Shown here: positions 1 through 64,000 of the stretch, piece by piece
Layout: every line of letters starts with the position of its first letter
Numbering within the stretch: position 1 is the first letter of the stretch
Source: Capsulimonadaceae bacterium
Lineage (GTDB): Bacteria; Armatimonadota; Armatimonadia; Armatimonadales; Capsulimonadaceae
DNA length: 64,000 nucleotides
Assembly (NCBI GenBank): GCA_965215505.1
Contig: OZ244065.1
Span: 5,984,001-6,048,000, forward strand
Direction of reading: 5' to 3'
Program-made: the position numbers and the translations under genes
The notes under the pieces: generated by a model
Database searches by the model: none
What the model was told of the DNA's origin: nothing
What the model saw: the letters and a program-made list of their open reading frames with translations, nothing else

Positions 1-1288
1 CGAGGTCGTCATTGGTGCAGGCCAGGAACGCGGCGGCGGACCCGGCGGCCACCCGCTCCAGGTTGTCCGGCAGCGAGGCGTCGCCCGTCAGCACCGGCGC
101 GCGGTCGCGAAGGGACTCGGCAAAGCGCGGACGGGGCGCGAGGTCCAGCACGGCCACGTCCAGCCCCAGGTCACTAAACTGCCGGGCCACGCGGTAGCCC
201 ACGTTGCCCAGGCCCGCGACGATGACGTGCCCGGTCAGGCCGCCCGCGCGGCGGCTCAGGGTTTCGTCCAGCCGTTCCGCCGTCGCCAGGGCGGCGAGGT
301 AGGAAAAGACGATGCCGAGCAGCGCGCCGCCGATCAGCATCACGGCGCAGCCGTAGAGCTTCACCCAGTCGGGGGTGTCCTTGAGGCTGATGTCGCCGTA
401 GCCGGTCGTGGTCGCCGTGGTGACGACGAAATAGAGGGCGTCCACGGGGCTGAGGCGCAGGGCATGGCGGAAGACGAAGACCGAGGCGACCAGCACGGCG
501 GCGAGGACGGCCGCCGTGGGCAGCAGCCGGGTCGGCGTCGGCCGGCGGTGCCCGTGCGCCCTGGGCCGACGCTGCCAAAAGGGCCTCCGCGTCCGCCGCC
601 ACCCCCGGTTGCGCGTGACGGCGCGCAGGACCGACTCGCGTGGGCCGCCGATCAGCAGCTCCTCGCCCACGGTCAGAGGCTCATCATCGGCGTTCCCGGG
701 GACGGCGCTCCACTCCGCCTTCGGGCCGAGGCGTGCGAGGACTGCACAGCCGAAGCGGGCCTTGACCTCGGCTGCGGCCAGCCCGAGCAGGGGCGACCCG
801 GCCCGGACCGTCAGCCGGCACAGGGGGACCTCGCCGTCCCCCAGCCGCAGGGTTTCCAGGACGGTGTCGCCGCAGGCGGCGGCGACGAAGGCGGGCGTGG
901 CGAGGGCCGAGACGCTGTAGGCGCGGCGGACGTTCCAGCCCTGCTCCAGTTGGTCGGCGAGCAGGGGGTCGAAGGCGCGCAGGACGACCGGGACATCGGG
1001 GGCCACGTCGCGGGCCGCGACGGTGGCGTGCAGGTTCTTCAGGTCGCTCTCGGACAGGGCGAGCAGCGCGGTCGCCCCGGCCAGGCCCGCCGCGCGCAGC
1101 GTCTCGCCGGGAACTCCGGCCAGGGCATCCACCACCCGCACCCCGTCCCCGAGCAGGGGCAGCAGCGCGTCGGCTTCCCCGCCCAGTCGGATGACCGTCA
1201 CCTGCGCCCGGCCCGCCGCCATCGCCTGCGCCACGCGCACCGAGAGGCGGCACAGGCCCCAGATCACGAACCTTTCTCCGGACAGCAT
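1..1288 (-). CDS. Potassium channel protein with TrkA_N/RCK domains (runs off the left edge)
   Basis: Not in the ORF track because it has no stop in the window. Manual translation from ATG 1288 gives MLSGERFVIWGLCRL...ALYFVVTTATTTGYGDISL...GHVIVAGLGNVGYRVA, i.e. a K+ filter TTTGYGD and a Rossmann GxGxxG. Confidence 0.88.
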   Translation of the reverse strand, partial: MLSGERFVIWGLCRLSVRVAQAMAAGRAQVTVIRLGGEADALLPLLGDGVRVVDALAGVPGETLRAAGLAGATALLALSESDLKNLHATVAARDVAPDVPVVLRAFDPLLADQLEQGWNVRRAYSVSALATPAFVAAACGDTVLETLRLGDGEVPLCRLTVRAGSPLLGLAAAEVKARFGCAVLARLGPKAEWSAVPGNADDEPLTVGEELLIGGPRESVLRAVTRNRGWRRTRRPFWQRRPRAHGHRRPTPTRLLPTAAVLAAVLVASVFVFRHALRLSPVDALYFVVTTATTTGYGDISLKDTPDWVKLYGCAVMLIGGALLGIVFSYLAALATAERLDETLSRRAGGLTGHVIVAGLGNVGYRVARQFSDLGLDVAVLDLAPRPRFAESLRDRAPVLTGDASLPDNLERVAAGSAAAFLACTNDDL

Positions 1289-1429
1289 GGCGCTAAGTTG
1301 GCGTCCGCCTACTCTTTCTCCTGCCCGCGCGCCATATCGCTGTCCGATGTGCTACAATACCGTGTCACGGCGACTTCCTGCCGCGGAACATTTCCCTCGC
1401 GCCCGAGACGCGCCGAGAGAGGAGACCGG

Positions 1430-2065
1430 ATGGATGTCCTCGCCGTTCCGCCGCCAACGCATACTCCGGTTCACGCCGTCAAGATCGTCGCCCTGCTGGC
1501 CTCCGCGGGGGGGCTGAAGGCGATCAGCGCCGTGCTGGCCGCCCTGCCGCGCGACTTCCCCGTGCCCATCGTCATCGTCCAGCACCTCAGCCCGCGCCTG
1601 CCCAGCCTGATGGCGGACATCCTCTCGCGCCGGACCGCCCTGCCCGTCACGCAGGCGCGGGACGGCGAGGCGCTGCGGCCCGGCCACGTCTACCTCGCGC
1701 CGCCCGATCAGCACCTGCTCGTGACCGGGCAGCAAACGGTTTCCCTCACCCTGACCGAGAAAGTCCATCACGTCCGCCCGTCCGGGGACGTGCTGTTCGA
1801 GTCGGTCGCGGCCTGTTACGGCGCGGGGGCCGTCGTGGTCATCCTCACCGGCGGCGACGGCGACGGCGCGACGGGCCTGCTTGCGGTCAAGGACGCCGGC
1901 GGGCTGACCATCGCCCAGGACGAGGCCAGCAGCGAGTCGTTCTCCATGCCCCGCGCGGCCATCGAGACCGGCGGCGTGGACCACATCCTGGCGCTCGACG
2001 CCATCGCCCCGATGCTGCTGTCCCTGGTGGCGCCCGGCTACGCGCCGCGCACCTCAGCGATGTAG
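1430..2065 (+). CDS. cheB: Stand-alone CheB-type protein-glutamate methylesterase
   Basis: C-terminal part of ORF 227..2065; ASAGG, VQHL, RPSGDVLFES, LTGGDGDG and AQDEASS motifs; AGGAG upstream of ATG 1430. Confidence 0.85.
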   Translation: MDVLAVPPPTHTPVHAVKIVALLASAGGLKAISAVLAALPRDFPVPIVIVQHLSPRLPSLMADILSRRTALPVTQARDGEALRPGHVYLAPPDQHLLVTGQQTVSLTLTEKVHHVRPSGDVLFESVAACYGAGAVVVILTGGDGDGATGLLAVKDAGGLTIAQDEASSESFSMPRAAIETGGVDHILALDAIAPMLLSLVAPGYAPRTSAM

Positions 2066-2658
2066 TAGGCGTTGAGGCGCGTCATCACCTCGTCGGAGGT
2101 GATCTCCAGAAGGTATTCGGGCACAAACACCAATCCTCCGTTTCTACACCTGTTGTCTATCTTGATCTGAAACGCAGTGACGCGCGGGAGTCGTTGCAGG
2201 TAGGACTTGTCTTTCATGACAATGACGATCATCCGGTATCTTGCGATGATGCGTGTTTTGAAGAAGCGGTTCGATATGAGACGGCGCTCGTCGGTCCAAA
2301 GATGCATCTTCTGGATTTCGTCCCAGGCGAGTTGACCGACCATGTAGCCGGACGCACGCGCCACGATGCCGGTTCTGTTGATGACAAGGGCCGGTTCGCC
2401 GAGTCGCAGACTTCGCCTTAAAGTGGAAAGGTAGCTGACGAGATAGGGGGTGCCCGCTATCAACACCCCAATCTCAAACAGACCCAGGAAACCCAGGATG
2501 CGGTTGGGCCAGCCCTTTGCCATCACAAAATCGAAGAAAGCCCAACCGAGAAAGGCTGTCATCGGAAGGAGGGCGACACACAGGACGGCATGGAGCACTA
2601 TCAGCCGGCTCAGTGCCTTCCGGTTATAAGCGATCTGTATCGCAGCATCTTCGGCCAC
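2038..2658 (-). CDS. Two-TM membrane protein (STM3941/PH-like), paralog 1
   Basis: Two hydrophobic segments, then PALVINRTGIVARASGYMVGQLAWDEI; similar to 2752..3345 and 48251..48911. Confidence 0.65.
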   Translation of the reverse strand: MAEDAAIQIAYNRKALSRLIVLHAVLCVALLPMTAFLGWAFFDFVMAKGWPNRILGFLGLFEIGVLIAGTPYLVSYLSTLRRSLRLGEPALVINRTGIVARASGYMVGQLAWDEIQKMHLWTDERRLISNRFFKTRIIARYRMIVIVMKDKSYLQRLPRVTAFQIKIDNRCRNGGLVFVPEYLLEITSDEVMTRLNAYYIAEVRGA

Positions 2659-2751
2659 TCTGCACCTCCCGCTTCACCCCAATGCCTCTACTAGAACTCC
2701 GGCGCTTTCCGTCCCACCGCGTGCCGTCGTTACTGCTGCTTGTAGCCCCGG

Positions 2752-3345
2752 CTACGCCGCGCTTCTCATCTCTGCTATGTAAAAGGCGTTGAGGCGCGTC
2801 ATCAATTCGTCGGCGGTGACGGCAAGCGCCATCTCCGGGATGAACAGCCAGCGCCTGCGACCGGCGGCATACCACGGCCTACTCAGCGATTGGATGAGCT
2901 TTGGCTTGCCCCGCAGACAGCGTTGAAAGTCCACGCCATCCTTCAGCATCACCACAACTCCGCGCTGTTTGCTGATGACGGGCATTCTGTCCCACCAGCT
3001 GGCGAACAGCCGGATATCCAAGTCAGAGGGATACATCTTCTCGATCTCATCCCAAGCGAGCTGTCCGAGAGCGTATCCAGAGGCATTGTCCACAAGGCCC
3101 TTCTGATTGACACAAACGGCTTCGTCTGCTCGTTTCAGGCCACGCACGAGAACGCCCACCCACTGCATCGTTCCGAAGTAACTGGGCAAGAGCGCATAAA
3201 CTAGACCAAGAACAGCCCACTCAGCCCAGCCCCTCCCGGCGACATGGAACAGGGTCACGCCAAACACGATAGCGCCTAGAACGATTGCGCTGTAAACTGA
3301 CAGCCGCCGCCGCATTTTGGCCCGGTCAAAGTCAAAGGAAATCAC
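2752..3345 (-). CDS. Two-TM membrane protein, paralog 2
   Basis: VNQKGLVDNASGYALGQLAWDEI and a C-terminus MTRLNAFYIAE nearly identical to its neighbour. Confidence 0.65.
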   Translation of the reverse strand: MISFDFDRAKMRRRLSVYSAIVLGAIVFGVTLFHVAGRGWAEWAVLGLVYALLPSYFGTMQWVGVLVRGLKRADEAVCVNQKGLVDNASGYALGQLAWDEIEKMYPSDLDIRLFASWWDRMPVISKQRGVVVMLKDGVDFQRCLRGKPKLIQSLSRPWYAAGRRRWLFIPEMALAVTADELMTRLNAFYIAEMRSAA

Positions 3346-3373
3346 AGTCCCTCCACCTCTCCTGTGAGCAGGA

Positions 3374-4258
3374 TCATTTCATCCAGGCGTCTTTTTTTCT
3401 TTCTTCCGCGCTTCGCGTGTCCTTGTAGACGATCCGAACATCATGCCACTGTTCTTGCCCGGCGTTATAATCGCGCCAGATGTAGAGCGTATGACGGCCC
3501 GCCCATTGGATGCGGCCTATTCCTCCGAATTGGCTGCTTGCGGAGTTGGTGTGGAACAGATCAAGGACCGTATGCCGGGGGCGGACGATGACATCCGAGT
3601 AGTCACCGGCCGCGCCGGGGTTGACGTTGTGTATCACGGCGACATAAGCCCCGTCCGGGGATGGTGCCGGGTCGGATTGGGTCACCTCCGTGCCCATGCC
3701 CCGCGACCACGCTGCCCCGAGTAGATCGAACAGCCGGAAAGGCACGCCCAACGCAGCAAGCCATACCAGGACCACGATAACCTTTCTGGGAGCTAGGGGG
3801 CTGCCCGCGATTGGCACAGAAAAGAGGGGCTGCTGCCAGGCACGGGCAACAACAGTGGCCGCAAGATAGGACGCTGCCACCGCCAGGAGCGCAGGCAGGA
3901 AACCAGAAGCAGTAAAGCCGAACATCGCGAAGATGCCTCCCGCCGGTAGCAGGCTCCAAAGCAGACTGGACTTCACTGCGCCACCGGCTCTCGGGAGACA
4001 GGCACAGGTGAGTAGGCCCAGGAGCAGGCCCGTGGCGAGAAACGGCCAGTCGGGGCAGAGCGTGTTCCACGCGAGGGCCAGCAGGATGCTCCACAGTTCT
4101 TCAGGGTGCCGAAGATATTCCGGGCCACTGCTTTCCAAAAACCACAGCAGGCTGAATGAGTAGGCCCAGATGAGCGCGTAGGACACGACGCAGATGACCC
4201 ATTGGCGCATCAACGGCCATGCCTTCCCGGCTTGGACCGGACTGTCCTCCTGCATCAC
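3374..4258 (-). CDS. Hypothetical multi-pass membrane protein
   Basis: Several TM segments plus a soluble C-terminal domain (SPDGAYVAVI); GAGGAG RBS. Confidence 0.6.
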   Translation of the reverse strand: MMQEDSPVQAGKAWPLMRQWVICVVSYALIWAYSFSLLWFLESSGPEYLRHPEELWSILLALAWNTLCPDWPFLATGLLLGLLTCACLPRAGGAVKSSLLWSLLPAGGIFAMFGFTASGFLPALLAVAASYLAATVVARAWQQPLFSVPIAGSPLAPRKVIVVLVWLAALGVPFRLFDLLGAAWSRGMGTEVTQSDPAPSPDGAYVAVIHNVNPGAAGDYSDVIVRPRHTVLDLFHTNSASSQFGGIGRIQWAGRHTLYIWRDYNAGQEQWHDVRIVYKDTRSAEERKKDAWMK

Positions 4259-4265
4259 CTACTCC

Positions 4266-5171
4266 TCAAGTCACCGCCCCGACCAGCTCGTTCACGTCCT
4301 CGATCCCATTCTCCGCCAGATAAGCCTCGATTCCCGTCACTACGTCTGTCACCGCCGTCGGGTTCACGAAGGTCGCTGTGCCGACGGCGACCGCCGTCGC
4401 GCCGGCCAGCAGGAACTCGATGGCGTCGGTGGCGGACATGATGCCGCCCATGCCGATCAGCGGCACGTCCGGCAGGGCGCGATGCACCTGCCAGACGCAG
4501 CGCAGGGCGACGGGCTTGACGGCAGGGCCGCTCAGGCCGCCGGTGATGTTGGCGAGCCGGAACTTGCGCTTACGGACATCTATCGCCGTGCCGAGCAGGG
4601 TGTTGATGAGCGAAAGGCCGTCCGAGCCGGCCTCCACGGCGGCGCGGGCGATGGGGACCAGATCGGTGACATTGGGTGAGAGCTTGGTGATCAGCGTCAG
4701 GTCGGTGACTTTCCGAATCTCGCGGATGAGTTCGCCCGTTAAAGCCGGGTCCACGGCGAAGTCGCAGCCGTGCTTGACGTTGGGGCAGGAGATGTTGATT
4801 TCCAGGCCATGCACCCCGCCCACCGCCGTCAGCCGCTCGGCGAGATAGACATAGTCGGCGACCTCATAGCCGACGAGGTTGACGATGACCGGAACGTCGA
4901 ACTGCCGCAGGAAGGGCAGCTTTTCGGTGAGAAAATTGTCGATGCCGCCGTTTTGCAGGCCGATGGCGTTCAGTATCCCCGAAGGGGTCTCGACGATGCG
5001 CGGCGTCGGGTTGCCCAGGCGCGGCTCGCGCGACGTGCTCTTGACGACGCACGCTCCTATCTTGGTCAGGTCCACGATGCCGGCCATCTCATTGCCGAAG
5101 CCGAATGTCCCCGACCCCGTGACGACGGGGTTCCGCAGCGTCAGGCTGCCGATCTTGACGGACGTATTCAC
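4266..5171 (-). CDS. pyrD: Dihydroorotate dehydrogenase, family 1B catalytic subunit
   Basis: GNPTPRIVET, LNAIGLQN, EINISCPN, KLSPNVTD, GGLSGPAVKP. Confidence 0.95.
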   Translation of the reverse strand: MNTSVKIGSLTLRNPVVTGSGTFGFGNEMAGIVDLTKIGACVVKSTSREPRLGNPTPRIVETPSGILNAIGLQNGGIDNFLTEKLPFLRQFDVPVIVNLVGYEVADYVYLAERLTAVGGVHGLEINISCPNVKHGCDFAVDPALTGELIREIRKVTDLTLITKLSPNVTDLVPIARAAVEAGSDGLSLINTLLGTAIDVRKRKFRLANITGGLSGPAVKPVALRCVWQVHRALPDVPLIGMGGIMSATDAIEFLLAGATAVAVGTATFVNPTAVTDVVTGIEAYLAENGIEDVNELVGAVT

Positions 5172-5962
5172 CACTTCACCTCCGACGCTTCAAAGACCGG
5201 CCCGTCCACGCAGCAGCGGACGCGGCGGCCGTCGGCGAGGTCCAGCACGCACCCCATGCAGACCCCGATGCCGCAAGGCATGGACACCTCGACGGACAAC
5301 TGGCAGGGGACGCCGAGCGACTTACAGAGGTCGCCGACCGCCCGCATCATCGGGGTCGGCCCGCAGCAGTAGACCGTGACCGGCCGGCCCGAACGCTCGC
5401 GCAGTACCGGCTCCAGGGCGTCCGTGACGCGCCCCGGCGTCCCGTGGGAGCCGTCCTCGGTCGCCGCCCGCGCGTCCACACCCGCCGCCATCAGTTCGGC
5501 CTCACACAGCAGGAGGTCTTTGCGGCGCGCGCCGATGATGAAAAGGATGTCGGAGGCGGCGTCAGCCGCTCGCAGTTCGCGGGTCAGAAAAACTAGTGGC
5601 GGGACGCCGTAGCCGCCGCCGACCATGATGTGGGCTGCGCCGGGGCGGTCGTCGGGCCGGAAGATGCGCCCGCCCAGCGGGCCGACTAGGTCCAGCACGT
5701 CGCCGGGGACCTTGCGCGCCATGCCCTGCGTCGTCGCGCCGACGATGGAATACAGCAGGCTGATCCGGCCCCGGTCGCGGTCCACGGTGTAGATGGAGAA
5801 GGGCTTGCGGAGCAGCGGGTCGGTCCGCTCCGCTGTGAGCGCATTGACGAAGTGGCCGGGCCGGGCCAGAGCGGCGAGGCCGGGTGCCTCGCATGTGATG
5901 ACCTTATGGTCCGCAATGATCACGTCGTTGGCGAGGATGGGGGCGAAGACTTGTTGAGGCAT
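5168..5962 (-). CDS. pyrK: Dihydroorotate dehydrogenase electron-transfer subunit
   Basis: RKPFSI, GPLG, GGGYGVPP, CGPTPMM, 2Fe-2S motif CGIGVCMGC...CVDGPVF; overlaps pyrD. Confidence 0.93.
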   Translation of the reverse strand: MPQQVFAPILANDVIIADHKVITCEAPGLAALARPGHFVNALTAERTDPLLRKPFSIYTVDRDRGRISLLYSIVGATTQGMARKVPGDVLDLVGPLGGRIFRPDDRPGAAHIMVGGGYGVPPLVFLTRELRAADAASDILFIIGARRKDLLLCEAELMAAGVDARAATEDGSHGTPGRVTDALEPVLRERSGRPVTVYCCGPTPMMRAVGDLCKSLGVPCQLSVEVSMPCGIGVCMGCVLDLADGRRVRCCVDGPVFEASEVKW

Positions 5963-5974
5963 GAACAGAACTTC

Positions 5975-6682
5975 CTAAGCGGGGGGCGGGAGTGTCAGTA
6001 AAGAGACGGCCAGTGCATCGAACGTCTGGACGCGCGGGCAGTCGGCATCGGGGCGGCGGCTCGCGTGGTCAAATAGGAGGGCCGACATCCCCGCCGCCCG
6101 CGCGCCCGCGACATCCAGTTCGTACCAGTCGCCGACGTGCAGGGAGGTTTCGGGGGTGGCGTCCGCCTGGCGCAGTGCCTCTTGGAACAGGCGCGGGCTG
6201 GGCTTGGTGACGCCGACGATCTCGGACACGGCCAGGGCATCCAGCAGGGGCGCGATGCCTAGCTCGTCCAGCAGGGCAGGTAGGGTCGCCTCCCAGTCGG
6301 AGATCGCGCCGAGGGTGAAGCCGCACCGCCGGAGTTCCCGTAGCAGGGCCAATGCGTCCGGGTGAAGGTAGCGGCTGAATGGGACGGCGGCGAACGCCAC
6401 GCCGAATGCCTGCCACTCTTCGTCGCCGAGAGGCGGGCAGCCGAGCGCCCGCCAGATGCGGGACACGGTCTCGCGCAGGGAGTCGGGGGCGTCCCAGAGG
6501 ACACCCGCGACGTAGCGGCCCACTGCATACGCCTCGCCGACGCGAAAGGCCGCAGGCAGATGCGCCTCCTCTAAGGAAAAGCCGCTCTGCCGCGCCGCCA
6601 GCGCCAGCCGCGTCAGCAGCGGCGGGTCGTCATAGACAAGCGTGTCTCCGATGTCGAAGAAGATGGCCTTGATGGGTGACAC
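5975..6682 (-). CDS. HAD-superfamily hydrolase
   Basis: FFDIGDTL, KPSP, HVGDWYELDVAGA. Confidence 0.9.
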   Translation of the reverse strand: MSPIKAIFFDIGDTLVYDDPPLLTRLALAARQSGFSLEEAHLPAAFRVGEAYAVGRYVAGVLWDAPDSLRETVSRIWRALGCPPLGDEEWQAFGVAFAAVPFSRYLHPDALALLRELRRCGFTLGAISDWEATLPALLDELGIAPLLDALAVSEIVGVTKPSPRLFQEALRQADATPETSLHVGDWYELDVAGARAAGMSALLFDHASRRPDADCPRVQTFDALAVSLLTLPPPA

Positions 6683-6709
6683 TAGGCCATTATACCAGAC
6701 GCCCGCCGT

Positions 6710-7003
6710 CTACTTAGTCGCCTGCTTGATGTTTTCTTCCACGGGGTCGAAGAACCCGCCCGTTACGTTCAGCCGTCCCTGCATCTCGCGCGAGACGACG
6801 GCCCAGTCCGCCTCATCCAGACGGCCCCGCAGCGACTCGCCGAGAGCGCGGCTGTCGGGCGGCTGGGGCGCGTCCAGCAGGGCGGCGACCCGGTCGCGCA
6901 GCAGGGTCGGCTCTTGCAGCAGCTCGGCATCCAGGGGCGAGGTGCCGAAGTCCGATTCGGCATAGTTCAGGTACTCGATGACGTCTTCAGTGGTCTGGTT
7001 CAT
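6710..7003 (-). CDS. Small acidic hypothetical protein
   Basis: 97-aa ORF that fills the gap between neighbouring genes on the same strand. Confidence 0.55.
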   Translation of the reverse strand: MNQTTEDVIEYLNYAESDFGTSPLDAELLQEPTLLRDRVAALLDAPQPPDSRALGESLRGRLDEADWAVVSREMQGRLNVTGGFFDPVEENIKQATK

Positions 7004-7042
7004 GCGTGGTCTTTACCTACGCCGCGCCGCCCGCCAAACCTG

Positions 7043-8113
7043 CTAGGCCGGGGGCAGCTTGCGGAGCAAGGTGATCCGCCCGATGGGCACCCACTCGGCG
7101 ATCAGGATGTCGCCGTTGTGCAGGAAGTTCGCGGCGTGGGGGTGGATGAACTTGCCGGGGAGGAACGCCGAGCGCGGGGCGTCCCGCAGGCCGGCCGGGT
7201 AGCCGTCGCCGAGGGAGGCCACGACGCGGTTTTCCTTGTCCAAGATCGTCAGGACGCTGTCGAGGTCCGGCACCAGCATCTCGTCCCCGCGCAGCTTGAA
7301 GTGGCAGGGCTGCCGCATCCCGGCCGTGACGACCGAGCGGGGCTTGCCGTCGAGCGTGAAGTATTGCAGGCGGTGGTTCGCCCGGTCCGCCACGACCAGG
7401 GCCGGCTCGCCCAGCCTGTCATCCACCCACAGCCCGTGGGGCGTGTGCAGCTTGCCAGGCTGCGTGCCCGCGCCGCCGAAGGTGCGGACGTACTCGGCCT
7501 GCGCCGAGTACTGGTGTATAAAGCTCGACCCGTAGCCGTCCGCGACGTAGAACCCGCCGTCCGGTCCGAAGGCGACGTTGGTCGGCACGAACGGGCGGCC
7601 GTCCTTGTAGACGTTCGCCTCGGCGGGCGTCCCCTTCTGCCACACGACCTTCCCGTCCAAAGTCGTCTTGGTCACGGTCTTGTGGGCGGTGTCGCAGTGG
7701 TACAGGAACTCCTGCCTGCCCTCTTTCCGCAAGTCCAGCCCGTGCCCGCCGCCCCGGAACTGCTCGCCCCACGACGTCAGGAACTTGCCGCCCTTGTCGA
7801 AGACCACGATGGCATGGCCGACCGGGCTGCTCGGGTGGACGGTGTGCGCGATGTAGATGCGCCCCCGCGCGTCCTGCGCGATGCCCTGCGTGTCCCCCCA
7901 CTGGATGGAGGGCGGGGGCGTCAGCCAGTCCGGCACCCACTCGTACCGGTGCGCGCCCCGGCCCAAGACGAGCGGGCCGGCCCCATCCCCTTTGCCCAGA
8001 GCGTCCGCAAGCGATGCGCCCGTCAGGGACAGGCCCGCCGCCGTGAGAATGCTCCGCGTTAGGAACTGCCGCCGCGTCGTTGCCGTCGCTGATCGCTCTT
8101 CTTCCTGGTTCAT
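7043..8113 (-). CDS. Tat-exported NHL-repeat beta-propeller protein
   Basis: TRRQFL twin-arginine signal; YVADGYG, PHGLWVD and VADRANHRLQ NHL motifs. Confidence 0.85.
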   Translation of the reverse strand: MNQEEERSATATTRRQFLTRSILTAAGLSLTGASLADALGKGDGAGPLVLGRGAHRYEWVPDWLTPPPSIQWGDTQGIAQDARGRIYIAHTVHPSSPVGHAIVVFDKGGKFLTSWGEQFRGGGHGLDLRKEGRQEFLYHCDTAHKTVTKTTLDGKVVWQKGTPAEANVYKDGRPFVPTNVAFGPDGGFYVADGYGSSFIHQYSAQAEYVRTFGGAGTQPGKLHTPHGLWVDDRLGEPALVVADRANHRLQYFTLDGKPRSVVTAGMRQPCHFKLRGDEMLVPDLDSVLTILDKENRVVASLGDGYPAGLRDAPRSAFLPGKFIHPHAANFLHNGDILIAEWVPIGRITLLRKLPPA

Positions 8114-8141
8114 TGCCTGCCTCTTTCTGCCGCGAGGGACT

Positions 8142-8786
8142 TCACCCGTGGTCCGCGTCCGTGTGCGAGAGGGCCGCCGCGATGGCCGCCCGCACCCCGG
8201 CCGTCATCAGGTCCAGCGGCAGCGAGGCCTGGTGCATCCTGTCCTCCGAGATCACCTGCTCCGAAGACAGCGGAAGGTGGATGAACCCGGCCCGGTAGCG
8301 CATGTCCCACTGCGCCGCGTAGTGCAGGGCGTTGTAGAGGATGTGGTTGCAGGCATACGCCCCCGCGTACCCGTGCGCCCGCGCCGGGACGCCCGCCGCG
8401 CGGATTGCGGCGGCGATGCGCTCGGCGTCAACGGTCGCGAACAGCCCGGCTATCCCGTCCGCGATGATGGCCGACTGCGGCAGGTTGGGCGCGACGGGTT
8501 TGTTCGGGTCCACATCCCCTGCGAAGCGCAGGTTGACCGCGAACCGCTCCACCTCCAGGCAGGCCGCGCCCGCCGCCAGCCCCAGCGACAGCACGAGCGT
8601 CGGGCCGTGGTCGGCGATGGCCGCCGTGAGTTGGTCGGCGTCCTCGCCCATCCGCACCGGCAGCGTCAGGCCGACGACGGCCGCGCCGCCGACCGTCTCG
8701 CCGTGCAGACGCTCGGCGATCTGCTGGGAGGGGTTCATCTTGGAGTCGCCGAAGGGGGCGAAGCCGGTCAGGAGTACGGTCGTCAT
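8142..8786 (-). CDS. pcp: Pyroglutamyl-peptidase I
   Basis: VLLTGFAPF, ERFAVN, AGAYACN (catalytic Cys), GFIHLP; GAGGAGG RBS. Confidence 0.92.
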   Translation of the reverse strand: MTTVLLTGFAPFGDSKMNPSQQIAERLHGETVGGAAVVGLTLPVRMGEDADQLTAAIADHGPTLVLSLGLAAGAACLEVERFAVNLRFAGDVDPNKPVAPNLPQSAIIADGIAGLFATVDAERIAAAIRAAGVPARAHGYAGAYACNHILYNALHYAAQWDMRYRAGFIHLPLSSEQVISEDRMHQASLPLDLMTAGVRAAIAAALSHTDADHG

Positions 8787-8797
8787 CAGATTCCTCC

Positions 8798-9613
8798 TCA
8801 AATTCCCTTTTGCTGCGGGATGTGCCCTTGGAGCCAGGCCCGCTCCCGCGTGTAGACGGGCGGCGTGACCGGCTGCCAGACGCGGCGCTCGACGCCCGTC
8901 GCCGTCCGCGTCTCGCCGGTCCGCTTGTCTACATAGTCCCTGTCTTCAACGACCAGGCCGCGGACTATGCAGCGGCCCCGCTTGAAGCCGCCGGGCATGT
9001 CGTTCCAGTTGATGCCGCATTCCTGCCACAGCATCTCCTGCATCTCGTCCGACGTCTTCCCTTGCAGCCGCTCATGCGGGAGGTGCGCCTGCGCGGTCAT
9101 GGAGACCGAGTTGCGCGTCGCGTCCTGCTGACGCCAGATGAAGTAGTTCTCCACCTCACCCGCATCGGGGATCGTGAACGCGCGGCTGTCGAAGTAGGCG
9201 GTCGGTCCCCCGCGCAGGTCTGCCCCCTCCTGACCGTCAAGGAGCCGCTGCCAGCGGGCCGCGTTGAAATGCGCCGTGGCGATGGAGGCGGAGATCGAGG
9301 TCAGCTTTTGCAGGTTTCCGTCGAACCACGCCTGCGTGTGGCTGTCGGCGAAGTCCGTCAGCAGCAGGCTGATCTCGTCCGACTGGATGTAGGCGATCTG
9401 CGCCCCCTCGATCTGCCGGCAGAGGGCAGCCGCCGTCATGTCCATGTCTTCCATCAGGGGCGCGTCGAAGGGCCGGGCGCAGTCCTTCGTGTAGGAGTGG
9501 AACGCCTTGCCGTCAATGCGGAGGATGGTATAGGTCCGCCGGGGCAGCAGGAAGCGCGTCCGGTCCTCGTAGTGGCCCTTCATCCGGTCGCCGAGGGAGT
9601 CTTTTTGAGCCAT
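8798..9613 (-). CDS. Thg1-like protein (tRNA-His guanylyltransferase family, 3'-5' polymerase)
   Basis: LGDRMK..YE, RIDGKAFH, YIQSDEISL, FDSRAF, YFIWRQQDATRNS. Confidence 0.92.
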   Translation of the reverse strand: MAQKDSLGDRMKGHYEDRTRFLLPRRTYTILRIDGKAFHSYTKDCARPFDAPLMEDMDMTAAALCRQIEGAQIAYIQSDEISLLLTDFADSHTQAWFDGNLQKLTSISASIATAHFNAARWQRLLDGQEGADLRGGPTAYFDSRAFTIPDAGEVENYFIWRQQDATRNSVSMTAQAHLPHERLQGKTSDEMQEMLWQECGINWNDMPGGFKRGRCIVRGLVVEDRDYVDKRTGETRTATGVERRVWQPVTPPVYTRERAWLQGHIPQQKGI

Positions 9614-10170
9614 CGTAGCACATCCATAAGCCGAGCGAAGCCGAGTGGTTGAAAACCACTCGCTAGGAGAAGCGTCCTGCGGACGTAGGAGGTGAGGCGG
9701 GTGCTAGGCGTTTGTTCGCCTGGCACTTCTTCGTCTGGCACTTCTTCGTCTGGCACTTCTTCGTCTGCCTCCTCCCATTCGCCCCAGAGTGGACCCTGAG
9801 AATGATGGCGCTCTTGGTTTTCCGCGTAGCGAACTACTTTGCTGAGTAGCGGGCGGCAGAGGCTGAACACGCCGTAGCCGTCCTGCCAGCGGAAGTATGG
9901 AGTCCGCTTGGTCAGGTCGTTCACGAGGGCCGACGAACTTCCTTTGACTTGTTTCACCAGTTGTGCCGCACAAACTGTTGCCGGTGTGCGGACCACCAGA
10001 TGGATGTGGTCGGGCATCCCGCCGAGGGCAAGGACGTGGCATCCCAGATGTTTTGCCTGCATCTCGAGAAAGGGGTATAGCCGCTCCCGGATTGCAGGCG
10101 TGATGAGCGGTTGCCGTTCCCTCGTCGCCCACACCAGATGTAAATAGATCTCCGATTTGCTCCGCCTCAT
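9580..10170 (-). CDS. tnpA: Y1/HUH tyrosine transposase (IS200-like / REP-associated TnpA)
   Basis: HLVWAT, MPDHIHL (HUH), KGSSS, WQDGY, RYAENQERHH; AAGGAGG RBS. Confidence 0.9.
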   Translation of the reverse strand: MRRSKSEIYLHLVWATRERQPLITPAIRERLYPFLEMQAKHLGCHVLALGGMPDHIHLVVRTPATVCAAQLVKQVKGSSSALVNDLTKRTPYFRWQDGYGVFSLCRPLLSKVVRYAENQERHHSQGPLWGEWEEADEEVPDEEVPDEEVPGEQTPSTRLTSYVRRTLLLASGFQPLGFARLMDVLRWLKKTPSATG

Positions 10171-10248
10171 GTCGCAACCTCCTTGCCTTAACGTCCGAAG
10201 GACGCTTCTCCTAGCGAGTGGTTTTCAACCACTCGGCTTCGCTCGGCT
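9629..10248. mobile_element. tnpA flanked by 58-bp inverted repeats (9629-9686 and 10191-10248)
   Basis: The arms are reverse complements with one mismatch. Each holds the hairpins CGAGTGGT-TGAAA-ACCACTCG and CGTCC-TGC-GGACG. Confidence 0.85.
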
Positions 10249-10265
10249 CCTCTTCGCCTTTCCTC

Positions 10266-11849
10266 CTACTCCAGCCCCTCTTCCGCCCACTCCACCGCCC
10301 GCGTCAGGGCGCGCATCTTGGCGAGCGTCTCCCTATACTCGTACTCCGGCACCGAGTCGGCGACGACGCCGCCCGCCGCCTGGACGTAGATCGTGCCCTC
10401 TTTGACCAGGGCGGTGCGAATCGTGATTGCCGTGTCCATGTCGCCGCTGAAGGAGAAGTACCCGATGCCGCCGCCGTAGTGGCCGCGCCGGGTCGGCTCC
10501 AGTTCCTCGATGATCTCCATCGTCCGCACCTTCGGGGCACCCGTCAGGGTCCCCGCCGGGAAGGAGGCGCGCAGCACGTCGAATTGGTCCAGGCCGTCCC
10601 GCAGAGTTCCCGTCACCTCGGAGACGATGTGCATGACGTGCGAGTATTTCTCGATCACCATCAGCTCATCAACGCTGACCGTGCCGTACTTGGCGACCCG
10701 GCCGATGTCGTTGCGGGCGAGGTCCACCAGCATGATGTGTTCCGCCCGCTCCTTCTCGTCGGCCAAGAGGTCGGCAGCGATGGCGTCATCCTCGGCGGGT
10801 GTCGCGCCGCGCCCGTGCCGCGACCCGGCGATGGGCCGGACGGTGATCTTGCCCCCGCGCTCGCCGACCAGGATTTCGGGCGACGCGCCGACCAGCTTGG
10901 TGTCCCCGAAGTCCAGATAGAACATGTACGGCGACGGGTTGATGGAGCGCAGGGCACGGTAGACGTCGAACGGGTCGGCGTGGAGCGTCTTGGACAACCG
11001 CTGCCCGATCTGCGCCTGGAACGTGTCCCCCGCCGTGATATATTCCTTGGCCCGCAGCACGGCGGCCTTGTAGTCCGCCTCGGTGCGGTTCGGGACAAAG
11101 GCCCCCCCCGCCCCCAATTCTGGGGGTGCCGGAGAAGATGCAGCCGTAGGAGCGCCGCTTGCCGCGCCCTCTTCTTTAGTATCCTCTCCTAATCCGGCAC
11201 CCCCAGAATTGGGGGCGGGGGGGGCCGCCCGTAGCCGCCCCAACAGCTCTCCCACCTTCAGGGCCGCCGCGTCATAGGCCGCGCCAGGATCCTCACCCGG
11301 CGCGATGCGGGCATTGCACAGCGCCAAAATCTTGTGCTTGACGTTGTCGAAGATCAGCAGCGCGTCGGTGAACAGGAAGATGCAGTCGTCAAGCCCCAGG
11401 TCGTCCGTCGCCAAAACCGGCAGCTTCTCGAAGAAGCGCACCGTGTCGTAGCCGATCATGCCGACCGCGCCGCCGACGAACGGCGGCAGCTCCGGGCTGG
11501 AGACGTAGGTATACCGGCCCAGCAATTCCTTCAGAACGTGCAGGGGGTCGCGCTCGCCCGCCTTTAACGTCAGCGTCTCGGTTTGATCGCCCTCGGTGAT
11601 CGTCGCCGTGTCCCCCTTGGAGCGGAAGACCATGAACGGGTCAGTGCCCAAAAACGAGTAGCGTGCCAGCCGCTCGCCGCCCTCCACGCTTTCCAGCAGG
11701 AACGAGTTCGGCCGGCCGCCGGCGACCTTGCGGAAGGCCGAGACCGGCGTCTCCATGTCCGCCAGCGCCTCGCGCCAGACGGGGATGAGGTTGCCCTGCT
11801 TGGCTTTCTCAATAAACTGGTCACGGGTCGGCGATGTCATCGTTGGCAT
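10266..11849 (-). CDS. trpE: Anthranilate synthase component I
   Basis: DMETPVSAF, SFLLESVEGG, ARYSF, NPSPYM, ASPE, RPIAG, KERAEHIMLVDLARND, GTLTGAPK; Trp leader upstream. Confidence 0.95.
   Translation of the reverse strand: MPTMTSPTRDQFIEKAKQGNLIPVWREALADMETPVSAFRKVAGGRPNSFLLESVEGGERLARYSFLGTDPFMVFRSKGDTATITEGDQTETLTLKAGERDPLHVLKELLGRYTYVSSPELPPFVGGAVGMIGYDTVRFFEKLPVLATDDLGLDDCIFLFTDALLIFDNVKHKILALCNARIAPGEDPGAAYDAAALKVGELLGRLRAAPPAPNSGGAGLGEDTKEEGAASGAPTAASSPAPPELGAGGAFVPNRTEADYKAAVLRAKEYITAGDTFQAQIGQRLSKTLHADPFDVYRALRSINPSPYMFYLDFGDTKLVGASPEILVGERGGKITVRPIAGSRHGRGATPAEDDAIAADLLADEKERAEHIMLVDLARNDIGRVAKYGTVSVDELMVIEKYSHVMHIVSEVTGTLRDGLDQFDVLRASFPAGTLTGAPKVRTMEIIEELEPTRRGHYGGGIGYFSFSGDMDTAITIRTALVKEGTIYVQAAGGVVADSVPEYEYRETLAKMRALTRAVEWAEEGLE
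11100..11226. repeat. Perfect 34-bp inverted-repeat element inside trpE with a nested GTAG-type REP
   Basis: 11100-11133 is the reverse complement of 11193-11226; GTAGGAGCGCCGCTTGCCGCGCCC at 11146-11169. Confidence 0.9.
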
Positions 11850-11884
11850 GGAGTATACCTCAGTCGGTGTGGGCGGACGCGGGC

Positions 11885-11939
11885 AAGCAAAAGAGGGCCG
11901 GGACGTCCTGATGATTCAGGAAACGCCCCGGCCCTCTTG
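11885..11939 (-). terminator. Attenuator-type intrinsic terminator upstream of trpE
   Basis: Minus strand reads AAGAGGGCCGGGGCG...CGTCCCGGCCCTCTT followed by TTGCTT. Confidence 0.75.
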
Positions 11940-11976
11940 AGATAGTGGTTTGCAGCAGCAAGCCGACAAAAGGCGA

Positions 11977-12042
11977 TCAGCGTTCCCCGTCGAAATGGGA
12001 GCGCCACCACCAGGAAGTCAGGCTGTCACTGCCGAGTTGCAT
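11977..12042 (-). CDS. trpL: trp leader peptide MQLGSDSLTSWWWRSHFDGER
   Basis: Manual translation; three consecutive TGG codons at 12004-12012, between the promoter and the terminator upstream of trpE. Confidence 0.88.
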   Translation of the reverse strand: MQLGSDSLTSWWWRSHFDGER

Positions 12043-12051
12043 GATGTCCAC

Positions 12052-12080
12052 AGTATACAGGTTGCGAAAATGTTTGTCAA
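12052..12080 (-). promoter_or_regulatory. Sigma70-type promoter of the trp leader
   Basis: TTGACA (12080-12075), 17-bp spacer, TATACT (12057-12052). Confidence 0.85.
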
Positions 12081-12601
12081 CCCTGCCCGGTCATTTCGGG
12101 CGGGAGCGGGACGGCGTCGCCGCCGGGGATGGGGGAGACGCTGTCCACCCAGAGATAGTAGTACTGGCGCGAGACGAACACCCAGGCGTCGCCCCGCCGC
12201 TCCAGTACGTCCTCGTACAGCGCCACGTTGTTGTAGCCGTGCCCGTCCTTGCGCCGGGCGAATTCGGTGGACGGTGCTGTGGCCGTCGCCCGATCGCCGT
12301 CCAGGGTGATGACGGCCCGGAGCGTGGTGCGGAAGAAGAACTCGTTCATGTCGTTGAACTGCTGCTGCGCGGCCAGGATCTGGTCCATCCCCTGCGCGCG
12401 CAGGGGCGCGATGTTCTTCGACCCGTCCGGGTTGAATTGGCCGATCTCCCAGACGCCCTCCGGCGACCAGAGGGCGCGCATGGCCGCCTTGTCGCGCCGC
12501 AGGATTGCGTCGTCGAAGCGGGCCATCAGGCCCAGGATGGCGTTCTCGTCCAGTACCCGCCGCAGGGCGGTCGTCAGGTCTTCGCCTCTTATGCCTGCCA
12601 T
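12077..12601 (-). CDS. SnoaL/NTF2-like family protein
   Basis: DENAILGLMARFDDA, LWSPEGVW, ITLDGDRATA, YEDVLERRGDAWVFVSR. Confidence 0.8.
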   Translation of the reverse strand: MAGIRGEDLTTALRRVLDENAILGLMARFDDAILRRDKAAMRALWSPEGVWEIGQFNPDGSKNIAPLRAQGMDQILAAQQQFNDMNEFFFRTTLRAVITLDGDRATATAPSTEFARRKDGHGYNNVALYEDVLERRGDAWVFVSRQYYYLWVDSVSPIPGGDAVPLPPEMTGQG

Positions 12602-12610
12602 GCCGTTCTC

Positions 12611-13237
12611 CTAGCCCTTCCCCGCCTGCGCGATGTCACCCAGGAATCCGTACAAGCCCATGTGCTTGCCGAATACGTCCTGGTTAATGGCCTGAGTCCA
12701 TGGCTCGGACTCGCTGTTCTTGAGTTCCGCGACCACCGAGATCCAGTTGGTCGGGATCACGCCCGCTTGGGTCAGACGCAGGAAGGTGGCGAACTCGGCG
12801 GCGGGACTCCATGTGCCCGAGGCGTCAATGACGGCGTACACATCGTAGCCGGCCCTGACGGCGGACAGGGCCGGGAATAGTAGGCAGACGTCGGTCGTGA
12901 TGGCCGCCATGATCAGCTTCTTCCGGCCCGTCGCCTCTACCGCCTGGCGCGAAGCGTCATCGTTCCAAAGGTTGATTGGAGACCGGTCAATGGGCGTGAT
13001 GTCCGGAAAAAGCCCCCGCAGCTCGGGGATGGTCGGGCCGTTCGGCCCATGGGCCGAACTGGTGGTGAGGACAGTCGGCAGCTTAAGCGCTTGGGCCGTC
13101 TTCGCCAGGGCGAGGACGTTGTTCCTGAGCGTCTGCTGGTCCATGCTCTGCACCCCCAGGAACAGGCCCGCCTGGTGGTCGATCAGGAGCACGGCGCAGT
13201 TATCCGGGGTGAGCGATTCATACAGGCTGTCGTTCAT
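12611..13237 (-). CDS. Isochorismatase-family cysteine hydrolase (YcaC-like)
   Basis: LLIDHQAGL, GPNGP, TTDVCLLFPALSA, DASGT. Confidence 0.9.
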   Translation of the reverse strand: MNDSLYESLTPDNCAVLLIDHQAGLFLGVQSMDQQTLRNNVLALAKTAQALKLPTVLTTSSAHGPNGPTIPELRGLFPDITPIDRSPINLWNDDASRQAVEATGRKKLIMAAITTDVCLLFPALSAVRAGYDVYAVIDASGTWSPAAEFATFLRLTQAGVIPTNWISVVAELKNSESEPWTQAINQDVFGKHMGLYGFLGDIAQAGKG

Positions 13238-13656
13238 CGGTGTGTCTCCTCTTCCTCATCTTTTTCCTCATCTTTTTCCTCATCTTTGATCTTCTTCAGC
13301 AGGGCCGCACCGCTGTTCAGCGGCCCCAGGCTCTGGACGACCGAGGCGAGTTCGGCCACTTTGTGCAGCTCCCCCCAGGTCGCACCGGCCCGGCGGGCGG
13401 CGAGGGCGTGGAACTGGGCGGCGGGCGACTCCTGGGCCAGCAGCATACCGAAGATCACGAGGTTGGTGGTCTTGACGTCAAAGATGTCCGAGACGAAGGC
13501 GTGGGCGCGGGCCTGCTCGGACAGGCGCAGCGCTTCGGGGTCTACCGCCCCACTAAAGGCGAACTTGGCGGCGGGCAGCGGCGGAACCATCCCGAATAGG
13601 GCGGCGTAGCTGTCGTGGAACGCGGCCAAATCCGGGGGCAGATCGGCATCAGGCAT
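13234..13656 (-). CDS. Carboxymuconolactone decarboxylase/AhpD-like protein
   Basis: FDVKTTNLVIFGML, FHALAARRAGATWGEL; AGGAG RBS; C-terminal (DEEK)n from a 12-bp tandem repeat. Confidence 0.75.
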   Translation of the reverse strand: MPDADLPPDLAAFHDSYAALFGMVPPLPAAKFAFSGAVDPEALRLSEQARAHAFVSDIFDVKTTNLVIFGMLLAQESPAAQFHALAARRAGATWGELHKVAELASVVQSLGPLNSGAALLKKIKDEEKDEEKDEEEETHR

Positions 13657-13740
13657 GATATATCTGTCTCCTGTGAAGGAGTATGGCCGGGGGAAGGGCG
13701 GCAGCGTTATCAAAAAATTGCTGTCGCGCAGAAAGCGGCG

Positions 13741-14577
13741 TCAGGAGGCCGCCGCGCGGGCATAGGCACCGGGGGAGACGCCTACCAGGCGCTTGAAGTG
13801 CCAGCCGAAGTGGCTGGGGCCGTAAAACCCCGACTCAAAGGCGACATCGCAGGGTGCCAGGCCGCGCGCCAGCAGTGACTTGGCCCGGTCGATCCGTACC
13901 TGCGTCTGGTAGGAATGCGGAGGCAGGCCGAACTCGCGGTGGAAGGCGCGGCAGAAGTGGGACGGGCTGAGGCCGGCGAGGCGGGCCAGCGCGTCCAGAG
14001 TCAGGTCCTCGGCATAGTGAGCGTGCAAATAGTCGCGGGCTGCCGCTAGGGAGCGAGCATCCGGGAGGGACGGGGCGGCTGGCGGGCGGTTCGGGGCGTG
14101 GCGCCCAATCATCTGGGTCAGCACCAGGAGCAGCAGACTATCCTGCTCCAAACGCGGGGCGGGACCGGTCAGGCATCGCCAGAGCTGCCGGAACCGCCCG
14201 GCTAAGGCGGTGTCATTCAAGACGGGCGCGGCGAAGAACGGCTCCGCGACCAGCCGCGCTGTCCGGTCCGCCGCCATCAAGCGCATCGCCTCGGGCGGAA
14301 CATATAAGACATGAAAGACGCTCGGGGCAGGACTGACCAGCAGGTCGGGACTGGAATGCACCTCGCCGGGGTGCAGGACGCTGAGGAGTCCGGCCGGCGC
14401 GGCGTGACTGCCCCCCCGGTAGAAGTGGCGGCACGGGTCGGTCAGCGAGAGGCTGACCTGATACTCCTCGTGGACGTGCCTCGGCAGTGCCCGCGAGAAG
14501 TCCGGCGCAAGGGTATAGCGCTCCAGCAGCAGTGTCTCAAAACGCCGCGCCTCGCACTGGACTGGGGGAGGTGCCAT
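13741..14577 (-). CDS. AraC-family transcriptional regulator
   Basis: N-terminal HVHEEY cupin; LSPSHFCRAFHREFGLPP and VAFESGFYGPSHF HTH motifs. Confidence 0.92.
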   Translation of the reverse strand: MAPPPVQCEARRFETLLLERYTLAPDFSRALPRHVHEEYQVSLSLTDPCRHFYRGGSHAAPAGLLSVLHPGEVHSSPDLLVSPAPSVFHVLYVPPEAMRLMAADRTARLVAEPFFAAPVLNDTALAGRFRQLWRCLTGPAPRLEQDSLLLLVLTQMIGRHAPNRPPAAPSLPDARSLAAARDYLHAHYAEDLTLDALARLAGLSPSHFCRAFHREFGLPPHSYQTQVRIDRAKSLLARGLAPCDVAFESGFYGPSHFGWHFKRLVGVSPGAYARAAAS

Positions 14578-14625
14578 GCTTCCTTCTTCCACGCATCGGC
14601 AGGGCGTAAACTTTGCAAGCCCACG

Positions 14626-15333
14626 CTAAGAAATTCGGTAAATGCCACCCCGAAGCTGCGGGAACCAGTCCGGGCGGTAGGAGGCGGGGCGGGCGGTGAA
14701 CACCTCGCCGGAGGGCAGCGCGACGGCGCTCAGGAAGCCGCCCATGCCGCAGCCGGTGTCCACGCCGATGTACTGCTTCGTCCGCGCGAACATGACTTTG
14801 GGGAACGGGGTGTGGCCGCGCACGACGGTCTGCTTCCACCACGGCTGACCCTCGCCTTTGACTTTGCCCCAGCGCAAGGCACCCGTGGACTGCATCGGGA
14901 GCGGCAAGGCAAGGTCCCACCCGGCGTGTGTGAAGATGTATTTGTCGGTGATGTAGAAGGGCAGGGTCCAGGGATGAAGCTGGGCGTACAGGTGCAGGTG
15001 GGGCAGGGGCAGGGAGTTCGGGTCGCCCGGCGCGAGTGCGTACCCGGCACGGTCGTAGGAGTCGAGCGTGGCCTGACCATTCAGGCTGGCCAGCGTCGCG
15101 ATGTCGCCTTCCTCCAGGAAGAGCAGCATGGCCTCCTCGTGGTTGCCCTGGATGAAGACCCTAGGGCAGCGGTCGAAGGCGACGATCTGCTCGATGCAGT
15201 CGAATGGGTCCAGCCCACGGTTGATGACGTCGCCGAGGAAGACCACGAGGTCGGAGGGCTGAACGGGCAGCTTTGCCAGAAGTTCGCGCAGCGCCCCCGC
15301 CTCCCCGTGAACGTCGCCGACGGCGTAGATCAC
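14626..15333 (-). CDS. Calcineurin-like metallophosphoesterase (Ser/Thr phosphatase family)
   Basis: GDVHG, LGDVINRG, GNHE, THAG, GHTP, DTGC; GTG start overlaps the upstream TGA. Confidence 0.9.
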   Translation of the reverse strand: MIYAVGDVHGEAGALRELLAKLPVQPSDLVVFLGDVINRGLDPFDCIEQIVAFDRCPRVFIQGNHEEAMLLFLEEGDIATLASLNGQATLDSYDRAGYALAPGDPNSLPLPHLHLYAQLHPWTLPFYITDKYIFTHAGWDLALPLPMQSTGALRWGKVKGEGQPWWKQTVVRGHTPFPKVMFARTKQYIGVDTGCGMGGFLSAVALPSGEVFTARPASYRPDWFPQLRGGIYRIS

Positions 15334-16109
15334 GCCGCGTCCCCGATGTAGGGGCGGACGACCTCGCGCATCTGGTCGAGCGACTGCCACTCGTCGCCGG
15401 GGCTGTCGTAGATCAGGATGTGCGGCCCCGCAAAGCCCGCGTCTTTGCAGATGTCCAGGCAGCGCACGAAGTCCTCACGGTTCATCTGGCCCGGCGTCGG
15501 GAAACTCGCCTTGGCGTGCGTACATTCGGCCATGGGCGCGATCTTCGGCAGGTCGGTATACTTGCGCTCACCCGGCCAGTTTCCGAAGTCCAGTTTCAGG
15601 CCGACTCGCCCCCCCATGTCTTCCAGCAGGGTGACGACCTCGGCGGGCTTGTCCAGCAGCGCGTGCCAGTTTTCCACCACGACCCGGATGCCGTGCGCGT
15701 CGGCGTGGGCCAAAACTTCTTCCAAACCCGCTTCGCTGACGGCCAGCGCCTCCGCGCTCGGCGCGGCGTCCCCGGCGATGACCCGGACGCGCCTGCCGCC
15801 GCAGGCGGCGGCGACCTCGATCCAGTGCTGCATCATGGCGACCACCTTGGCCCGCTCGGCGGGGTCCGGGTGAGTCAGGTCGCCGGTGTCAATCAGCAGC
15901 GTGTAGAACTCGACGTGGGCCGCTTCCAGGGCCGCTTTGAACTCGGCGAGGTAGCCGGGGACGGTGCTGGGGAAGTGGAAGTGGCAGACCTCCAGCTTGG
16001 ACAGCCCGTGCGCGGCGGCCTGGGCGGGGATGTTCAGAAGAGGCGTGCCTGCCGTGATGGACTTGTTCAGGCTCCAGGTGGAGACGCCGAGGCGGGGGTG
16101 GAGTGACAC
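15330..16109 (-). CDS. Sugar-phosphate isomerase/epimerase (AP endonuclease 2 TIM barrel)
   Basis: VENWH, LDFGN and HAK metal motifs. Confidence 0.8.
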   Translation of the reverse strand: MSLHPRLGVSTWSLNKSITAGTPLLNIPAQAAAHGLSKLEVCHFHFPSTVPGYLAEFKAALEAAHVEFYTLLIDTGDLTHPDPAERAKVVAMMQHWIEVAAACGGRRVRVIAGDAAPSAEALAVSEAGLEEVLAHADAHGIRVVVENWHALLDKPAEVVTLLEDMGGRVGLKLDFGNWPGERKYTDLPKIAPMAECTHAKASFPTPGQMNREDFVRCLDICKDAGFAGPHILIYDSPGDEWQSLDQMREVVRPYIGDAA

Positions 16110-16151
16110 GGAGATATTGACCTTTCTGAAAGCGGCGGAGGCGGGCGCTCC

Positions 16152-16880
16152 TCACGCACGGGTGATCTGCCGGGCATATGTTTTCTGTTCTCTGACCGGC
16201 GGGCCGTGGTAGGGTTTGAACGTGACGGAGACGGTCAGGCGGTGTTGCAGGGGGTGGCCCGCGAAGTACCCCGCCCGCTGCCAGTCGGGCGGGTCGCCCG
16301 GCACGTCGGCCTCGGACAGCAGTTCATCCTCAAGGAGCACTTCCCGGCCGACCGCCGCCGGGGCACTGCTGGGGCCGATCTCTTCAACCGCCCCCGCCGG
16401 CCCATGCCGGAACGTGAGCGTCTGGTCTATCGCGATCGTGCCCGAATCGGTCGCGGCTTCGATGTGATACGTCACCGCCCGCTTCCTGATCGGCAGGCCC
16501 TGCGCCTCCAGGATCGTCTTGACCCGCGCGTCTTCGTCTTTGTCCAGACGGTAGGCCAGGGGGATCGTCTGCGGCCAGGCGTCGCGCCGCTGGTAGATGA
16601 AGTCGTACCCCTTGCGGTCCAGGAAGAAGGTGAGGTGCATCTCCAGAGGCGGAGACTGGGGTGGGACGGTGATCTGGTAGCGGTGCCAGAGATGTTCCGG
16701 CGTTGCGTCCATGTCCGGCACTTCCTGCACATGGACCAGGGCGTCGGCAGGGGCCTGCGCCTCTGCCGGGGTTCCGACCGTCAGGCGCGGGAGGGTGCGG
16801 TGTCGCCCGGCCTGGGAGAACAGCAGCAGACCCGCCCCGGCAGCGCAGGCAGAAACTACCGCGATATCACGCGTGTTCAT
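16152..16880 (-). CDS. Hypothetical membrane-anchored protein
   Basis: N-terminal hydrophobic segment; GGAGG RBS. Confidence 0.55.
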   Translation of the reverse strand: MNTRDIAVVSACAAGAGLLLFSQAGRHRTLPRLTVGTPAEAQAPADALVHVQEVPDMDATPEHLWHRYQITVPPQSPPLEMHLTFFLDRKGYDFIYQRRDAWPQTIPLAYRLDKDEDARVKTILEAQGLPIRKRAVTYHIEAATDSGTIAIDQTLTFRHGPAGAVEEIGPSSAPAAVGREVLLEDELLSEADVPGDPPDWQRAGYFAGHPLQHRLTVSVTFKPYHGPPVREQKTYARQITRA

Positions 16881-16943
16881 CCAGGGCCTCCAGTCTGAGT
16901 GAAAGAAGGGATTGGGGCGGGGATGGCCCCGCCCCGGCGGCGG

Positions 16944-17906
16944 CTACTTGCCCTTGCTCTCCGCGTGTGCGCGCACCGACTCAAGCTGGCCCGCCGACCC
17001 TAGGTACTCCGAGCGGCTGACGATGAATTTGGCGTACTCGGCGATGAAGACCTTTCCGGGCGAGCGCAGGTCGAAGTCCTCGGGCTTGTCCTGGAAGAAC
17101 TCGCGGTGGACCCGCGTCCAGACCAGCCGGCCGTCCGTGTCGATGTTGACCTTGCAGACGCCGAGCTTTGCGGCGGGCAAATACTGGTCGGCGTCCACGC
17201 CCTTCGCGCCTTCCTTCAGCTTGCCGCCCGCCGCGTTGATGCGGGCCACCTCGTCCTGCGGGACCGAGGACGACCCGTGCATGACGAGCGGGAAGCCGGG
17301 GAGCTGCTCCTGGATGGCCTTGATCCGGTCGAAGTGAAGGCCCTGGCCGCCTGAGAACTTGTAGGCCCCGTGGGAGGTCCCGATGGCGCAGGCAAGGCTG
17401 TCGCAGCCGGACTGGGCGACGAACTCTTTTGCCTCGAACGGGTCCGTCAGGAGCGCGTTCTTCTCATCCACGGCGATGTCTTCCTCCACGCCGCCCAGCA
17501 TGCCTAGTTCCGCCTCGACGCTGAGGCCTTTCGCGTGGGCCGCGTCCACGACACGCTTGGTGATGGCGACGTTCTCTTCAAACGGGTCGTGGGAGGCGTC
17601 GATCATCACGCTCGAATAGAAGCCGCTCTCGATGCACTCCATGCAGGTCTTCTCGTCGCCGTGATCCAGATGCACCGCGAAGACCGCTTCCGGGTAGATC
17701 TCGTCGCAGGCCCGGATGATCGCTTCCAGCATCCGCTTGTCGGTGTAGGAGCGCGCGCCCTTGGAAATCTGGATGATGAAGGGCGATTTGGCGTCTATGC
17801 TGCCCCGGAACAGGCCCAAGGCCTGCTCGGCGTTGTTGATATTATACGCCCCGACGGCGTACTTGCCGTAGGCGTGCTCGAACAGCGTCTTGGTGGTCAC
17901 GATCAT
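16944..17906 (-). CDS. fba: Class II fructose-bisphosphate aldolase
   Basis: YAVGAYN, HLDHG, SVMIDASH, VEAELG, AIGTSHGAYK, LVMHGSS. Confidence 0.95.
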   Translation of the reverse strand: MIVTTKTLFEHAYGKYAVGAYNINNAEQALGLFRGSIDAKSPFIIQISKGARSYTDKRMLEAIIRACDEIYPEAVFAVHLDHGDEKTCMECIESGFYSSVMIDASHDPFEENVAITKRVVDAAHAKGLSVEAELGMLGGVEEDIAVDEKNALLTDPFEAKEFVAQSGCDSLACAIGTSHGAYKFSGGQGLHFDRIKAIQEQLPGFPLVMHGSSSVPQDEVARINAAGGKLKEGAKGVDADQYLPAAKLGVCKVNIDTDGRLVWTRVHREFFQDKPEDFDLRSPGKVFIAEYAKFIVSRSEYLGSAGQLESVRAHAESKGK

Positions 17907-18064
17907 GGGCTTGTGGTTGCTCCTCATCAAAGGTCTTTGAATGTCGCCCCGATTATACCCCAGGCAAACAAGGAATCCGCCCCGCCGGCGTTGAATGCTC
18001 CCCTGCACGGCGGCGCCGCCCTGACTCCACACTGACTCTCTCGCCGAAGGAAGTTGCCGCCTCC

Positions 18065-19558
18065 ATGACACTCACCGCCCTGTCACCGCTGCGCCGCCTG
18101 CTGCTGTCTCTCTGCCTGCTGGGATTGATCTGTGCCGCCGTCGCCCACGCCCAGGCGCCGGTCCTCGCCGTCACCGCTGCCGCCGGCCCGCCGTTCACCA
18201 CCGAGGCCGCCGCCCGCGCGGCGGAGAGCGGCTCTTGGCTCCTGCGCGGGCGCTCCCTCCTGGGCCTGTTCGTCTTCGCCGCCGTCGCCTGGGGCGTCGG
18301 GCGGCTTCGCGGGGCGCGTACCACGCCGCCCCTGCGGCTGATCCTATGGGGCTTCGCCATCCAGTTCGTCTTCGCCGCGTTGGTGCTGAAGACGGCCCCC
18401 GGTGAAGCCGGCTTCGCCGCCGTCAGCGCGGGCGTCAAGCATCTCCTAGACTTCACCAAGGAAGGCGCGAGCTTCGTCTTCGGCGACCTCGCCCTGGGCA
18501 ACAACATCCCCGTCGGGATGCCCCTGGGCGACCCGGCGATGGGGCCGGTCCTGCACCCGGCGGCCTACGCGCACGTCGGCGGCTACTTCGCCTTCTACGT
18601 CCTGCCGACCATCGTCTTCTTCTGCGCCCTGACCACGCTGCTCTACTACTCCGGAATCATGCAGTGGGTCATCCAGGGGATGGCCTGGGTCATGCAGAAG
18701 TCCATGGGCACGTCCGGGGCCGAGACACTGGCGGCGGCCACCAACATCTTCGTCGGCCAGACGGAAGCGCCGCTGATGGTCAAGCCGTTCCTCGCGAACG
18801 CCACCAATTCGGAGCTGATGGCGATGATGACGGCGGGCTTCGCCAACATCGCTTCGGGCGTCCTCGCCGCCTACGCCGCCATGCTCTCCGGCTTCTTCCC
18901 CGACGCGGCCGGCCACCTGCTGGCCGCCTCGCTCCTGTCCGCCCCGTCGTCGCTGGTCGTCGCCAAGCTGATCCTGCCCGAAACCCGGACGCCCGAGACG
19001 GCCGGGAGCGTCAAGATTAAGGTCACGCGCACCGACGTCAACGCCGTGGACGCGCTCACGCGCGGCGCTTTGGAAGGCTTGCAGCTCGCGCTCAATGTCG
19101 GGGCCGTCTTGATCGTCTTCGTCGCCATGATCGCCCTGCTGAACGCCGTCCTCGGGTGGGCCGGCCACTTCTTCGGCTATCCTGCCCTGTCGTTCCAGCA
19201 AATACTCGGCTGGATCGCAACCCCCTTCGCCTGGATGACCGGGATGCCCTGGCACGACGCCCAGCAGGTCGGCCCCTTGCTGGGCATAAAAACGGCCGTG
19301 AACGAGTTCGTCGCCTACCTCCAGATGTCCCAGACGCTGGGGACGAACCCGCACTTCATCACCCCGCGCTCCGCCGTCATCGCCATCTACGCCCTCTGCG
19401 GCTTCGCCAACTTCTCCAGCGTCGCCATCCAAGTCGGCGGCATCAGCGGCATGGCCCCGACCCGCCGCTCCGACCTCTCCCGGCTGGGGATGGTCGCCAT
19501 GTTCGGCGGTGCCCTGTCCTCCCTCATGGCCGCCTGCGTCGTCGGCGTTTTGCTGTGA
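18065..19558 (+). CDS. nupC: Concentrative nucleoside transporter (NupC/CNT family)
   Basis: FAFYVLPTIVFF, NIFVGQTEAP, NEFVAY, YALCGFANFSS. Confidence 0.93.
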   Translation: MTLTALSPLRRLLLSLCLLGLICAAVAHAQAPVLAVTAAAGPPFTTEAAARAAESGSWLLRGRSLLGLFVFAAVAWGVGRLRGARTTPPLRLILWGFAIQFVFAALVLKTAPGEAGFAAVSAGVKHLLDFTKEGASFVFGDLALGNNIPVGMPLGDPAMGPVLHPAAYAHVGGYFAFYVLPTIVFFCALTTLLYYSGIMQWVIQGMAWVMQKSMGTSGAETLAAATNIFVGQTEAPLMVKPFLANATNSELMAMMTAGFANIASGVLAAYAAMLSGFFPDAAGHLLAASLLSAPSSLVVAKLILPETRTPETAGSVKIKVTRTDVNAVDALTRGALEGLQLALNVGAVLIVFVAMIALLNAVLGWAGHFFGYPALSFQQILGWIATPFAWMTGMPWHDAQQVGPLLGIKTAVNEFVAYLQMSQTLGTNPHFITPRSAVIAIYALCGFANFSSVAIQVGGISGMAPTRRSDLSRLGMVAMFGGALSSLMAACVVGVLL

Positions 19559-19603
19559 TTCGTGCCATAATAGGGGTGCCGCGACAAACCGGAGCAGAAC
19601 GCC

Positions 19604-20183
19604 ATGGATGAAGACCGGGTTCGGGGCGAACTAAATGCCGTGAAGGAAGCCGTAGAGCAGTTGACCGGCCTGCGCTCCCGGTGGAGCGGGAACGTGATCC
19701 TGCTGGCCCCGCCGGAGATCGTGGCGCTGAAAGGCACGCTCGTTTCCGCCGAAAAACGGTGGGCCTGTGACGTGCTGGTGAGTACAGCCATCGTCAGCTC
19801 CCCCCTGCGATGGCGGACGTATGCCCACGAGATGCTCCATTCCGTGTCCGTGGGGCTTAACGAGGCCGACCTCGGCCGCTTCCGGGGTTGGGAGGAGGGC
19901 GTCGTTGAGCAAACGCAGCGCCTCCTCCGCGAGAGGGTTTTGGGCCTCGTCGGCGCGGATACGCCGGAGGCCGCATTTTTTGACGGGGACCGGACGTGGA
20001 GACTCAACCACTATATCAAGGCCCTTGAAGAACTCCGCTTGTTCCTGGGGGCGGAGTCGGAGGCCCACTTCTTGCGCCTCCTCTGGACGCCCCCTGAACG
20101 TGCGCCTCGCGTTCGTCAGGTCACTCAGGCCCGAACCGGACTTCCATCGCCTGTTCGCCTACACGGTGGGCAGGCTGCGCTAG
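19604..20183 (+). pseudogene. HExxH zincin-like protein, probably frameshifted at the C-run near 20090
   Basis: YAHEMLH and GWEEGVVE. Deleting one C gives ...LLWTPLNVRLAFVRSLRPEPDFHRLFAYTVGRLR* ending at 20183 and removes the overlap with the next gene. Confidence 0.55.
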
Positions 20184-20208
20184 TCGGAACAACCAAAAGG
20201 TGTCACGC

Positions 20209-20484
20209 ATGGCAATCATTTATCGCTATGACTTCCCGCCGCACGTCCTCGCGGAGCGCGAGAAGGTGTTCCAGGAGATCGAAGACCTCCTCCTGCTGAG
20301 GACGGTCGCCGCCGCCGACAAAGCGGTCGCGCTGCACCTCGAGTGGGTGCTGAAGCATCGGGATGATTACATGGCCCTTGACTACGGCAGTGACATCTGC
20401 CGTCTGCGTGACGCAATCGTAGCCGTAGCGCCGCTTCCGGCCGACCTCTGGGATGCTGAAGACAATTTTGCGGCCGTTGGCTAG
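20209..20484 (+). CDS. Small hypothetical protein
   Basis: 91-aa ORF with AAGG upstream, directly after the HExxH gene. Confidence 0.6.
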   Translation: MAIIYRYDFPPHVLAEREKVFQEIEDLLLLRTVAAADKAVALHLEWVLKHRDDYMALDYGSDICRLRDAIVAVAPLPADLWDAEDNFAAVG

Positions 20485-20524
20485 TTTCCCTCCGACATCC
20501 GACCGAAAAGGACCCTCACGACAC

Positions 20525-21472
20525 ATGCGCCTCAAACTCGCAAGCCTTCTTTCTGCCGCCGCCCTGCTTCTCCTCACCGGCTGCGGCAACCACGACGCGG
20601 CCGGAACCGGCGGGGCACCGTCCGCAGTGCCGTCCGCGCCGCTCAAGGTCGGCATCATCCCGTTCGAGGATGTGGATGCCATCACGAAAGCGTTCCAGCC
20701 GTACTCAACTTATCTGGGCAAGAAGAGCGGCCGGCCCGACGGGCAGGTGTTCGTCACCCCCTCCTATGCCGGCGTGCTGCAAGCCTTGCAGGCCGACCAG
20801 ATAGACTGCGCCTACCTCAACCCGCTTTCCTATGTGCTGGCGACCCAGCAGTTCGCGAATACGCCGGAAAAGCTGGTCCCCATCTCGATGCCCTACTTCC
20901 ACCACAGCCTGACCTACAAGGGCGTCATCTTCGTGCGGGCCGACTCGGGCATCAACTCGCTCAAGGACCTCAAAGGCAGGAGCTTCGCCTTCGGCGACCG
21001 GACCTCCACGTCCAGCTTCCTGTACCCGGCGGGGATGCTCAAGAAGGCCGGCATTGACCCGGAGAAGGACCTGAAGCCGGTCAACATCAGCGGAACGGCG
21101 GGCGTGCTGGCCGTCTTCAACAAGCAGGTTGACGCGGGCGCGATCTACGAGACGGGCATCCAGCAGGCCTTCACCGATCCGGCGACAAAGAAGGTGGATC
21201 AGGCCAAAGTAAGCCAGTTCAAGATCATCGCGACCACCGACCCCATCCCGAACGGCATGTTCGTGGCGCGCGGGAACCTGGACCCGGCGACGCTGGACAA
21301 GCTGAAGGCCGCGCTGGCGAACATCAACACCGACCCCGACGGGCAGGCCGCCCTGAAGGTGATCCCCTGGGACAAGATCGTGCCCGCCGACGACTCGATC
21401 TTCAATCCCGTGCGCGAGAACGCTCAGATTTTCGGCCTGGACATCAAGGCGCTGGACGAGAAGAAGAAGTAG
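20525..21472 (+). CDS. phnD: Phosphate/phosphite/phosphonate ABC transporter substrate-binding lipoprotein
   Basis: Lipobox LLTGC; DRTSTSSFLYP; DPIPN. Confidence 0.88.
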   Translation: MRLKLASLLSAAALLLLTGCGNHDAAGTGGAPSAVPSAPLKVGIIPFEDVDAITKAFQPYSTYLGKKSGRPDGQVFVTPSYAGVLQALQADQIDCAYLNPLSYVLATQQFANTPEKLVPISMPYFHHSLTYKGVIFVRADSGINSLKDLKGRSFAFGDRTSTSSFLYPAGMLKKAGIDPEKDLKPVNISGTAGVLAVFNKQVDAGAIYETGIQQAFTDPATKKVDQAKVSQFKIIATTDPIPNGMFVARGNLDPATLDKLKAALANINTDPDGQAALKVIPWDKIVPADDSIFNPVRENAQIFGLDIKALDEKKK

Positions 21473-21478
21473 CCTCTC

Positions 21479-22240
21479 ATGCCCGATGTCATTGCCATTG
21501 ACAGCCTGACCCACTCGTACAAGGTGGGCGTCCCCGTCCTGCGCGGCGTGGACCTGCACGTCGCGCCGGGCGAGATCGTGGGGCTGATCGGCCTGTCCGG
21601 GGCGGGCAAGAGCACCCTGCTGCGCTGCATCAACGGCCTGGTGCGGCCCACCGGCGGGGCCTGCGTCGTGCTGGGAACGCCGGTCGAGTCGCTGGCGGAG
21701 GGGCAGATGCGCCTGCTGCGGCGGCGGATCGGGATGATCTTCCAGGAGTTCAACCTGATGGAGCGGCTGACGGTGCAGAAGAACGTCCTGATCGGGCGGC
21801 TCGGCTACACGCCCACGCTGCCTTCCTGCCTGCACCGCTTTTCCGCCGCCGACGTGCGCCTGGCGCGCGAGTGTCTGGCGCAGGTGGGGCTGGAGGGGCT
21901 GGAAATGCGCCGCGTCCGCGACCTGTCCGGCGGCCAGAAGCAGCGCGTCGCCATCGCTAGGACGATGGCGCAGGGCGCGGAGATCATCCTGGCGGACGAG
22001 GCGACGGCGAACCTCGACGTGCTGACCAAGGACGACATCATGGCCCTGCTCCGGGACCTGGCGCGGGAGCGGAACAGGACTCTGATTTTGTCCATGCACG
22101 ACCTGCCGCTCGCCAAGCGCTACTGTACGCGCATCGTCGGCCTGAAGCAGGGCCGGATCACCTTCGACGCCGCCCCCGATGCCCTGAGCGATGACGCCAT
22201 CGCCGATGTCCTGGAGCGGTCGCCGCATGTCTTCGCTTAA
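21479..22240 (+). CDS. phnC: Phosphonate ABC transporter ATPase
   Basis: GLSGAGKS, IGMIFQEFNL, LSGGQKQRVAIAR, ILADE. Confidence 0.9.
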   Translation: MPDVIAIDSLTHSYKVGVPVLRGVDLHVAPGEIVGLIGLSGAGKSTLLRCINGLVRPTGGACVVLGTPVESLAEGQMRLLRRRIGMIFQEFNLMERLTVQKNVLIGRLGYTPTLPSCLHRFSAADVRLARECLAQVGLEGLEMRRVRDLSGGQKQRVAIARTMAQGAEIILADEATANLDVLTKDDIMALLRDLARERNRTLILSMHDLPLAKRYCTRIVGLKQGRITFDAAPDALSDDAIADVLERSPHVFA

Positions 22241-23024
22241 GCCCGTGTTCGCCGCCGCGGGCCGCCTGCTGCTGGCGCTCGCCGTCCTGGCCCTGATCGT
22301 CTGGGCCTTCATTGGCCTGCAATTCGACTTCACCCACTTCCGCACCGGCGTCCGGTCCGGCGCGGAGTACGTCGGGCGCATGTTCCCGCGCAAGGGCGCG
22401 GACTGGCGGTACGACCTTGCCCTGGGGCGCGACCTCTGGGCGCCCTTCCTGACCACGGTGCAGATGGCGATCGTCGGCACGACCCTGGGCGCGCTCCTGG
22501 CGTTCCCGTTCTCGTTCCTGGCCGCCCGGACCGGTGCCGTCCCGCGGCCCCTGAGCGCCCTGATCAAGACCTATCTGAACGTCTCGCGGGCCGTGCCGAC
22601 CATCATTTACGCCCTCATCGTCGTCTCGGCCATTGGGCTGGGGCCGTCGGCAGGCGCGCTGGCGATCTCGTTCGTCACCTTCGTCTCGCTCGCCAAGCTG
22701 TGGGCGGAGAGCCTGGAGTCGGTCGCCGCCGGGCCGATCGAGGCCGTGCGCGCGGCGGGTGGCAACGCCGCCCAGGTCTTCGTGTTCGGGATGCTCCCGC
22801 AGGTCTTCCCGTCGTTCCTGTCCACGACGCTCTACTCGCTGGAGTTCAACCTGAAGGACTCTTTCATCGTTGGAATCGTCGGCGCGGGCGGGCTGGGCTT
22901 CCAGCTCTACAACGCCATCAACCTGTTCAAGCTGCTGGATGCCGGGGTGATCGTGGCCCTGCTGATCGTCCTCGTCAACCTGGTGGATTACCTGTCGTAC
23001 CGGGTGCGCCTCGTCTTCTCGTGA
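22227..23024 (+). CDS. phnE: Phosphonate ABC transporter permease
   Basis: TVQMAIVGT, GLGPSAGALA, EAVRAAGG, VGIVGAGGLG. Confidence 0.9.
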   Translation: MSSLKPVFAAAGRLLLALAVLALIVWAFIGLQFDFTHFRTGVRSGAEYVGRMFPRKGADWRYDLALGRDLWAPFLTTVQMAIVGTTLGALLAFPFSFLAARTGAVPRPLSALIKTYLNVSRAVPTIIYALIVVSAIGLGPSAGALAISFVTFVSLAKLWAESLESVAAGPIEAVRAAGGNAAQVFVFGMLPQVFPSFLSTTLYSLEFNLKDSFIVGIVGAGGLGFQLYNAINLFKLLDAGVIVALLIVLVNLVDYLSYRVRLVFS

Positions 23025-23046
23025 CGCTCTTAGAGAGCCGGGATCA

Positions 23047-23616
23047 ATGGACCGAACCAAAAACACGCTCGCTGTCCTGTTCGTCGCCGCCGCCTTCGGG
23101 CTGCTGTTCTTCAGCGTCCGGACGTCCAAAATCGCCGACCAGACCTCGCGCGGGCTGATCGCCGCCGGAGACGCCAAGCCCGCCGTTGACTTCACGCTGC
23201 CGGTCGCCGCGACGGGCCGCCCGCTGCGGCTGGCGAACGCCGAGAAGGCCGGGCCGGTCGTGCTGGACTTCTGGGCGACCTGGTGCGCGCCGTGTCAGGC
23301 GGAACTGCCGCACCTCGAAACGCTGTCGCGCAAGTACAAGGGCCGCGTCGCGTTCTACGGCGTGGATTCCAGCGACACGCCGCACATCATCATGGCCTTC
23401 ACAAGCCAGAGCGGCTTGACCTTCCCCACGCTCAGTGATCCCAATCACTCCGTCTCGTTCCTCTACGGCGCGGACTCCATCCCCCTGCTGGTCGTCGTCG
23501 ACGGCAAAGGGCGCGCGCGCTCGGTCGTCAACGGCTACGACCCCAATGAGAACGTCGAGGTTTCACTCTCCAAAACACTAGACGCCCTGCTGGCCGAACA
23601 AAGGAAAACCCCATGA
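23047..23616 (+). CDS. TlpA/ResA-like thiol-disulfide oxidoreductase
   Basis: N-terminal TM segment; DFWATWCAPC. Confidence 0.9.
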   Translation: MDRTKNTLAVLFVAAAFGLLFFSVRTSKIADQTSRGLIAAGDAKPAVDFTLPVAATGRPLRLANAEKAGPVVLDFWATWCAPCQAELPHLETLSRKYKGRVAFYGVDSSDTPHIIMAFTSQSGLTFPTLSDPNHSVSFLYGADSIPLLVVVDGKGRARSVVNGYDPNENVEVSLSKTLDALLAEQRKTP

Positions 23617-24728
23617 CAAAGCAGACCTGCCTCCCCGCCTTCGCCCTGCTGGCACTGGCCGTACCTGCCATTGCTCAGACTCCCGCCGCACCCCTGACGC
23701 CGCCCGCCGTGCTGGGCGCGGCCAAGACGATCCAGTTCACGGCCACCCAAGTAATGGGGCCGGGGGACACTCCCGTCAGAGTCTCCGTCGCTTCTCTGGC
23801 ACAGCCGAACAAGGCGTTCATCCAGGACACCGTCGCCAAGTCAAATACACTTTCCACGGTGTATGCCTCCGACGGCAAGACCCAGACCGAGTACAACCGG
23901 CCTCGCAGCCGCTACACCACGTCCGGCGCTGCCGCTCGTCTCGCCGATCTGAACTCCGGCACGCTCGCCCTCTCTGTCCTGACGGACTTCCTCACCCCCG
24001 AATCGTTCGCCAAGTTCCACCATGCCACGAGTGATGCCGCCGGTGTCTACCGGATGCCGCTGGGGAAGCAGGGGGCGAGAACCATCGAGGAAGTCCTGGC
24101 GCTCGACCAGGCGACGGGACTGCCCGCCTCCATTTCCATCTTCATCAAGCCGAGCAAGACGCCCGAGGTGCCGGCGGAGCGCATCCTGTTCACCGACTGG
24201 AAGCTGGACGCGCCCATTGATGACGCCAAGTTCGCCTATGCGCCGCCCGCGACGGCCACCCTCTACAGCCCGCCGAAGCTGCTGGCAAACGGGACGCCGG
24301 CACCGGACTTCACCGCGAACGACAAGGACGGCCACCCGGTCAAGCTCTCCGACTACAAGGGGAAGACCGTCGTGCTGGACTTCTGGGCGACCTGGTGCGG
24401 CCCGTGCCAGATGTCCCTGCCGCACACCACGGCCGTCGCCAAGCAGTATGCCGACAAGGGCGTGACCGTCCTGGCCGTCAACGTCTGGGACAAGCCCGAG
24501 TTGTTTCAGGCCTGGCTGCCCAAGCACCCGCAGTACGGCGGCCTCAACTTCCTGATTGACCCGGCCAAAGACGACGCCAAAGGCATCGCGACGGGCCTCT
24601 ACGGCGTGTCCGGCATCCCGACGCAGTACGTCATCGGGAAGGACGGCCGGGTCGTCAAGAGCATCGTCGGCTACGAGGAAGGCGGCACTGCGCTCGAAGA
24701 CGCCTTGAAGGCGGCGGGTGCCTCGTAG
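23613..24728 (+). CDS. Secreted protein with a LolA-like N-terminal domain and a TlpA-like C-terminal domain
   Basis: Signal peptide; WKLDAPIDDAKFAYAPP (LolA-like end); DFWATWCGPC, GIPT. Confidence 0.8.
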   Translation: MTKQTCLPAFALLALAVPAIAQTPAAPLTPPAVLGAAKTIQFTATQVMGPGDTPVRVSVASLAQPNKAFIQDTVAKSNTLSTVYASDGKTQTEYNRPRSRYTTSGAAARLADLNSGTLALSVLTDFLTPESFAKFHHATSDAAGVYRMPLGKQGARTIEEVLALDQATGLPASISIFIKPSKTPEVPAERILFTDWKLDAPIDDAKFAYAPPATATLYSPPKLLANGTPAPDFTANDKDGHPVKLSDYKGKTVVLDFWATWCGPCQMSLPHTTAVAKQYADKGVTVLAVNVWDKPELFQAWLPKHPQYGGLNFLIDPAKDDAKGIATGLYGVSGIPTQYVIGKDGRVVKSIVGYEEGGTALEDALKAAGAS

Positions 24729-24800
24729 ACCGTTCCTCTCGTAGACCGTTTATGCCGCGCCGCCGCCGGGTAACTAGGACCTGGAATACGGAGGGTCATC

Positions 24801-25220
24801 ATGTCTCACGATCAAGCGACGAAACAGGCTTTCGAGCATACGGCGAAGATGGAGAAGCAGGCACGCGAAGAAGCGCGCGAGGAAGACGCGCTGAACGCGG
24901 CGGTCCTGAAGGCGGACAACCACACGGGCCAGCAGGGGATGATGCCGGTGGGCGGCGGACTCATCGAGGGGACGGAGATCAAGCAACTCCGCGACATGCT
25001 GCCCGACTGGCACAAGGACGAGCTGCGGCGGCTCCTGATCGTCTCCCCCGGAACGCGGCTGGCGCAGGGCGACATCTACTGCGACCTGCGGTTCAAGGAG
25101 CGGGGTGAGCTGGTCGCGCACGGCGAGGAAGAAGTCCATGAGGAGCTTCTGGTGCCGAAAAAGGCCGTGGATTACGAGATCTGGAACAAGCTGCTCGGCA
25201 AGCCGAACCTGGCGGGATGA
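24801..25220 (+). CDS. Hypothetical acidic protein
   Basis: GGAGG RBS; 139 aa with typical GC-rich codon usage. Confidence 0.7.
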   Translation: MSHDQATKQAFEHTAKMEKQAREEAREEDALNAAVLKADNHTGQQGMMPVGGGLIEGTEIKQLRDMLPDWHKDELRRLLIVSPGTRLAQGDIYCDLRFKERGELVAHGEEEVHEELLVPKKAVDYEIWNKLLGKPNLAG

Positions 25221-25222
25221 CT

Positions 25223-25247
25223 GTAGGGGCGCGATTCATCGCGCCCT
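25223..25247 (+). repeat. GTAG-type REP
   Basis: GTAGGGGCGCGATTCATCGCGCCCT, a palindrome after GTAG. Confidence 0.75.
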
Positions 25248-25255
25248 CTTTCCCA

Positions 25256-26272
25256 TCAAAAGGCAAGAGCCTCCGGCTCCGCTTCAATCGCGGCGTCGGG
25301 GGCTTTTTCCATGTCTATCAGGTAGCGGGCCGTCATCTTGCGGGCCGCCTCGGCGACGGCGGCCCGCAGCGGGACGGGTTCGATGACTTCGGCCTGCGCG
25401 CCGAAGGACAGCACCCAGTAGAGCATTTCCTCGTAGCCATGGACGGTCACGCGGAAGAGCAGGCTGCCGTCGGGCTGCTTCTCGATCTTTTGGGTGGTGT
25501 GCCACTGCCCCCCGGCGATCCAGCCGGCCACCTCCCGGTCGAAATGGATGACCACCTCGGTCGGCTCCCCGCCCGCCTGCAACTGCCAGCCGCGACTCAG
25601 CCACTCGGCCAGATCGAAGTCCTTGGGGTACTGAAATCGGGCATCCTCGTTGACGCGCAGCCACTTGATTCGGTCCAGGCCGAAGGTGCGGATGCCCGAG
25701 CGCAGGTGGCAGTAGCCGACCAGATACCAGGCCCCGATCTTGTAGGTCAGCCCATAGGGGTCCACGCGCCGCTTGGTCGGTTCGGGCCGGTTCCGGGAGA
25801 GGTAAGTAATGTCTACAGGGTGGTGGCGCATGATGGCCGACTGCAAATCCTGGTAGATGACGGCGGAAAAGTCCCGGACGACCGGCAGGCCGATGGAAAC
25901 GCGCTCGTCCGACTTCTTGATCTCGGAGGCGATGCGCCGGGGCAGGATGAGGTCGATCTTCTTCAGGGCGGACGCCAGAGCGCCCTTGTAGGCCGCCCCA
26001 GCTTGGTTGGCGAAGCTGGTCCCGGCCAGCCGCAGGGCGAGGGCTTCGGGGGGCGTGAAGGAGGTCGGCAGGAACTTCATTTCGGCCAGCCCGAACTTGC
26101 CGTCCTTGCGCTTGACCTGTCCCCACTGCCGCAGGACGGCGATGTCCCGCTCGATGGTGGCGCGGGACACGTCGAACTTCTTTTCCAGTTCGGCGGCGTC
26201 CCAGGTGTACGGCTCCCGGTCAATCAGTTGGAGGATCTGGATCAGCCTTGAGAATTGTTCTTCGAGTGTCAT
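25256..26272 (-). CDS. HTH-WYL-WCX transcriptional regulator (YafY/PafBC-like)
   Basis: FDVSRATIERDI wHTH; RRVDPYGL...AWYLVGYCHLRSGIRTFGLDRI; WVLSFGAQAEVIEP. Confidence 0.93.
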   Translation of the reverse strand: MTLEEQFSRLIQILQLIDREPYTWDAAELEKKFDVSRATIERDIAVLRQWGQVKRKDGKFGLAEMKFLPTSFTPPEALALRLAGTSFANQAGAAYKGALASALKKIDLILPRRIASEIKKSDERVSIGLPVVRDFSAVIYQDLQSAIMRHHPVDITYLSRNRPEPTKRRVDPYGLTYKIGAWYLVGYCHLRSGIRTFGLDRIKWLRVNEDARFQYPKDFDLAEWLSRGWQLQAGGEPTEVVIHFDREVAGWIAGGQWHTTQKIEKQPDGSLLFRVTVHGYEEMLYWVLSFGAQAEVIEPVPLRAAVAEAARKMTARYLIDMEKAPDAAIEAEPEALAF

Positions 26273-26342
26273 GATGCGTCAGCGGACCCATAGCGAACCC
26301 GCCCAGGAGCTTACCTGTGGCGGGCGTCACTTCCTTCCCCCC

Positions 26343-28115
26343 TCATCTCTCGTTCAGCAGGTGGGCCTCGCCGCCCGGCGAGATCGTGTAGCGGAGTTTC
26401 GTGACCTCATGTTCGGGGTCCCAATCTTCCATGCGGTCGTTCGTGACCAGGGGCGCTCCCAGCAGTTTGGCCGCCCGCAGCAGCACCTCATCCGCCTGGG
26501 TGCCGGCATCCACCAGCAGGAGTTCCGAGTTGTCGCGCAGGCCGCGCAGGGCGGCCGGTTCGTCAATGGAATAGGGCAGGTTGGCGTCGGCGTACAGGAC
26601 GACCGGGAAGAAGCCGCGCGCCCACAGTGCGCGCCGCACGGCCCGCAGGTGGCGCAGGCGCGGCTGACCGTGGACCAGCGATTCCTGGTCGAACCAGGCG
26701 ACGTTGCTGCCGTCCACCACGGCCGGCCCGCGCGGCGTCCGGCGCAACGGGATGAGGCGGGCGGGGTCGTCCGAGGCGGCCTGTTCCAGCGCGGCCCAGA
26801 TGCGGGCGTGGCCGGCGGGGTCGGCGGCTCCCAGGGCAACCAGGGCGGAGCGGACGGCGTCCACGAGCGCCCCGCCGCGATCTACGGCCTCGATGACCGA
26901 GCGCGCGGTCGCTGTCAGGCCCGGTTCCAGTCTCATCGCCAGTTTCAGCGGCAGAGGGTCGTCCGGCCCGAGCGCGCCGGGCGGCGGCATCAGGACGGGG
27001 GCCAGCGGCGTCTGCGTCACGATGATGTTCGCCAGCCAGCCGTGTGCGTAGGGGTCCGCCCCGCGCAGCTTGGACAGCAGAAGACGGCCCGCCTCGACGC
27101 CCGCCGCGTCGGCGGGCGAGAGCGCAGACAAATACTGCCGGGCCTCGGCCTCCGCCCCCTCGGGGCGTGCCACCAGCCGCAGCAGGCGTCGCAGGGTTTC
27201 GGCGGCGGCAACCGTCTCCTGCCGCGTGATCTCGACGCCCAGCAGGCGACGGGCATAGGCGGCGGCGGAACGGAGGTCCTTTTTGCCCTCCATCGCCCGG
27301 CTCGCGATGTCCAGGGCGTCGGCGTCGTCCGCATCCGCCTTCAGCACGTCCTCGGCCAGCGCCAGCGCCACATCATGTTTGCCCTTGTCCAGCAGGTGCC
27401 GCGCCGCCGTCAGCCACGGAGAAACGGTGGGGACCGCCCCGGCCGAGGCGGCGCGCGTGGAACGGGCGGGCAAGGAAGGCGGCGGCGAGACTTTGTCCTC
27501 ACTGAGCGCCTTCAGCAGCCGCGTCTCCGTCTGCTCCGCGCGCGCCACCTGACGCTCCAGGCGGCTGATCCGGTCCGCCTGCTTTTTGGCGAGGGCGAGC
27601 GACTCGTCGCGCCCCGCCTCCGCCGCTCTCCTGGCCTTCAGTGCCGCTTCTGTTTCCGCCTGAGCCATCCCAAGGGCCTGCCGCGCCTCGTCGCGCTCCC
27701 GCCGCCGCTGGTCCCGCTCGGCACGGACGGCGGCCACCGCGTCCGGCTTATCGGGAGTCGGGGACGCTCGGGGTGGGGTGGGGGGCGTCTTCGGGGGGGC
27801 GGGCGCGGGTGCAGGCTCCACCTCGGCGATCTCGCGCAGCTTGTCGGCCAGCGCGGCGTCCTTCACGGCGGCGAGGACGAGCCGGGTGCGGACGAGGGGA
27901 TTGGCATAGCCCTTGGCGTCCGTGCGGAAGCCGAGAAAAGCCTGGCTGACGCCGAATCCGTGGTCCGGGTCTTTGAGCAGGGCGAGGACGGCGGCGGGCC
28001 GGACGCGGGAAAGCCAGCCCCGCACCGTGGCCGCGTCGAGCGGTTCCGCTTCGGGTTCGGCGGTTTCAGCCTTCGCCGGCTCCGGGTCGTTTGCGACCGG
28101 GGCGTCCTCTTCCAT
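26343..28115 (-). CDS. Coiled-coil/TPR-like protein with a C-terminal Zc3h12a (Regnase)-like NYN RNase domain
   Basis: VVDGSNVA...YADANL...QADEVLL...LVTNDRMEDW acidic NYN/PIN catalytic pattern. Confidence 0.8.
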   Translation of the reverse strand: MEEDAPVANDPEPAKAETAEPEAEPLDAATVRGWLSRVRPAAVLALLKDPDHGFGVSQAFLGFRTDAKGYANPLVRTRLVLAAVKDAALADKLREIAEVEPAPAPAPPKTPPTPPRASPTPDKPDAVAAVRAERDQRRRERDEARQALGMAQAETEAALKARRAAEAGRDESLALAKKQADRISRLERQVARAEQTETRLLKALSEDKVSPPPSLPARSTRAASAGAVPTVSPWLTAARHLLDKGKHDVALALAEDVLKADADDADALDIASRAMEGKKDLRSAAAYARRLLGVEITRQETVAAAETLRRLLRLVARPEGAEAEARQYLSALSPADAAGVEAGRLLLSKLRGADPYAHGWLANIIVTQTPLAPVLMPPPGALGPDDPLPLKLAMRLEPGLTATARSVIEAVDRGGALVDAVRSALVALGAADPAGHARIWAALEQAASDDPARLIPLRRTPRGPAVVDGSNVAWFDQESLVHGQPRLRHLRAVRRALWARGFFPVVLYADANLPYSIDEPAALRGLRDNSELLLVDAGTQADEVLLRAAKLLGAPLVTNDRMEDWDPEHEVTKLRYTISPGGEAHLLNER

Positions 28116-28118
28116 GGC

Positions 28119-29231
28119 TCAGGCCGCCCCTGCCAGGACGGGCAGGGGCCGCTCGGCGGGCCGCCGCCGGGTCGCCTCGGTCACGAGCTGCCCGCAGGCG
28201 GCGGCGATCTGTTTCCCGCGCTCCTTGCGCTGGGTCACGGTGATGCCGGCGTCCTCCAGTATCTTGCGGAAGGCAAAGATGCGCGAGGACTCGGGCCGCC
28301 CGAACGGCTCCGCCACGGACGTCGGGTTGTAGGGGATGACGTTCACCGCCGCCCCCATCCCCTTGATCAGCCGGGCCAGCTCGCGGGCGTGTTCCGGCTC
28401 ATCGTTGACATTGCGCAGCAGGACATACTCAAAGGTCAGCCGCCGCCCCGTGTGTTCGGCGTAGCCCCGGCAGGCCGTCATCAGCCGATCCAAGGGGTAG
28501 GTCTTGTTAACGGGGACCAGACGTGTCCGCAGAACGTCGTTCGGCGCGTGGAGCGACACGGCCAGGGTGAGCTGCAAGTTTTCGGCGGCCAGCTTCTCGA
28601 TGTTCGGGACGATGCCGACCGTGGACAGCGTGATGTGGCGCATGGCGATCCCGCACTCGGCGTTTAGGATTTTGATCGCCTTCAGCACGGCGTCGTAGTT
28701 CAGCAGCGGCTCGCCCATGCCCATCAGAACGATGTGGCTGATGCGGCGCGCTGACAGAGACTGGAGCAGAAGGTACTGAGACACGATCTCGCCCGCCGAA
28801 AGGTTGCGCGTCAACCCCTGCGTCCCCGTCGCGCAGAAGGCGCAGGCCATCGGGCAGCCCGCCTGCGTCGAGAGGCACACCGAGACGCGCTTCTCGTCGG
28901 GCAGCAGGACGCACTCGATGGGGTGCCCGCCCTTCGTCAGCTTCGCCAGGGCCTTCACCGTGCCGTCGCGCGGGTCTTCCTGCTTCTGCGTCAGTGCGAG
29001 GGGCGGCCCGGCGAAGTGTTCCGTCAGGGCACCCCGCGCGCTCCGAGGCAGGTCGGTCATGGCGGCGAAGTCCGCCGCAAACCCGCCGCCCTCTTCGGGC
29101 ATGGGGCGGCGGTACAGCCATTCGGCCACCTGCGACCCCCGGTACGCCGGCAGGCCCGCCGCCTCGGCCACGAGGGCGCGGATTTCTTCCGTCGTGTGCC
29201 CGATCAAACTCTCAAATTGATGTTCTACCAC
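28119..29231 (-). CDS. rlmN: Radical-SAM 23S rRNA/tRNA methyltransferase
   Basis: CLSTQAGCPMACAFCATG, MGMGEPLLN, FEYVLL, IAAACGQL; GTG start 7 nt after TATACT. Confidence 0.93.
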   Translation of the reverse strand: MVEHQFESLIGHTTEEIRALVAEAAGLPAYRGSQVAEWLYRRPMPEEGGGFAADFAAMTDLPRSARGALTEHFAGPPLALTQKQEDPRDGTVKALAKLTKGGHPIECVLLPDEKRVSVCLSTQAGCPMACAFCATGTQGLTRNLSAGEIVSQYLLLQSLSARRISHIVLMGMGEPLLNYDAVLKAIKILNAECGIAMRHITLSTVGIVPNIEKLAAENLQLTLAVSLHAPNDVLRTRLVPVNKTYPLDRLMTACRGYAEHTGRRLTFEYVLLRNVNDEPEHARELARLIKGMGAAVNVIPYNPTSVAEPFGRPESSRIFAFRKILEDAGITVTQRKERGKQIAAACGQLVTEATRRRPAERPLPVLAGAA

Positions 29232-29296
29232 ACCTGAGAGTATACCCGGAATGGGAGTCGGCGTCAACGAGCGGTCGGAGCGGACAGATCCGAACA

Positions 29297-29323
29297 TACA
29301 GAAACGGCGGATTCTCCCGATAA
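29297..29323 (+). promoter_or_regulatory. Sigma28-like promoter of PilZ gene 1
   Basis: TACA-N15-CCCGATAA, sharing TACAGAAACGGC with the copy at 31564. Confidence 0.6.
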
Positions 29324-29330
29324 TACTGCC

Positions 29331-29774
29331 ATGATGGGAATGCCATTACTTGATCTAATGAAGGATGATCGCGGGCAAGAACGGACGTTCAAGCGTTACC
29401 GCGTCAATCTCCCCCTGTTCGTCCATGAGAACGCCGGGAGGGCCGCCGTGCCGGGTCTGGCACACAACATCAGTCTGAGTGGCATCGGCTTCGTCTGCCT
29501 GGAACACTTCGAGCCTGAGGCCATGGTCGAACTCGAGATCACGCTTGAGGCTCGGGCTTATCTCCTGCTCGCGCGCGTCTGCCGGTGCCGCCGGCTCGAT
29601 CTGCCCGGCGACCTGCTGTACCACTACGGGACACAGTTCGTGCGGACCGAGGCCGTCCTGCGGTTCATCCCCGAGGCCGCCGAGTTCCTGCTCGCTCAGG
29701 GCGGCGACCGGCGGACGGTCCGGGTCCCCGGCAGCACGCCCAGCCGGACGCCCGCCACGTCCCCGGTCGGGTAG
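29331..29774 (+). CDS. Single-domain PilZ protein
   Basis: RTFKR (RxxxR) and NISLSG motifs. Confidence 0.8.
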   Translation: MMGMPLLDLMKDDRGQERTFKRYRVNLPLFVHENAGRAAVPGLAHNISLSGIGFVCLEHFEPEAMVELEITLEARAYLLLARVCRCRRLDLPGDLLYHYGTQFVRTEAVLRFIPEAAEFLLAQGGDRRTVRVPGSTPSRTPATSPVG

Positions 29775-31519
29775 CAGCCCATCTTCAAGGCCGGGCTGGC
29801 GGCGGGAACGCGGAAGTCGCTGGTCACATAATCCCCGAAGGTGAACGCGCCCACTGTGCTGCCCTGCTCCAGCCCCAGGTCGTTGCGGACGGCGGCCAGT
29901 GTGTCGTACTGCTTGTTCCGCCGCCAGGCCGCCCCCCAATGGAACAGAGCCGGCCCGTCGGGGTTGGAGTAAAAGTTGTCCGCGAACGTCAGCCGCAGAG
30001 TCTCCAAGGACAGCCCCATCGGCTGGCCTTTGGCGTCCTTCGCGACGTAATCCCCGGCCAGGTTCTGCGCCGCCTGCCCGGCATCGGCCTTCTTCCCCTG
30101 CCTCGCCCGCGGCCAGTGGCGCTCGTCGCCCACGTCGAACCACCCCCACGTCTGCGCGTCCCGGTTGCCCGCGATGACGTTGTGCCGGATGACCTCGTCG
30201 TGGTTCCAGACTGCCTCCTCGGGCGTGCCCGGCTTCGCGCCCCGGCGCGGCGTCGTCCGCCCCTGTTCGCGAAAGTCAAAGCCTTCCCTGTTGGCAACCA
30301 GCAGGTTGCGCTCGATGACGCAGCCCGGCGACGAGGACAGGCAGATGCCCGCCTGCGCCCCCCAACCGCCCGGCGTGTCCGCCAGGCCGTTGCCTACGAT
30401 CACGTTGTCGTGGGCGCGAAGGCCGAATGAGATCTCGTAGAAGATGCCCGCATCCTCGTTGCCCGAAATCAGGCAGCGGCTCACCTCGGCGTCCTCGTTG
30501 CCGATGTCGAACCAGACGCCCGCGCCCCGGTTCTCCAGGATGCGGCAGTGGTCCAGGACGGGGTGGCGCGACAGCACGATCTTCAGCCCGCCCGCCTCCC
30601 AGCCCCGGCTGAAGTCTTTCGTGTTGTTGTTGCGGACCAGGCAGTCCGTCAGCCGCAGCCGGTCCGCGCCGCCCGCGCCGAAGCCGAGCTGGCCGTTGTC
30701 CTGGAAGGCACAGCGCTCCACGGTGATGTCGGGGGCGACGAACGAGGCCCCGCTGCCGTTGGTGCGCTCGGCCGTGCAGTCCTGGACCACGTCGTGACGC
30801 CCCGCAAACCGGATCGCCCCCTGCTGGGCGGCATTGGCGGCGTACCGGAACCTGACCCCGCGCAGCGAGACGTAATTCCCCTTGCATTCCCACAAGACGG
30901 CGCGCGTGGACGCCTCTGTGGGCACGGCGTTCAGGTCCTCGCCGCCCGCGCTCCAGGCGTACAGCCGCTTCCCGTCCAGGTCGGCGAAGAAGTCCCCCCG
31001 GCCCAGGGCCTCCCGGCGCAGGACCTGGTGCAGCATGTAGTTCCTGACAAAGACCTGCTCGGCCCGCCCGATCAGCAGGTGGTAGTCGTCGTCCGGGTGC
31101 GTGTGCGCCGGCCCGCCGAGGAACGTGTAGGGCCAGGGGACGCTATAGACCGCATCCGGGCCGGGTTCCTTCCGCCACCCCGTCAGCCGGTCCGCGCCTG
31201 TGACGACCACGTTCGCGGCGGGCGCGGCCTCAAACCGAATGGGCCTGGCCGCTGTCCCATCCATCCCGACGGTGACGCTCTCCCGATAGACCCCCGCGTG
31301 GATCAGCACCGTGTCGCCAGGCTTGACCGACTGCGCCGCCGCGCCGATGGTGCGGAACTGATGGTCCCCATCAACAGCCGGGAGCGGGGCGGGGGCGACG
31401 TGGAAGACGCGCCCCCGCCCCGCGCCCAGTACGCCCGGTTGTAAGCTGAAAAGGCCGAAAACGGCTGCCAGGAGCGGCGCGGCGGCGCGGCGGATCATTC
31501 CCGCTGCTAATTTGTTCAT
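29696..31519 (-). CDS. Secreted right-handed parallel beta-helix protein
   Basis: Signal peptide; FRTIGAAA..PGDTVLIHAGVYRE; WEAGGLK, GVWFD and GIFYEIS repeats. Confidence 0.85.
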   Translation of the reverse strand: MNKLAAGMIRRAAAPLLAAVFGLFSLQPGVLGAGRGRVFHVAPAPLPAVDGDHQFRTIGAAAQSVKPGDTVLIHAGVYRESVTVGMDGTAARPIRFEAAPAANVVVTGADRLTGWRKEPGPDAVYSVPWPYTFLGGPAHTHPDDDYHLLIGRAEQVFVRNYMLHQVLRREALGRGDFFADLDGKRLYAWSAGGEDLNAVPTEASTRAVLWECKGNYVSLRGVRFRYAANAAQQGAIRFAGRHDVVQDCTAERTNGSGASFVAPDITVERCAFQDNGQLGFGAGGADRLRLTDCLVRNNNTKDFSRGWEAGGLKIVLSRHPVLDHCRILENRGAGVWFDIGNEDAEVSRCLISGNEDAGIFYEISFGLRAHDNVIVGNGLADTPGGWGAQAGICLSSSPGCVIERNLLVANREGFDFREQGRTTPRRGAKPGTPEEAVWNHDEVIRHNVIAGNRDAQTWGWFDVGDERHWPRARQGKKADAGQAAQNLAGDYVAKDAKGQPMGLSLETLRLTFADNFYSNPDGPALFHWGAAWRRNKQYDTLAAVRNDLGLEQGSTVGAFTFGDYVTSDFRVPAASPALKMGCYPTGDVAGVRLGVLPGTRTVRRSPP

Positions 31520-31563
31520 GATGCACTCGTTATAGCATAAGCAGGCACAGAAACTCAGCGGCG

Positions 31564-31590
31564 TACAGAAACGGCTCGGCCTGCCGATAA
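31564..31590 (+). promoter_or_regulatory. Sigma28-like promoter of PilZ gene 2
   Basis: TACA-N15-GCCGATAA; the -10 matches the FliA/SigD consensus exactly. Confidence 0.65.
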
Positions 31591-31597
31591 TGACGGC

Positions 31598-32011
31598 ATG
31601 ACACTGTCACTCAGCGAAGCCCTGACGGAGCGGTCCGGCCAGCGGCGGGCCTTCCAGCGATACCCCGTGAGCCTGACGGTCCTGGTGCAGCCGGCCCCGG
31701 AAAACGGCGTCCTGCGCCGCCGGGGGGTGACGACCGCCCTCGTGACGAACGCCAGCCTGTCCGGCCTGGTCTTCGTCTCCAACCGCCCGCACCCGCCCGG
31801 CTCCCTGGTCGAGATCCAGATCAGCCTCGGCGCGCACGTCCACCGCGTCCGGGCCATCGTCCGCCGCAGCCAGATCCTGACTCTGCCGGGGCGTCGGGCG
31901 TTTGAATGCGCCGCCCAGCTCGTGCGGGGCGAGGAAGTGACGCGGTTCATCCCCGCCCTGGCCCGGCACCTGTATCAGCACCGGCTCGGCCGGGACACTC
32001 CCACGGCGTGA
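31598..32011 (+). CDS. Single-domain PilZ protein (paralog)
   Basis: RAFQR and NASLSG; C-terminus resembles 29331..29774. Confidence 0.8.
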   Translation: MTLSLSEALTERSGQRRAFQRYPVSLTVLVQPAPENGVLRRRGVTTALVTNASLSGLVFVSNRPHPPGSLVEIQISLGAHVHRVRAIVRRSQILTLPGRRAFECAAQLVRGEEVTRFIPALARHLYQHRLGRDTPTA

Positions 32012-32026
32012 AGGCGTCGTGACGAG

Positions 32027-32070
32027 AAAAAGCCCGCGCCTTTCGCTTGGGGCGAAGGGCGCGGGCTTTT
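32027..32070. terminator. Bidirectional intrinsic terminator
   Basis: AAAAAGCCCGCGCCTTTCGC-ttggg-GCGAAGGGCGCGGGCTTTT between convergent genes. Confidence 0.8.
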
Positions 32071-32089
32071 GTTTGACCGCCGCCGCAGG

Positions 32090-32257
32090 TCAGGCATTGG
32101 CCGACGGGCTGCTCTCCTCGCGGGAGTAGTAGCCCAGCTCGACGAGCAGGTCGTCAGGGTCGGTGTCGAAGAACTCGGAAATCGCGTGGATAAAATCCAC
32201 GGAGGGGGCGTCGGCCAACTGTGTGCCGGGGGCAAGCATCTCTGCTTCGGTGTTCAT
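32090..32257 (-). CDS. 55-aa small protein resembling the C-terminal half of an XRE HTH domain
   Basis: Below the ORF-track cutoff; AGGAG RBS; MNTEAEMLAPGTQLADAPSVDFIHAISEFFDTDPDDLLVELGYYSREESSPSANA; followed by a terminator. Confidence 0.7.
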   Translation of the reverse strand: MNTEAEMLAPGTQLADAPSVDFIHAISEFFDTDPDDLLVELGYYSREESSPSANA

Positions 32258-32464
32258 GGTGATCTCCTGCGCGTCATCTCAACGAGGTCAGATTTTTAGC
32301 TTTAGAGCGGCCTCAAGCCCTGACTTCCGGGCAAAACCTCTCTAGTATACCACAGTCCGCCGGATTTCATGCCTGATGCCGGCCTTTTTCTTCCGGCGCT
32401 CCCCCGTACCCTTCTTGCAATCGTCTTGCAATCGTGCCGCGCATCCGGTATACTCCCGGCTACG

Positions 32465-33148
32465 GTGAACGCGATCATTGACAACCAGGAGCGCAGGCTC
32501 GCCCTGTGCGTCCGGGACCGGATGGAGGCGGGGGCGGTGAGCGCGCGGCTCGCCGTGGGCTACCTGTTCCTGGACGGCTTGGCCCCCTTGCGGGCGCAGA
32601 TCGAGCGGCTCGGGTCGCTTGAGATCCTCATCGGCAACGTGGTGAACCGCTTGACCGAGGAGCAGGTGCGCGAGGAATCGGCGGCACGGCAGCGGGGCGG
32701 GGAGAACCTGGTCCGGGGCGGGGAAGACGTGGCGGCGACGCTGCGCGACGGGCACGACCGTGCCGCCGCCGAGACCGCCCTCAACCTGCGCGCGACCATC
32801 GCCGCGCTCCCGCCGACGCCGGAGAACCGGGCGCTCCTGCTGACACTCGCCGGGCGCGTGGCGCAGGGCCACCTCCGGGTGCGGCTGTACACGCGCGGGC
32901 GCATCCACGCCAAAGTGACGCTGCTGGAATATCCCGAGGGACACCCGGACGCGCCCGGCGTCGGGATCGTCGGGTCGAGCAACCTCACCCTGGGCGGGGA
33001 GGCGCACCCGACCGAGTTGAACGTCGCCGTGCGCGACGCGGAAAGCCTCGCCGCGCTGGACTCCTGGTTTGGGCGGCTTTGGAACGGTTCGCAGGACTTC
33101 CACCGGGAGCTGTTCGACGAATTGGGGCAGTGCTGGGCGTTCCGCTAG
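32465..33148 (+). CDS. Stand-alone phospholipase D-like (HKD-type) nuclease domain protein
   Basis: IIDNQ, AVGYLFLDG, ILIGN, RIHAK, VGSSNLT, TELNV, WFGRLW. Confidence 0.8.
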   Translation: MNAIIDNQERRLALCVRDRMEAGAVSARLAVGYLFLDGLAPLRAQIERLGSLEILIGNVVNRLTEEQVREESAARQRGGENLVRGGEDVAATLRDGHDRAAAETALNLRATIAALPPTPENRALLLTLAGRVAQGHLRVRLYTRGRIHAKVTLLEYPEGHPDAPGVGIVGSSNLTLGGEAHPTELNVAVRDAESLAALDSWFGRLWNGSQDFHRELFDELGQCWAFR

Positions 33149-33342
33149 GCGGCCCACCGCCGGGGCCGGCGTTCGTTCCGGGCGTCCGGTGCCCGCGCGG
33201 GCGAGGCGAGGCGCGAGTCTTCTTCGGAGGTGTCGTCATCCAGCCAGAGCAGCGAGGCGAGGCGGTCACAGACCGGAGCCTCCTCGTGGGCGTCGCAGAG
33301 GGCTTCCGCCTGGGCGGGCGGAATTAACATGAGCGGTTTCAT
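33145..33342 (-). CDS. Small hypothetical protein (65 aa)
   Basis: Strong GAGGAGG RBS; its stop overlaps the convergent PLD stop at CTAG. Confidence 0.5.
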   Translation of the reverse strand: MKPLMLIPPAQAEALCDAHEEAPVCDRLASLLWLDDDTSEEDSRLASPARAPDARNERRPRRWAA

Positions 33343-33545
33343 ACGACCTCCTCGTCGTGAGCCAACCGAGAGCAAGAATGAACGGGCGGCGTCATTGCCG
33401 GTTCCATGTTCTTTCCCATTTTACTCGTTTTCATACATCTTTTCAACGTCAATGCCGCCTGGTCTTTGCGGTACTTTTTCCATCATCGGAAAAAAGTGTC
33501 CCTGGCTTTAGGGCCGCGCGAGGCCGGAGGCCGCCCCGTCCGATC

Positions 33546-34646
33546 ATGCCTGAAACTGTCTTTGATACGCCGCAGTCCCCGACCGACCTGCTGCCGCGCC
33601 TGCTGGCCCTGCCGCGCGGTGCCTCCGTCCTCCTGCTGGGTGGGACGGACAGCGGCAAGACCACCTGGACGCGCGACGGCGTCTTCGCCCTCAGCGGGGC
33701 GGGCCGGGCTGTCGCCGTCGTGGACTGCGACCTGGGGCAGGGCGAGATCGGGCCGCCCGCAACCGTCGGGGCCGGATGGGCCGCCCCGAACGCCGAATTC
33801 CGCTCCCTGCGCGACCTGCCGGTCCTGGCCGCCTATTTCGTCGGGGCCGTCTCGCCCGCCCGGCACCTGCTGGACGTCTGCGTCGGTGCGGTCCAGATGG
33901 CGCGCGTCGCCAAGAAGCGCCGACCCGACCTGCTCCTGATAGATACCGACGGCATGATCGGGGGGGCCTCGGCCCGCGAGGTCAAGCGGCGCTTGGCCGA
34001 GCTGCTGCTGCCGCAGGTCGTCGTCGCCCTGGCGCGCGGCGACGAGCTTGCCCCCCTCCTGACCGCCTTCTCCCGTCTGGACGCCCCCGAAGTCTGGCGT
34101 GTTCCCGCCCACCCCGAGGCCGCGCGCAAGACGCCCGCCGCCCGGACGACCCGCCGGGCGGCCCGGTTCCTCTCCGCGCTGGCGGGCGCGCAGCCGCTCA
34201 CCTTCCCGCTCGACTCGGTCGCCCTGCAAGGGACCTGGCTCGGCCTGGGGGAGCCTCTGCCGCACCACCTGACCCTCTTCCTCAGCCAGTCGCTGGGCCG
34301 GCCCGCCCTGCACGCGGAGCGGACGCCCGGCGGCGGCCTGTACGTCGTCCTCAACGGCGAGGGCTGGGATGCGTCGGGCCTGGCGGCCGTCGAGAGCCAC
34401 TTCGCGACCCGCGCCGTCTCGATCACGGCGGCCCAGAAGTTCGCCGGCCTGCTGGTCGGCCTGGTCTCGGCGGGCGGCGCGCTGCTCGGGCTGGGGCTGA
34501 TCGAGCGGATAGACTTCCCCCGCCGCACCCTCTCCGTGCTGACGCCGTGCCGCAAGCCGGCCGCCGTCGCCCAGGTCTGGCTCGGCGGGCTGCGCCTGCG
34601 TCCGGACGGGCGCGAGATCGGCGAGGTGCGTCCCGGCGAGATTTAG
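33546..34646 (+). CDS. Clp1/Grc3/Nol9-like polynucleotide 5'-kinase
   Basis: GGTDSGKTT Walker A, VDCDLGQGEIGPP, LIDTDG, RxxRR lid, GLLVGL..LGLGLI C-terminal domain. Confidence 0.85.
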   Translation: MPETVFDTPQSPTDLLPRLLALPRGASVLLLGGTDSGKTTWTRDGVFALSGAGRAVAVVDCDLGQGEIGPPATVGAGWAAPNAEFRSLRDLPVLAAYFVGAVSPARHLLDVCVGAVQMARVAKKRRPDLLLIDTDGMIGGASAREVKRRLAELLLPQVVVALARGDELAPLLTAFSRLDAPEVWRVPAHPEAARKTPAARTTRRAARFLSALAGAQPLTFPLDSVALQGTWLGLGEPLPHHLTLFLSQSLGRPALHAERTPGGGLYVVLNGEGWDASGLAAVESHFATRAVSITAAQKFAGLLVGLVSAGGALLGLGLIERIDFPRRTLSVLTPCRKPAAVAQVWLGGLRLRPDGREIGEVRPGEI

Positions 34647-34673
34647 AAGTAGCCTCCGAGTTAGAAGTGCCCC

Positions 34674-35642
34674 CTAGGTAGGCAGGCAGCCGAAGTGCGT
34701 GACGCGGTCGCGCCCGGCCGCCTAGGAGTGGTAGAGCGCCTTGTCCGCCTGGTCCAGCAGGGGCCAGGCGGGGTCCTCGCCCGGCCGCAGCGTGGCGGCG
34801 CCCAGGCTGACGGTCACGGGCCGCGCGGGCCACCCGTGGGCCGCGACCGCCGCCCGCAGCCGCTCCGCGACGGCCCGCGCCCCGGCCCCCTCCGCCCCCG
34901 GCAGCAGGATGGCAAATTCCTCCCCGCCGTAGCGCGCGACGAGGTCCACCGTCCGAGCGTAGCCGCGCAGCAGCCCGGCCAGGGTCTTCAGCACCTCGTC
35001 CCCTGCGGGGTGCCCGAAGGCGTCGTTGTACTGCTTGAAGTGGTCCACGTCCAGCATGACGAGTGACAGGGGGGTGCCGTCACGCGCTGCCCGCGCACGC
35101 TCGTGTTCCATCTGCGCGTGGAACTCGCGGTGGTTCCGCAGGCCGGTCAGGCCGTCCGTGGTGGCGAGCGCGCGGAGCTGAGTGTTCGCCTCCTCCAGGG
35201 CGGCCTTCTGCGCCTCAAGCCGCTCCTCGTACTGCTTGTGTTCCGTGACATCGCGCAGCGTCGCCATGAAGTGCGTGATGCCGCCGCCGACCGACCGGAC
35301 CGGATTGATGCGCCACTCGGCGTGATAGGGCACGGAACCTTTGCGGTAGTTGATGCCCCGGCCGTGGAACGGGATGCCGTCCGCCAGGCAGTGCCGCAGA
35401 TGACATAGCAGTGCCCGGTCGGTTTCCGGCCCCTGGAGGAGTCTCGGCGTCCGGCCCAGCACCTCGCCCGCCGTGTAACCGGTCATCGCCAGGAACGCCG
35501 GGTTCACATAGAGGATGTGCGGGCCGGGCTGCTCGATCACGGCGTCCGTGATCAGAATCGCCTCGCCGGCCTGCTCGACCGCCGCCTGGAGCAGGTGCAG
35601 CGCCTCATCCGGCGGGAGGTCCGTCAGTGGGAGGGGGGACAT
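34674..35642 (-). CDS. PAS-GGDEF diguanylate cyclase with an in-frame TAG at 34722-34724
   Basis: YVNPAF PAS; DGLTGLRN, DVDHFKQYND, RTVD I-site, RYGGEEF; the frame continues ALYHS*AAGRDRVTHF. Confidence 0.85.
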
Positions 35643-35697
35643 AACAGGAACTTCTTTCAAACCATAGACGGTCTCAAGTTTCAGACAACGGACGGTC

Positions 35698-36840
35698 TCA
35701 AGCCGCCGCCGACAGCAGGCGCAGGAACGGGCGAGCCGCTTCCGGCGGGTTCGCCGGGCGCGCAAACAGGAACCCCTGCATGAAGTCCGCGCCCGCCTCC
35801 CGGCACATGTGCATCTGGCTCTCGGTCTCGATGCCCTCGGCGATCACCTGGATCTCGAGCCGCCGGGCCTGGGCGACGACCAGGTCGAGGTTCTGACGCG
35901 CGCTCCGGTCGTGTTCGGCGCGGACGATCAGCGCACGGTCCAGCTTGACGTAGTCCGGACGCAGGGCGGTGAGGTATTCCAGCGTGGAGAAGCCCGCGCC
36001 CATGTCATCCACCGCCGTGCCCACCCCGCGTGACTTGTAGTAGTCCAGGATGTGTTTGAGCCGCCTCATGTCCGGGATGTGTTCCGACTCCACGACCTCG
36101 AAGACCAGGCTCGAAAGCTCCGTGCCGCACTCCTCCGCCGTCTCCATCGTGGTCCGCAGGCAGACCTCCGGGTCGTAGATGGTGTTTGGCATGAAGTTAA
36201 TGAACAGCCGCGTGTCGGGCATGTGCAGGACGGCGGCGTTGCGGATGGCCACCTGCCGCGCCCGCTGGTCCAGCACATGCTCCAGGTTCAGCTTGACCGA
36301 GGCGTCAATGATCGGCCCGGCCCCGATGACCTCCTGAGTCCGGGGGTCGCGGGCGCGGATCAGGGCCTCGTGCGCGAACACGGCACCGGTTTCGGCGTCC
36401 ACGATCGGGTGGAAGAGGCTGAACAGCCAGCCGTCCTCAAGGGCGTCCCGCACCCAGTCGTGCTGCGCGCGCTGCACCAGGGCAGTCAGCGGCTCCGCCT
36501 GGATGAACGCGGCCAGGGCGCTCTCCGCGTCGTCCAGATCGCCGGAGAAGAATACGCCCGTCACGTCCTGCGCGACCGAGTCCGGCAACTGCTCCAGGAA
36601 GGCCGCAGTCAGGCCCGAGACGCGCGGCCGGAGCGTGGGCAGGGCGAGGACATTTTTCCAGGCCCGGTATGGGGTGTTGGCCGCCTCCAGGCTCCGGATC
36701 AGGGCCTCGCGGACGTTGTTGTTATGCGGCCCCAGCAGCAGATGGGTGTTCTGACCGGAAGGGCTGCGATCCGTCACCTGACAGCGGAGGCAGGCCTCCC
36801 CGTGCCCGGAGCAGGCGGCGCGTTTTGCGGCGGACTTCAT
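35698..36840 (-). CDS. EAL-domain c-di-GMP phosphodiesterase
   Basis: C-terminal part of ORF 35698..37692; HEALIR, LFINF, FEVVESE, DDMGAG, KLDR, IAEGIE, QGFLFARP. Confidence 0.9.
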   Translation of the reverse strand: MKSAAKRAACSGHGEACLRCQVTDRSPSGQNTHLLLGPHNNNVREALIRSLEAANTPYRAWKNVLALPTLRPRVSGLTAAFLEQLPDSVAQDVTGVFFSGDLDDAESALAAFIQAEPLTALVQRAQHDWVRDALEDGWLFSLFHPIVDAETGAVFAHEALIRARDPRTQEVIGAGPIIDASVKLNLEHVLDQRARQVAIRNAAVLHMPDTRLFINFMPNTIYDPEVCLRTTMETAEECGTELSSLVFEVVESEHIPDMRRLKHILDYYKSRGVGTAVDDMGAGFSTLEYLTALRPDYVKLDRALIVRAEHDRSARQNLDLVVAQARRLEIQVIAEGIETESQMHMCREAGADFMQGFLFARPANPPEAARPFLRLLSAAA

Positions 36841-37007
36841 AATTCGGTTGGACTTTCTTAACGATCTTGTCAATTGGCGTGCGTTACCCGGATTATGGCG
36901 ATTGCCGGGGTGCTGCTCAGGAGGAATGAGTATGACAAGAATCAGCCCCCTCCCTGATGCCATGCTCGGGGAGGGGGCGGACGAGCGGGGAAAGGTTCTC
37001 GGGCCGG

Positions 37008-38073
37008 TCATGCCGGGGCGCGCTTGCGGGCGCGGAAGGCAAGGCCCGCGCTGCCTATTAGGAGCATCCCGCCCAGCGAGACGACCGTGGACGCCTCGGG
37101 AACGGGCGACGGAGTGGCTTTCACGCCGTTGAATTGGAGCTGATTGGATGTCCCCGACTGGCGGCGTCCCGATCTCTTGTAAGCCCGTCCCGGTGATGTT
37201 GATGACATCCTGGAAACCACTGTCTGTGATGGACTGGAGGCTCCCGCCGGAGATCACAGTATCGGCGAAACTGCCTCCGGCGGTGAAGCTGGCGATCGTC
37301 CCCCCTGAGACACTGTCATTACCGCCCGAGACAGAGAAACTCTGGATGATGCCGCCGGTTATGCCAAAAGATGAACCCGAATCTGCGGTGTTGACGGTTC
37401 CGCTGCTGATAAAGACGCCGCTGGGTGTAGATATTCTCTGAACATTCCCGCCGGAAACACTGATTCTTCCTGTGGATGCTGACTGAAAAGAATCCGAGCC
37501 GATAAATCCGACCGTCCCGCCCGTGACCTGGACTCCTGCTCTGTCAGTGGTCACCTTCCCGACGGTCCCGCCGGAGATGGTCAGTCGGTTGAACGTGCTG
37601 GTTACGCCTGTCCCCGTGTCCGCATTCTGGACCGTCCCGCCGGAGATGATGACCTGCCCATTACTGAAGCCTGTACTCGCAGTTTGAACCATCCCGCCGC
37701 TGATGAATACGTTGTTACCCGTGACATTCCCGACGGTCCCCCCGGCGATGTTGGCGGCGCCGTTGTTGCCTACCGTGATGTTTTGGATGGTCCCGCCATC
37801 CTAAACATTGAGGTTTATGTAGGGGCCAACATTGGGATTTCCCCCTACTTGCCCCGTCGCATAGTTGGTGGTAGAGATGCTCGCGCCGCCGAAGATAGTG
37901 CCACCGCCGACAACAGAGGTCCCGGTGCCGCTGACCGTGGCCGTGCCGGAACTGACGGTGATCGTCTGCGCCGGGGCGGGGAGGGCGCAGAGCAGGAGGG
38001 AGCCGGCAAGGAAGAGTGTCGGGCGCGAGATCCGGCGAGACGCCGTGGGTGTGCTGTCGCCGTGATCTGTCAT
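37008..38073 (-). pseudogene. Disrupted PEP-CTERM surface protein with (I/V)xGG beta-repeats
   Basis: Signal peptide; in-frame TAG at 37801-37803; frameshift near 37150 before the VPEASTVVSLGGMLLIGSAGLAFRARKR sorting tail. Confidence 0.75.
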
Positions 38074-38269
38074 GTTGGATTCCCTCAACAGCAGGCGTCC
38101 TGCACAAAAGCGTACCCGATCCTGCTGTATCTACTGGTGTCTGCACGAACCATGCCCAAACCCAGTTTTCGGGCCGCATACTCAGGAATCGTGCAGGAAA
38201 AGCACCCCGCCGCCACGAACTGAACTCCAACATTCACTTCGTCATCGGCAAAGGAGACAGCGCGAAGAC

Positions 38270-39439
38270 ATGAGCAACTACCAGCCCCAGAAATCGGACA
38301 AATTCACGTTCGGCCTGTGGACCGTCGGCAACCCCGGCGTGGACCCCTTCGGTGGGGCCGTCCGCACCCCCGTCACGCCCGTCGAGCGCGTCCGCAGATT
38401 AGGCGAACTCGGTGCCTACGGCGTCAACCTCCATGACAACGACCTCGTCCCCTTCGGCGCGACCGCCGCCGAGCAGGACGCCATCGTCAAAGAATTCAAG
38501 CAGGCGCTTTCAGACAGCGGCGTCGTCTGCGCCATGGCGACCACGAACCTGTTCACCCACGCCGTCTTTAAGGACGGCGCGTTCACCTCAAATGACCCCC
38601 AGGTGCGCGCCCTCGCCCGGCAGAAGGTCATGCGCTCCATGGACCTCGGCGTCGAGCTTGGTGCCCCCATCTACGTCTTCTGGGGCGGGCGCGAGGGCGT
38701 CGAGATCGAGGCCTCCAAGGACCCCGTGACCGCCGCCAAGCGCTTCCGGGACGCCATCGACTTCTTCTGCGAGTATTCGCAGTCGCAGGGCTACAACCTC
38801 AAGTTCGCCCTGGAGGCCAAGCCGAACGAGCCGCGCGGCGACATCTACCTGCCGACGACCGGCGCGATGCTCGGCTTCATCGCGACTCTGGCCCACCCGG
38901 AGATGGTGGGCGTCAACCCCGAGTTCGCGCACGAGACGATGGCCGGCCTGTCCTTCTACCACGCCGTCGCCCAGGCGCTCGAAGCCGGCAAACTGTTCCA
39001 CATTGACTTGAACGGCCAGAAGCCGGGGCGCTACGACCAGGACTTCCGGTTCGGCCAGGAGGACTACAAGCAGAACTTCTTCCTGGTGAAGCTGCTGGAA
39101 GACTACGGCTATGAAGGCCCCAAGCACTTCGATGCTCACCCCCTGCGGACCTCGGACCCCGACGACGTGTGGGAATTCGCCAAGGGCTGCATGCGGACGT
39201 ACCTGATCTTCAAGGAGAAGGCCGCCCAGTTCAACGCCGACCCGGAGATCCAGGCCCTGGTGGCCGAAACCTACAAGCAGGATGCCGACCTGGACCCGAT
39301 CCTGGACGGCAAGTTCAGCCCCCAGAACGCCCAGGCCTTGAAGGGCATGACCTTCGACGCCGAAGCCCTGGCCGCTCGGCCGCTGCCCTACGAGAAGCTG
39401 GACCAGCTCGTCTTCGATCTGCTGCTCGGTGTCCGGTGA
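38270..39439 (+). CDS. xylA: Xylose isomerase
   Basis: [54 protein letters not shown]. Confidence 0.95.
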
Positions 39440-39471
39440 CTGCCCTGAGCCTCGCCCCTGCGTGTTTCGGC

Positions 39472-39495
39472 GTAGGGGCGGGGGGACCCCGCCCT
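39472..39495 (+). repeat. GTAG-type REP
   Basis: GTAGGGGCGGGGGGACCCCGCCCT after the xylA stop. Confidence 0.65.
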
Positions 39496-39565
39496 CTCGC
39501 TCTATCTTCTCCTGTCTGCCGCGTTCACGCTTTTTCGTGGCCTCATCGGGTACAATATCTCCATC

Positions 39566-40024
39566 TTGGCCCAACTTCGGCGGTTACAACTCATCGTCTG
39601 GTGTCTGGTCCTCCCGCTCCTCGGGACTGGGCTGCCCCGTGAATCCGTCTGGCAGTGCGCCCACGCCGCCCAATCCATCACGCTCCTGCCTGCCTCCCCC
39701 AACGCCATGCCCTGCCGTATGGCGCACCGGACGCCTATGGCCTGCTGCCGGACTGCCTCCTCCGAGACGCCGCAGCGGGCCTCCCTGCACGCGCCCCCCT
39801 GCAAGCCGACCGTCACGCCGGCTGCGCCTACGCCTGTCGCCCGCCTTACCGCCGCCTTTGCACTGCTGATCGCTGCCGATGTGGCCCCCGCTGACTTCCC
39901 GCAGGCCCGTCCGCTTTTGCTCCATTCCCCGGTGGTCACGGCCGCCCCGCGCGGCCCGCCGATCCCTCTTGCCTCCCTGACCCACGCCTCCGCCCACGGC
40001 CTCCGCGCGCCCCCACTTTCCTGA
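39566..40024 (+). CDS. Cys-rich exported leader protein (DUF2946/CruR-like) with C-terminal RGPP and RAPP motifs
   Basis: Hydrophobic N-terminus; WQCAH, MPCRM, MACCR, PPC; ends PRGPP...HGLRAPPLS. Start codon uncertain. Confidence 0.65.
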   Translation: MAQLRRLQLIVWCLVLPLLGTGLPRESVWQCAHAAQSITLLPASPNAMPCRMAHRTPMACCRTASSETPQRASLHAPPCKPTVTPAAPTPVARLTAAFALLIAADVAPADFPQARPLLLHSPVVTAAPRGPPIPLASLTHASAHGLRAPPLS

Positions 40025-40100
40025 TTCCGTCGTGTCCCGGCGACCGCCGCCGACCCGATGCTTCTCCACGTTACCACTCACCCTCACAGGAGACAGAATC

Positions 40101-41927
40101 TTGAAACACGCGATGCCGCGCGGCTGCCGGGCGTTTGCCCGCGCCGCCATTCCCCTTGCCTTTCTTTCGCTCGCCCCGGCCGCCCACTCCGACCCGAAGG
40201 CCGACCACCAGCGCGGTGCGGACGCCATGCCCGGCATGAGCATGACCGGAATGTCGTCCTCCGTTGACCTCAATGACCCCATGAGCCAGGAGGCGTCGGG
40301 CACGGCCTGGCTCCCCGCGTCCTCGCCGATGTACGGCAAGATGGTCATGGGCAAAAATGGCGACATGCTGATGCTCCACGGGGCTGCCATGGCCCGCTAC
40401 ACCGACACCGGTTCCAAGCGCGGCGACCGCCGCTTCGACGTGCCCAACTGGTTCATGGGCATGTACAGCCACCCCCTGGATGCCAGGTCGCAGCTCGGCC
40501 TGCGCGGCATGTTCAGCCTCGACCCGGTCACCGAGGGCGGCTACGGCTACCCGTTGCTGTTCCAGACCGGCGAGTCCTGGCACGGTCAGCCCCTCCACGA
40601 CCGGCAGCACCCGCATGACCTGGTGAGCGAGCTTGCGGCCACCTATTCGCACCTCCTTGGGGGCGGGCGGTCGGCCTACCTTTACGTCGGCTACCCCGGT
40701 GAACCCGCCCTGGGTCCCCCCACCTACATGCACCGGCTGCTGGCCTATGACCTGGCGGATGCGCCCGTCGGGCACCACTGGCAGGACGCGACCCACATCA
40801 CCTTCGGCGTCGCCACGGCGGGCCTGAACTTCGGCAGCAAGGTCAAGGTCGAGGCGAGCGACTTCACCGGCCGCGAGCCGGACGAGAACCGCTATTCCTT
40901 CGACAAGCCCCGCTTCGACAGCTACAGCGGGCGATTGTCGTATAACCCGGACGCTAACGATGCCCTGCAATTCTCCTACGGCTTCATCAAGAACGCCGAG
41001 GGGGACGGGGCCAATCAGCACCGCATCACCGCCTCCTGGCTGTATAACCGGCCCCTGGGCGAGGACGCGAACTTCACGACGGCATTGGTGTGGGGGCAGA
41101 ACAACCTGACGACCGAGGGCAAGACCAACTCCTATTTGGCCGAGGCCGACTACCAGCACGGCCGAGACACCCTTTTCACGCGCATCGAGAACATCCAGAA
41201 GTCTGGACACGAGCTGGTCCTGCCCGAAGACAGCCTGCAAGGGCGCAAGTTCACCCTGGGCGCGTACACGCTGGGCTATGTGCGTGACCTGACCCACGGG
41301 ACGGGCATTGACACCGGCCTCGGCTTCGCCGTGACGGCGAACACCAAGCCCTCCGCCCTGAACGCCGACTACGGTACGGGCACCCCGGTCTCGTTCCAGA
41401 TTTACCTCCGCCTGCGGCCCTCGCGCATGAAGATGGACGGCATGAAGATGGACGGCATGAAGATGGACGGCATGAAGATGGACGGCATGAAGATGGACGG
41501 CATGAAGATGGACGGCATGAAGATGGACGCTGCTCCCCCTGCGGCCAAGCCGGACGAGGCGCCCGGTGACGCAAAGGCGATGCCGGGAATGGACATGGCC
41601 GCGCCGATGCCTGGCACCGCGCCGACATCCGCGCCCATGAAGATCGCCGCGACTACGGCCGCCGCGCCCAGAGCGGGCGACAACCCGCTGACCATCAGCA
41701 TCACCGACGCGGACGGCAAGCCCGTCGCCGGGGCCTCCATCACAACAAGCGTGGCGATGACCAGCATGGACATGGGCACGACGCACCCGTCCGTCACGGA
41801 GAAGGGCGGCGGCCAGTACGCCGCGACCGTCAATTTCAGCATGGCCGGCCCCTGGCGCGTACAGGTGAAAGTCACCGCGCCGGGCCGGAAGCCCCAGACC
41901 AAAGCCTTCGATTTCAGCGCCAAATAG
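40101..41927 (+). CDS. Met/His-rich outer-membrane beta-barrel-like protein with (MKMDG)7 linker and a YtkA/FixH-like C-terminal domain
   Basis: AGGAG plus TTG start; signal peptide; ASGTAWLP, DRQHPHD, GHHWQDATHI; MTSMDMG...YAATVNFSMAGPW. Confidence 0.8.
   Translation: MKHAMPRGCRAFARAAIPLAFLSLAPAAHSDPKADHQRGADAMPGMSMTGMSSSVDLNDPMSQEASGTAWLPASSPMYGKMVMGKNGDMLMLHGAAMARYTDTGSKRGDRRFDVPNWFMGMYSHPLDARSQLGLRGMFSLDPVTEGGYGYPLLFQTGESWHGQPLHDRQHPHDLVSELAATYSHLLGGGRSAYLYVGYPGEPALGPPTYMHRLLAYDLADAPVGHHWQDATHITFGVATAGLNFGSKVKVEASDFTGREPDENRYSFDKPRFDSYSGRLSYNPDANDALQFSYGFIKNAEGDGANQHRITASWLYNRPLGEDANFTTALVWGQNNLTTEGKTNSYLAEADYQHGRDTLFTRIENIQKSGHELVLPEDSLQGRKFTLGAYTLGYVRDLTHGTGIDTGLGFAVTANTKPSALNADYGTGTPVSFQIYLRLRPSRMKMDGMKMDGMKMDGMKMDGMKMDGMKMDGMKMDAAPPAAKPDEAPGDAKAMPGMDMAAPMPGTAPTSAPMKIAATTAAAPRAGDNPLTISITDADGKPVAGASITTSVAMTSMDMGTTHPSVTEKGGGQYAATVNFSMAGPWRVQVKVTAPGRKPQTKAFDFSAK
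41427..41531 (+). repeat. 15-bp tandem repeat x7 encoding MKMDG
   Basis: ATGAAGATGGACGGC six times, plus one near-perfect copy. Confidence 0.97.
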
Positions 41928-41978
41928 AGACGACTGTGCGCACACACGACGACGCCACAGCGCCTCGGAAGGAACACC

Positions 41979-42254
41979 ATGAAGACACTCCTACTGACGA
42001 CCGCCGCCCTCGCGGCGCTGACGAGCGGGGCGACAGCCGCCCCCGCTCACGCCCCCAAGCCGGGCGCGGTCAAGGCCGCCCTGATCTGCCCCGTCTCGGG
42101 CGACAAGATCGCCTCCGCCGCCAAAGCCTACAACCACGAGACCTACAAGGGCAAGACCTACTACTTCTGCTGCCCGGACTGCAAGCCCGCCTTCGACAAG
42201 AACCCCGGCAGGATCATCGCCGCCGCCGCCAAGGGCAAATACCGGAAGATGTGA
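41979..42254 (+). CDS. Exported YHS-domain protein
   Basis: Signal peptide; CPVSG...YKGKTYYFCCPDCKPAFDKNP. Confidence 0.88.
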   Translation: MKTLLLTTAALAALTSGATAAPAHAPKPGAVKAALICPVSGDKIASAAKAYNHETYKGKTYYFCCPDCKPAFDKNPGRIIAAAAKGKYRKM

Positions 42255-42292
42255 CCGTTGGACATGATCTCTCACGCGAAAGGAAGAACCCG

Positions 42293-42541
42293 ATGAACAA
42301 GATGCTCGCACTCAGCGCACTCGCGCTGACCCTGCTCCCCTTGACCGCGAACGCCGCGCCGACACGCCACGCCAAGACGGCCAAGACGGCCGCGACCATG
42401 TACCAGTGCCAGTCCTGCCACATGAAGGTCACGGCGGCGGTCGCTAAGAAGGACGGCTACAAGGACCCGATGGACGGCGGGAAGCTGGTCCCCGTCACGG
42501 CGGCCCCGACCGGCAAGGCGACGGGCGGCACGAAAATGTAA
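42293..42541 (+). CDS. Small exported metal-binding-like protein with CQSCH motif
   Basis: AAGGAAG upstream; signal peptide; YQCQSCHM...KDPMDGGKLVP. Confidence 0.7.
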   Translation: MNKMLALSALALTLLPLTANAAPTRHAKTAKTAATMYQCQSCHMKVTAAVAKKDGYKDPMDGGKLVPVTAAPTGKATGGTKM

Positions 42542-42616
42542 GCCGCTCGGCAGCCCCGGTCATGGACCGGGGCTGCCACTCCTGCCCCCTGACAGCGACC
42601 ATGGGGAGACAGAGAC

Positions 42617-43756
42617 ATGGAAACGATGCCCCATCAACTGGCCTGGCTGTGGCGCAGCCTCTTCGAGTCGGCGGCGATGTTCTGGGAGGTCCTGTGGGCG
42701 CTCGTCCTCGGCTTCGCCGTCTCCGCCCTGCTGCAAGTGTTCGTCAGCAAGGAGCGCATGACGCAGGCTCTGGGCCGGGCGGGGCCGCGCGAGATGGCCC
42801 TGGCGACCGCCTTCGGCGCGGCCTCTTCCTCCTGCTCCTATGCCGCCGTCGCGGCGGCCCGGACCGCCTTCCAGAAGGGCGCGGCCCTCGCCCCGACCTT
42901 GGCCTTCATGTTCGCCTCCACGAACCTCGTCTTCGAGCTGGGGTTCGTCCTGTGGCTCCTGATGGGCTGGCAGTTCGTGCTGGCCGAGACGGTCGGCGCG
43001 TTCGTCCTGATCGCCGTCATGTGGCTGTTGGTCACGCTGACGCTGCCGCACGGACTGGAAGACGAGGCCCGCGCCCACGAGGAGGCGAAAGATGGCGACC
43101 ACGGAGGACACGACCACGGAGGGCATGACCACGGAGGGCATTACATGGGCGGCGGCAGGCTGAGAGCCGTGGCCGACGCCTTCGCGATGGACTGGGGCAT
43201 GCTGTGGAAGGAGATGCTCCTCGGCTTCATCATCGCCGGGTTTCTAGCCGTGCTGGTGTCCAACGGGATGTGGCGGGCTTTGTTCCTGACACACTCCGGC
43301 TCGCCCGCCCTGCGGCTGCTGGAAAACGCCGTCGTCGGGCCGCTGATCGCCGTGCTGTCTTTCGTCTGCTCCATCGGGAACGTCCCGCTGGCGAGCATCC
43401 TGTGGTCGGGCGGCATCTCCTTCGGCGGCGTGATCGCCTTCATCTACGCCGACCTGATCATCGTCCCGCTCATCATCGTCTACGGCAAGTATTACGGGCG
43501 CCGCGCCGCCGCCTACATCACCCTCGTTCTGTTCGCCTCCATGGTGATCGCAGGGCTGGTCGTGGACCTGCTGTTCGGCACGCTGCACCTGATCCCGACC
43601 GGCCCGCGCCCCGCCTCCGCGCTCTCGCAGGCGCACTTCGCCTGGAACTACACGACCTGGCTGGACCTCCTCGCCCTCGCCGCGGCGGCCTTCCTCGCCG
43701 CCGCCCACCTCCGCAGTATGAAAGCCATGACGCACGAACACCACCATCATCATTGA
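42617..43756 (+). CDS. Permease (ArsP_1/DUF318 family), His-rich
   Basis: GAASSSCSYAA, FMFASTNL, FVCSIGNVP; (DHGGH)3 loop; HEHHHHH C-terminus. Confidence 0.85.
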   Translation: METMPHQLAWLWRSLFESAAMFWEVLWALVLGFAVSALLQVFVSKERMTQALGRAGPREMALATAFGAASSSCSYAAVAAARTAFQKGAALAPTLAFMFASTNLVFELGFVLWLLMGWQFVLAETVGAFVLIAVMWLLVTLTLPHGLEDEARAHEEAKDGDHGGHDHGGHDHGGHYMGGGRLRAVADAFAMDWGMLWKEMLLGFIIAGFLAVLVSNGMWRALFLTHSGSPALRLLENAVVGPLIAVLSFVCSIGNVPLASILWSGGISFGGVIAFIYADLIIVPLIIVYGKYYGRRAAAYITLVLFASMVIAGLVVDLLFGTLHLIPTGPRPASALSQAHFAWNYTTWLDLLALAAAAFLAAAHLRSMKAMTHEHHHHH

Positions 43757-43831
43757 CTCAGGCCGTTAGAGAGCCTGGCCGCAAGGGTAAAACGTCGGCA
43801 GCGCGCCGCCGCGCGAGAAAGTTGGTGTCCC

Positions 43832-44359
43832 ATGATTCTGCGCCTCTCGCTGGAACTGCCGGAAGACCTGGCCTACATCAAGATCACGCGGATATTAGGC
43901 CGGGCGCTGCTGGAACACCTACAGGTTGACGCGACCGACATCAACGACATCGAGATCCTGGTCGGCGAGCTGTGTTCCAACGTCCTGCGCCACGCCCAGG
44001 GCCACGACGAGCTTTTCCATGTCGTGCTGGAATACTTCAGCGACCACGTCGGCATCATGGTCCAGGACCGGGGGCAGGGCTTCTCGTTCAAAGACGTGCC
44101 CCAGGCCGGGACGAGCCGGGCGGACTTCGGGGGCGGCGAGCGCATCGGCGGCTACGGCATGACCCTGATCCAGAAGCTCTCCGACCACCTGGAGTTCCGC
44201 CGGACCGACCCGCACGGCACCACCGTCTGTGCGGAGAAGAAGCTGCACTACCGCACGGACGCCGCCGCCGCCGCCGCCGACCGGCTGAACAAGTCCGAGG
44301 GGCATGCCGACGTGACGACTTCCTACGAGGAGGCCCCCACTCCCGGCCCCTGTGATTGA
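43832..44359 (+). CDS. RsbW-like anti-sigma factor / HATPase_c protein
   Basis: ELCSNVLRHA, DRGQGF, GGYGMTLI, GTTV. Confidence 0.82.
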   Translation: MILRLSLELPEDLAYIKITRILGRALLEHLQVDATDINDIEILVGELCSNVLRHAQGHDELFHVVLEYFSDHVGIMVQDRGQGFSFKDVPQAGTSRADFGGGERIGGYGMTLIQKLSDHLEFRRTDPHGTTVCAEKKLHYRTDAAAAAADRLNKSEGHADVTTSYEEAPTPGPCD

Positions 44360-44413
44360 CAGTCTCGGCCCCGAGTCGGGTATACTAACCGGAAAAGTTT
44401 GGGAGGGGCCGAT

Positions 44414-45580
44414 TTGGAACAGACCATCACGCTGGGGGGGAATAAGAAAGCGCGCCGCGCTTACGGCTTCGATGAAGTGGCTCTGGTGCCCTCCGCCCTG
44501 TCAGTTGACCCGCGCGACGTGGACACCGCCTGGACCCTGGGGCGGCACCGGTTTGCCATCCCCATCGTCGCGAGCGCGATGGATGCCGCAGTCAACCCCC
44601 GTGTGGCCGTCGAGATGACCCGTCTCGGCGGCTTCGCTGTCTTGAACGGCGAGGGACTCCAGACCCGCTACGAGGACGCCGAGGGCATCCTGCTGGAGAT
44701 CGCCGAGGCCGGGGCGGAGGGCATCATCGAGAGGATGCAGAAGCTCTACACCGCCCCCGTCCGCGAGGACCTGGTCGCGCGCCGCATCCAGGAGATCAAG
44801 GCGGGCGGCGGCTTCGCCGCCCTCGCCTCCATCCCGCCGACCGCCCCGCGCCTGGCCGCCGTCGCCGTCGAGGCGGGCGCGGACCTGTTCGTCGTCTCCA
44901 GCCAGGTCGCCACCGCCCGCCACTACTCCACCCACGCCGGCACCGTGGACCTCGCCCGGTTCTGCCGCGACTCGCCCGTCCCGGTCATGGTCGGCAACTG
45001 CGTCTCGTTCCAGGGGGCGACCGAGCTGATGGAGGCGGGAGCCGCCGCCCTCCTCGTCGGGGTCGGGCCGGGCGCGATCTGCACCACCCGCACCGTCCTG
45101 GGCGTCGGCGTCCCCCAGGTCACCGCCGTCGCCGACTGCGCCGCCGCCCGCGACGCCTACAACGAGCGCACGGGCCGCTACGTCCCCCTCCTTGCCGACG
45201 GCGGCATCAAGAACGGCGGCGACCTGGCGAAAGCCGTCGCCGCCGGTGCGGACGCCGTCATGCTCGGGTCGTCGGTCGCCGCCTCCTCCGAGGCCCCCGC
45301 CCCCGGCTACTCCTGGGGCATGGCGATGTCCAACGCCGACCTGCCGCGCGGGACGCGCATCAAGGTCAACGTCATGGGGACGCTGCGCGAGATCTTGCTC
45401 GGCCCCGCCCACCGCGATGACGGCACCATGAACCTCGTCGGCGCCCTGCGCCTCTCCATGGCCACCTGCGGCGCGAAGACCATCCAAGAGATGCAGCAGG
45501 CCGAGATGGTCGTCGCCCCCCAGATCCAGACCGAAGGCAAGTCCATGCAGCGCGCCCAGCACGTCGGCCAGGGACGGTAA
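44414..45580 (+). CDS. guaB: IMP dehydrogenase-family protein (short GuaB3-like form)
   Basis: [45 protein letters not shown]; upstream of guaA. Confidence 0.85.
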
Positions 45581-45593
45581 AGGGCAATCCGGT

Positions 45594-46007
45594 ATGTCGA
45601 AGTATGAGCCTGCTCTGCTTCCCGAAGTAGAAGGTGTGGAAGTGTTGGCCCTCGGCAAACTCACAGGTAGCGATGGTGAGTCTCCTTTCTCGATAAAGGA
45701 TTGGGCCGAGTTTGCGGTGACTGCTTCTGTTCAGGCCGATGAACACCGGACTCAGCATATCGCAGGACTCTGGCGCGGATTGCCTCCAGCCGGACAGGCA
45801 AGATGCCATGTGCCGCCTTTTGCACTGAAGTTTTTCGCCGCAGGTGAGATGTTTCTGGAAGCATCCCTCTGTTGGCAATGCAACAACATCTGGATTCAGG
45901 AAGGGGAGACATTTTCCGTCTACGAGTTTGACGGCAGAGCAGAAGTCTCTCGGGAGCTGCTTGCTGTCTTCAAAACTGTCAGCAAGGTGGAGAAGACGAA
46001 ACAATGA
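45594..46007 (+). CDS. Hypothetical protein (lower GC)
   Basis: ARCHVPPFAL...SLCWQCNN Cys/His pattern. Confidence 0.65.
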   Translation: MSKYEPALLPEVEGVEVLALGKLTGSDGESPFSIKDWAEFAVTASVQADEHRTQHIAGLWRGLPPAGQARCHVPPFALKFFAAGEMFLEASLCWQCNNIWIQEGETFSVYEFDGRAEVSRELLAVFKTVSKVEKTKQ

Positions 46008-46240
46008 CTATCACATTGAGACCGGAAACGGAAGCCCGCCTGCGGGAAAGGGCGTTGCGCGACGAAGCAGATCCGAGCGAACTCGCTGACGCCCTCTTAT
46101 CGAATGTACTGGTGGACGATACCCGGCGCATGAGTAAGTCTGAGATAGAAGCCTCTTACCGAGCAATGGCTGCGGATGAAGAACGAGAAGCGGAAGCCAT
46201 GGAGTGGAGCGAAGGCACTCTGGGGCATGTTTTTAGATGA
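46004..46240 (+). CDS. Putative antitoxin
   Basis: 78 aa, acidic, SYRAMAADEEREAEAMEW; ATGA overlap with the MazF gene. Confidence 0.75.
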   Translation: MTITLRPETEARLRERALRDEADPSELADALLSNVLVDDTRRMSKSEIEASYRAMAADEEREAEAMEWSEGTLGHVFR

Positions 46241-46560
46241 AACGCGGTGAAGTCTGGTGGGTCGCCTTCGATCCGTCCGTCGGCGGTGAAATCCAGAAAA
46301 CGCGCCCTGCTGTCATCGTCAGTAACGACAGCGCGAACGCTTCATTGAATCGGCTACAAGTCGTTGCCGTATCAAGTCAGGTAAACCGAGTATACGCGGC
46401 GGAAGCCATCGTGACTTTGAACGGCCAGGTGCGGAAGGTCATGGCGGATCAACTCACGACCGTCAGCAAACTACGGGTCGGCGGCAAGGTAGGCGAACTC
46501 TCGGACGCTGATATGGCGAACGTAGATCGAATTATCAAGTTTCAGTTGGGGATGTCTTAA
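46237..46560 (+). CDS. mazF: MazF/PemK endoribonuclease toxin
   Basis: MKRGEVWWV.FDPSVGGEIQKTRPAVIVSND...DQLTTVSKLR. Confidence 0.93.
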   Translation: MKRGEVWWVAFDPSVGGEIQKTRPAVIVSNDSANASLNRLQVVAVSSQVNRVYAAEAIVTLNGQVRKVMADQLTTVSKLRVGGKVGELSDADMANVDRIIKFQLGMS

Positions 46561-46632
46561 GATGATGATAACAATCATGAGTGATGTTGCGAGAACAAAC
46601 TACTCTCTAATGCAGGTGGGGTGGGGGCAGCC

Positions 46633-48246
46633 ATGTCTCTGACCCCCCAGCACCAGGACCAGCCGGTCCTGACCAACTACGCTCCGCGCGGCGCTTCCGT
46701 CAGCGGGGACGGCATGACGCCGCCGGAGCTTGTCCTCGTCCTGGACTTCGGCGCGCAATACACCCAGCTCATCGCCCGGCGCATCCGGGAGTGCCACGTC
46801 TACTGCGAGATCCTGCCCTACGACACGCCCCTGGACGTCATCAAGGCGCGTAATGCGGTCGGCCTGATCCTGTCCGGCGGGCCGTCCTCCGTCTATGACG
46901 AGGGGGCACCGCAGATAGACCGCGCCGTTTATGACCTGGGCCTGCCGATTTTAGGCATCTGCTACGGGATGCAGGCGATGGCGCACGACCTGGGCGGTAA
47001 GGTGTCGGCGGCAACCCTCAAAGAGTTCGGCAAGACGCGGCTGGACGTGCTGGACCCCAAGGTCCTGTTTGAAGGCCTGAACCCAGAACTGGTCTGCTGG
47101 ATGAGCCACGGCGACACCGTCGAAGCGCCCCCGCCCGGCTTTACTGTCGCCGCCGCCACCGACAACTGCCCCTGCGCGGCCATGTACGACGCCGAGCGCC
47201 GCTTTTATGCCGTCCAGTTCCACCCCGAGGTCGTGCACACCCCTTGGGGCACCGAGGTCATCCGCGGCTTCGTCGAGAAGGTCTGCGGGACGCGGGGCCT
47301 GTGGCACATGGAGAGCTTCGTCGAGCAGCAGGTGCGGCTCATCCGCGCGCAGGTCGGGGCAAGCAAGGTCGTCTGCGGCCTGTCTGGGGGCATTGATAGC
47401 TGCACCGTCGCCGCGCTGATGCACAAGGCCGTCGGCGACCAGCTCGTCTGCATCTTCGTCAACCACGGCCTGCTCCGCAAGGGCGAGGCCGAGGACGTCC
47501 AGCGCCGGTTCGCCGCCGCCCTCAACATCAACCTGATCACCGTGGACGCCGAGGAGCGGTTCCTGCGCCGCCTGGCCGGAGTGATAGACCCCGAGCAGAA
47601 GCGCAAGATCATCGGCGAGGAGTTCGTGCGCGTCTTCGAGGAGGAGTCCAACAAGCTCAAAGACGCCGACTTCCTGGCCCAAGGCACCCTCTACCCGGAC
47701 GTCATCGAGTCGGGCACCGGCAAGGCCGCCAAGATCAAGACCCACCACAACGTCGGCCTGCCCGAAGACATGCAGTTCAAGCTGGTCGAGCCGCTGAGAT
47801 TTCTCTTCAAGGATGAAGTCCGCGCCGTCGCCGAGGAACTCGGCCTGCCCTCCGACCTCGTCTGGCGTCAGCCCTTCCCCGGTCCCGGCCTCGCCATCCG
47901 CATCCTGGGCGAAGTCACCAAGGACCACCTGGACCTTCTGCGCTCCGCCGACTGGATCATCATCGACGAGATCAAGCGCGCGGGCCTCTACCGCAAAGTC
48001 TGGCAGTCCTTCGCCGTCCTCATCCCCACCAAGAGCGTCGGCGTCATGGGCGACCAGCGCACCTACGCCTACCCCATCGTCATCCGCGCCGTCACTTCCG
48101 AGGACGCCATGACGGCGGACTGGGCGCGGCTCCCCTACGAAGTCCTCGACCGTATCTCCAGCCGCATCGTCAACGAGGTCCCCGGCGTCAACCGCGTCGT
48201 CCTGGACATCACCAGCAAGCCCCCGGCGACTATCGAATGGGAGTGA
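46633..48246 (+). CDS. guaA: GMP synthase (glutamine-hydrolysing)
   Basis: [51 protein letters not shown]. Confidence 0.97.
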
Positions 48247-48250
48247 TACG

Positions 48251-48911
48251 GATGGGTCGCCATTCGACAAGAACATCGCGCACCGGCTCTGTATCTGGGC
48301 GTGACGAGATCAGGGTGCCGCTGAACCTAGACAGATCACGGCGGCGTCAAGATGTATTATCGGCTACAGCAACAATGGGAGTGGCCATGGCTGTAGGGTT
48401 CTTGGCCTTTCCCGCGATGGGCGTGTACATAGCGATCATTGATCCGACACAACGTAAGGCGGGCATCATCCTCGCTGCCATCTCTCTGTTGCTGCCGCTG
48501 TTGGTCGGCATAATGGCTTGGCCCGGAATACAGCAGGCGAAATCTTCCGCGAAGACGCTGAAGGAGAGTCAGCCCGCCCTTGTAATAAACCGAGCGGGGG
48601 TTCAGGACAACGCTTCTACCTATGTTGTTGGCCTCATCCCCTGGGCGGACATCGCCTCGGTAATCAGCACGACACAATACTCCTGGGATCGCCATCGGGG
48701 CGTGAAAAGAGCCTGGTCGGGAATCGCCTTCGTAATCAGAGACATGAACAGTCTGCTCAGGCGGCAACCCGTCTTGATGAGTCAGGAAATGAGGATGGAC
48801 CCTAATGTCAGCGCCAGAAGCCAGATATTCATTCCACAAGCCATGCTTGATGCTGATGTGAATGAGCTGGTGATCGAAATCAACAACTTCCGGGCGAGGG
48901 TGACGCCATGA
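48251..48911 (+). CDS. Two-TM membrane protein, paralog 3
   Basis: QPALVINRAGVQDNASTYVVGLIPWADI...IFIPQAML matches the pair at 2-3.3 kb. Start approximate. Confidence 0.6.
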
Positions 48912-48928
48912 CAGCCACGCTATCATGA

Positions 48929-49219
48929 TTGTTGCCAGGGGGTACTCAAATAAAGCGTCTAGAACAAGAACTGGAACAACGGTTGCCGCATCAATTCCCC
49001 GGCGCACAAGTGTCATTCGACGCCGGCCGTCAAGGGGCCAAGTTAAGCGGCATTCTGGCCTGGACGGGCTTCGCCGGACTCGAACCCATCGACCGCCAGG
49101 GCCTACTCTGGCGTGCGATCCGCGCTCACTTCAACCGCGAGGATCAACTGGGCATCTCGTCCATCATCACGCTGACGCCCGCCGAGTATGCCGTCTACCG
49201 CGAGCCGCAGATGGCCTGA
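48929..49219 (+). CDS. Small hypothetical protein (possibly BolA/KH-like)
   Basis: WTGFAGLEPIDRQGLLW...ITLTPAEY resembles the BolA pattern. Start uncertain. Confidence 0.55.
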   Translation: MLPGGTQIKRLEQELEQRLPHQFPGAQVSFDAGRQGAKLSGILAWTGFAGLEPIDRQGLLWRAIRAHFNREDQLGISSIITLTPAEYAVYREPQMA

Positions 49220-49251
49220 CCGGCACCCCAGCCGGGGAGAAAGGGAATGGG

Positions 49252-49506
49252 ATGATGGCGACAACGCTGGAAGAGCATGTGAGCGCGTTGGAAGCGCAGT
49301 TAGCGCGTCTGCTGGCGGAGAAGCAGGCGGCGAACACCGACGCCCCTTGGCGGCAACGGCAGTTCGGGGCCTTCCAGAACGATGAGATCTATGATGAGGC
49401 GATGCGTCTCGGCGCAGAGTACCGCCGCTCTCAGCCGACGGCGGCAGAAGAGATCGAAGCACTGGAAAAGGCGGGCGTCCATGTACCCCTACCTGATGGG
49501 CAGTGA
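49252..49506 (+). CDS. Small protein, antitoxin-like
   Basis: LEEHVSALEAQLARL...PW...FGAFQNDEIYDEAMRLGAEYRRS. Confidence 0.6.
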   Translation: MMATTLEEHVSALEAQLARLLAEKQAANTDAPWRQRQFGAFQNDEIYDEAMRLGAEYRRSQPTAAEEIEALEKAGVHVPLPDGQ

Positions 49507-49526
49507 CCACTAGGGAGCAAAAGCCT

Positions 49527-50174
49527 ATGCCGCCTGCGCCTAATGATGTTCGCGCCGTCATGGACACCCTCGCCGCCACCTACCACGGGCGCGGGGCGGT
49601 GGAGCTAGGCGACCCGTACAAAGTGCTAGTCGCCACGGTCATCTCGCAGCGGACGCGCGAGGAGCAGACGGCGGCGGTTTCGGAGCGCGTCTTTGCCCGC
49701 TACCCGGACATCCCCGCCCTTGCCTCCGCCGAGGAGCCGGAGCTGTATGATCTTCTGCAAGGCAGCGAGTACCGTGAGGAGAAAGCGCCCCGTCTGATCG
49801 TCATGGCCCGGCTCCTGCGCGACGAACACGGCGGCGCGGTGCCGGACACCGTGGAGGCGCTGCTGACCCTGCCAGGCGTCGGGCGCAAGACAGCCAACTG
49901 CGTCCTGATCTACGCCTTCAGCAAGTCCGCCCTCTGCGTGGACACGCACATGCACCGGATCACGAACCGGCTGGGTTGGGTGACGACGAAGACGCCGGAC
50001 GCGACCGAGAAGGCACTGGAAAAGGTCATGCCGCCCGACCTGTGGGCGGGCAGCAACCGCTTGTTCTTGCAGCATGGCCGGGCGATCTGCCTGCCGTCGG
50101 TCCCGGTCTGTTCGCGCTGCCCGATTCGAAGTGGATGCGCCTACGGGCAGGTCGGTCAGACGAAGAAGCGGTGA
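49527..50174 (+). CDS. nth: Endonuclease III (HhH-GPD, 4Fe-4S)
   Basis: LVATVISQR, LPGVGRKTA, VDTH, HGRAIC..PVCSRCPIRSGC. Confidence 0.9.
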   Translation: MPPAPNDVRAVMDTLAATYHGRGAVELGDPYKVLVATVISQRTREEQTAAVSERVFARYPDIPALASAEEPELYDLLQGSEYREEKAPRLIVMARLLRDEHGGAVPDTVEALLTLPGVGRKTANCVLIYAFSKSALCVDTHMHRITNRLGWVTTKTPDATEKALEKVMPPDLWAGSNRLFLQHGRAICLPSVPVCSRCPIRSGCAYGQVGQTKKR

Positions 50175-50989
50175 TGGGAGAAGGCAGCAGGCTGGGGAAG
50201 AGTAGAATGCAGACCTCGAAACTACGGCAATGGGGACCGCTCTGGGGACACATCAAGGCGATAAGGAAGAAGCCCAAGAGCAAGTCCCAGAAGGTCACGG
50301 AGGCGCTGATGCTGACGCTCCTGCTTGCCTATCTGCTCCTCCTGAGCTTCCCCCAGGTGGTCTTCGCCCGGAGCGTGACCTATCATAACTTCCGGGTCTA
50401 CTCCACCGCCCCCATAGACGGCAGCATCTACACGGACTTGGACAAAGCCGAGCGGAAGCTCGCCGCCTCGGAGATCAACGACCCCCGCGTTTCCTACCGT
50501 GTCTTCCTGTGCCCCAGCCATGCCGCCTTCGCGTTCTTCGCGCCGGGAGCGCGCACGGCATTCGCCGACAACCTGCCATTCGTACACAACATCTTCGTGA
50601 ACACCGCCGATGTCAAAGCGGACGTGGTGACGACGGGCACGGGAGAACACGACCGGCGCACCCTGAGCGGCGTGATCGCCCACGAATGCACTCACACGCT
50701 CCTGGCAGGGCGGTTCGGGCAGGTCCGGATGCTGCGGACGCCTTCCTGGAAGCAGGAGGGCTACTGTGACTACGTCGCCCAATCCACCTCATTCGACCGG
50801 GCAGAGGGGGAGAAGCTGCTGAAGCAGGGTGGCAGCGACCCCTCGCCGTCGTTCTTCTACTTCAAGGCATTCACGGCCATTGCCGACCTGAAAGACCGGC
50901 GGCATTGGGGCGTCACCCGGATCATGGACACGCCGCTGAGTCTGGACGAGGTAGTCCGGGAGGCGGTGGGACGGAAAAAGCAGGACTAG
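50174..50989 (+). CDS. Membrane-anchored HExxH zincin-like peptidase
   Basis: IAHECTH and PSWKQEGYCDYVA. Start uncertain. Confidence 0.7.
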   Translation: MGEGSRLGKSRMQTSKLRQWGPLWGHIKAIRKKPKSKSQKVTEALMLTLLLAYLLLLSFPQVVFARSVTYHNFRVYSTAPIDGSIYTDLDKAERKLAASEINDPRVSYRVFLCPSHAAFAFFAPGARTAFADNLPFVHNIFVNTADVKADVVTTGTGEHDRRTLSGVIAHECTHTLLAGRFGQVRMLRTPSWKQEGYCDYVAQSTSFDRAEGEKLLKQGGSDPSPSFFYFKAFTAIADLKDRRHWGVTRIMDTPLSLDEVVREAVGRKKQD

Positions 50990-51416
50990 CGGGGAGCATC
51001 TTGCGGAACATGTGGCTCGTCTTGGCCAGATCGTAGCCAATGCTTTGGTAGAACTCGTGCGCCTCGGTCCGGTGCAGGCCGGAACGCAGGCGCACTTCGG
51101 AGTAGCCGTTTGCCTGCGCCCACGCCTCGGCCTGCGCCATCAGGGCGCGGCCTGCGCCCCGCCGACGCGCTCCGACGTCCACGACCAGGCCACCGATCTC
51201 GGCGAAGAAGCGCGGGGAAATGAGCATGTGGACGCCGAAGACCTCCACCCAGCCGATTACGCCGCCGCCCTGTTCGGCGACGTAAAAGCCGTGGTCAAGT
51301 GCGAAAGACTCAAGCCGCTCCGCGATGAGCGATGGCGGAGTGTGGTCGTAGCCGAGCTGTGTACACAGCGCCGCGACGGCGGCGGCATCGGCGGCGGCCA
51401 TTGGGCGAATTAACAT
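50922..51416 (-). CDS. GNAT acetyltransferase
   Basis: LVVDVGARRRGAGRALM, AHEFYQSIGY. Confidence 0.85.
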   Translation of the reverse strand: MLIRPMAAADAAAVAALCTQLGYDHTPPSLIAERLESFALDHGFYVAEQGGGVIGWVEVFGVHMLISPRFFAEIGGLVVDVGARRRGAGRALMAQAEAWAQANGYSEVRLRSGLHRTEAHEFYQSIGYDLAKTSHMFRKMLPASPAFSVPPPPGLPRPDSAACP

Positions 51417-51455
51417 AGGGCATTCTACCCGGTTGTCCGAAAAAAAGAGGCCCGC

Positions 51456-51935
51456 ATGCAGCCGCCGGAAGACAGTCTAGACCTACTCATCCGCCGTGCC
51501 CGGCGCGACGATGTGCGGGAGATCGTCCGGATGCTGGCCGATGACCCTTTGGGGAGCCAGCGCGAGCAGTTCCAGGACCCGCTCCCGCAAGCCTACTATG
51601 ATGCCTTTAAGGAGATCAACGCGGACGCGCACCATGAGCTGGTCGTCGCCGAAAGGGACGGCACGGTCATCGGCACCCTGCAACTAACCTTCCTCCCCGG
51701 CATCGCCCGATTAGGCGCTAAGAGGGCACAGATAGAAGCCGTCCACGTTGACGCGCGCTGCCGTGGCGAGGGGATCGGGCGCGCTCTTCTACTCTGGGCC
51801 ATCGGCCGCGCCCGGCAGGAAGGCTGCCGGCTGGTACAGCTCACGACCGACAAAAGCCGCCACGGCGCCCACCGCTTTTATGAACGGCTGGGCTTCGTCG
51901 CCTCGCATGAGGGCATGAAGCTATTGCTGCCTTGA
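51456..51935 (+). CDS. GNAT acetyltransferase
   Basis: [29 protein letters not shown]. Confidence 0.9.
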
Positions 51936-51954
51936 TTTGACCAGGAGAATGATT

Positions 51955-53607
51955 ATGGCCCTGTCCCCGCTCGCCGGGAAACCCGCCCCGCACGACCTAT
52001 TGACCAACATTCCAAGGCTCATCGCCGCCTACTACACCGAGAAGCCGGACCCCGCCGAGGCGGCGCACAGGGTTTCCTTCGGCACGTCGGGGCATCGCGG
52101 CTCGTCGCTCAAACAGACTTTTAACGAGGACCACATCCTGGCGATCTGCCAGGCCATCGCCGAACAGCGGGCGGCGGAGGGCGCGACGGGGCCGCTGTTC
52201 ATGGGCATGGACACGCACGCCCTGTCCGAGCCGGCCCACCGGACTGCCGTTGAAGTCTTCGCGGGGAACGGCGTGGAGGTGCGGATACAGGCGGGCGGCG
52301 GGTACACGCCGACGCCTGTGATCTCGTTCGCCATCCTCAACTACAACAAAGGCCGGACGGCTGGGCGGGCGGATGGCGTCGTCATCACGCCCTCGCACAA
52401 CCCGCCGGAAGACGGCGGATTCAAATACGACCCACCCTCCGGCGGTCCCGCCGACACGAACACGACGAAGCGCATCCAGGACCGGGCGAACGCCCTGCTG
52501 CAAGGCGGCCTGGTAGAAGTCAAGCGGCTGTCGTATGCGAGTGCGCTCCGAGCCGAGACGACCCAGCCGCATGACTATGTGACGCCCTACGTCGAAGCTC
52601 TGGCGACCGTCATCGACATGGAGGCCATCGCCAAGGCCGGGCTGAAGATCGGGGCGGATCCGATGGGCGGGGCGGGGCTGGCCTACTGGGAGCCGATCAA
52701 GGAGTGCTACAGGCTGGACATAGATGTTGTCAACCCGAACGTGGACCCGACGTTCGCCTTCATGACCGTGGACAAAGATGGCAAGATACGCATGGACTGT
52801 TCCTCGCCCTATGCCATGGCGTCTCTGATCGGCCTTAAAGACCGCTACGATGTCGCATTCGGCAATGACCCGGACACGGACCGGCACGGGATCGTGACGC
52901 CCAGCGCGGGCCTGCTGAACCCGAACCACTACCTCGCCGTCGCGATCTCCTACCTGTTCCAGAACCGCCCCGACTGGCGGGCCGATGCCGCCGTGGGCAA
53001 GACATTGGTGTCCAGCGGGATGATTGACCGGGTGGCCGCCTCCCTGAACCGGCCTCTGGCCGAGGTGCCGGTGGGCTTCAAGTGGTTCGTCGAGGGGCTG
53101 CTGGATGGCAGCTACGGCTTCGGCGGCGAGGAGAGCGCCGGGGCCTCGTTCCTGCGCCGCGACGGCGGCGCATGGACGACGGACAAAGACGGCATCATTC
53201 TCGACCTGCTGGCGGCGGAGATCACGGCGAAGACGGGCCGCGACCCCGGCCTGCACTACGCAACCCTGACCGAGCGGTTCGGTGCCCCCGTCTATGAACG
53301 CATGGACGCCCCCGCCACGTCCGAGCAGCAAACCATCCTTTCCAACCTGTCGCCGGAGCAGGTCAAGGCCGAAGAACTGGCCGGCGAGAAGATCACCGCT
53401 CGGCTGACCCGCGCTCCCGCGAACGACGCCCCCATCGGCGGGCTGAAAGTCGTGACGGAGAACGGCTGGTTTGCCGCCCGCCCTTCCGGCACGGAGCCGG
53501 TTTACAAAATCTACGCCGAGAGCTTCTTGGGCGCGGATCACTTGCATCGTATTCAGGAGGAGGCGCAGGAGATCGTCGGCGCGGCCTTCCGGGCGGCGGG
53601 CCTATAG
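51955..53607 (+). CDS. pgm: Phosphoglucomutase
   Basis: [36 protein letters not shown]. Confidence 0.96.
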
Positions 53608-53650
53608 TCTATCGGGCACCATGCTATTAATACCATGCCATGAATGGCAC

Positions 53651-53748
53651 GGCTAGACAGCCTTCGGCTAGAAAGCACCGCTTCGCGGGGCTAAGACTCT
53701 TTTCTGAGTGCCGCGAAGCGGTGCTTGGTGGCCGAAGGCCGTCTAGCC
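53651..53748. repeat. Inverted pair of two-hairpin REP-like units
   Basis: GGCTAGACAGCCTTCGGC/GCCGAAGGCCGTCTAGCC and AAGCACCGCTTCGCGG/CCGCGAAGCGGTGCTT. Confidence 0.75.
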
Positions 53749-53833
53749 ATGTGTTTCAACACATGGTCCTATTTCGTAACATGGCCTCTCCTGGCGGCTT
53801 GACATCCCGGCACCCATGGGCGATAATGGACCC

Positions 53834-55891
53834 ATGAACGCTCCGTTCCACTCCATCTATGCCCACGGCTTCGTCCGCGCCTGCGTCTGCATTCCCTTCC
53901 TGCGCGTGGCCGACCCCGACTACAATGTTGCCCAAACGCTCGGGCTGGCCCGGCAGGCGTCGGACATGGGCGCGGCCGTCGCCCTGTTCCCCGAACTCGG
54001 TCTGTCCGCCTACTCCAATGAAGACCTGTTCCATCAGGACGCCTTACTGGAAGGGACTCTGGCCGCGCTGGAACACTTCGTAGACGAGAGCCGCGACCTG
54101 ACCCCGCTCCTGCTCGTCGGGGCACCCCTGCGCTTCGGCGGCCAACTCTTCAACTGCGCCGTCGCCGTCTACCGGGGCCGGATACTTGGCCTGACGCCCA
54201 AGTCCTATCTGCCGAACTACCGGGAGTTCTATGAGAAGCGTCAGTTCACATCCGCCCGCGACGCCGTCAGCCGCGAGGTGACGCTGCTCGGCCAGCGCGT
54301 CCCGCTGGGCAATGACCTGATCTATCAGGCCGAGAACGTCCCCGACTTCGCGGTCCACACCGAGATCTGCGAGGACGTCTGGACGCCCGTCCCGCCCTCC
54401 ACCTATGCTGCCCTGGCCGGGGCAACCATCCTCGCAAACCTCTCCGCCTCCAACATCACCATCGGCAAGGCCGAGTACCGGCGCGACTTGTGCGCCTCCC
54501 AGTCGGGCCGGTGCGTCGCCGCCTACCTGTACTCGGCGGCGGGGCCGGGCGAGTCCACCACCGACCTTGCCTGGGACGGCCACGCGCTCATCTACGAGAA
54601 TAACGAGCGGCTGGCCGAGACGGAGCGATTCGCGGCCCACGAGCAGATCATCGCCGCCGACATTGACCTGGAGAGACTCGCCCAGGACCGGATGCGGCTG
54701 ACCTCCTTCCAGGACTCGGTCGGCGACCACAAAGACCGCGTCCGCGCCATGCGCCGCGTCCCTTTCACCTTCCAGACCCCCGACGGCGTCTCCGCGCTGC
54801 ACCGCTCCGTCGAGCGCTTCCCCTACGTCCCCAACGACCGCGCCGTGCGCGACGAGCGCTGCTATGAGGCCTACAACATCCAGGTTCACGGCCTGATGAA
54901 GCGGCTCCAGAGCGCGCGCATCGAGAAGATCGTCATCGGCGTTTCGGGCGGCCTGGACTCGACCCACGCCCTCATCGTCGCCGCCCGGACCATGGACCGG
55001 CTGGGCCTGCCGCGCCAAAACATTCTCGGCTACACCATGCCCGGCTTCGCCACCAGCAGCGGAACTCGCTCCAACGCCCTGGGTCTGATGGACGCCTTGG
55101 GCGTCACGTCTCACGAGATAGACATCAAGCCATCCTGCCTCCAGATGCTGCGCGACATCGGCCACCCGTTCATCGGCGGCGAGCCGGTCTACGACATCAC
55201 CTTCGAGAACGTCCAGGCCGGGGAGCGCACCTCGCACCTGTTCCGCCTGGCGAACTTCCAGAACGGCCTCGTCCTCGGCACGGGCGACCTGAGCGAGCTG
55301 GCCTTGGGGTGGGCGACCTACGGTGTCGGCGATCACATGTCCCATTACAACGTCAATGCCTCGGTTCCCAAGACCCTCATCCAGTACCTCCTGCGCTGGG
55401 TCATCGCCACCCGCCAGTTCAGCGGCCAGGCGAGTGAACTCATTCAGGCCATCGTGGACACCGAGATCTCCCCCGAACTCGTCCCGCATTCTGGTGAAGC
55501 TGACACCTCGCCCCTCCAATCCACCCAGGAGAAGATCGGCCCCTACGAGCTGCAAGACTTCCACCTCTACTATACGACGCGCTACGGCTTCCGCCCCTCC
55601 AAGGTCGCCTTCCTCGCCCACAATGCCTGGGCCGACAAGACGCGCGGCGCGTGGCCCGACCCGTTCCCCGACGACAAGAAGAACGAGTACGCCCTGCCCG
55701 CCATCAAGAAGTGGCTCGGCCTGTTCCTCTTCCGCTTCTTCCAGACCAGCCAGTTCAAACGCTCCGCCGTCCCCAACGGCCCCAAAGTCGGCTCCGGCGG
55801 CTCCCTCTCCCCGCGCGGCGACTGGCGCGCGCCCTCCGACTCGGAGGCAACAGTGTGGCTCAAAGAACTACAAGAAAACGTGCCGGACTAG
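53834..55891 (+). CDS. nadE: Glutamine-dependent NAD+ synthetase
   Basis: [48 protein letters not shown]. Confidence 0.96.
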
Positions 55892-55922
55892 AGATGCCCA
55901 AGAGGCAAGCCGAAGGTAAACC

Positions 55923-56303
55923 ATGCCGAGTCTGAGTTTCGCTGCCGCACTCGTCGGCTTTTCAGGGCTGGCTCTGCTGATACTCAGCGCGATGGAGTTC
56001 CGCAAGCCTCTGCCGATTGCAAAGATGACCGGACTTACATGGCTGCTCTTTGCTGTTGCCGCTGATAGCTTCTCGGCGTCCCTATTCATCATGGAGAAAT
56101 CTTGGCACCTGCCGAATGCTCAGAAGCCCTGGCTGCTGATGAACGCGCTTGGCGGCATCGCTTTCACCATTACGGTGTTGGCCCTTCTAACGCTGGTGCG
56201 CGTCGTTGCGGCCAAAGAAGCGGAAGCAAGACAGCAAGCCAAGTCGGCAAGCGAACTGCGCCCGATGGAAGGTGTGTGGCCGCCTCCCCCTATGGAGCCA
56301 TGA
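55923..56303 (+). CDS. Small membrane protein with C-terminal GVWPPPP motif
   Basis: Three hydrophobic segments; ends EGVWPPPPMEP. Confidence 0.65.
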   Translation: MPSLSFAAALVGFSGLALLILSAMEFRKPLPIAKMTGLTWLLFAVAADSFSASLFIMEKSWHLPNAQKPWLLMNALGGIAFTITVLALLTLVRVVAAKEAEARQQAKSASELRPMEGVWPPPPMEP

Positions 56304-56372
56304 GGAAAACCGACCTTGAAAGGCCGGCCTACTGCTGAATGAAAGTGCCTCCGGCAATGAGGATAATCTGCC

Positions 56373-56397
56373 GTAGGGGCGCTGCTTGCTACGGCCT
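56373..56397 (+). repeat. Degenerate GTAG-type REP
   Basis: GTAGGGGCGCTGCTTGCTACGGCCT, similar to the copy inside trpE. Confidence 0.55.
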
Positions 56398-56543
56398 TTT
56401 TCCCGTCGCGCTATTCTCACGTCCTCCCTTCTTCAACCCCGGAGAGGTTTTCATTCAAGAGTAGGCCGGCACTTCCAGCGCCGGTTTCTCCTCCACATGT
56501 GATACAATAACCGCAACACCTTCACCTAACGGAGACCCCGTCC

Positions 56544-57953
56544 ATGCCTATAGCAGCAGAGTCCGAGACACCCGCCTACCCCTCCCTGCGCGCGCTCCAA
56601 ATAGAGGCCAGCAGCGGGAAGAAGCCCAAGATCGTGACGCAGATGGGGGACTGGCAGTATCTGGAACGCTCCCTGCACCGGCTGGTGACGGCGTGGGCGA
56701 GGCACTTCACTGACTGGGAAGACAAGCGGGCGGTCTGCCGGCACGTTTGGGAGCAGGCCGAATGCGTCCGGCGGCTGCGGGAGCGGCTGACCGAGTTCCC
56801 CGGCACGACAAGCAACCTGGACGCGCCAGTCTCGGGGAAACTGGAGGCGCTGGCGAACACCGTCCTGCTGGCCCCGTCGCATGAGGACGCCGTGGACGGC
56901 GTGTACCAACTGCTGACGGGCGCCCTGGTGCGGTCCTACCTGCATTATGTGGAGCACGCGCACCCCGTCCACGACGCGCCGACGACCGCGATGCTGCAAG
57001 AGATCGTGAGGATCAAGGAGGGGCAACGGCTCTGGCTCCGCGACTGCCGGCGGCGGCACCCGCACACGACTGACGCGGCCTACAAGGCGGCGGTGGAGAC
57101 GGCGCTGGCGGCCTGCGGCGACATCCACGAGGCACTCCCCGTGGAGGGCGCGGGGGCGCGGCCCGTCGGCGTCGGCACGGACTTCCGGCTGCCATCGCGG
57201 GCGGGGGTGCCTCCGGGCAGCGAACCGCGCCACGACTTCATGCCGTTCCTCGAGGCCGACTTCACGGACAGCATCGAGGCGCGACGCCTGTTCTGGTGCT
57301 ACGGCTACCTGCTGGAACAGAACCTCGCCGACGACCAGATGCGCTGGCTGTGGGACGCACCGGACATGCCGTGGGAGTTCTTGCAGGACGTATCCCGGCA
57401 CCTGTGGGACGAGTCCCGGCACGGCGATTCGGGCCACTCCCGGCTGCTGGACTTCGGCATCACGGTCCAGGATGTCGGCTTCGCGAACTACGGGACCGCG
57501 CCTGAAGAAGCGCCGGGTATTGCCAAACCGATGTCGGCGGACGACTTGTACGAGGTCGTTTTCTTCATCGGCATGTGCGCCGAAACGGGCCACTTCCCCG
57601 TCAAGCACGAGGCGTATGCGGACTTCAAGGCGGGGGGCGATCTGGAATCGGCGGAGATGATGCTGTTCGACATCATTGACGAGACGACGCATGTCCAGTA
57701 CGCCCACCGCTGGCTGCCCCTCCTGGCCGAGCGGGCGGGCCGTGATCTGGGCGACTTCAAGGAGCGGGGGCAACGGGAACGGCAGCGTTATCAGGCGTCG
57801 GCGGATACGCGGCTGGCGGAGCGGAAGGGTCTGCCGCGCGACCCCGACAACCCGGACTACGCCTTTTACCAGCATCTCCTGGGAATCATGCGCGAGAAGC
57901 AGCCGCTGTCCAACGCCGAGACCTGCCCGCCGCGCTCGTTCAAGCCGATGTAG
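56544..57953 (+). CDS. Tandem ferritin-like (DUF455-like) diiron protein
   Basis: C-terminal half has DESRH and DETTH (ExxH); N-terminal half appears to be a degenerate second bundle. Confidence 0.72.
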   Translation: MPIAAESETPAYPSLRALQIEASSGKKPKIVTQMGDWQYLERSLHRLVTAWARHFTDWEDKRAVCRHVWEQAECVRRLRERLTEFPGTTSNLDAPVSGKLEALANTVLLAPSHEDAVDGVYQLLTGALVRSYLHYVEHAHPVHDAPTTAMLQEIVRIKEGQRLWLRDCRRRHPHTTDAAYKAAVETALAACGDIHEALPVEGAGARPVGVGTDFRLPSRAGVPPGSEPRHDFMPFLEADFTDSIEARRLFWCYGYLLEQNLADDQMRWLWDAPDMPWEFLQDVSRHLWDESRHGDSGHSRLLDFGITVQDVGFANYGTAPEEAPGIAKPMSADDLYEVVFFIGMCAETGHFPVKHEAYADFKAGGDLESAEMMLFDIIDETTHVQYAHRWLPLLAERAGRDLGDFKERGQRERQRYQASADTRLAERKGLPRDPDNPDYAFYQHLLGIMREKQPLSNAETCPPRSFKPM

Positions 57954-57968
57954 GGCAGGCTCGGGGTC

Positions 57969-57993
57969 GTAGGGGCGAACCTTGTGTTCGCCC
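57969..57993 (+). repeat. GTAG-type REP
   Basis: GTAGGGGCGAACCTTGTGTTCGCCC. Confidence 0.75.
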
Positions 57994-58017
57994 ACCCTCT
58001 CCCCGACGCCCTGCTTT

Positions 58018-59181
58018 CTACTCCCGCATCGCCTCCGGGTCTACCCCCACGCTCCGGCACCAGGCCCGGTAGGCGTCCGGCGCGATCTCTGACGGCTTGA
58101 TCTCGCTGCGGCCCCCCCAGAAGACGTTCGTGTAGCCGACCGGGATGCCGACACTCTCCAGATGCGCGTCCATTGCGGCTTTGTGGGCCAGCAGGACCGA
58201 CTTGTCCAGGCCGTGCGCGACCCCCATGATGTTGACGTTCCTAAACTCCGGGCCGCCCTCGCGCCAGTAGGCGTGGGTCATGATGTGGAACCGGCCCACC
58301 TCGCGCCCCGCCTCGATCTCGCGTCCGACGGGCACCGCCCAGTGGAACAGGGCGTTGTAGCGGGTCACGCGCTGGTCGCCCGCCGTCGGCTTGACGTGTT
58401 CCAGGAACGTCGAGAAGCGCCCGATGACGCCCCGGTCGTGCAGTGACGTTGCGACCGTCAGGAACGTGTCCAGATCAACACCAGCCTCGGCGGCCCGCGC
58501 CCGCCACAGGTCCCGGACGATCTCCTCCGGCTCGAACTCCCGCTTCAGAGCCGTCAATACCTGCCAGTCCAGGTCACTGAGCTGGACGATCTGCGTGTCC
58601 AGCACCTCGGCGGGGACATCGGCTTTGCTGCCGATGGCGAGGCCCTTGCGGCGGATGTGGCCGACGCCCAGGGCGAACAGGCGGTTCGCGGGCATCAGGC
58701 GGTAGCTCTCGGCCCCGATCTTGGCAGCTAAGAAGTCCGCGTGCTTGACCAGCGAATAGCCCTGCGGCACCTTCAGCGTCGTCCACAGCCGGTACTGCGA
58801 GCCGGGCGTGGCGGCGTCCGCCGAGCGGATGACGACGTGGCCCGAAAACGGGTCCTGGTCGAAGAGATAGGAGAAGGCAGCATCCAGCCTGTCGGCGGGC
58901 ACCTGCCAGGCGACGAGCGAGCCTTGCGCCAGGTTCGTCGCCATGAGCGTCTGCCGGACGCGGCGGATCGTTCCTGCCCGCAGCATCGCCTGGATGCGCT
59001 CGATCACGACCGGCAGGGGGACCTCGGAACGGGCGGCGATCTCGCCGAACGGGTCTGGCGTGAAGCCCTGGATGGTGTCTTCCGAAACCGCCAGGATGGC
59101 CGCGTTGACGGCGTCGTCTATCTCGGCGGGGATGCTCGCTTCGGGGACCCGCGACGGGGTGGGGGCAGCTAGTGTCGTCAT
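58018..59181 (-). CDS. Fused Lrp/AsnC-like siroheme decarboxylase (AhbA-AhbB/NirDL-like)
   Basis: Two HTH+AsnC units; PFGEIA, GTIRRV, THAYWR, GVAHG. Confidence 0.75.
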   Translation of the reverse strand: MTTLAAPTPSRVPEASIPAEIDDAVNAAILAVSEDTIQGFTPDPFGEIAARSEVPLPVVIERIQAMLRAGTIRRVRQTLMATNLAQGSLVAWQVPADRLDAAFSYLFDQDPFSGHVVIRSADAATPGSQYRLWTTLKVPQGYSLVKHADFLAAKIGAESYRLMPANRLFALGVGHIRRKGLAIGSKADVPAEVLDTQIVQLSDLDWQVLTALKREFEPEEIVRDLWRARAAEAGVDLDTFLTVATSLHDRGVIGRFSTFLEHVKPTAGDQRVTRYNALFHWAVPVGREIEAGREVGRFHIMTHAYWREGGPEFRNVNIMGVAHGLDKSVLLAHKAAMDAHLESVGIPVGYTNVFWGGRSEIKPSEIAPDAYRAWCRSVGVDPEAMRE

Positions 59182-59235
59182 ACCGTTATTGTACCCGAAA
59201 CGCCGCCTTCGCCCCTTTGCGGGTACAATGGGACT

Positions 59236-60333
59236 ATGATCCAGGACAGTCTTACGCTCTCACAGTTCCGGCAGCATCAGGAAGCGCTCGAGGCTCAGAT
59301 CTTGTCGCCCTACGCGGTCCAGGCCGCGAACACGCGCGGGCGGGCAAAGCCCGAGGAGCCGGACCCGATCCGCACCGAGTTCCAGCGGGACCGGGACCGG
59401 ATTCTGCACTCCAAAGCCTTCCGGCGGCTCAAGCACAAGACGCAGGTCTTTATCGACCCCGAGGAAGACCACTACCGGACTCGGCTCACGCACACGCTGG
59501 AAGTGGCCCAAATCGCGCGCACCCTGGCCCGCGCCCTGCGCCTGAACGAAGACTTGACCGAGGCCATCACCCTGGCCCACGATTTGGGCCATACCCCCTT
59601 CGGCCATGGCGGCGAGGAGGCGCTTGACCAAGTCCTACGCGAGTACGTCCCTGGCGCGGAGTTCAAGCACTATGACCAGAGCCTCCGCATCGTGGACGTG
59701 CTGGAAAAGCACGGCGAGGGCCTGAACCTGACCTGGGAGGTCCGCGACGGCATCTTGGGCCACTCCAAGGGCAGCAAAGATCTAGGCATCGTGGAGGGGA
59801 CAAACCTGCCGACCTCTTTGGAGGGCATGTGTGTCCGCATCGCCGACCGCATCGCCTACATCAACCACGACATTGACGACAGCGTCCGGGCGGGCGTCCT
59901 CGACCTGGCGGACCTGCCTCAAGATACCCTGGACGTGCTGGGCCGCTCCCATTCGGGGCGCATCGGCACGATGGTGATGAACGTCCTGGAAAGCAGCGTC
60001 GGTCAGGCGGAAGTCAGGATGACCGGCGAGGTCCTGGCGGCCACCAACAAGCTCAAGGACTACATGTACGCGAACGTCTACACAATGGACACGCGCGGCA
60101 ACGTCGAGCTGCACAAGGCGCAGTTCATGCTCAAAGAGCTGTTCCGGCTCTACATGGGGTCCTCGCAGATGCTCCTGCCGATGGAGGACTTCGCCCCCGG
60201 CACCTTCGAGGGCCTGTCCGTGGAGGACCGCGCCCGCCGCGTCACGGACTTCATCGCGGGCATGACGGACCGCTACGCCACCATGAAGTTCAAGCAGCAC
60301 TTCTTCCCAGCAGCGTGGAATGTGTCTGAATGA
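59236..60333 (+). CDS. dgt: dGTP triphosphohydrolase-like HD protein
   Basis: FQRDRDRILHS, RRLKHKTQVF, RTRLTHTLEV, HDLGHTPFGH, DFIAGMTD. Confidence 0.93.
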   Translation: MIQDSLTLSQFRQHQEALEAQILSPYAVQAANTRGRAKPEEPDPIRTEFQRDRDRILHSKAFRRLKHKTQVFIDPEEDHYRTRLTHTLEVAQIARTLARALRLNEDLTEAITLAHDLGHTPFGHGGEEALDQVLREYVPGAEFKHYDQSLRIVDVLEKHGEGLNLTWEVRDGILGHSKGSKDLGIVEGTNLPTSLEGMCVRIADRIAYINHDIDDSVRAGVLDLADLPQDTLDVLGRSHSGRIGTMVMNVLESSVGQAEVRMTGEVLAATNKLKDYMYANVYTMDTRGNVELHKAQFMLKELFRLYMGSSQMLLPMEDFAPGTFEGLSVEDRARRVTDFIAGMTDRYATMKFKQHFFPAAWNVSE

Positions 60334-60358
60334 CGCCCTTTGTACACGGTGAAGAGCA

Positions 60359-60610
60359 ATGCGGAGCAAGCGTCAGAAAGTTCAGTATCCGGTCGTTCTA
60401 CGCGATCCCATAGAAGACGATCCGATCATGCAGATCTATCTGGAGATGGCTGAAGAAGAGGCTCATGCGGAACTTGCTGCCAAAGACCGCAGTAGAGGTT
60501 TTGGGTATGGTTCTGTGCTAGACATGGCTAAGAAGCGGATTCTGAAGCAGAAGTATCAGATCGACTGGAAGACGCTTCAGGAAATGAATCCTGACTGGGC
60601 TTTCGACTAG
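60359..60610 (+). CDS. Small hypothetical protein (lower GC)
   Basis: 83 aa; DPIE...KKRILKQKYQIDW..EMNP. Confidence 0.65.
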   Translation: MRSKRQKVQYPVVLRDPIEDDPIMQIYLEMAEEEAHAELAAKDRSRGFGYGSVLDMAKKRILKQKYQIDWKTLQEMNPDWAFD

Positions 60611-60614
60611 GAGC

Positions 60615-60759
60615 GCCACGGGTTGAAACCCGAGGCTAGGAAGTGCCCAGCGTCCAGGGGACGCCCCGAGACATACGGCTTTGCTTCCCCCTTCTTACGT
60701 CCTTGTCTTCCGTCCCCTGGACGGTGGGCTTTTGTCAGCCTCGGGTTTCAACCCGTGGC
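60615..60759. repeat. Inverted pair of two-hairpin REP-like units (REPIN-like)
   Basis: GCCACGGGTTGAAACCCGAGGCT...CGTCCAGGGGACG // CGTCCCCTGGACG...AGCCTCGGGTTTCAACCCGTGGC. Confidence 0.85.
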
Positions 60760-60781
60760 TCCTCTCGTCAGGACGAACCCC

Positions 60782-62098
60782 GTGAAAACATACCCGCTCA
60801 CCCTGCTCGGCATCGCCGCCGCTCTCTGCCTCACCCTCAGCGCCGCGCCCGCCACCCGCGCTCAGACTGCTGCCCTATCCACTGAAGACTTCCTCAACCG
60901 CCTCGGCGTCAACACCCACCTCAACGGCCTGACCAAAGACGACCCCTGGAACACCGATGCGGCCCAGGTCGCCTCACAGCTAAAATACATCGGCGTCCGG
61001 CTCGACCGCGACTGGGCCTGGTCGGTCGCCGACGGGCGGAAGTGGAAGGCCGTCCAGGCGGTGTGGGGGCCTTACGGGCGCTTCTGGACCTCCATTGATG
61101 AGGCCAGTCCCGCAAACCAGCGCAAAGACTTAGGCTTCGAGGAAACGATCCAGCAGACCTATCCGGGCCTGATCTACGCGATGGGTGGCCCGAACGAGGA
61201 GGACAACACCTACCCGCAGGCGCAGGGTGCGACCCTGCCCGACTCCGCGCTGGTGCAGCGGTCCCTTTACACCTGGGCGCACTCGGGCGGGCGCAGTGTC
61301 CCCGTCAGCCAGATGGAGTTCGGGGCGGGCTGGACGGCGGCGAACGACTGGCAGGGCGATTACAACCCGGCAAACACGGGCCTTCACCAGCCTTACACGC
61401 CCGGCCCCGCCGACTTCGCGGGCGCACACACCTACCTCAGCAACCCGACCCAGAAGCCCGTTGACGTGCTGAACGGCCTGCGGACCCGTGCCCACCTGAC
61501 GACGCCGGGCAAGCCGGTCGCCCACACCGAAGTGGGGGCTTACACACAGGCGAACCTCTCCACCCGCGTCTTCGGCCAGTTCCTCGTCATGGGCGCGCTC
61601 GACAGCGCGGCAGGCGGCGACGCCGCCTACCTCGTCTACGGCCTTCAAGACAGCGCCCCCGAGCGCTCCTACGGCTTTTACGCCTTCCCCGGCGGCAAGC
61701 CGCACGAGGCCGCCGACTACTTCCACACGATGACGACCCTGCTGAAGAGTTCCAGCGGCGGCTACGGCCCCGGAACGCCGCACGCCTTCACCCCCAAGCC
61801 GCTCGCCGCGACCTTCTCGGACCCCGCCGTGAGTCATCTCGTGATGCAGAAGCCGACCGGCGAGTTCGTCGTCGTCGCCTGGTCCGAGCAGCTAATGAAC
61901 GGCACGGAACACGCCGCCTCAGACACTATCGGCTTCGGCAAATCATTTGCCACTGTGCGCGTCTACGACATTGAGGACGGCCTGATGCCCATCGCCGTGC
62001 TTCATCATGTGAGCCGATACGCTCCCGCCATGAAGCCGAGCGACACCTACTTTCTAGTGTTGAGCGATGAAGGCGGTACGCTGCCACACAAACCATGA
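60782..62098 (+). CDS. Secreted glycoside hydrolase-like protein (clan A-like)
   Basis: Signal peptide; LGVNTH, GPNE acid/base, HTEVG nucleophile. Confidence 0.7.
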   Translation: MKTYPLTLLGIAAALCLTLSAAPATRAQTAALSTEDFLNRLGVNTHLNGLTKDDPWNTDAAQVASQLKYIGVRLDRDWAWSVADGRKWKAVQAVWGPYGRFWTSIDEASPANQRKDLGFEETIQQTYPGLIYAMGGPNEEDNTYPQAQGATLPDSALVQRSLYTWAHSGGRSVPVSQMEFGAGWTAANDWQGDYNPANTGLHQPYTPGPADFAGAHTYLSNPTQKPVDVLNGLRTRAHLTTPGKPVAHTEVGAYTQANLSTRVFGQFLVMGALDSAAGGDAAYLVYGLQDSAPERSYGFYAFPGGKPHEAADYFHTMTTLLKSSSGGYGPGTPHAFTPKPLAATFSDPAVSHLVMQKPTGEFVVVAWSEQLMNGTEHAASDTIGFGKSFATVRVYDIEDGLMPIAVLHHVSRYAPAMKPSDTYFLVLSDEGGTLPHKP

Positions 62099-62108
62099 TG
62101 CGCGATCA

Positions 62109-62259
62109 GGATCGGACGAGTGATTAAAATCACTCGCTCCCGTCGGACCTGTCCAGGGGACAGAAGACGGAAAACGTGGACCATCGGCCATGGCTCCTGT
62201 CCGCTTGTCCCTTGGACAAATCCTACCGAAGCGAGTGATTTTAATCACTCGTCCGATCC
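62109..62259. repeat. Inverted pair of two-hairpin REP-like units (REPIN-like)
   Basis: GGATCGGACGAGTGATTAAAATCACTCGCT and its exact reverse complement; inner TGTCCAGGGGACA/TGTCCCTTGGACA. Confidence 0.85.
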
Positions 62260-62280
62260 AGTAAGAAAGGCTAGTGCCGC

Positions 62281-63120
62281 ATGACACTCCGAAACACCGC
62301 CGTCAACATCCTTGCCCCGCTCCTGCTGGCCGCCGCCCTCTGCACCCCCGCGCTCGCCCAGGCCGCGCCCCCGGCCAAAAAGTTCGTCAGCCTCAAAAAA
62401 GGCTTCGACGCCGTCGTCCGGCCCGACGGCAAGTGGCGCGCACAGGTCACCGCCCTGCGCGCCCACTGGTTTTATAGCTGGGGCGGCGACGAGCCGCCTG
62501 ACCTGCCCCCCGGCATCCAGTTCGTGCCGATGGATTGGGGCTACTACGGCAACAAGGACGACAGCCTGGTGAAGTGGCTGGCGAAGGTCAAGGCACAGCC
62601 CGGTGTCCCTGCCCTGCTCGGCTTCAATGAGCCGGACGGCAAGGACCAGGCCAACCTGAGCGTGGAACGTGCCTTAGAGGGCTGGCCGTATCTCATGCAA
62701 ACGGCTCTCCCCCTGGGCAGCCCCGCCGCCGTCCACGCCGACGGCGACTGGATGAAGGCTTTCATGGCGGGTGCCGAGGCGAAGCACTACAGGGTGGACT
62801 TCATCACGATTCACTGGTACGGCGGCGCGGACCCGCAGGGATTCCTTGCCTACCTCGCCCGCGTCCACGCCCTGTACCACCGCCCGCTCTGGGTGACGGA
62901 GTTCGCACCCGCCGACTGGTCGGGACACCATGGAGTTACGCCGCAGCAGGCCGCCGACTTCATGCGGGTAGCCCTGCCGGGCATGGACAGGCTGGACTAT
63001 GTGCAGCGCTACTCCTGGTACTCCGCCTCCCCCGATGACGCCGCCCTGGGCGCGTCCGCCCTGTTCGGCAAGGACGGTTCGCTGACCGACCTGGGCCGCC
63101 TCTATGCCTCGTTGCCTTGA
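62281..63120 (+). CDS. Secreted GH128-like glycoside hydrolase
   Basis: KKG, WFYSW, FVPMDWG, LGFNEPD, IHWYG, PLWVTEF, VQRYSW. Confidence 0.85.
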   Translation: MTLRNTAVNILAPLLLAAALCTPALAQAAPPAKKFVSLKKGFDAVVRPDGKWRAQVTALRAHWFYSWGGDEPPDLPPGIQFVPMDWGYYGNKDDSLVKWLAKVKAQPGVPALLGFNEPDGKDQANLSVERALEGWPYLMQTALPLGSPAAVHADGDWMKAFMAGAEAKHYRVDFITIHWYGGADPQGFLAYLARVHALYHRPLWVTEFAPADWSGHHGVTPQQAADFMRVALPGMDRLDYVQRYSWYSASPDDAALGASALFGKDGSLTDLGRLYASLP

Positions 63121-63127
63121 TGCCGCG

Positions 63128-63156
63128 TTGACAACCCGGCGGCGATGCGGTATCAT
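63128..63156 (+). promoter_or_regulatory. Sigma70-type promoter of atpG
   Basis: TTGACA-N17-TATCAT. Confidence 0.75.
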
Positions 63157-63202
63157 AAGCCCAAAGATTTTCCTTCCCAGCACCCGACTTTAAGGACCCA
63201 CC

Positions 63203-64000
63203 ATGGCAACCCCACGACAGATCCGCGGCCGTATCCGTGTCGCCAAGAACATCCAGCAGATCACCAAGGCGATGAAGATGGTCGCCGCCGCCCGCCTGCG
63301 CCGCGCCCAGGAGGCGGTCGGCGCGGCCCGGCCTTACGCCGAGAAGATGCGGGACGTCATGCAGAGCCTCGGCGACAGCGGCGGCAGCAGCGTCCGGCAC
63401 CCGCTCCTGCGCCGGGTCGAGGGCGAGCCTCAGACCATCGGCGTCATCCTCGTGACGGCGGACCGCGGCCTGTGCGGGGCCTATAACTCCAGCGTCATCC
63501 GACGCGCCAATGACCTCGTCAAGCCGTTCGGGCCGGACCGGGCCAAACTCGTCTGCGTCGGCAAGAAGGGCGCGACCTTCTTCCGGCGGCGCGGGTATGA
63601 CGTGGCCGCCGAGAACCCCGTTCCCGCCACCGGAATCAGCTTCGCCGACGCCCAGGCCATCTCGCGGACGGCCCGCGAGCTGTTCGCGTCGGGCCAGGTG
63701 GATGCCCTCTACCTCATCTACACGCAGTTCCAGTCGGCCATGACTCAGCGGCCCCAGACCCTCACCATCCTCCCGATCCAGCCACCAACAGCGGCGGCCG
63801 GGGCCGCGCCCGCCCAGCCGGTGGACTACATCTTCGAGCCGGACCCTGAGCAGATATTAGGCGGCCTCCTCCCCCGCTATGTGGACACCCAGGTCTACCA
63901 GGCCGTCGTCGAGAGCATCGCCTCCGAACACGGCGCGCGCATGACCTCCATGTCCAGCGCCACCGACAACGCCGGCAAGATGATCTCCAACCTCACCCTC
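63203..64000 (+). CDS. atpG: ATP synthase F1 gamma subunit (runs off the right edge)
   Basis: Manual translation: MATPRQIRGRIRVAKNIQQITKAMKMVAAARLRRAQ...ADRGLCGAYN...ASEHGARMTSMSSATDNA. Confidence 0.95.
   Translation, partial: MATPRQIRGRIRVAKNIQQITKAMKMVAAARLRRAQEAVGAARPYAEKMRDVMQSLGDSGGSSVRHPLLRRVEGEPQTIGVILVTADRGLCGAYNSSVIRRANDLVKPFGPDRAKLVCVGKKGATFFRRRGYDVAAENPVPATGISFADAQAISRTARELFASGQVDALYLIYTQFQSAMTQRPQTLTILPIQPPTAAAGAAPAQPVDYIFEPDPEQILGGLLPRYVDTQVYQAVVESIASEHGARMTSMSSATDNAGKMISNLTL

Follow-up and report, generated by a model that had tools for sequence, protein, structure and literature searches.

A leader open reading frame that heads a metal-handling gene set in the window (the whole 64,000-nucleotide stretch of the Capsulimonadaceae contig that was analysed) is probably a copper-responsive ribosome-arrest leader of the CruR/CutF kind, while being unrelated in sequence to both. 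The overall architecture of the leader cassette is that of CruR and CutF, as described in the available parts of the reports on them (PMC9426467, PMC9973294). The original prediction of a switch at this site gains support from the conserved motifs, the copper-linked genes that the leader always heads and this shared architecture. The arrest reading is favoured by the conserved motifs, their ruler-like spacing, the predicted disorder of the peptide, the portability of the leader and its copper context.

Table 1. Coordinates of the leader cassette and the downstream genes (positions in the window)
Feature	Position	Strand	Details
-10-like promoter box GGGTACAAT	39548-39556	+	9 nt before the leader TTG start
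Leader gene	39566 (TTG)-40024 (TGA)	+	152 codons, 152 aa, 6 Cys; export helix, cluster of five Cys, disordered spacer of conserved length, two RxPP arrest cores
Predicted signal peptide or signal anchor	39566-39634	+	Residues 1-23; hydrophobic in every homologue
Putative Cu(I)-binding cluster	39656-39802	+	W29-x-C31, A47-M-P-C50, M58-x-C60-C61, C79-x-P81
Internal arrest-like core R129-G-P-P	39950-39961	+	Family form R-[GP]-P-P
Putative terminal arrest core R147-A-P-P	40004-40015	+	Followed by Leu-Ser-stop; conserved across the family
5' arm of predicted long-range helix	40016-40031	+	Final two leader codons with the stop, plus the next 7 nt
Intergenic region	40025-40100	+	76 nt; C-rich, G-poor (32 C, 16 G); rut-like
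Barrel initiation region	40088-40107	+	SD AGGAG 40088-40092, spacer, TTG 40101; helix 3' arm 40092-40107
Outer-membrane protein gene	40101-41927	+	Signal peptide, Met-rich N-terminus, His/Met-rich porin-like barrel, linker, YtkA
(MKMDG)7 linker of the barrel	41425-41529	+	Perfect 15-nt x 7.0 tandem repeat
YtkA-like Ig domain of the barrel	about 41631-41870	+	Pfam PF13115, E 1.3e-14
Exported YHS-domain protein	41979-42254	+	PF04945, E 2e-9
Exported 80-aa protein with CQSCH motif	42299-42541	+	ORF and Pfam scan
ArsP_1/DUF318 permease	42617-43756	+	PF03773, E 1.5e-64; His-rich loops, C-terminal HEHHHHH

Judging from its conservation, the leader is a real gene. Its codon signal is weak, with a log-likelihood of 0.02 per codon versus 0.42-0.58 for the neighbouring genes, and its GC3 is 0.81 compared with 0.89-0.94 in the neighbours. 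This weak codon bias counts against the arrest-leader reading. Despite the weakness, the leader frame scores best among the six frames on codon signal, full-length relatives without internal stops are found in 11 of 60 related genomes, both RxPP motifs are kept, and dN/dS values of 0.22-0.32 in four pairs indicate that purifying selection acts on the gene. A search of 1.84 billion proteins gave 53 representatives at E<=1e-3.

The original prediction had described a frame of about 150 residues with a hydrophobic start, several Cys/Met clusters and an end containing RGPP and RAPP, and the sequence bears this out, the C-terminus reading ...APRGPPIPLASLTHASAHGLRAPPLS before the stop. Five of the cysteine positions are conserved (C31, C50, C60/61 and C79). 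Across 55 sequences of the leader family, W29, C31, M48, C50, C61 and C79 are invariant, as are R147, P149 and P150 of the terminal core, while P49, M58, C60 and P81, together with R129, P131 and P132 of the internal core, are kept in at least 90%. Loss of the motifs in orthologues had been named beforehand as evidence against an arrest leader; both are kept across the family, as R-[GP]-P-P and as L-R-[AG]-P-P followed by two or three residues and the stop. The latter arrangement ends 31 of 33 database homologues, and the codons at the terminal RAPP motif differ synonymously between species.

The spacing of these elements is similarly constrained. Two residues follow the terminal PP in 36 of 38 rows and three in the other two, the two cores lie 19 residues apart in 34 rows and 18 in four (38/38 measured), and in 36 of the 38 the last cysteine and the first RxPP core are 50-52 residues apart. 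The last cysteine precedes RAPP by 68-71 residues in the family, though the sequence of the spacer varies. The peptide is predicted to be disordered apart from its N-terminal helix, since the model built from the 55-sequence alignment (pLDDT 61, pTM 0.22) contains only a helix at residues 2-22, which is its sole confident part (pLDDT about 88).

According to the available text of PMC12992588, no reported arrest core is more robust than RAPP and RGPP, RxPP with G, A, S or P at the second position likewise stalls, and the motif arginine tolerated no replacement in ApcA, ApdA, ApdP and SecM. In the leader family, the terminal arginine is replaced by Pro or His in two of 12 genus-level homologues (G005 and G010), and analogous leaders in Verrucomicrobiota end in HAPP, which counts against the arrest-leader reading. 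Among 55,230 frames in the genome, only five have both a hydrophobic stretch at the N-terminus and R[AG]PP within their final 12 residues. Three of these are small: the leader, and two ORFs that lie immediately ahead of genes for TonB-dependent receptors.

The leader stops 76 nt before the barrel gene, as had been proposed, and the TTG start of the barrel, with AGGAG 8 nt upstream, is used identically in the closest relative. The barrel is indeed fused to a seven-copy MKMDG repeat and a YtkA-like domain. Its AF2 model contains about 16 strands, and the best Foldseek matches are OmpF, OmpC and OmpK36 (E about 1e-10, target TM-score 0.62-0.69, about 400 columns). The model is thus alike in fold to the general 16-stranded porins, at only 9-14% identity, and differs from them in its Met-rich N-terminus and C-terminal YtkA domain. 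Pfam and PDB sequence searches yielded neither a porin family nor a PDB relative, and the invariant His/Met blocks LHDRQHPH and GHHWQD.TH sit in low-confidence loops of the model. Across phyla, a Cys-rich frame ending in PP is located upstream of the barrel family in 68 of 75 assessable loci, compared with 2/75, 3/63 and 2/57 in the controls.

The YHS protein, the CxxCH mini-protein and the His-rich DUF318 permease were also correctly recognised downstream. The 80-aa CQSCH protein matched no Pfam family above the cut-off, and the permease bears a weak resemblance to Cu/Zn efflux proteins of the SO_0444 family, at 57 bits with a cut-off of 300. Of the proposed metal operon, only the leader and barrel are conserved as a pair. 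The YHS, mini-protein and permease genes form a lineage-specific insert and are absent in the closest relative (G012). The leader is a portable module, attached to three different downstream genes: it is followed by the barrel in nine relatives, by a cupredoxin (PF00127) in G010, G005 and L124, and directly by an ArsP permease in the metagenome locus L120. In G005, three paralogues of the 80-aa CQSCH protein follow the leader and cupredoxin, and RND and OEP genes are located downstream. In G024, a CsoR gene (PF02583) and a permease are divergently oriented, and the leader promoter carries a TACCC-N5-GGGTA box. The genes headed by the leader are copper-linked in all contexts. Scanning 16 ORFs between 25 and 54 kb of the window revealed no metal-sensing regulator, in agreement with what had been noted.

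The promoter box suggests that the leader transcript is leaderless or near-leaderless in type. A box resembling GGGTAyAAT is located 6-10 nt ahead of the start codon at 12 of 12 homologous loci. Such boxes occur 154 times genome-wide versus about 30 expected, and in 67 of the 154 an ORF of at least 60 codons starts 4-12 nt downstream. The C-richness of the leader and intergenic region could derive from Pro/Ala-rich coding, and the intergenic region matches no Rfam family. The end of the leader is predicted to pair with the initiation region of the barrel (duplex -13.3 kcal/mol, seen in MFE folds), and masking of the 5' arm by a ribosome at RAPP lifts the computed accessibility of the initiation region from 0.31 to 0.55. 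Among ten loci, this pairing exceeds controls in only three, and unmasking by a ribosome at RAPP is predicted in four but not in six, so this part of the evidence counts against the arrest-leader reading. The RBS-sequestering hairpin that had been proposed is thus predicted for this lineage and about three others of the ten, but it is not family-wide.

In the mechanism that we propose, the leader would be the first cistron of a leaderless-type transcript, and its N-terminal helix would target the nascent chain to the Sec translocon. The five-Cys cluster would thereby emerge from ribosome and membrane before synthesis of the C-terminus is complete. The ribosome would arrest at R147-A-P-P, Pro149 occupying the P site and Pro150 the A site, the positions at which arrest has been shown for other RAPP peptides. 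R129-G-P-P, 18 residues back, would then lie deep in the exit tunnel and may have served as a first pause. The arrested ribosome would sit over the last codons and the stop of the leader, and since the covered bases here pair with the region from the barrel SD to its start, arrest would leave that site open and, in addition, block Rho from the very C-rich, G-poor tract. Copper on the exposed cysteines would set the duration of the arrest. If the leader belongs to this class, the CutF direction is mildly favoured, in which copper prolongs the arrest and a detoxifying envelope set is switched on; gene context is the only ground for this preference. The set would include the porin-like His/Met barrel with YtkA and, here, also the YHS protein, the CxxCH protein and the ArsP permease.

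The closest known system is CruR (Bp2923) of Bordetella pertussis, the prototype of Pfam DUF2946/PF11162, whose arrest was demonstrated by toeprint (PMC12992588). In the portions of PMC9426467 that describe it, CruR shares with the leader a length of about 150 aa, an N-terminal export signal, a cysteine motif in a poorly structured body, RAPP 2-3 residues from the C-terminal end, a conserved spacing between cysteines and RAPP (from CXXC in CruR), the leading position in an operon that has the gene for an outer-membrane metal transporter in second place, and a GC-rich intergenic region with C/G bias. Unlike CruR as described there, the leader has the cysteine pattern C-x18-C-x9-CC-x17-C rather than CXXC, a second, internal RxPP core, a longer stretch from the last cysteine to RAPP (45 intervening residues in CruR; PMC9426467), and a porin-like barrel rather than a TonB-dependent receptor as its target. 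Its gene context suggests detoxification, not uptake, and its host belongs to Armatimonadota rather than Proteobacteria. A further suggestion, that the leader is of the DUF2946 type, did not survive: the PF11162 HMM found no match in the leader or in 28 relatives and analogues, and hhalign of the leader family against DUF2946 members from the same phylum gave a probability of 0.5%. The lack of a PF11162 match and of CXXC and CxxxC motifs in the leader counts against the arrest-leader reading.

CutF of Rhodobacter capsulatus, in the available text of PMC9973294, is likewise an exported leader that contains Cys, has a Pro-rich end for stalling and lies next to copper-detoxification genes. It melts a stem-loop covering the cutO RBS (PMC9973294; 10.1101/2025.02.05.636593, in the parts available); in the leader, a stem that shields the next RBS and is opened by a stalled ribosome is predicted only, and it is not conserved family-wide. 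In line with the published rule for CutF-like proteins, the leader carries PP among its final 15 residues, bears an export signal and has a neighbouring gene on the same strand no more than 1000 nt away; at 152 aa it narrowly exceeds the limit of <150 aa. It differs from CutF as described in its stalling core, RAPP/RGPP instead of PPP, and in having no CxxxC motif. R-[AG]-P-P near the C-terminus is shared with ApdA, ApdP, ApcA, SecM and the Streptomyces lividans set (PMC12992588, PMC10951233, available parts). In these, as in the leader, the core belongs to a small exported protein whose gene lies upstream of a regulated one, but the genes downstream of the leader serve metal handling rather than protein localisation. 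Relative to those accounts, the leader has two cores within one peptide, and its arrest is putative.

Within the arrest-leader class, the opposite, CruR-like sign is a serious but less probable option, and in absolute terms it is rather unlikely. The barrel would then be a copper-uptake pore, and RAPP arrest would be the default that keeps Rho off the C-rich tract. Once nascent cysteines bind copper, the ribosome would be released, Rho would end transcription in the intergenic region and expression of the barrel would be turned off. The C/G ratio of the leader plus intergenic region, 1.85, ranks within the highest 0.04% of 535-nt windows of the genome, intergenic ratios are 1.24-3.5 at 10 of 10 loci and Rho is present in the genome. 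All of this speaks for the arrest-leader reading as a whole and would suit this sign, but Pro/Ala codons alone may explain the C-richness. A transcription-level mechanism would also be more general, as RBS unmasking is not predicted at six of ten loci. The distance from the last cysteine to the first core comes near the 45 intervening residues of CruR (PMC9426467, as available), and the other two ORFs of this genome that end in RAPP are, like CruR, followed by TonB-dependent receptor genes. Against this stand the helix masking the initiation region in this genome and neighbours in relatives that look detoxifying, such as CsoR with a permease in G024 and RND with OEP in G005.

It is improbable that the leader simply encodes an ordinary copper-binding protein that is exported and partners the barrel as a chaperone or in the manner of a metallothionein, with RxPP as a non-regulatory binding or linker segment. 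In favour of this, the five conserved cysteines together with Met and His would suit the binding of Cu(I), purifying selection acts on the gene, and HAPP in Verrucomicrobiota and PAPP or HAPP in the two genus-level relatives argue against a strict need for a canonical arrest core. Such a protein would be at odds with the failure to predict a fold even from 55 sequences, the spacer conserved in length but not in sequence, the motif at a fixed 2-3 residues from the stop, the three different downstream genes, and the depletion of RAPP/RGPP in proteomes and their enrichment at the C-termini of small exported uORF products (PMC12992588, available text). Very improbable is a monitor of secretion (Sec/YidC or envelope stress) rather than of metal, in which the pulling force of export releases the arrest and impaired export prolongs it, as for SecM, ApdA and ApdP. 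Monitoring substrates combine an N-terminal export signal with RAPP at the C-terminus in the accessible parts of PMC7897499 and PMC10987492, as the leader does, and a gene for an anti-sigma-type HATPase follows the locus; but Sec or YidC components never occur among the downstream genes, the invariant Cys and Met would have no role, and every context is copper-linked.

The window occupies positions 5,984,001-6,048,000 of its genome (G000), a single contig of 6.18 Mb with a GC content of 66.5%. All elements named in the original prediction were found in the sequence, and their coordinates are listed in the table. As had also been noted, no metal-sensing regulator is evident nearby: a scan of 16 ORFs at 25-54 kb revealed none, and the sole CsoR in G000 is located far off at G000:3670826. 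Farther downstream in the window, a low-GC island at 45500-46560 (0.56 versus 0.66-0.73 in the flanks) contains a MazF/PemK-type toxin gene (PF02452, 46237-46560), and the preceding 78-aa ORF (46004-46240) is probably the antitoxin.

Features of the leader locus (window coordinates) and two further RAPP-containing ORFs of G000
Feature	Coordinates	Strand	Remarks
Xylose-isomerase-like gene	end at 39439		precedes the leader
Leader ORF	39566 (TTG)-40024	+	76-nt gap to the barrel gene
Barrel gene, 608 codons	40101 (TTG)-41927	+	AGGAG 8 nt upstream of the start
YHS protein gene	41979-42254	+	
Gene for an 80-aa exported protein, CQSCH	42299-42541	+	
ArsP_1/DUF318 permease gene, His-rich stretches	42617-43756	+	
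RsbW-like anti-sigma HATPase gene			next after the permease gene
118-aa ORF, ...SPRAPPRLS-stop	G000:C1:3453609-3453965 (L110:1010-1366)		directly upstream of a TonB-dependent receptor gene
116-aa ORF, ...SPRAPPVCLLNC-stop	G000:C1:5541265-5541615 (L111:966-1316)		directly upstream of a Plug-domain receptor gene, then exbB-exbD-tonB

The codon signal of the leader is weak, with a log-likelihood of 0.02 per codon versus 0.42-0.58 in its neighbours and a GC3 of 0.81 versus 0.89-0.94, although its frame still scores best among the six frames. It is the comparative data that decide whether the leader is a gene. A six-frame search of 60 relatives identified stop-free, full-length matches in 11 of them, with hits in eight of 23 genomes of the same genus and in three other genera of the family (E 1e-53 to 7e-3), but no convincing match in the sister family. 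The dN/dS ratio is 0.22-0.32 in four pairs, compared with 0.10-0.28 for the barrel gene. The family is small: a profile run against 1.84 billion representative proteins yielded 53 relatives at E ≤ 1e-3. Neither Pfam nor NCBIfam has a family for the leader, and none of its 33 matches in a second protein collection contains a Pfam domain, all being named "hypothetical protein" only. Taken together, the comparisons indicate that the leader is a real, conserved gene. In the public protein collection, the sole entry for the G000 leader is a 95-aa product that begins at an internal start (P0032); the source annotation thus lacks the export helix and, of the five conserved cysteines, the first four (C31, C50, C60, and C61).

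The alignment of 55 leader sequences, with identities as low as 23%, reveals that W29, C31, M48, C50, C61, C79, R147, P149, and P150 are invariant, and that P24, P49, M58, C60, P81, R129, P131, and P132 are conserved in at least 90% of the sequences. The RGPP and RAPP motifs singled out in the original prediction are thus kept in the orthologues. Based on the conserved residues, the leader can be divided into four parts: a hydrophobic helix, a thiol/thioether cluster, a spacer, and a C-terminal module. The helix, at residues 2-22, is found in all homologues and is the only secondary structure element predicted by AlphaFold2 from the 55-sequence alignment (pLDDT 50-65 in the rest of the protein, pTM 0.22). 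The cluster consists of W-x-C, AMPC, M-x-CC, and C-x-P, and is followed by the spacer, which is poorly conserved in sequence. The C-terminal module reads R-[GP]-P-P ... L-R-[AG]-P-P, followed by two to three residues and the stop codon, as in LRAPP-LS-stop in the window. The terminus is LR[AG]PP plus two to three residues in 31 of 33 database homologues; one of the others has RSPP and one runs past the motif.

The lengths of these parts are far tighter than their sequences. The spacings were measured in 38 rows, among them at least five duplicate loci, after removal of seven of the 33 database proteins that lacked a landmark. In 36 of these rows, C79 is 50-52 residues away from R129 and 68-71 residues away from R147. 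The two cores are separated by 19 residues in 34 rows and by 18 in four, and the tail after the terminal PP has two residues in 36 rows and three in two. The spacing among the N-terminal cysteines differs by up to 11 residues. The codons of the terminal motif vary synonymously between species, which argues that the constraint acts on the peptide.

The barrel gene is located directly after the leader in nine relatives. Only this pair is conserved; the genes for the YHS protein, the mini-protein, and the permease are absent from the closest relative, G012, in which the anti-sigma HATPase gene directly follows the barrel gene with a gap of about 94 nt (locus L016). The YHS/CxxCH/ArsP block in the window (41928-43831) therefore looks like a lineage-specific insertion. 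A cupredoxin gene (PF00127) is placed between the leader and the barrel gene in the related genome G010, and the leader in G005 is followed by a cupredoxin homologue, three CxxCH mini-proteins, and then genes for an RND pump and an OEP protein. In G024, genes for a CsoR repressor (PF02583) and the permease are divergent from the leader, and a TACCC-N5-GGGTA box lies within the promoter spacer of the leader. Metagenome searches with a single leader gave no match, and those with the clade alignment recovered five loci. In one of these (L124) a cupredoxin follows the leader, and in another (L120) the ArsP permease comes immediately after it. In the other three (L121-L123), a deletion has removed the 3' half of the leader and most of the barrel gene, and the cassette is therefore dispensable in some relatives. 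At these three loci, the reading frame of the leader is kept up to about codon 87 and lost beyond it; the remnant is fused to the final ~40 codons of the YtkA domain, with the anti-sigma gene behind it.

Copper-sensing arrest leaders have so far been studied in two proteobacterial examples of one Pfam family. CruR of Bordetella is described as an exported DUF2946 protein of roughly 145 aa with a CXXC motif and a RAPP motif three residues from the end, at a conserved spacing of 45 residues; arrest at RAPP prevents Rho-dependent termination upstream of a TonB receptor gene, and copper lifts the arrest (PMC9426467), which was later seen by toeprint (PMC12992588). CutF of Rhodobacter is reported to be exported, to sense periplasmic copper via CxxxC, and to stall at a C-terminal PPP, whereby a stem-loop covering the cutO ribosome-binding site is opened (PMC9973294; 10.1101/2025.02.05.636593). 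According to Fujiwara et al., no cores are more robust than RAPP and RGPP, RxPP with G, A, S, or P as x stalls as well, and small exported RAPP/RGPP proteins are encoded upstream of TonB- or copper-related genes in many phyla (PMC12992588).

The leader resembles CruR and CutF in that a Pro-containing stalling motif, here RAPP, is placed near its end with a tail of two to three residues. The N-terminal hydrophobic helix of the homologues may be a signal peptide or an anchor. The spacing from the cysteines to the stalling motif is likewise conserved, although its length differs from the 45 residues in CruR. The leader also heads a same-strand metal operon, whose next gene is that of the YtkA-fused barrel, of a cupredoxin, or of the ArsP permease, with CsoR or RND/OEP genes near in relatives. 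The rule for CutF-like proteins (PMC9973294) demands fewer than 150 aa, PP in the last 15 residues, a signal peptide, and a same-strand neighbour within 1000 nt. The leader has both the PP and the neighbour (76-nt gap), but its 152 aa and the 157-168 aa of the other 11 genus- or family-level homologues are just over the size limit, and its signal peptide is a putative one. It differs from the Sec/YidC monitoring substrates SecM and ApdA/ApdP, which precede genes for protein-localisation components, in that no Sec or YidC family is present among the scanned genes downstream.

Membership in DUF2946 (PF11162) is not supported: the HMM (cut-off 23.7 bits) gave no leader match at E ≤ 0.1, and none of 28 further leaders matched at E ≤ 1. 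Nothing in G000 scored over the cut-off, and the position of the leader was not even among the sub-threshold matches. PF11162 exceeds the cut-off in six of 151 genomes of the phylum, none of them in the family of the leader. Against the five Armatimonadota proteins matching PF11162, a small set with marginal scores of 23.7-30.6 bits, hhalign with a 12-sequence leader alignment returned a probability of 0.5% (E 0.12) over four columns. The leader contains no CxxC or CxxxC, its conserved cysteines being C31, C50, C60-C61, and C79. The literature search returned no paper linking Armatimonadota with RAPP or arrest peptides, and no Armatimonadota entry is present in the supplementary files of PMC12992588 that were searched.

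A GGGTAyAAT-like box is located 6-10 nt upstream of the leader start codon in all 12 of 12 loci. GGGTAYAAT sites are about five times more frequent in G000 than expected (154 versus about 30), and an ORF of at least 60 codons starts 4-12 nt downstream of 67 of the 154 sites. The placement of the box suggests that a transcript of the leaderless type begins with the leader as its first cistron, and such transcripts seem to be common in this organism. Within 39500-44500, neither a sigma-70 consensus promoter nor a + strand intrinsic terminator was found, and Rfam gave no family at E ≤ 1 in 39300-44000. The leader and the intergenic region are C-rich and G-poor, with a C/G ratio of 1.85 that is in the top 0.04% of 535-nt windows of the genome. 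The ratio is 1.5-2.5 in the last 150 nt of the leader plus the intergenic region in 10 of 10 loci, versus 1.0-1.17 in the barrel gene, and 1.24-3.5 in the intergenic regions by themselves, whose lengths span 45-208 nt. The C-richness may be a side effect of the amino-acid composition. Rho is encoded in G000.

A pairing that would sequester the ribosome-binding site of the barrel gene is predicted in the window, but it is not a feature of the whole family. The last two codons of the leader, the stop codon, and seven more nucleotides (40016-40031) are predicted to pair with the Shine-Dalgarno sequence, spacer, and start codon of the barrel gene (40092-40107), at a duplex energy of -13.3 kcal/mol in the window; the closest relative has -20.8 kcal/mol. 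With a ribosome set at RAPP, the computed mean unpaired probability of the initiation region in the window increases from 0.31 to 0.55, and such unmasking is predicted in four of 10 loci. A family-wide helix was rejected, since the duplex energy beats that of leader-window controls in only three of 10 loci; controls were equally good in 9% of cases for the window, 0% for L016, and 7% for L022, versus 28-87% for the other seven loci. The predicted masking helix is specific to a lineage. Fold z-scores for the whole region are mostly unremarkable (-0.7 in the window), and the -7.3 at L021 is due to an inserted palindrome.

AlphaFold2 models the barrel protein as roughly 16-stranded, at a mean pLDDT of 69 overall, about 80-90 for the strands, and about 90 for the YtkA domain. 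The best Foldseek matches are OmpF, OmpC, and OmpK36 (E about 1e-10, target TM-score 0.62-0.69, 9-14% identity), and the model thus points to a general-porin-like fold with 16 strands. No sequence relative of the barrel part was found in Pfam, NCBIfam, or the PDB, the ESM Atlas gave only unnamed clusters, and a literature search on YtkA, outer membrane, copper, and porin revealed no such barrel in titles or abstract starts. Among 31 barrel sequences from several phyla, numerous His and Met positions show no variation, for example in LHDRQHPH and GHHWQD.TH. The seven MKMDG units between the barrel and the YtkA domain are encoded by a perfect tandem repeat (15 nt x 7.0, 41425-41529). The orthologues have Met-rich, non-repeated linkers of differing sequence and length at this position, and the repeat therefore looks like a recent expansion. 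A search with the barrel alignment gave 453 stretches confirmed by tblastn, mostly from Verrucomicrobiota. This unannotated family, which occurs in Armatimonadota, Verrucomicrobiota, and other phyla, is a candidate copper channel.

Of the 55,230 stop-to-stop frames in G000, 129 contain R[AG]PP within their last 12 residues. Five of the 129 also have an N-terminal hydrophobic stretch, and three of these are small, namely the window leader and the 118-aa and 116-aa ORFs in the table. The latter two exported ORFs match no Pfam family and are probably further arrest leaders. We also surveyed 80 barrel loci, 75 of which have upstream sequence of 900 nt or more. A frame with at least three cysteines, including CC, and with PP in the last 15 residues is present on the same strand within 1.4 kb upstream in 68 of the 75, compared with two of 75 for antisense, three of 63 for farther upstream, and two of 57 for downstream controls. 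The leaders at 40 barrel loci end in AHAPP plus three residues, with a TGPP about 20 residues earlier, and those at 14 loci end in RPPVPPPR-x. A common descent of the Verrucomicrobiota HAPP leaders and the Armatimonadota leaders was not supported, as hhalign gave a probability of 0.2% and aligned only the C-terminal 30 columns.

In our analysis, the leader is likely to be a CruR/CutF-type arrest peptide that responds to copper, belongs to a new sequence family, and has a second, internal RxPP core, and it is best read as gating the porin-like, His/Met-rich barrel. Several observations speak against an arrest leader. The Arg of the terminal core, which is irreplaceable in the four peptides tested by Fujiwara et al. 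(PMC12992588), is replaced by Pro or His in two genus-level relatives, and HAPP is found at the place of this critical motif in the Verrucomicrobiota analogues. The restriction of the masking helix to a lineage and the possible compositional origin of the C-richness weigh in the same direction. If the leader does belong to the arrest-leader class, induction by copper, as in CutF, is somewhat favoured, and repression by copper, as in CruR, is quite conceivable.

In a two-checkpoint mechanism, a pause at the first RxPP would hold the chain once the last cysteine has cleared the ribosome and the translocon, and the RxPP at the stop codon would turn the copper state of the five cysteines into translation of, and Rho read-through into, the next gene. 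A broader reading combines a convergent two-checkpoint copper arrest peptide of this kind with a gated, His/Met-lined porin that would constitute a new family of TonB-independent copper channels, and with the recruitment of at least three unrelated types of Pro-terminated, Cys-rich leaders (RAPP, HAPP, and PPVPPP) to the barrel family in different phyla. As a whole, this combination is rather unlikely.

Read as an arrest leader, the protein would display the logic of CruR and CutF on an unrelated sequence in a barely cultured phylum, with an export signal, a thiol cluster, a spacer of conserved length, RAPP, and the stop codon. Two elements are new, namely the additional RxPP core inside the protein, at a set distance from the terminal one, and the partner, a porin-like barrel that is uncharacterised and has many conserved His and Met residues. 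The design suggests a general, repeatedly invented coupling of envelope metal status to expression without a transcription factor. With 152 codons and a 76-nt spacer, the locus is a compact test case for how metal bound outside the ribosome tunes arrest inside it, and for the joint action of translational unmasking and Rho termination.

A PF11162-type ORF with CFYC is present on the minus strand at locus L114 (G094:C1:4019692-4020018), where an in-frame TAG is located nine codons before ...SSRAPPAI-stop. The TAG could reflect a pseudogene, a sequencing error, or read-through. At 11 Verrucomicrobiota loci (L046, L053, L054, L056, L067, L070, L076, L078, L079, L095, and L108), a tiny exported ORF with a Cys-rich terminal run, such as ...ADCCGGGRCCSGGPCCAR, is placed between the RPPVPPPR-x leader and the barrel gene and represents a recurrent, unannotated mini-gene.
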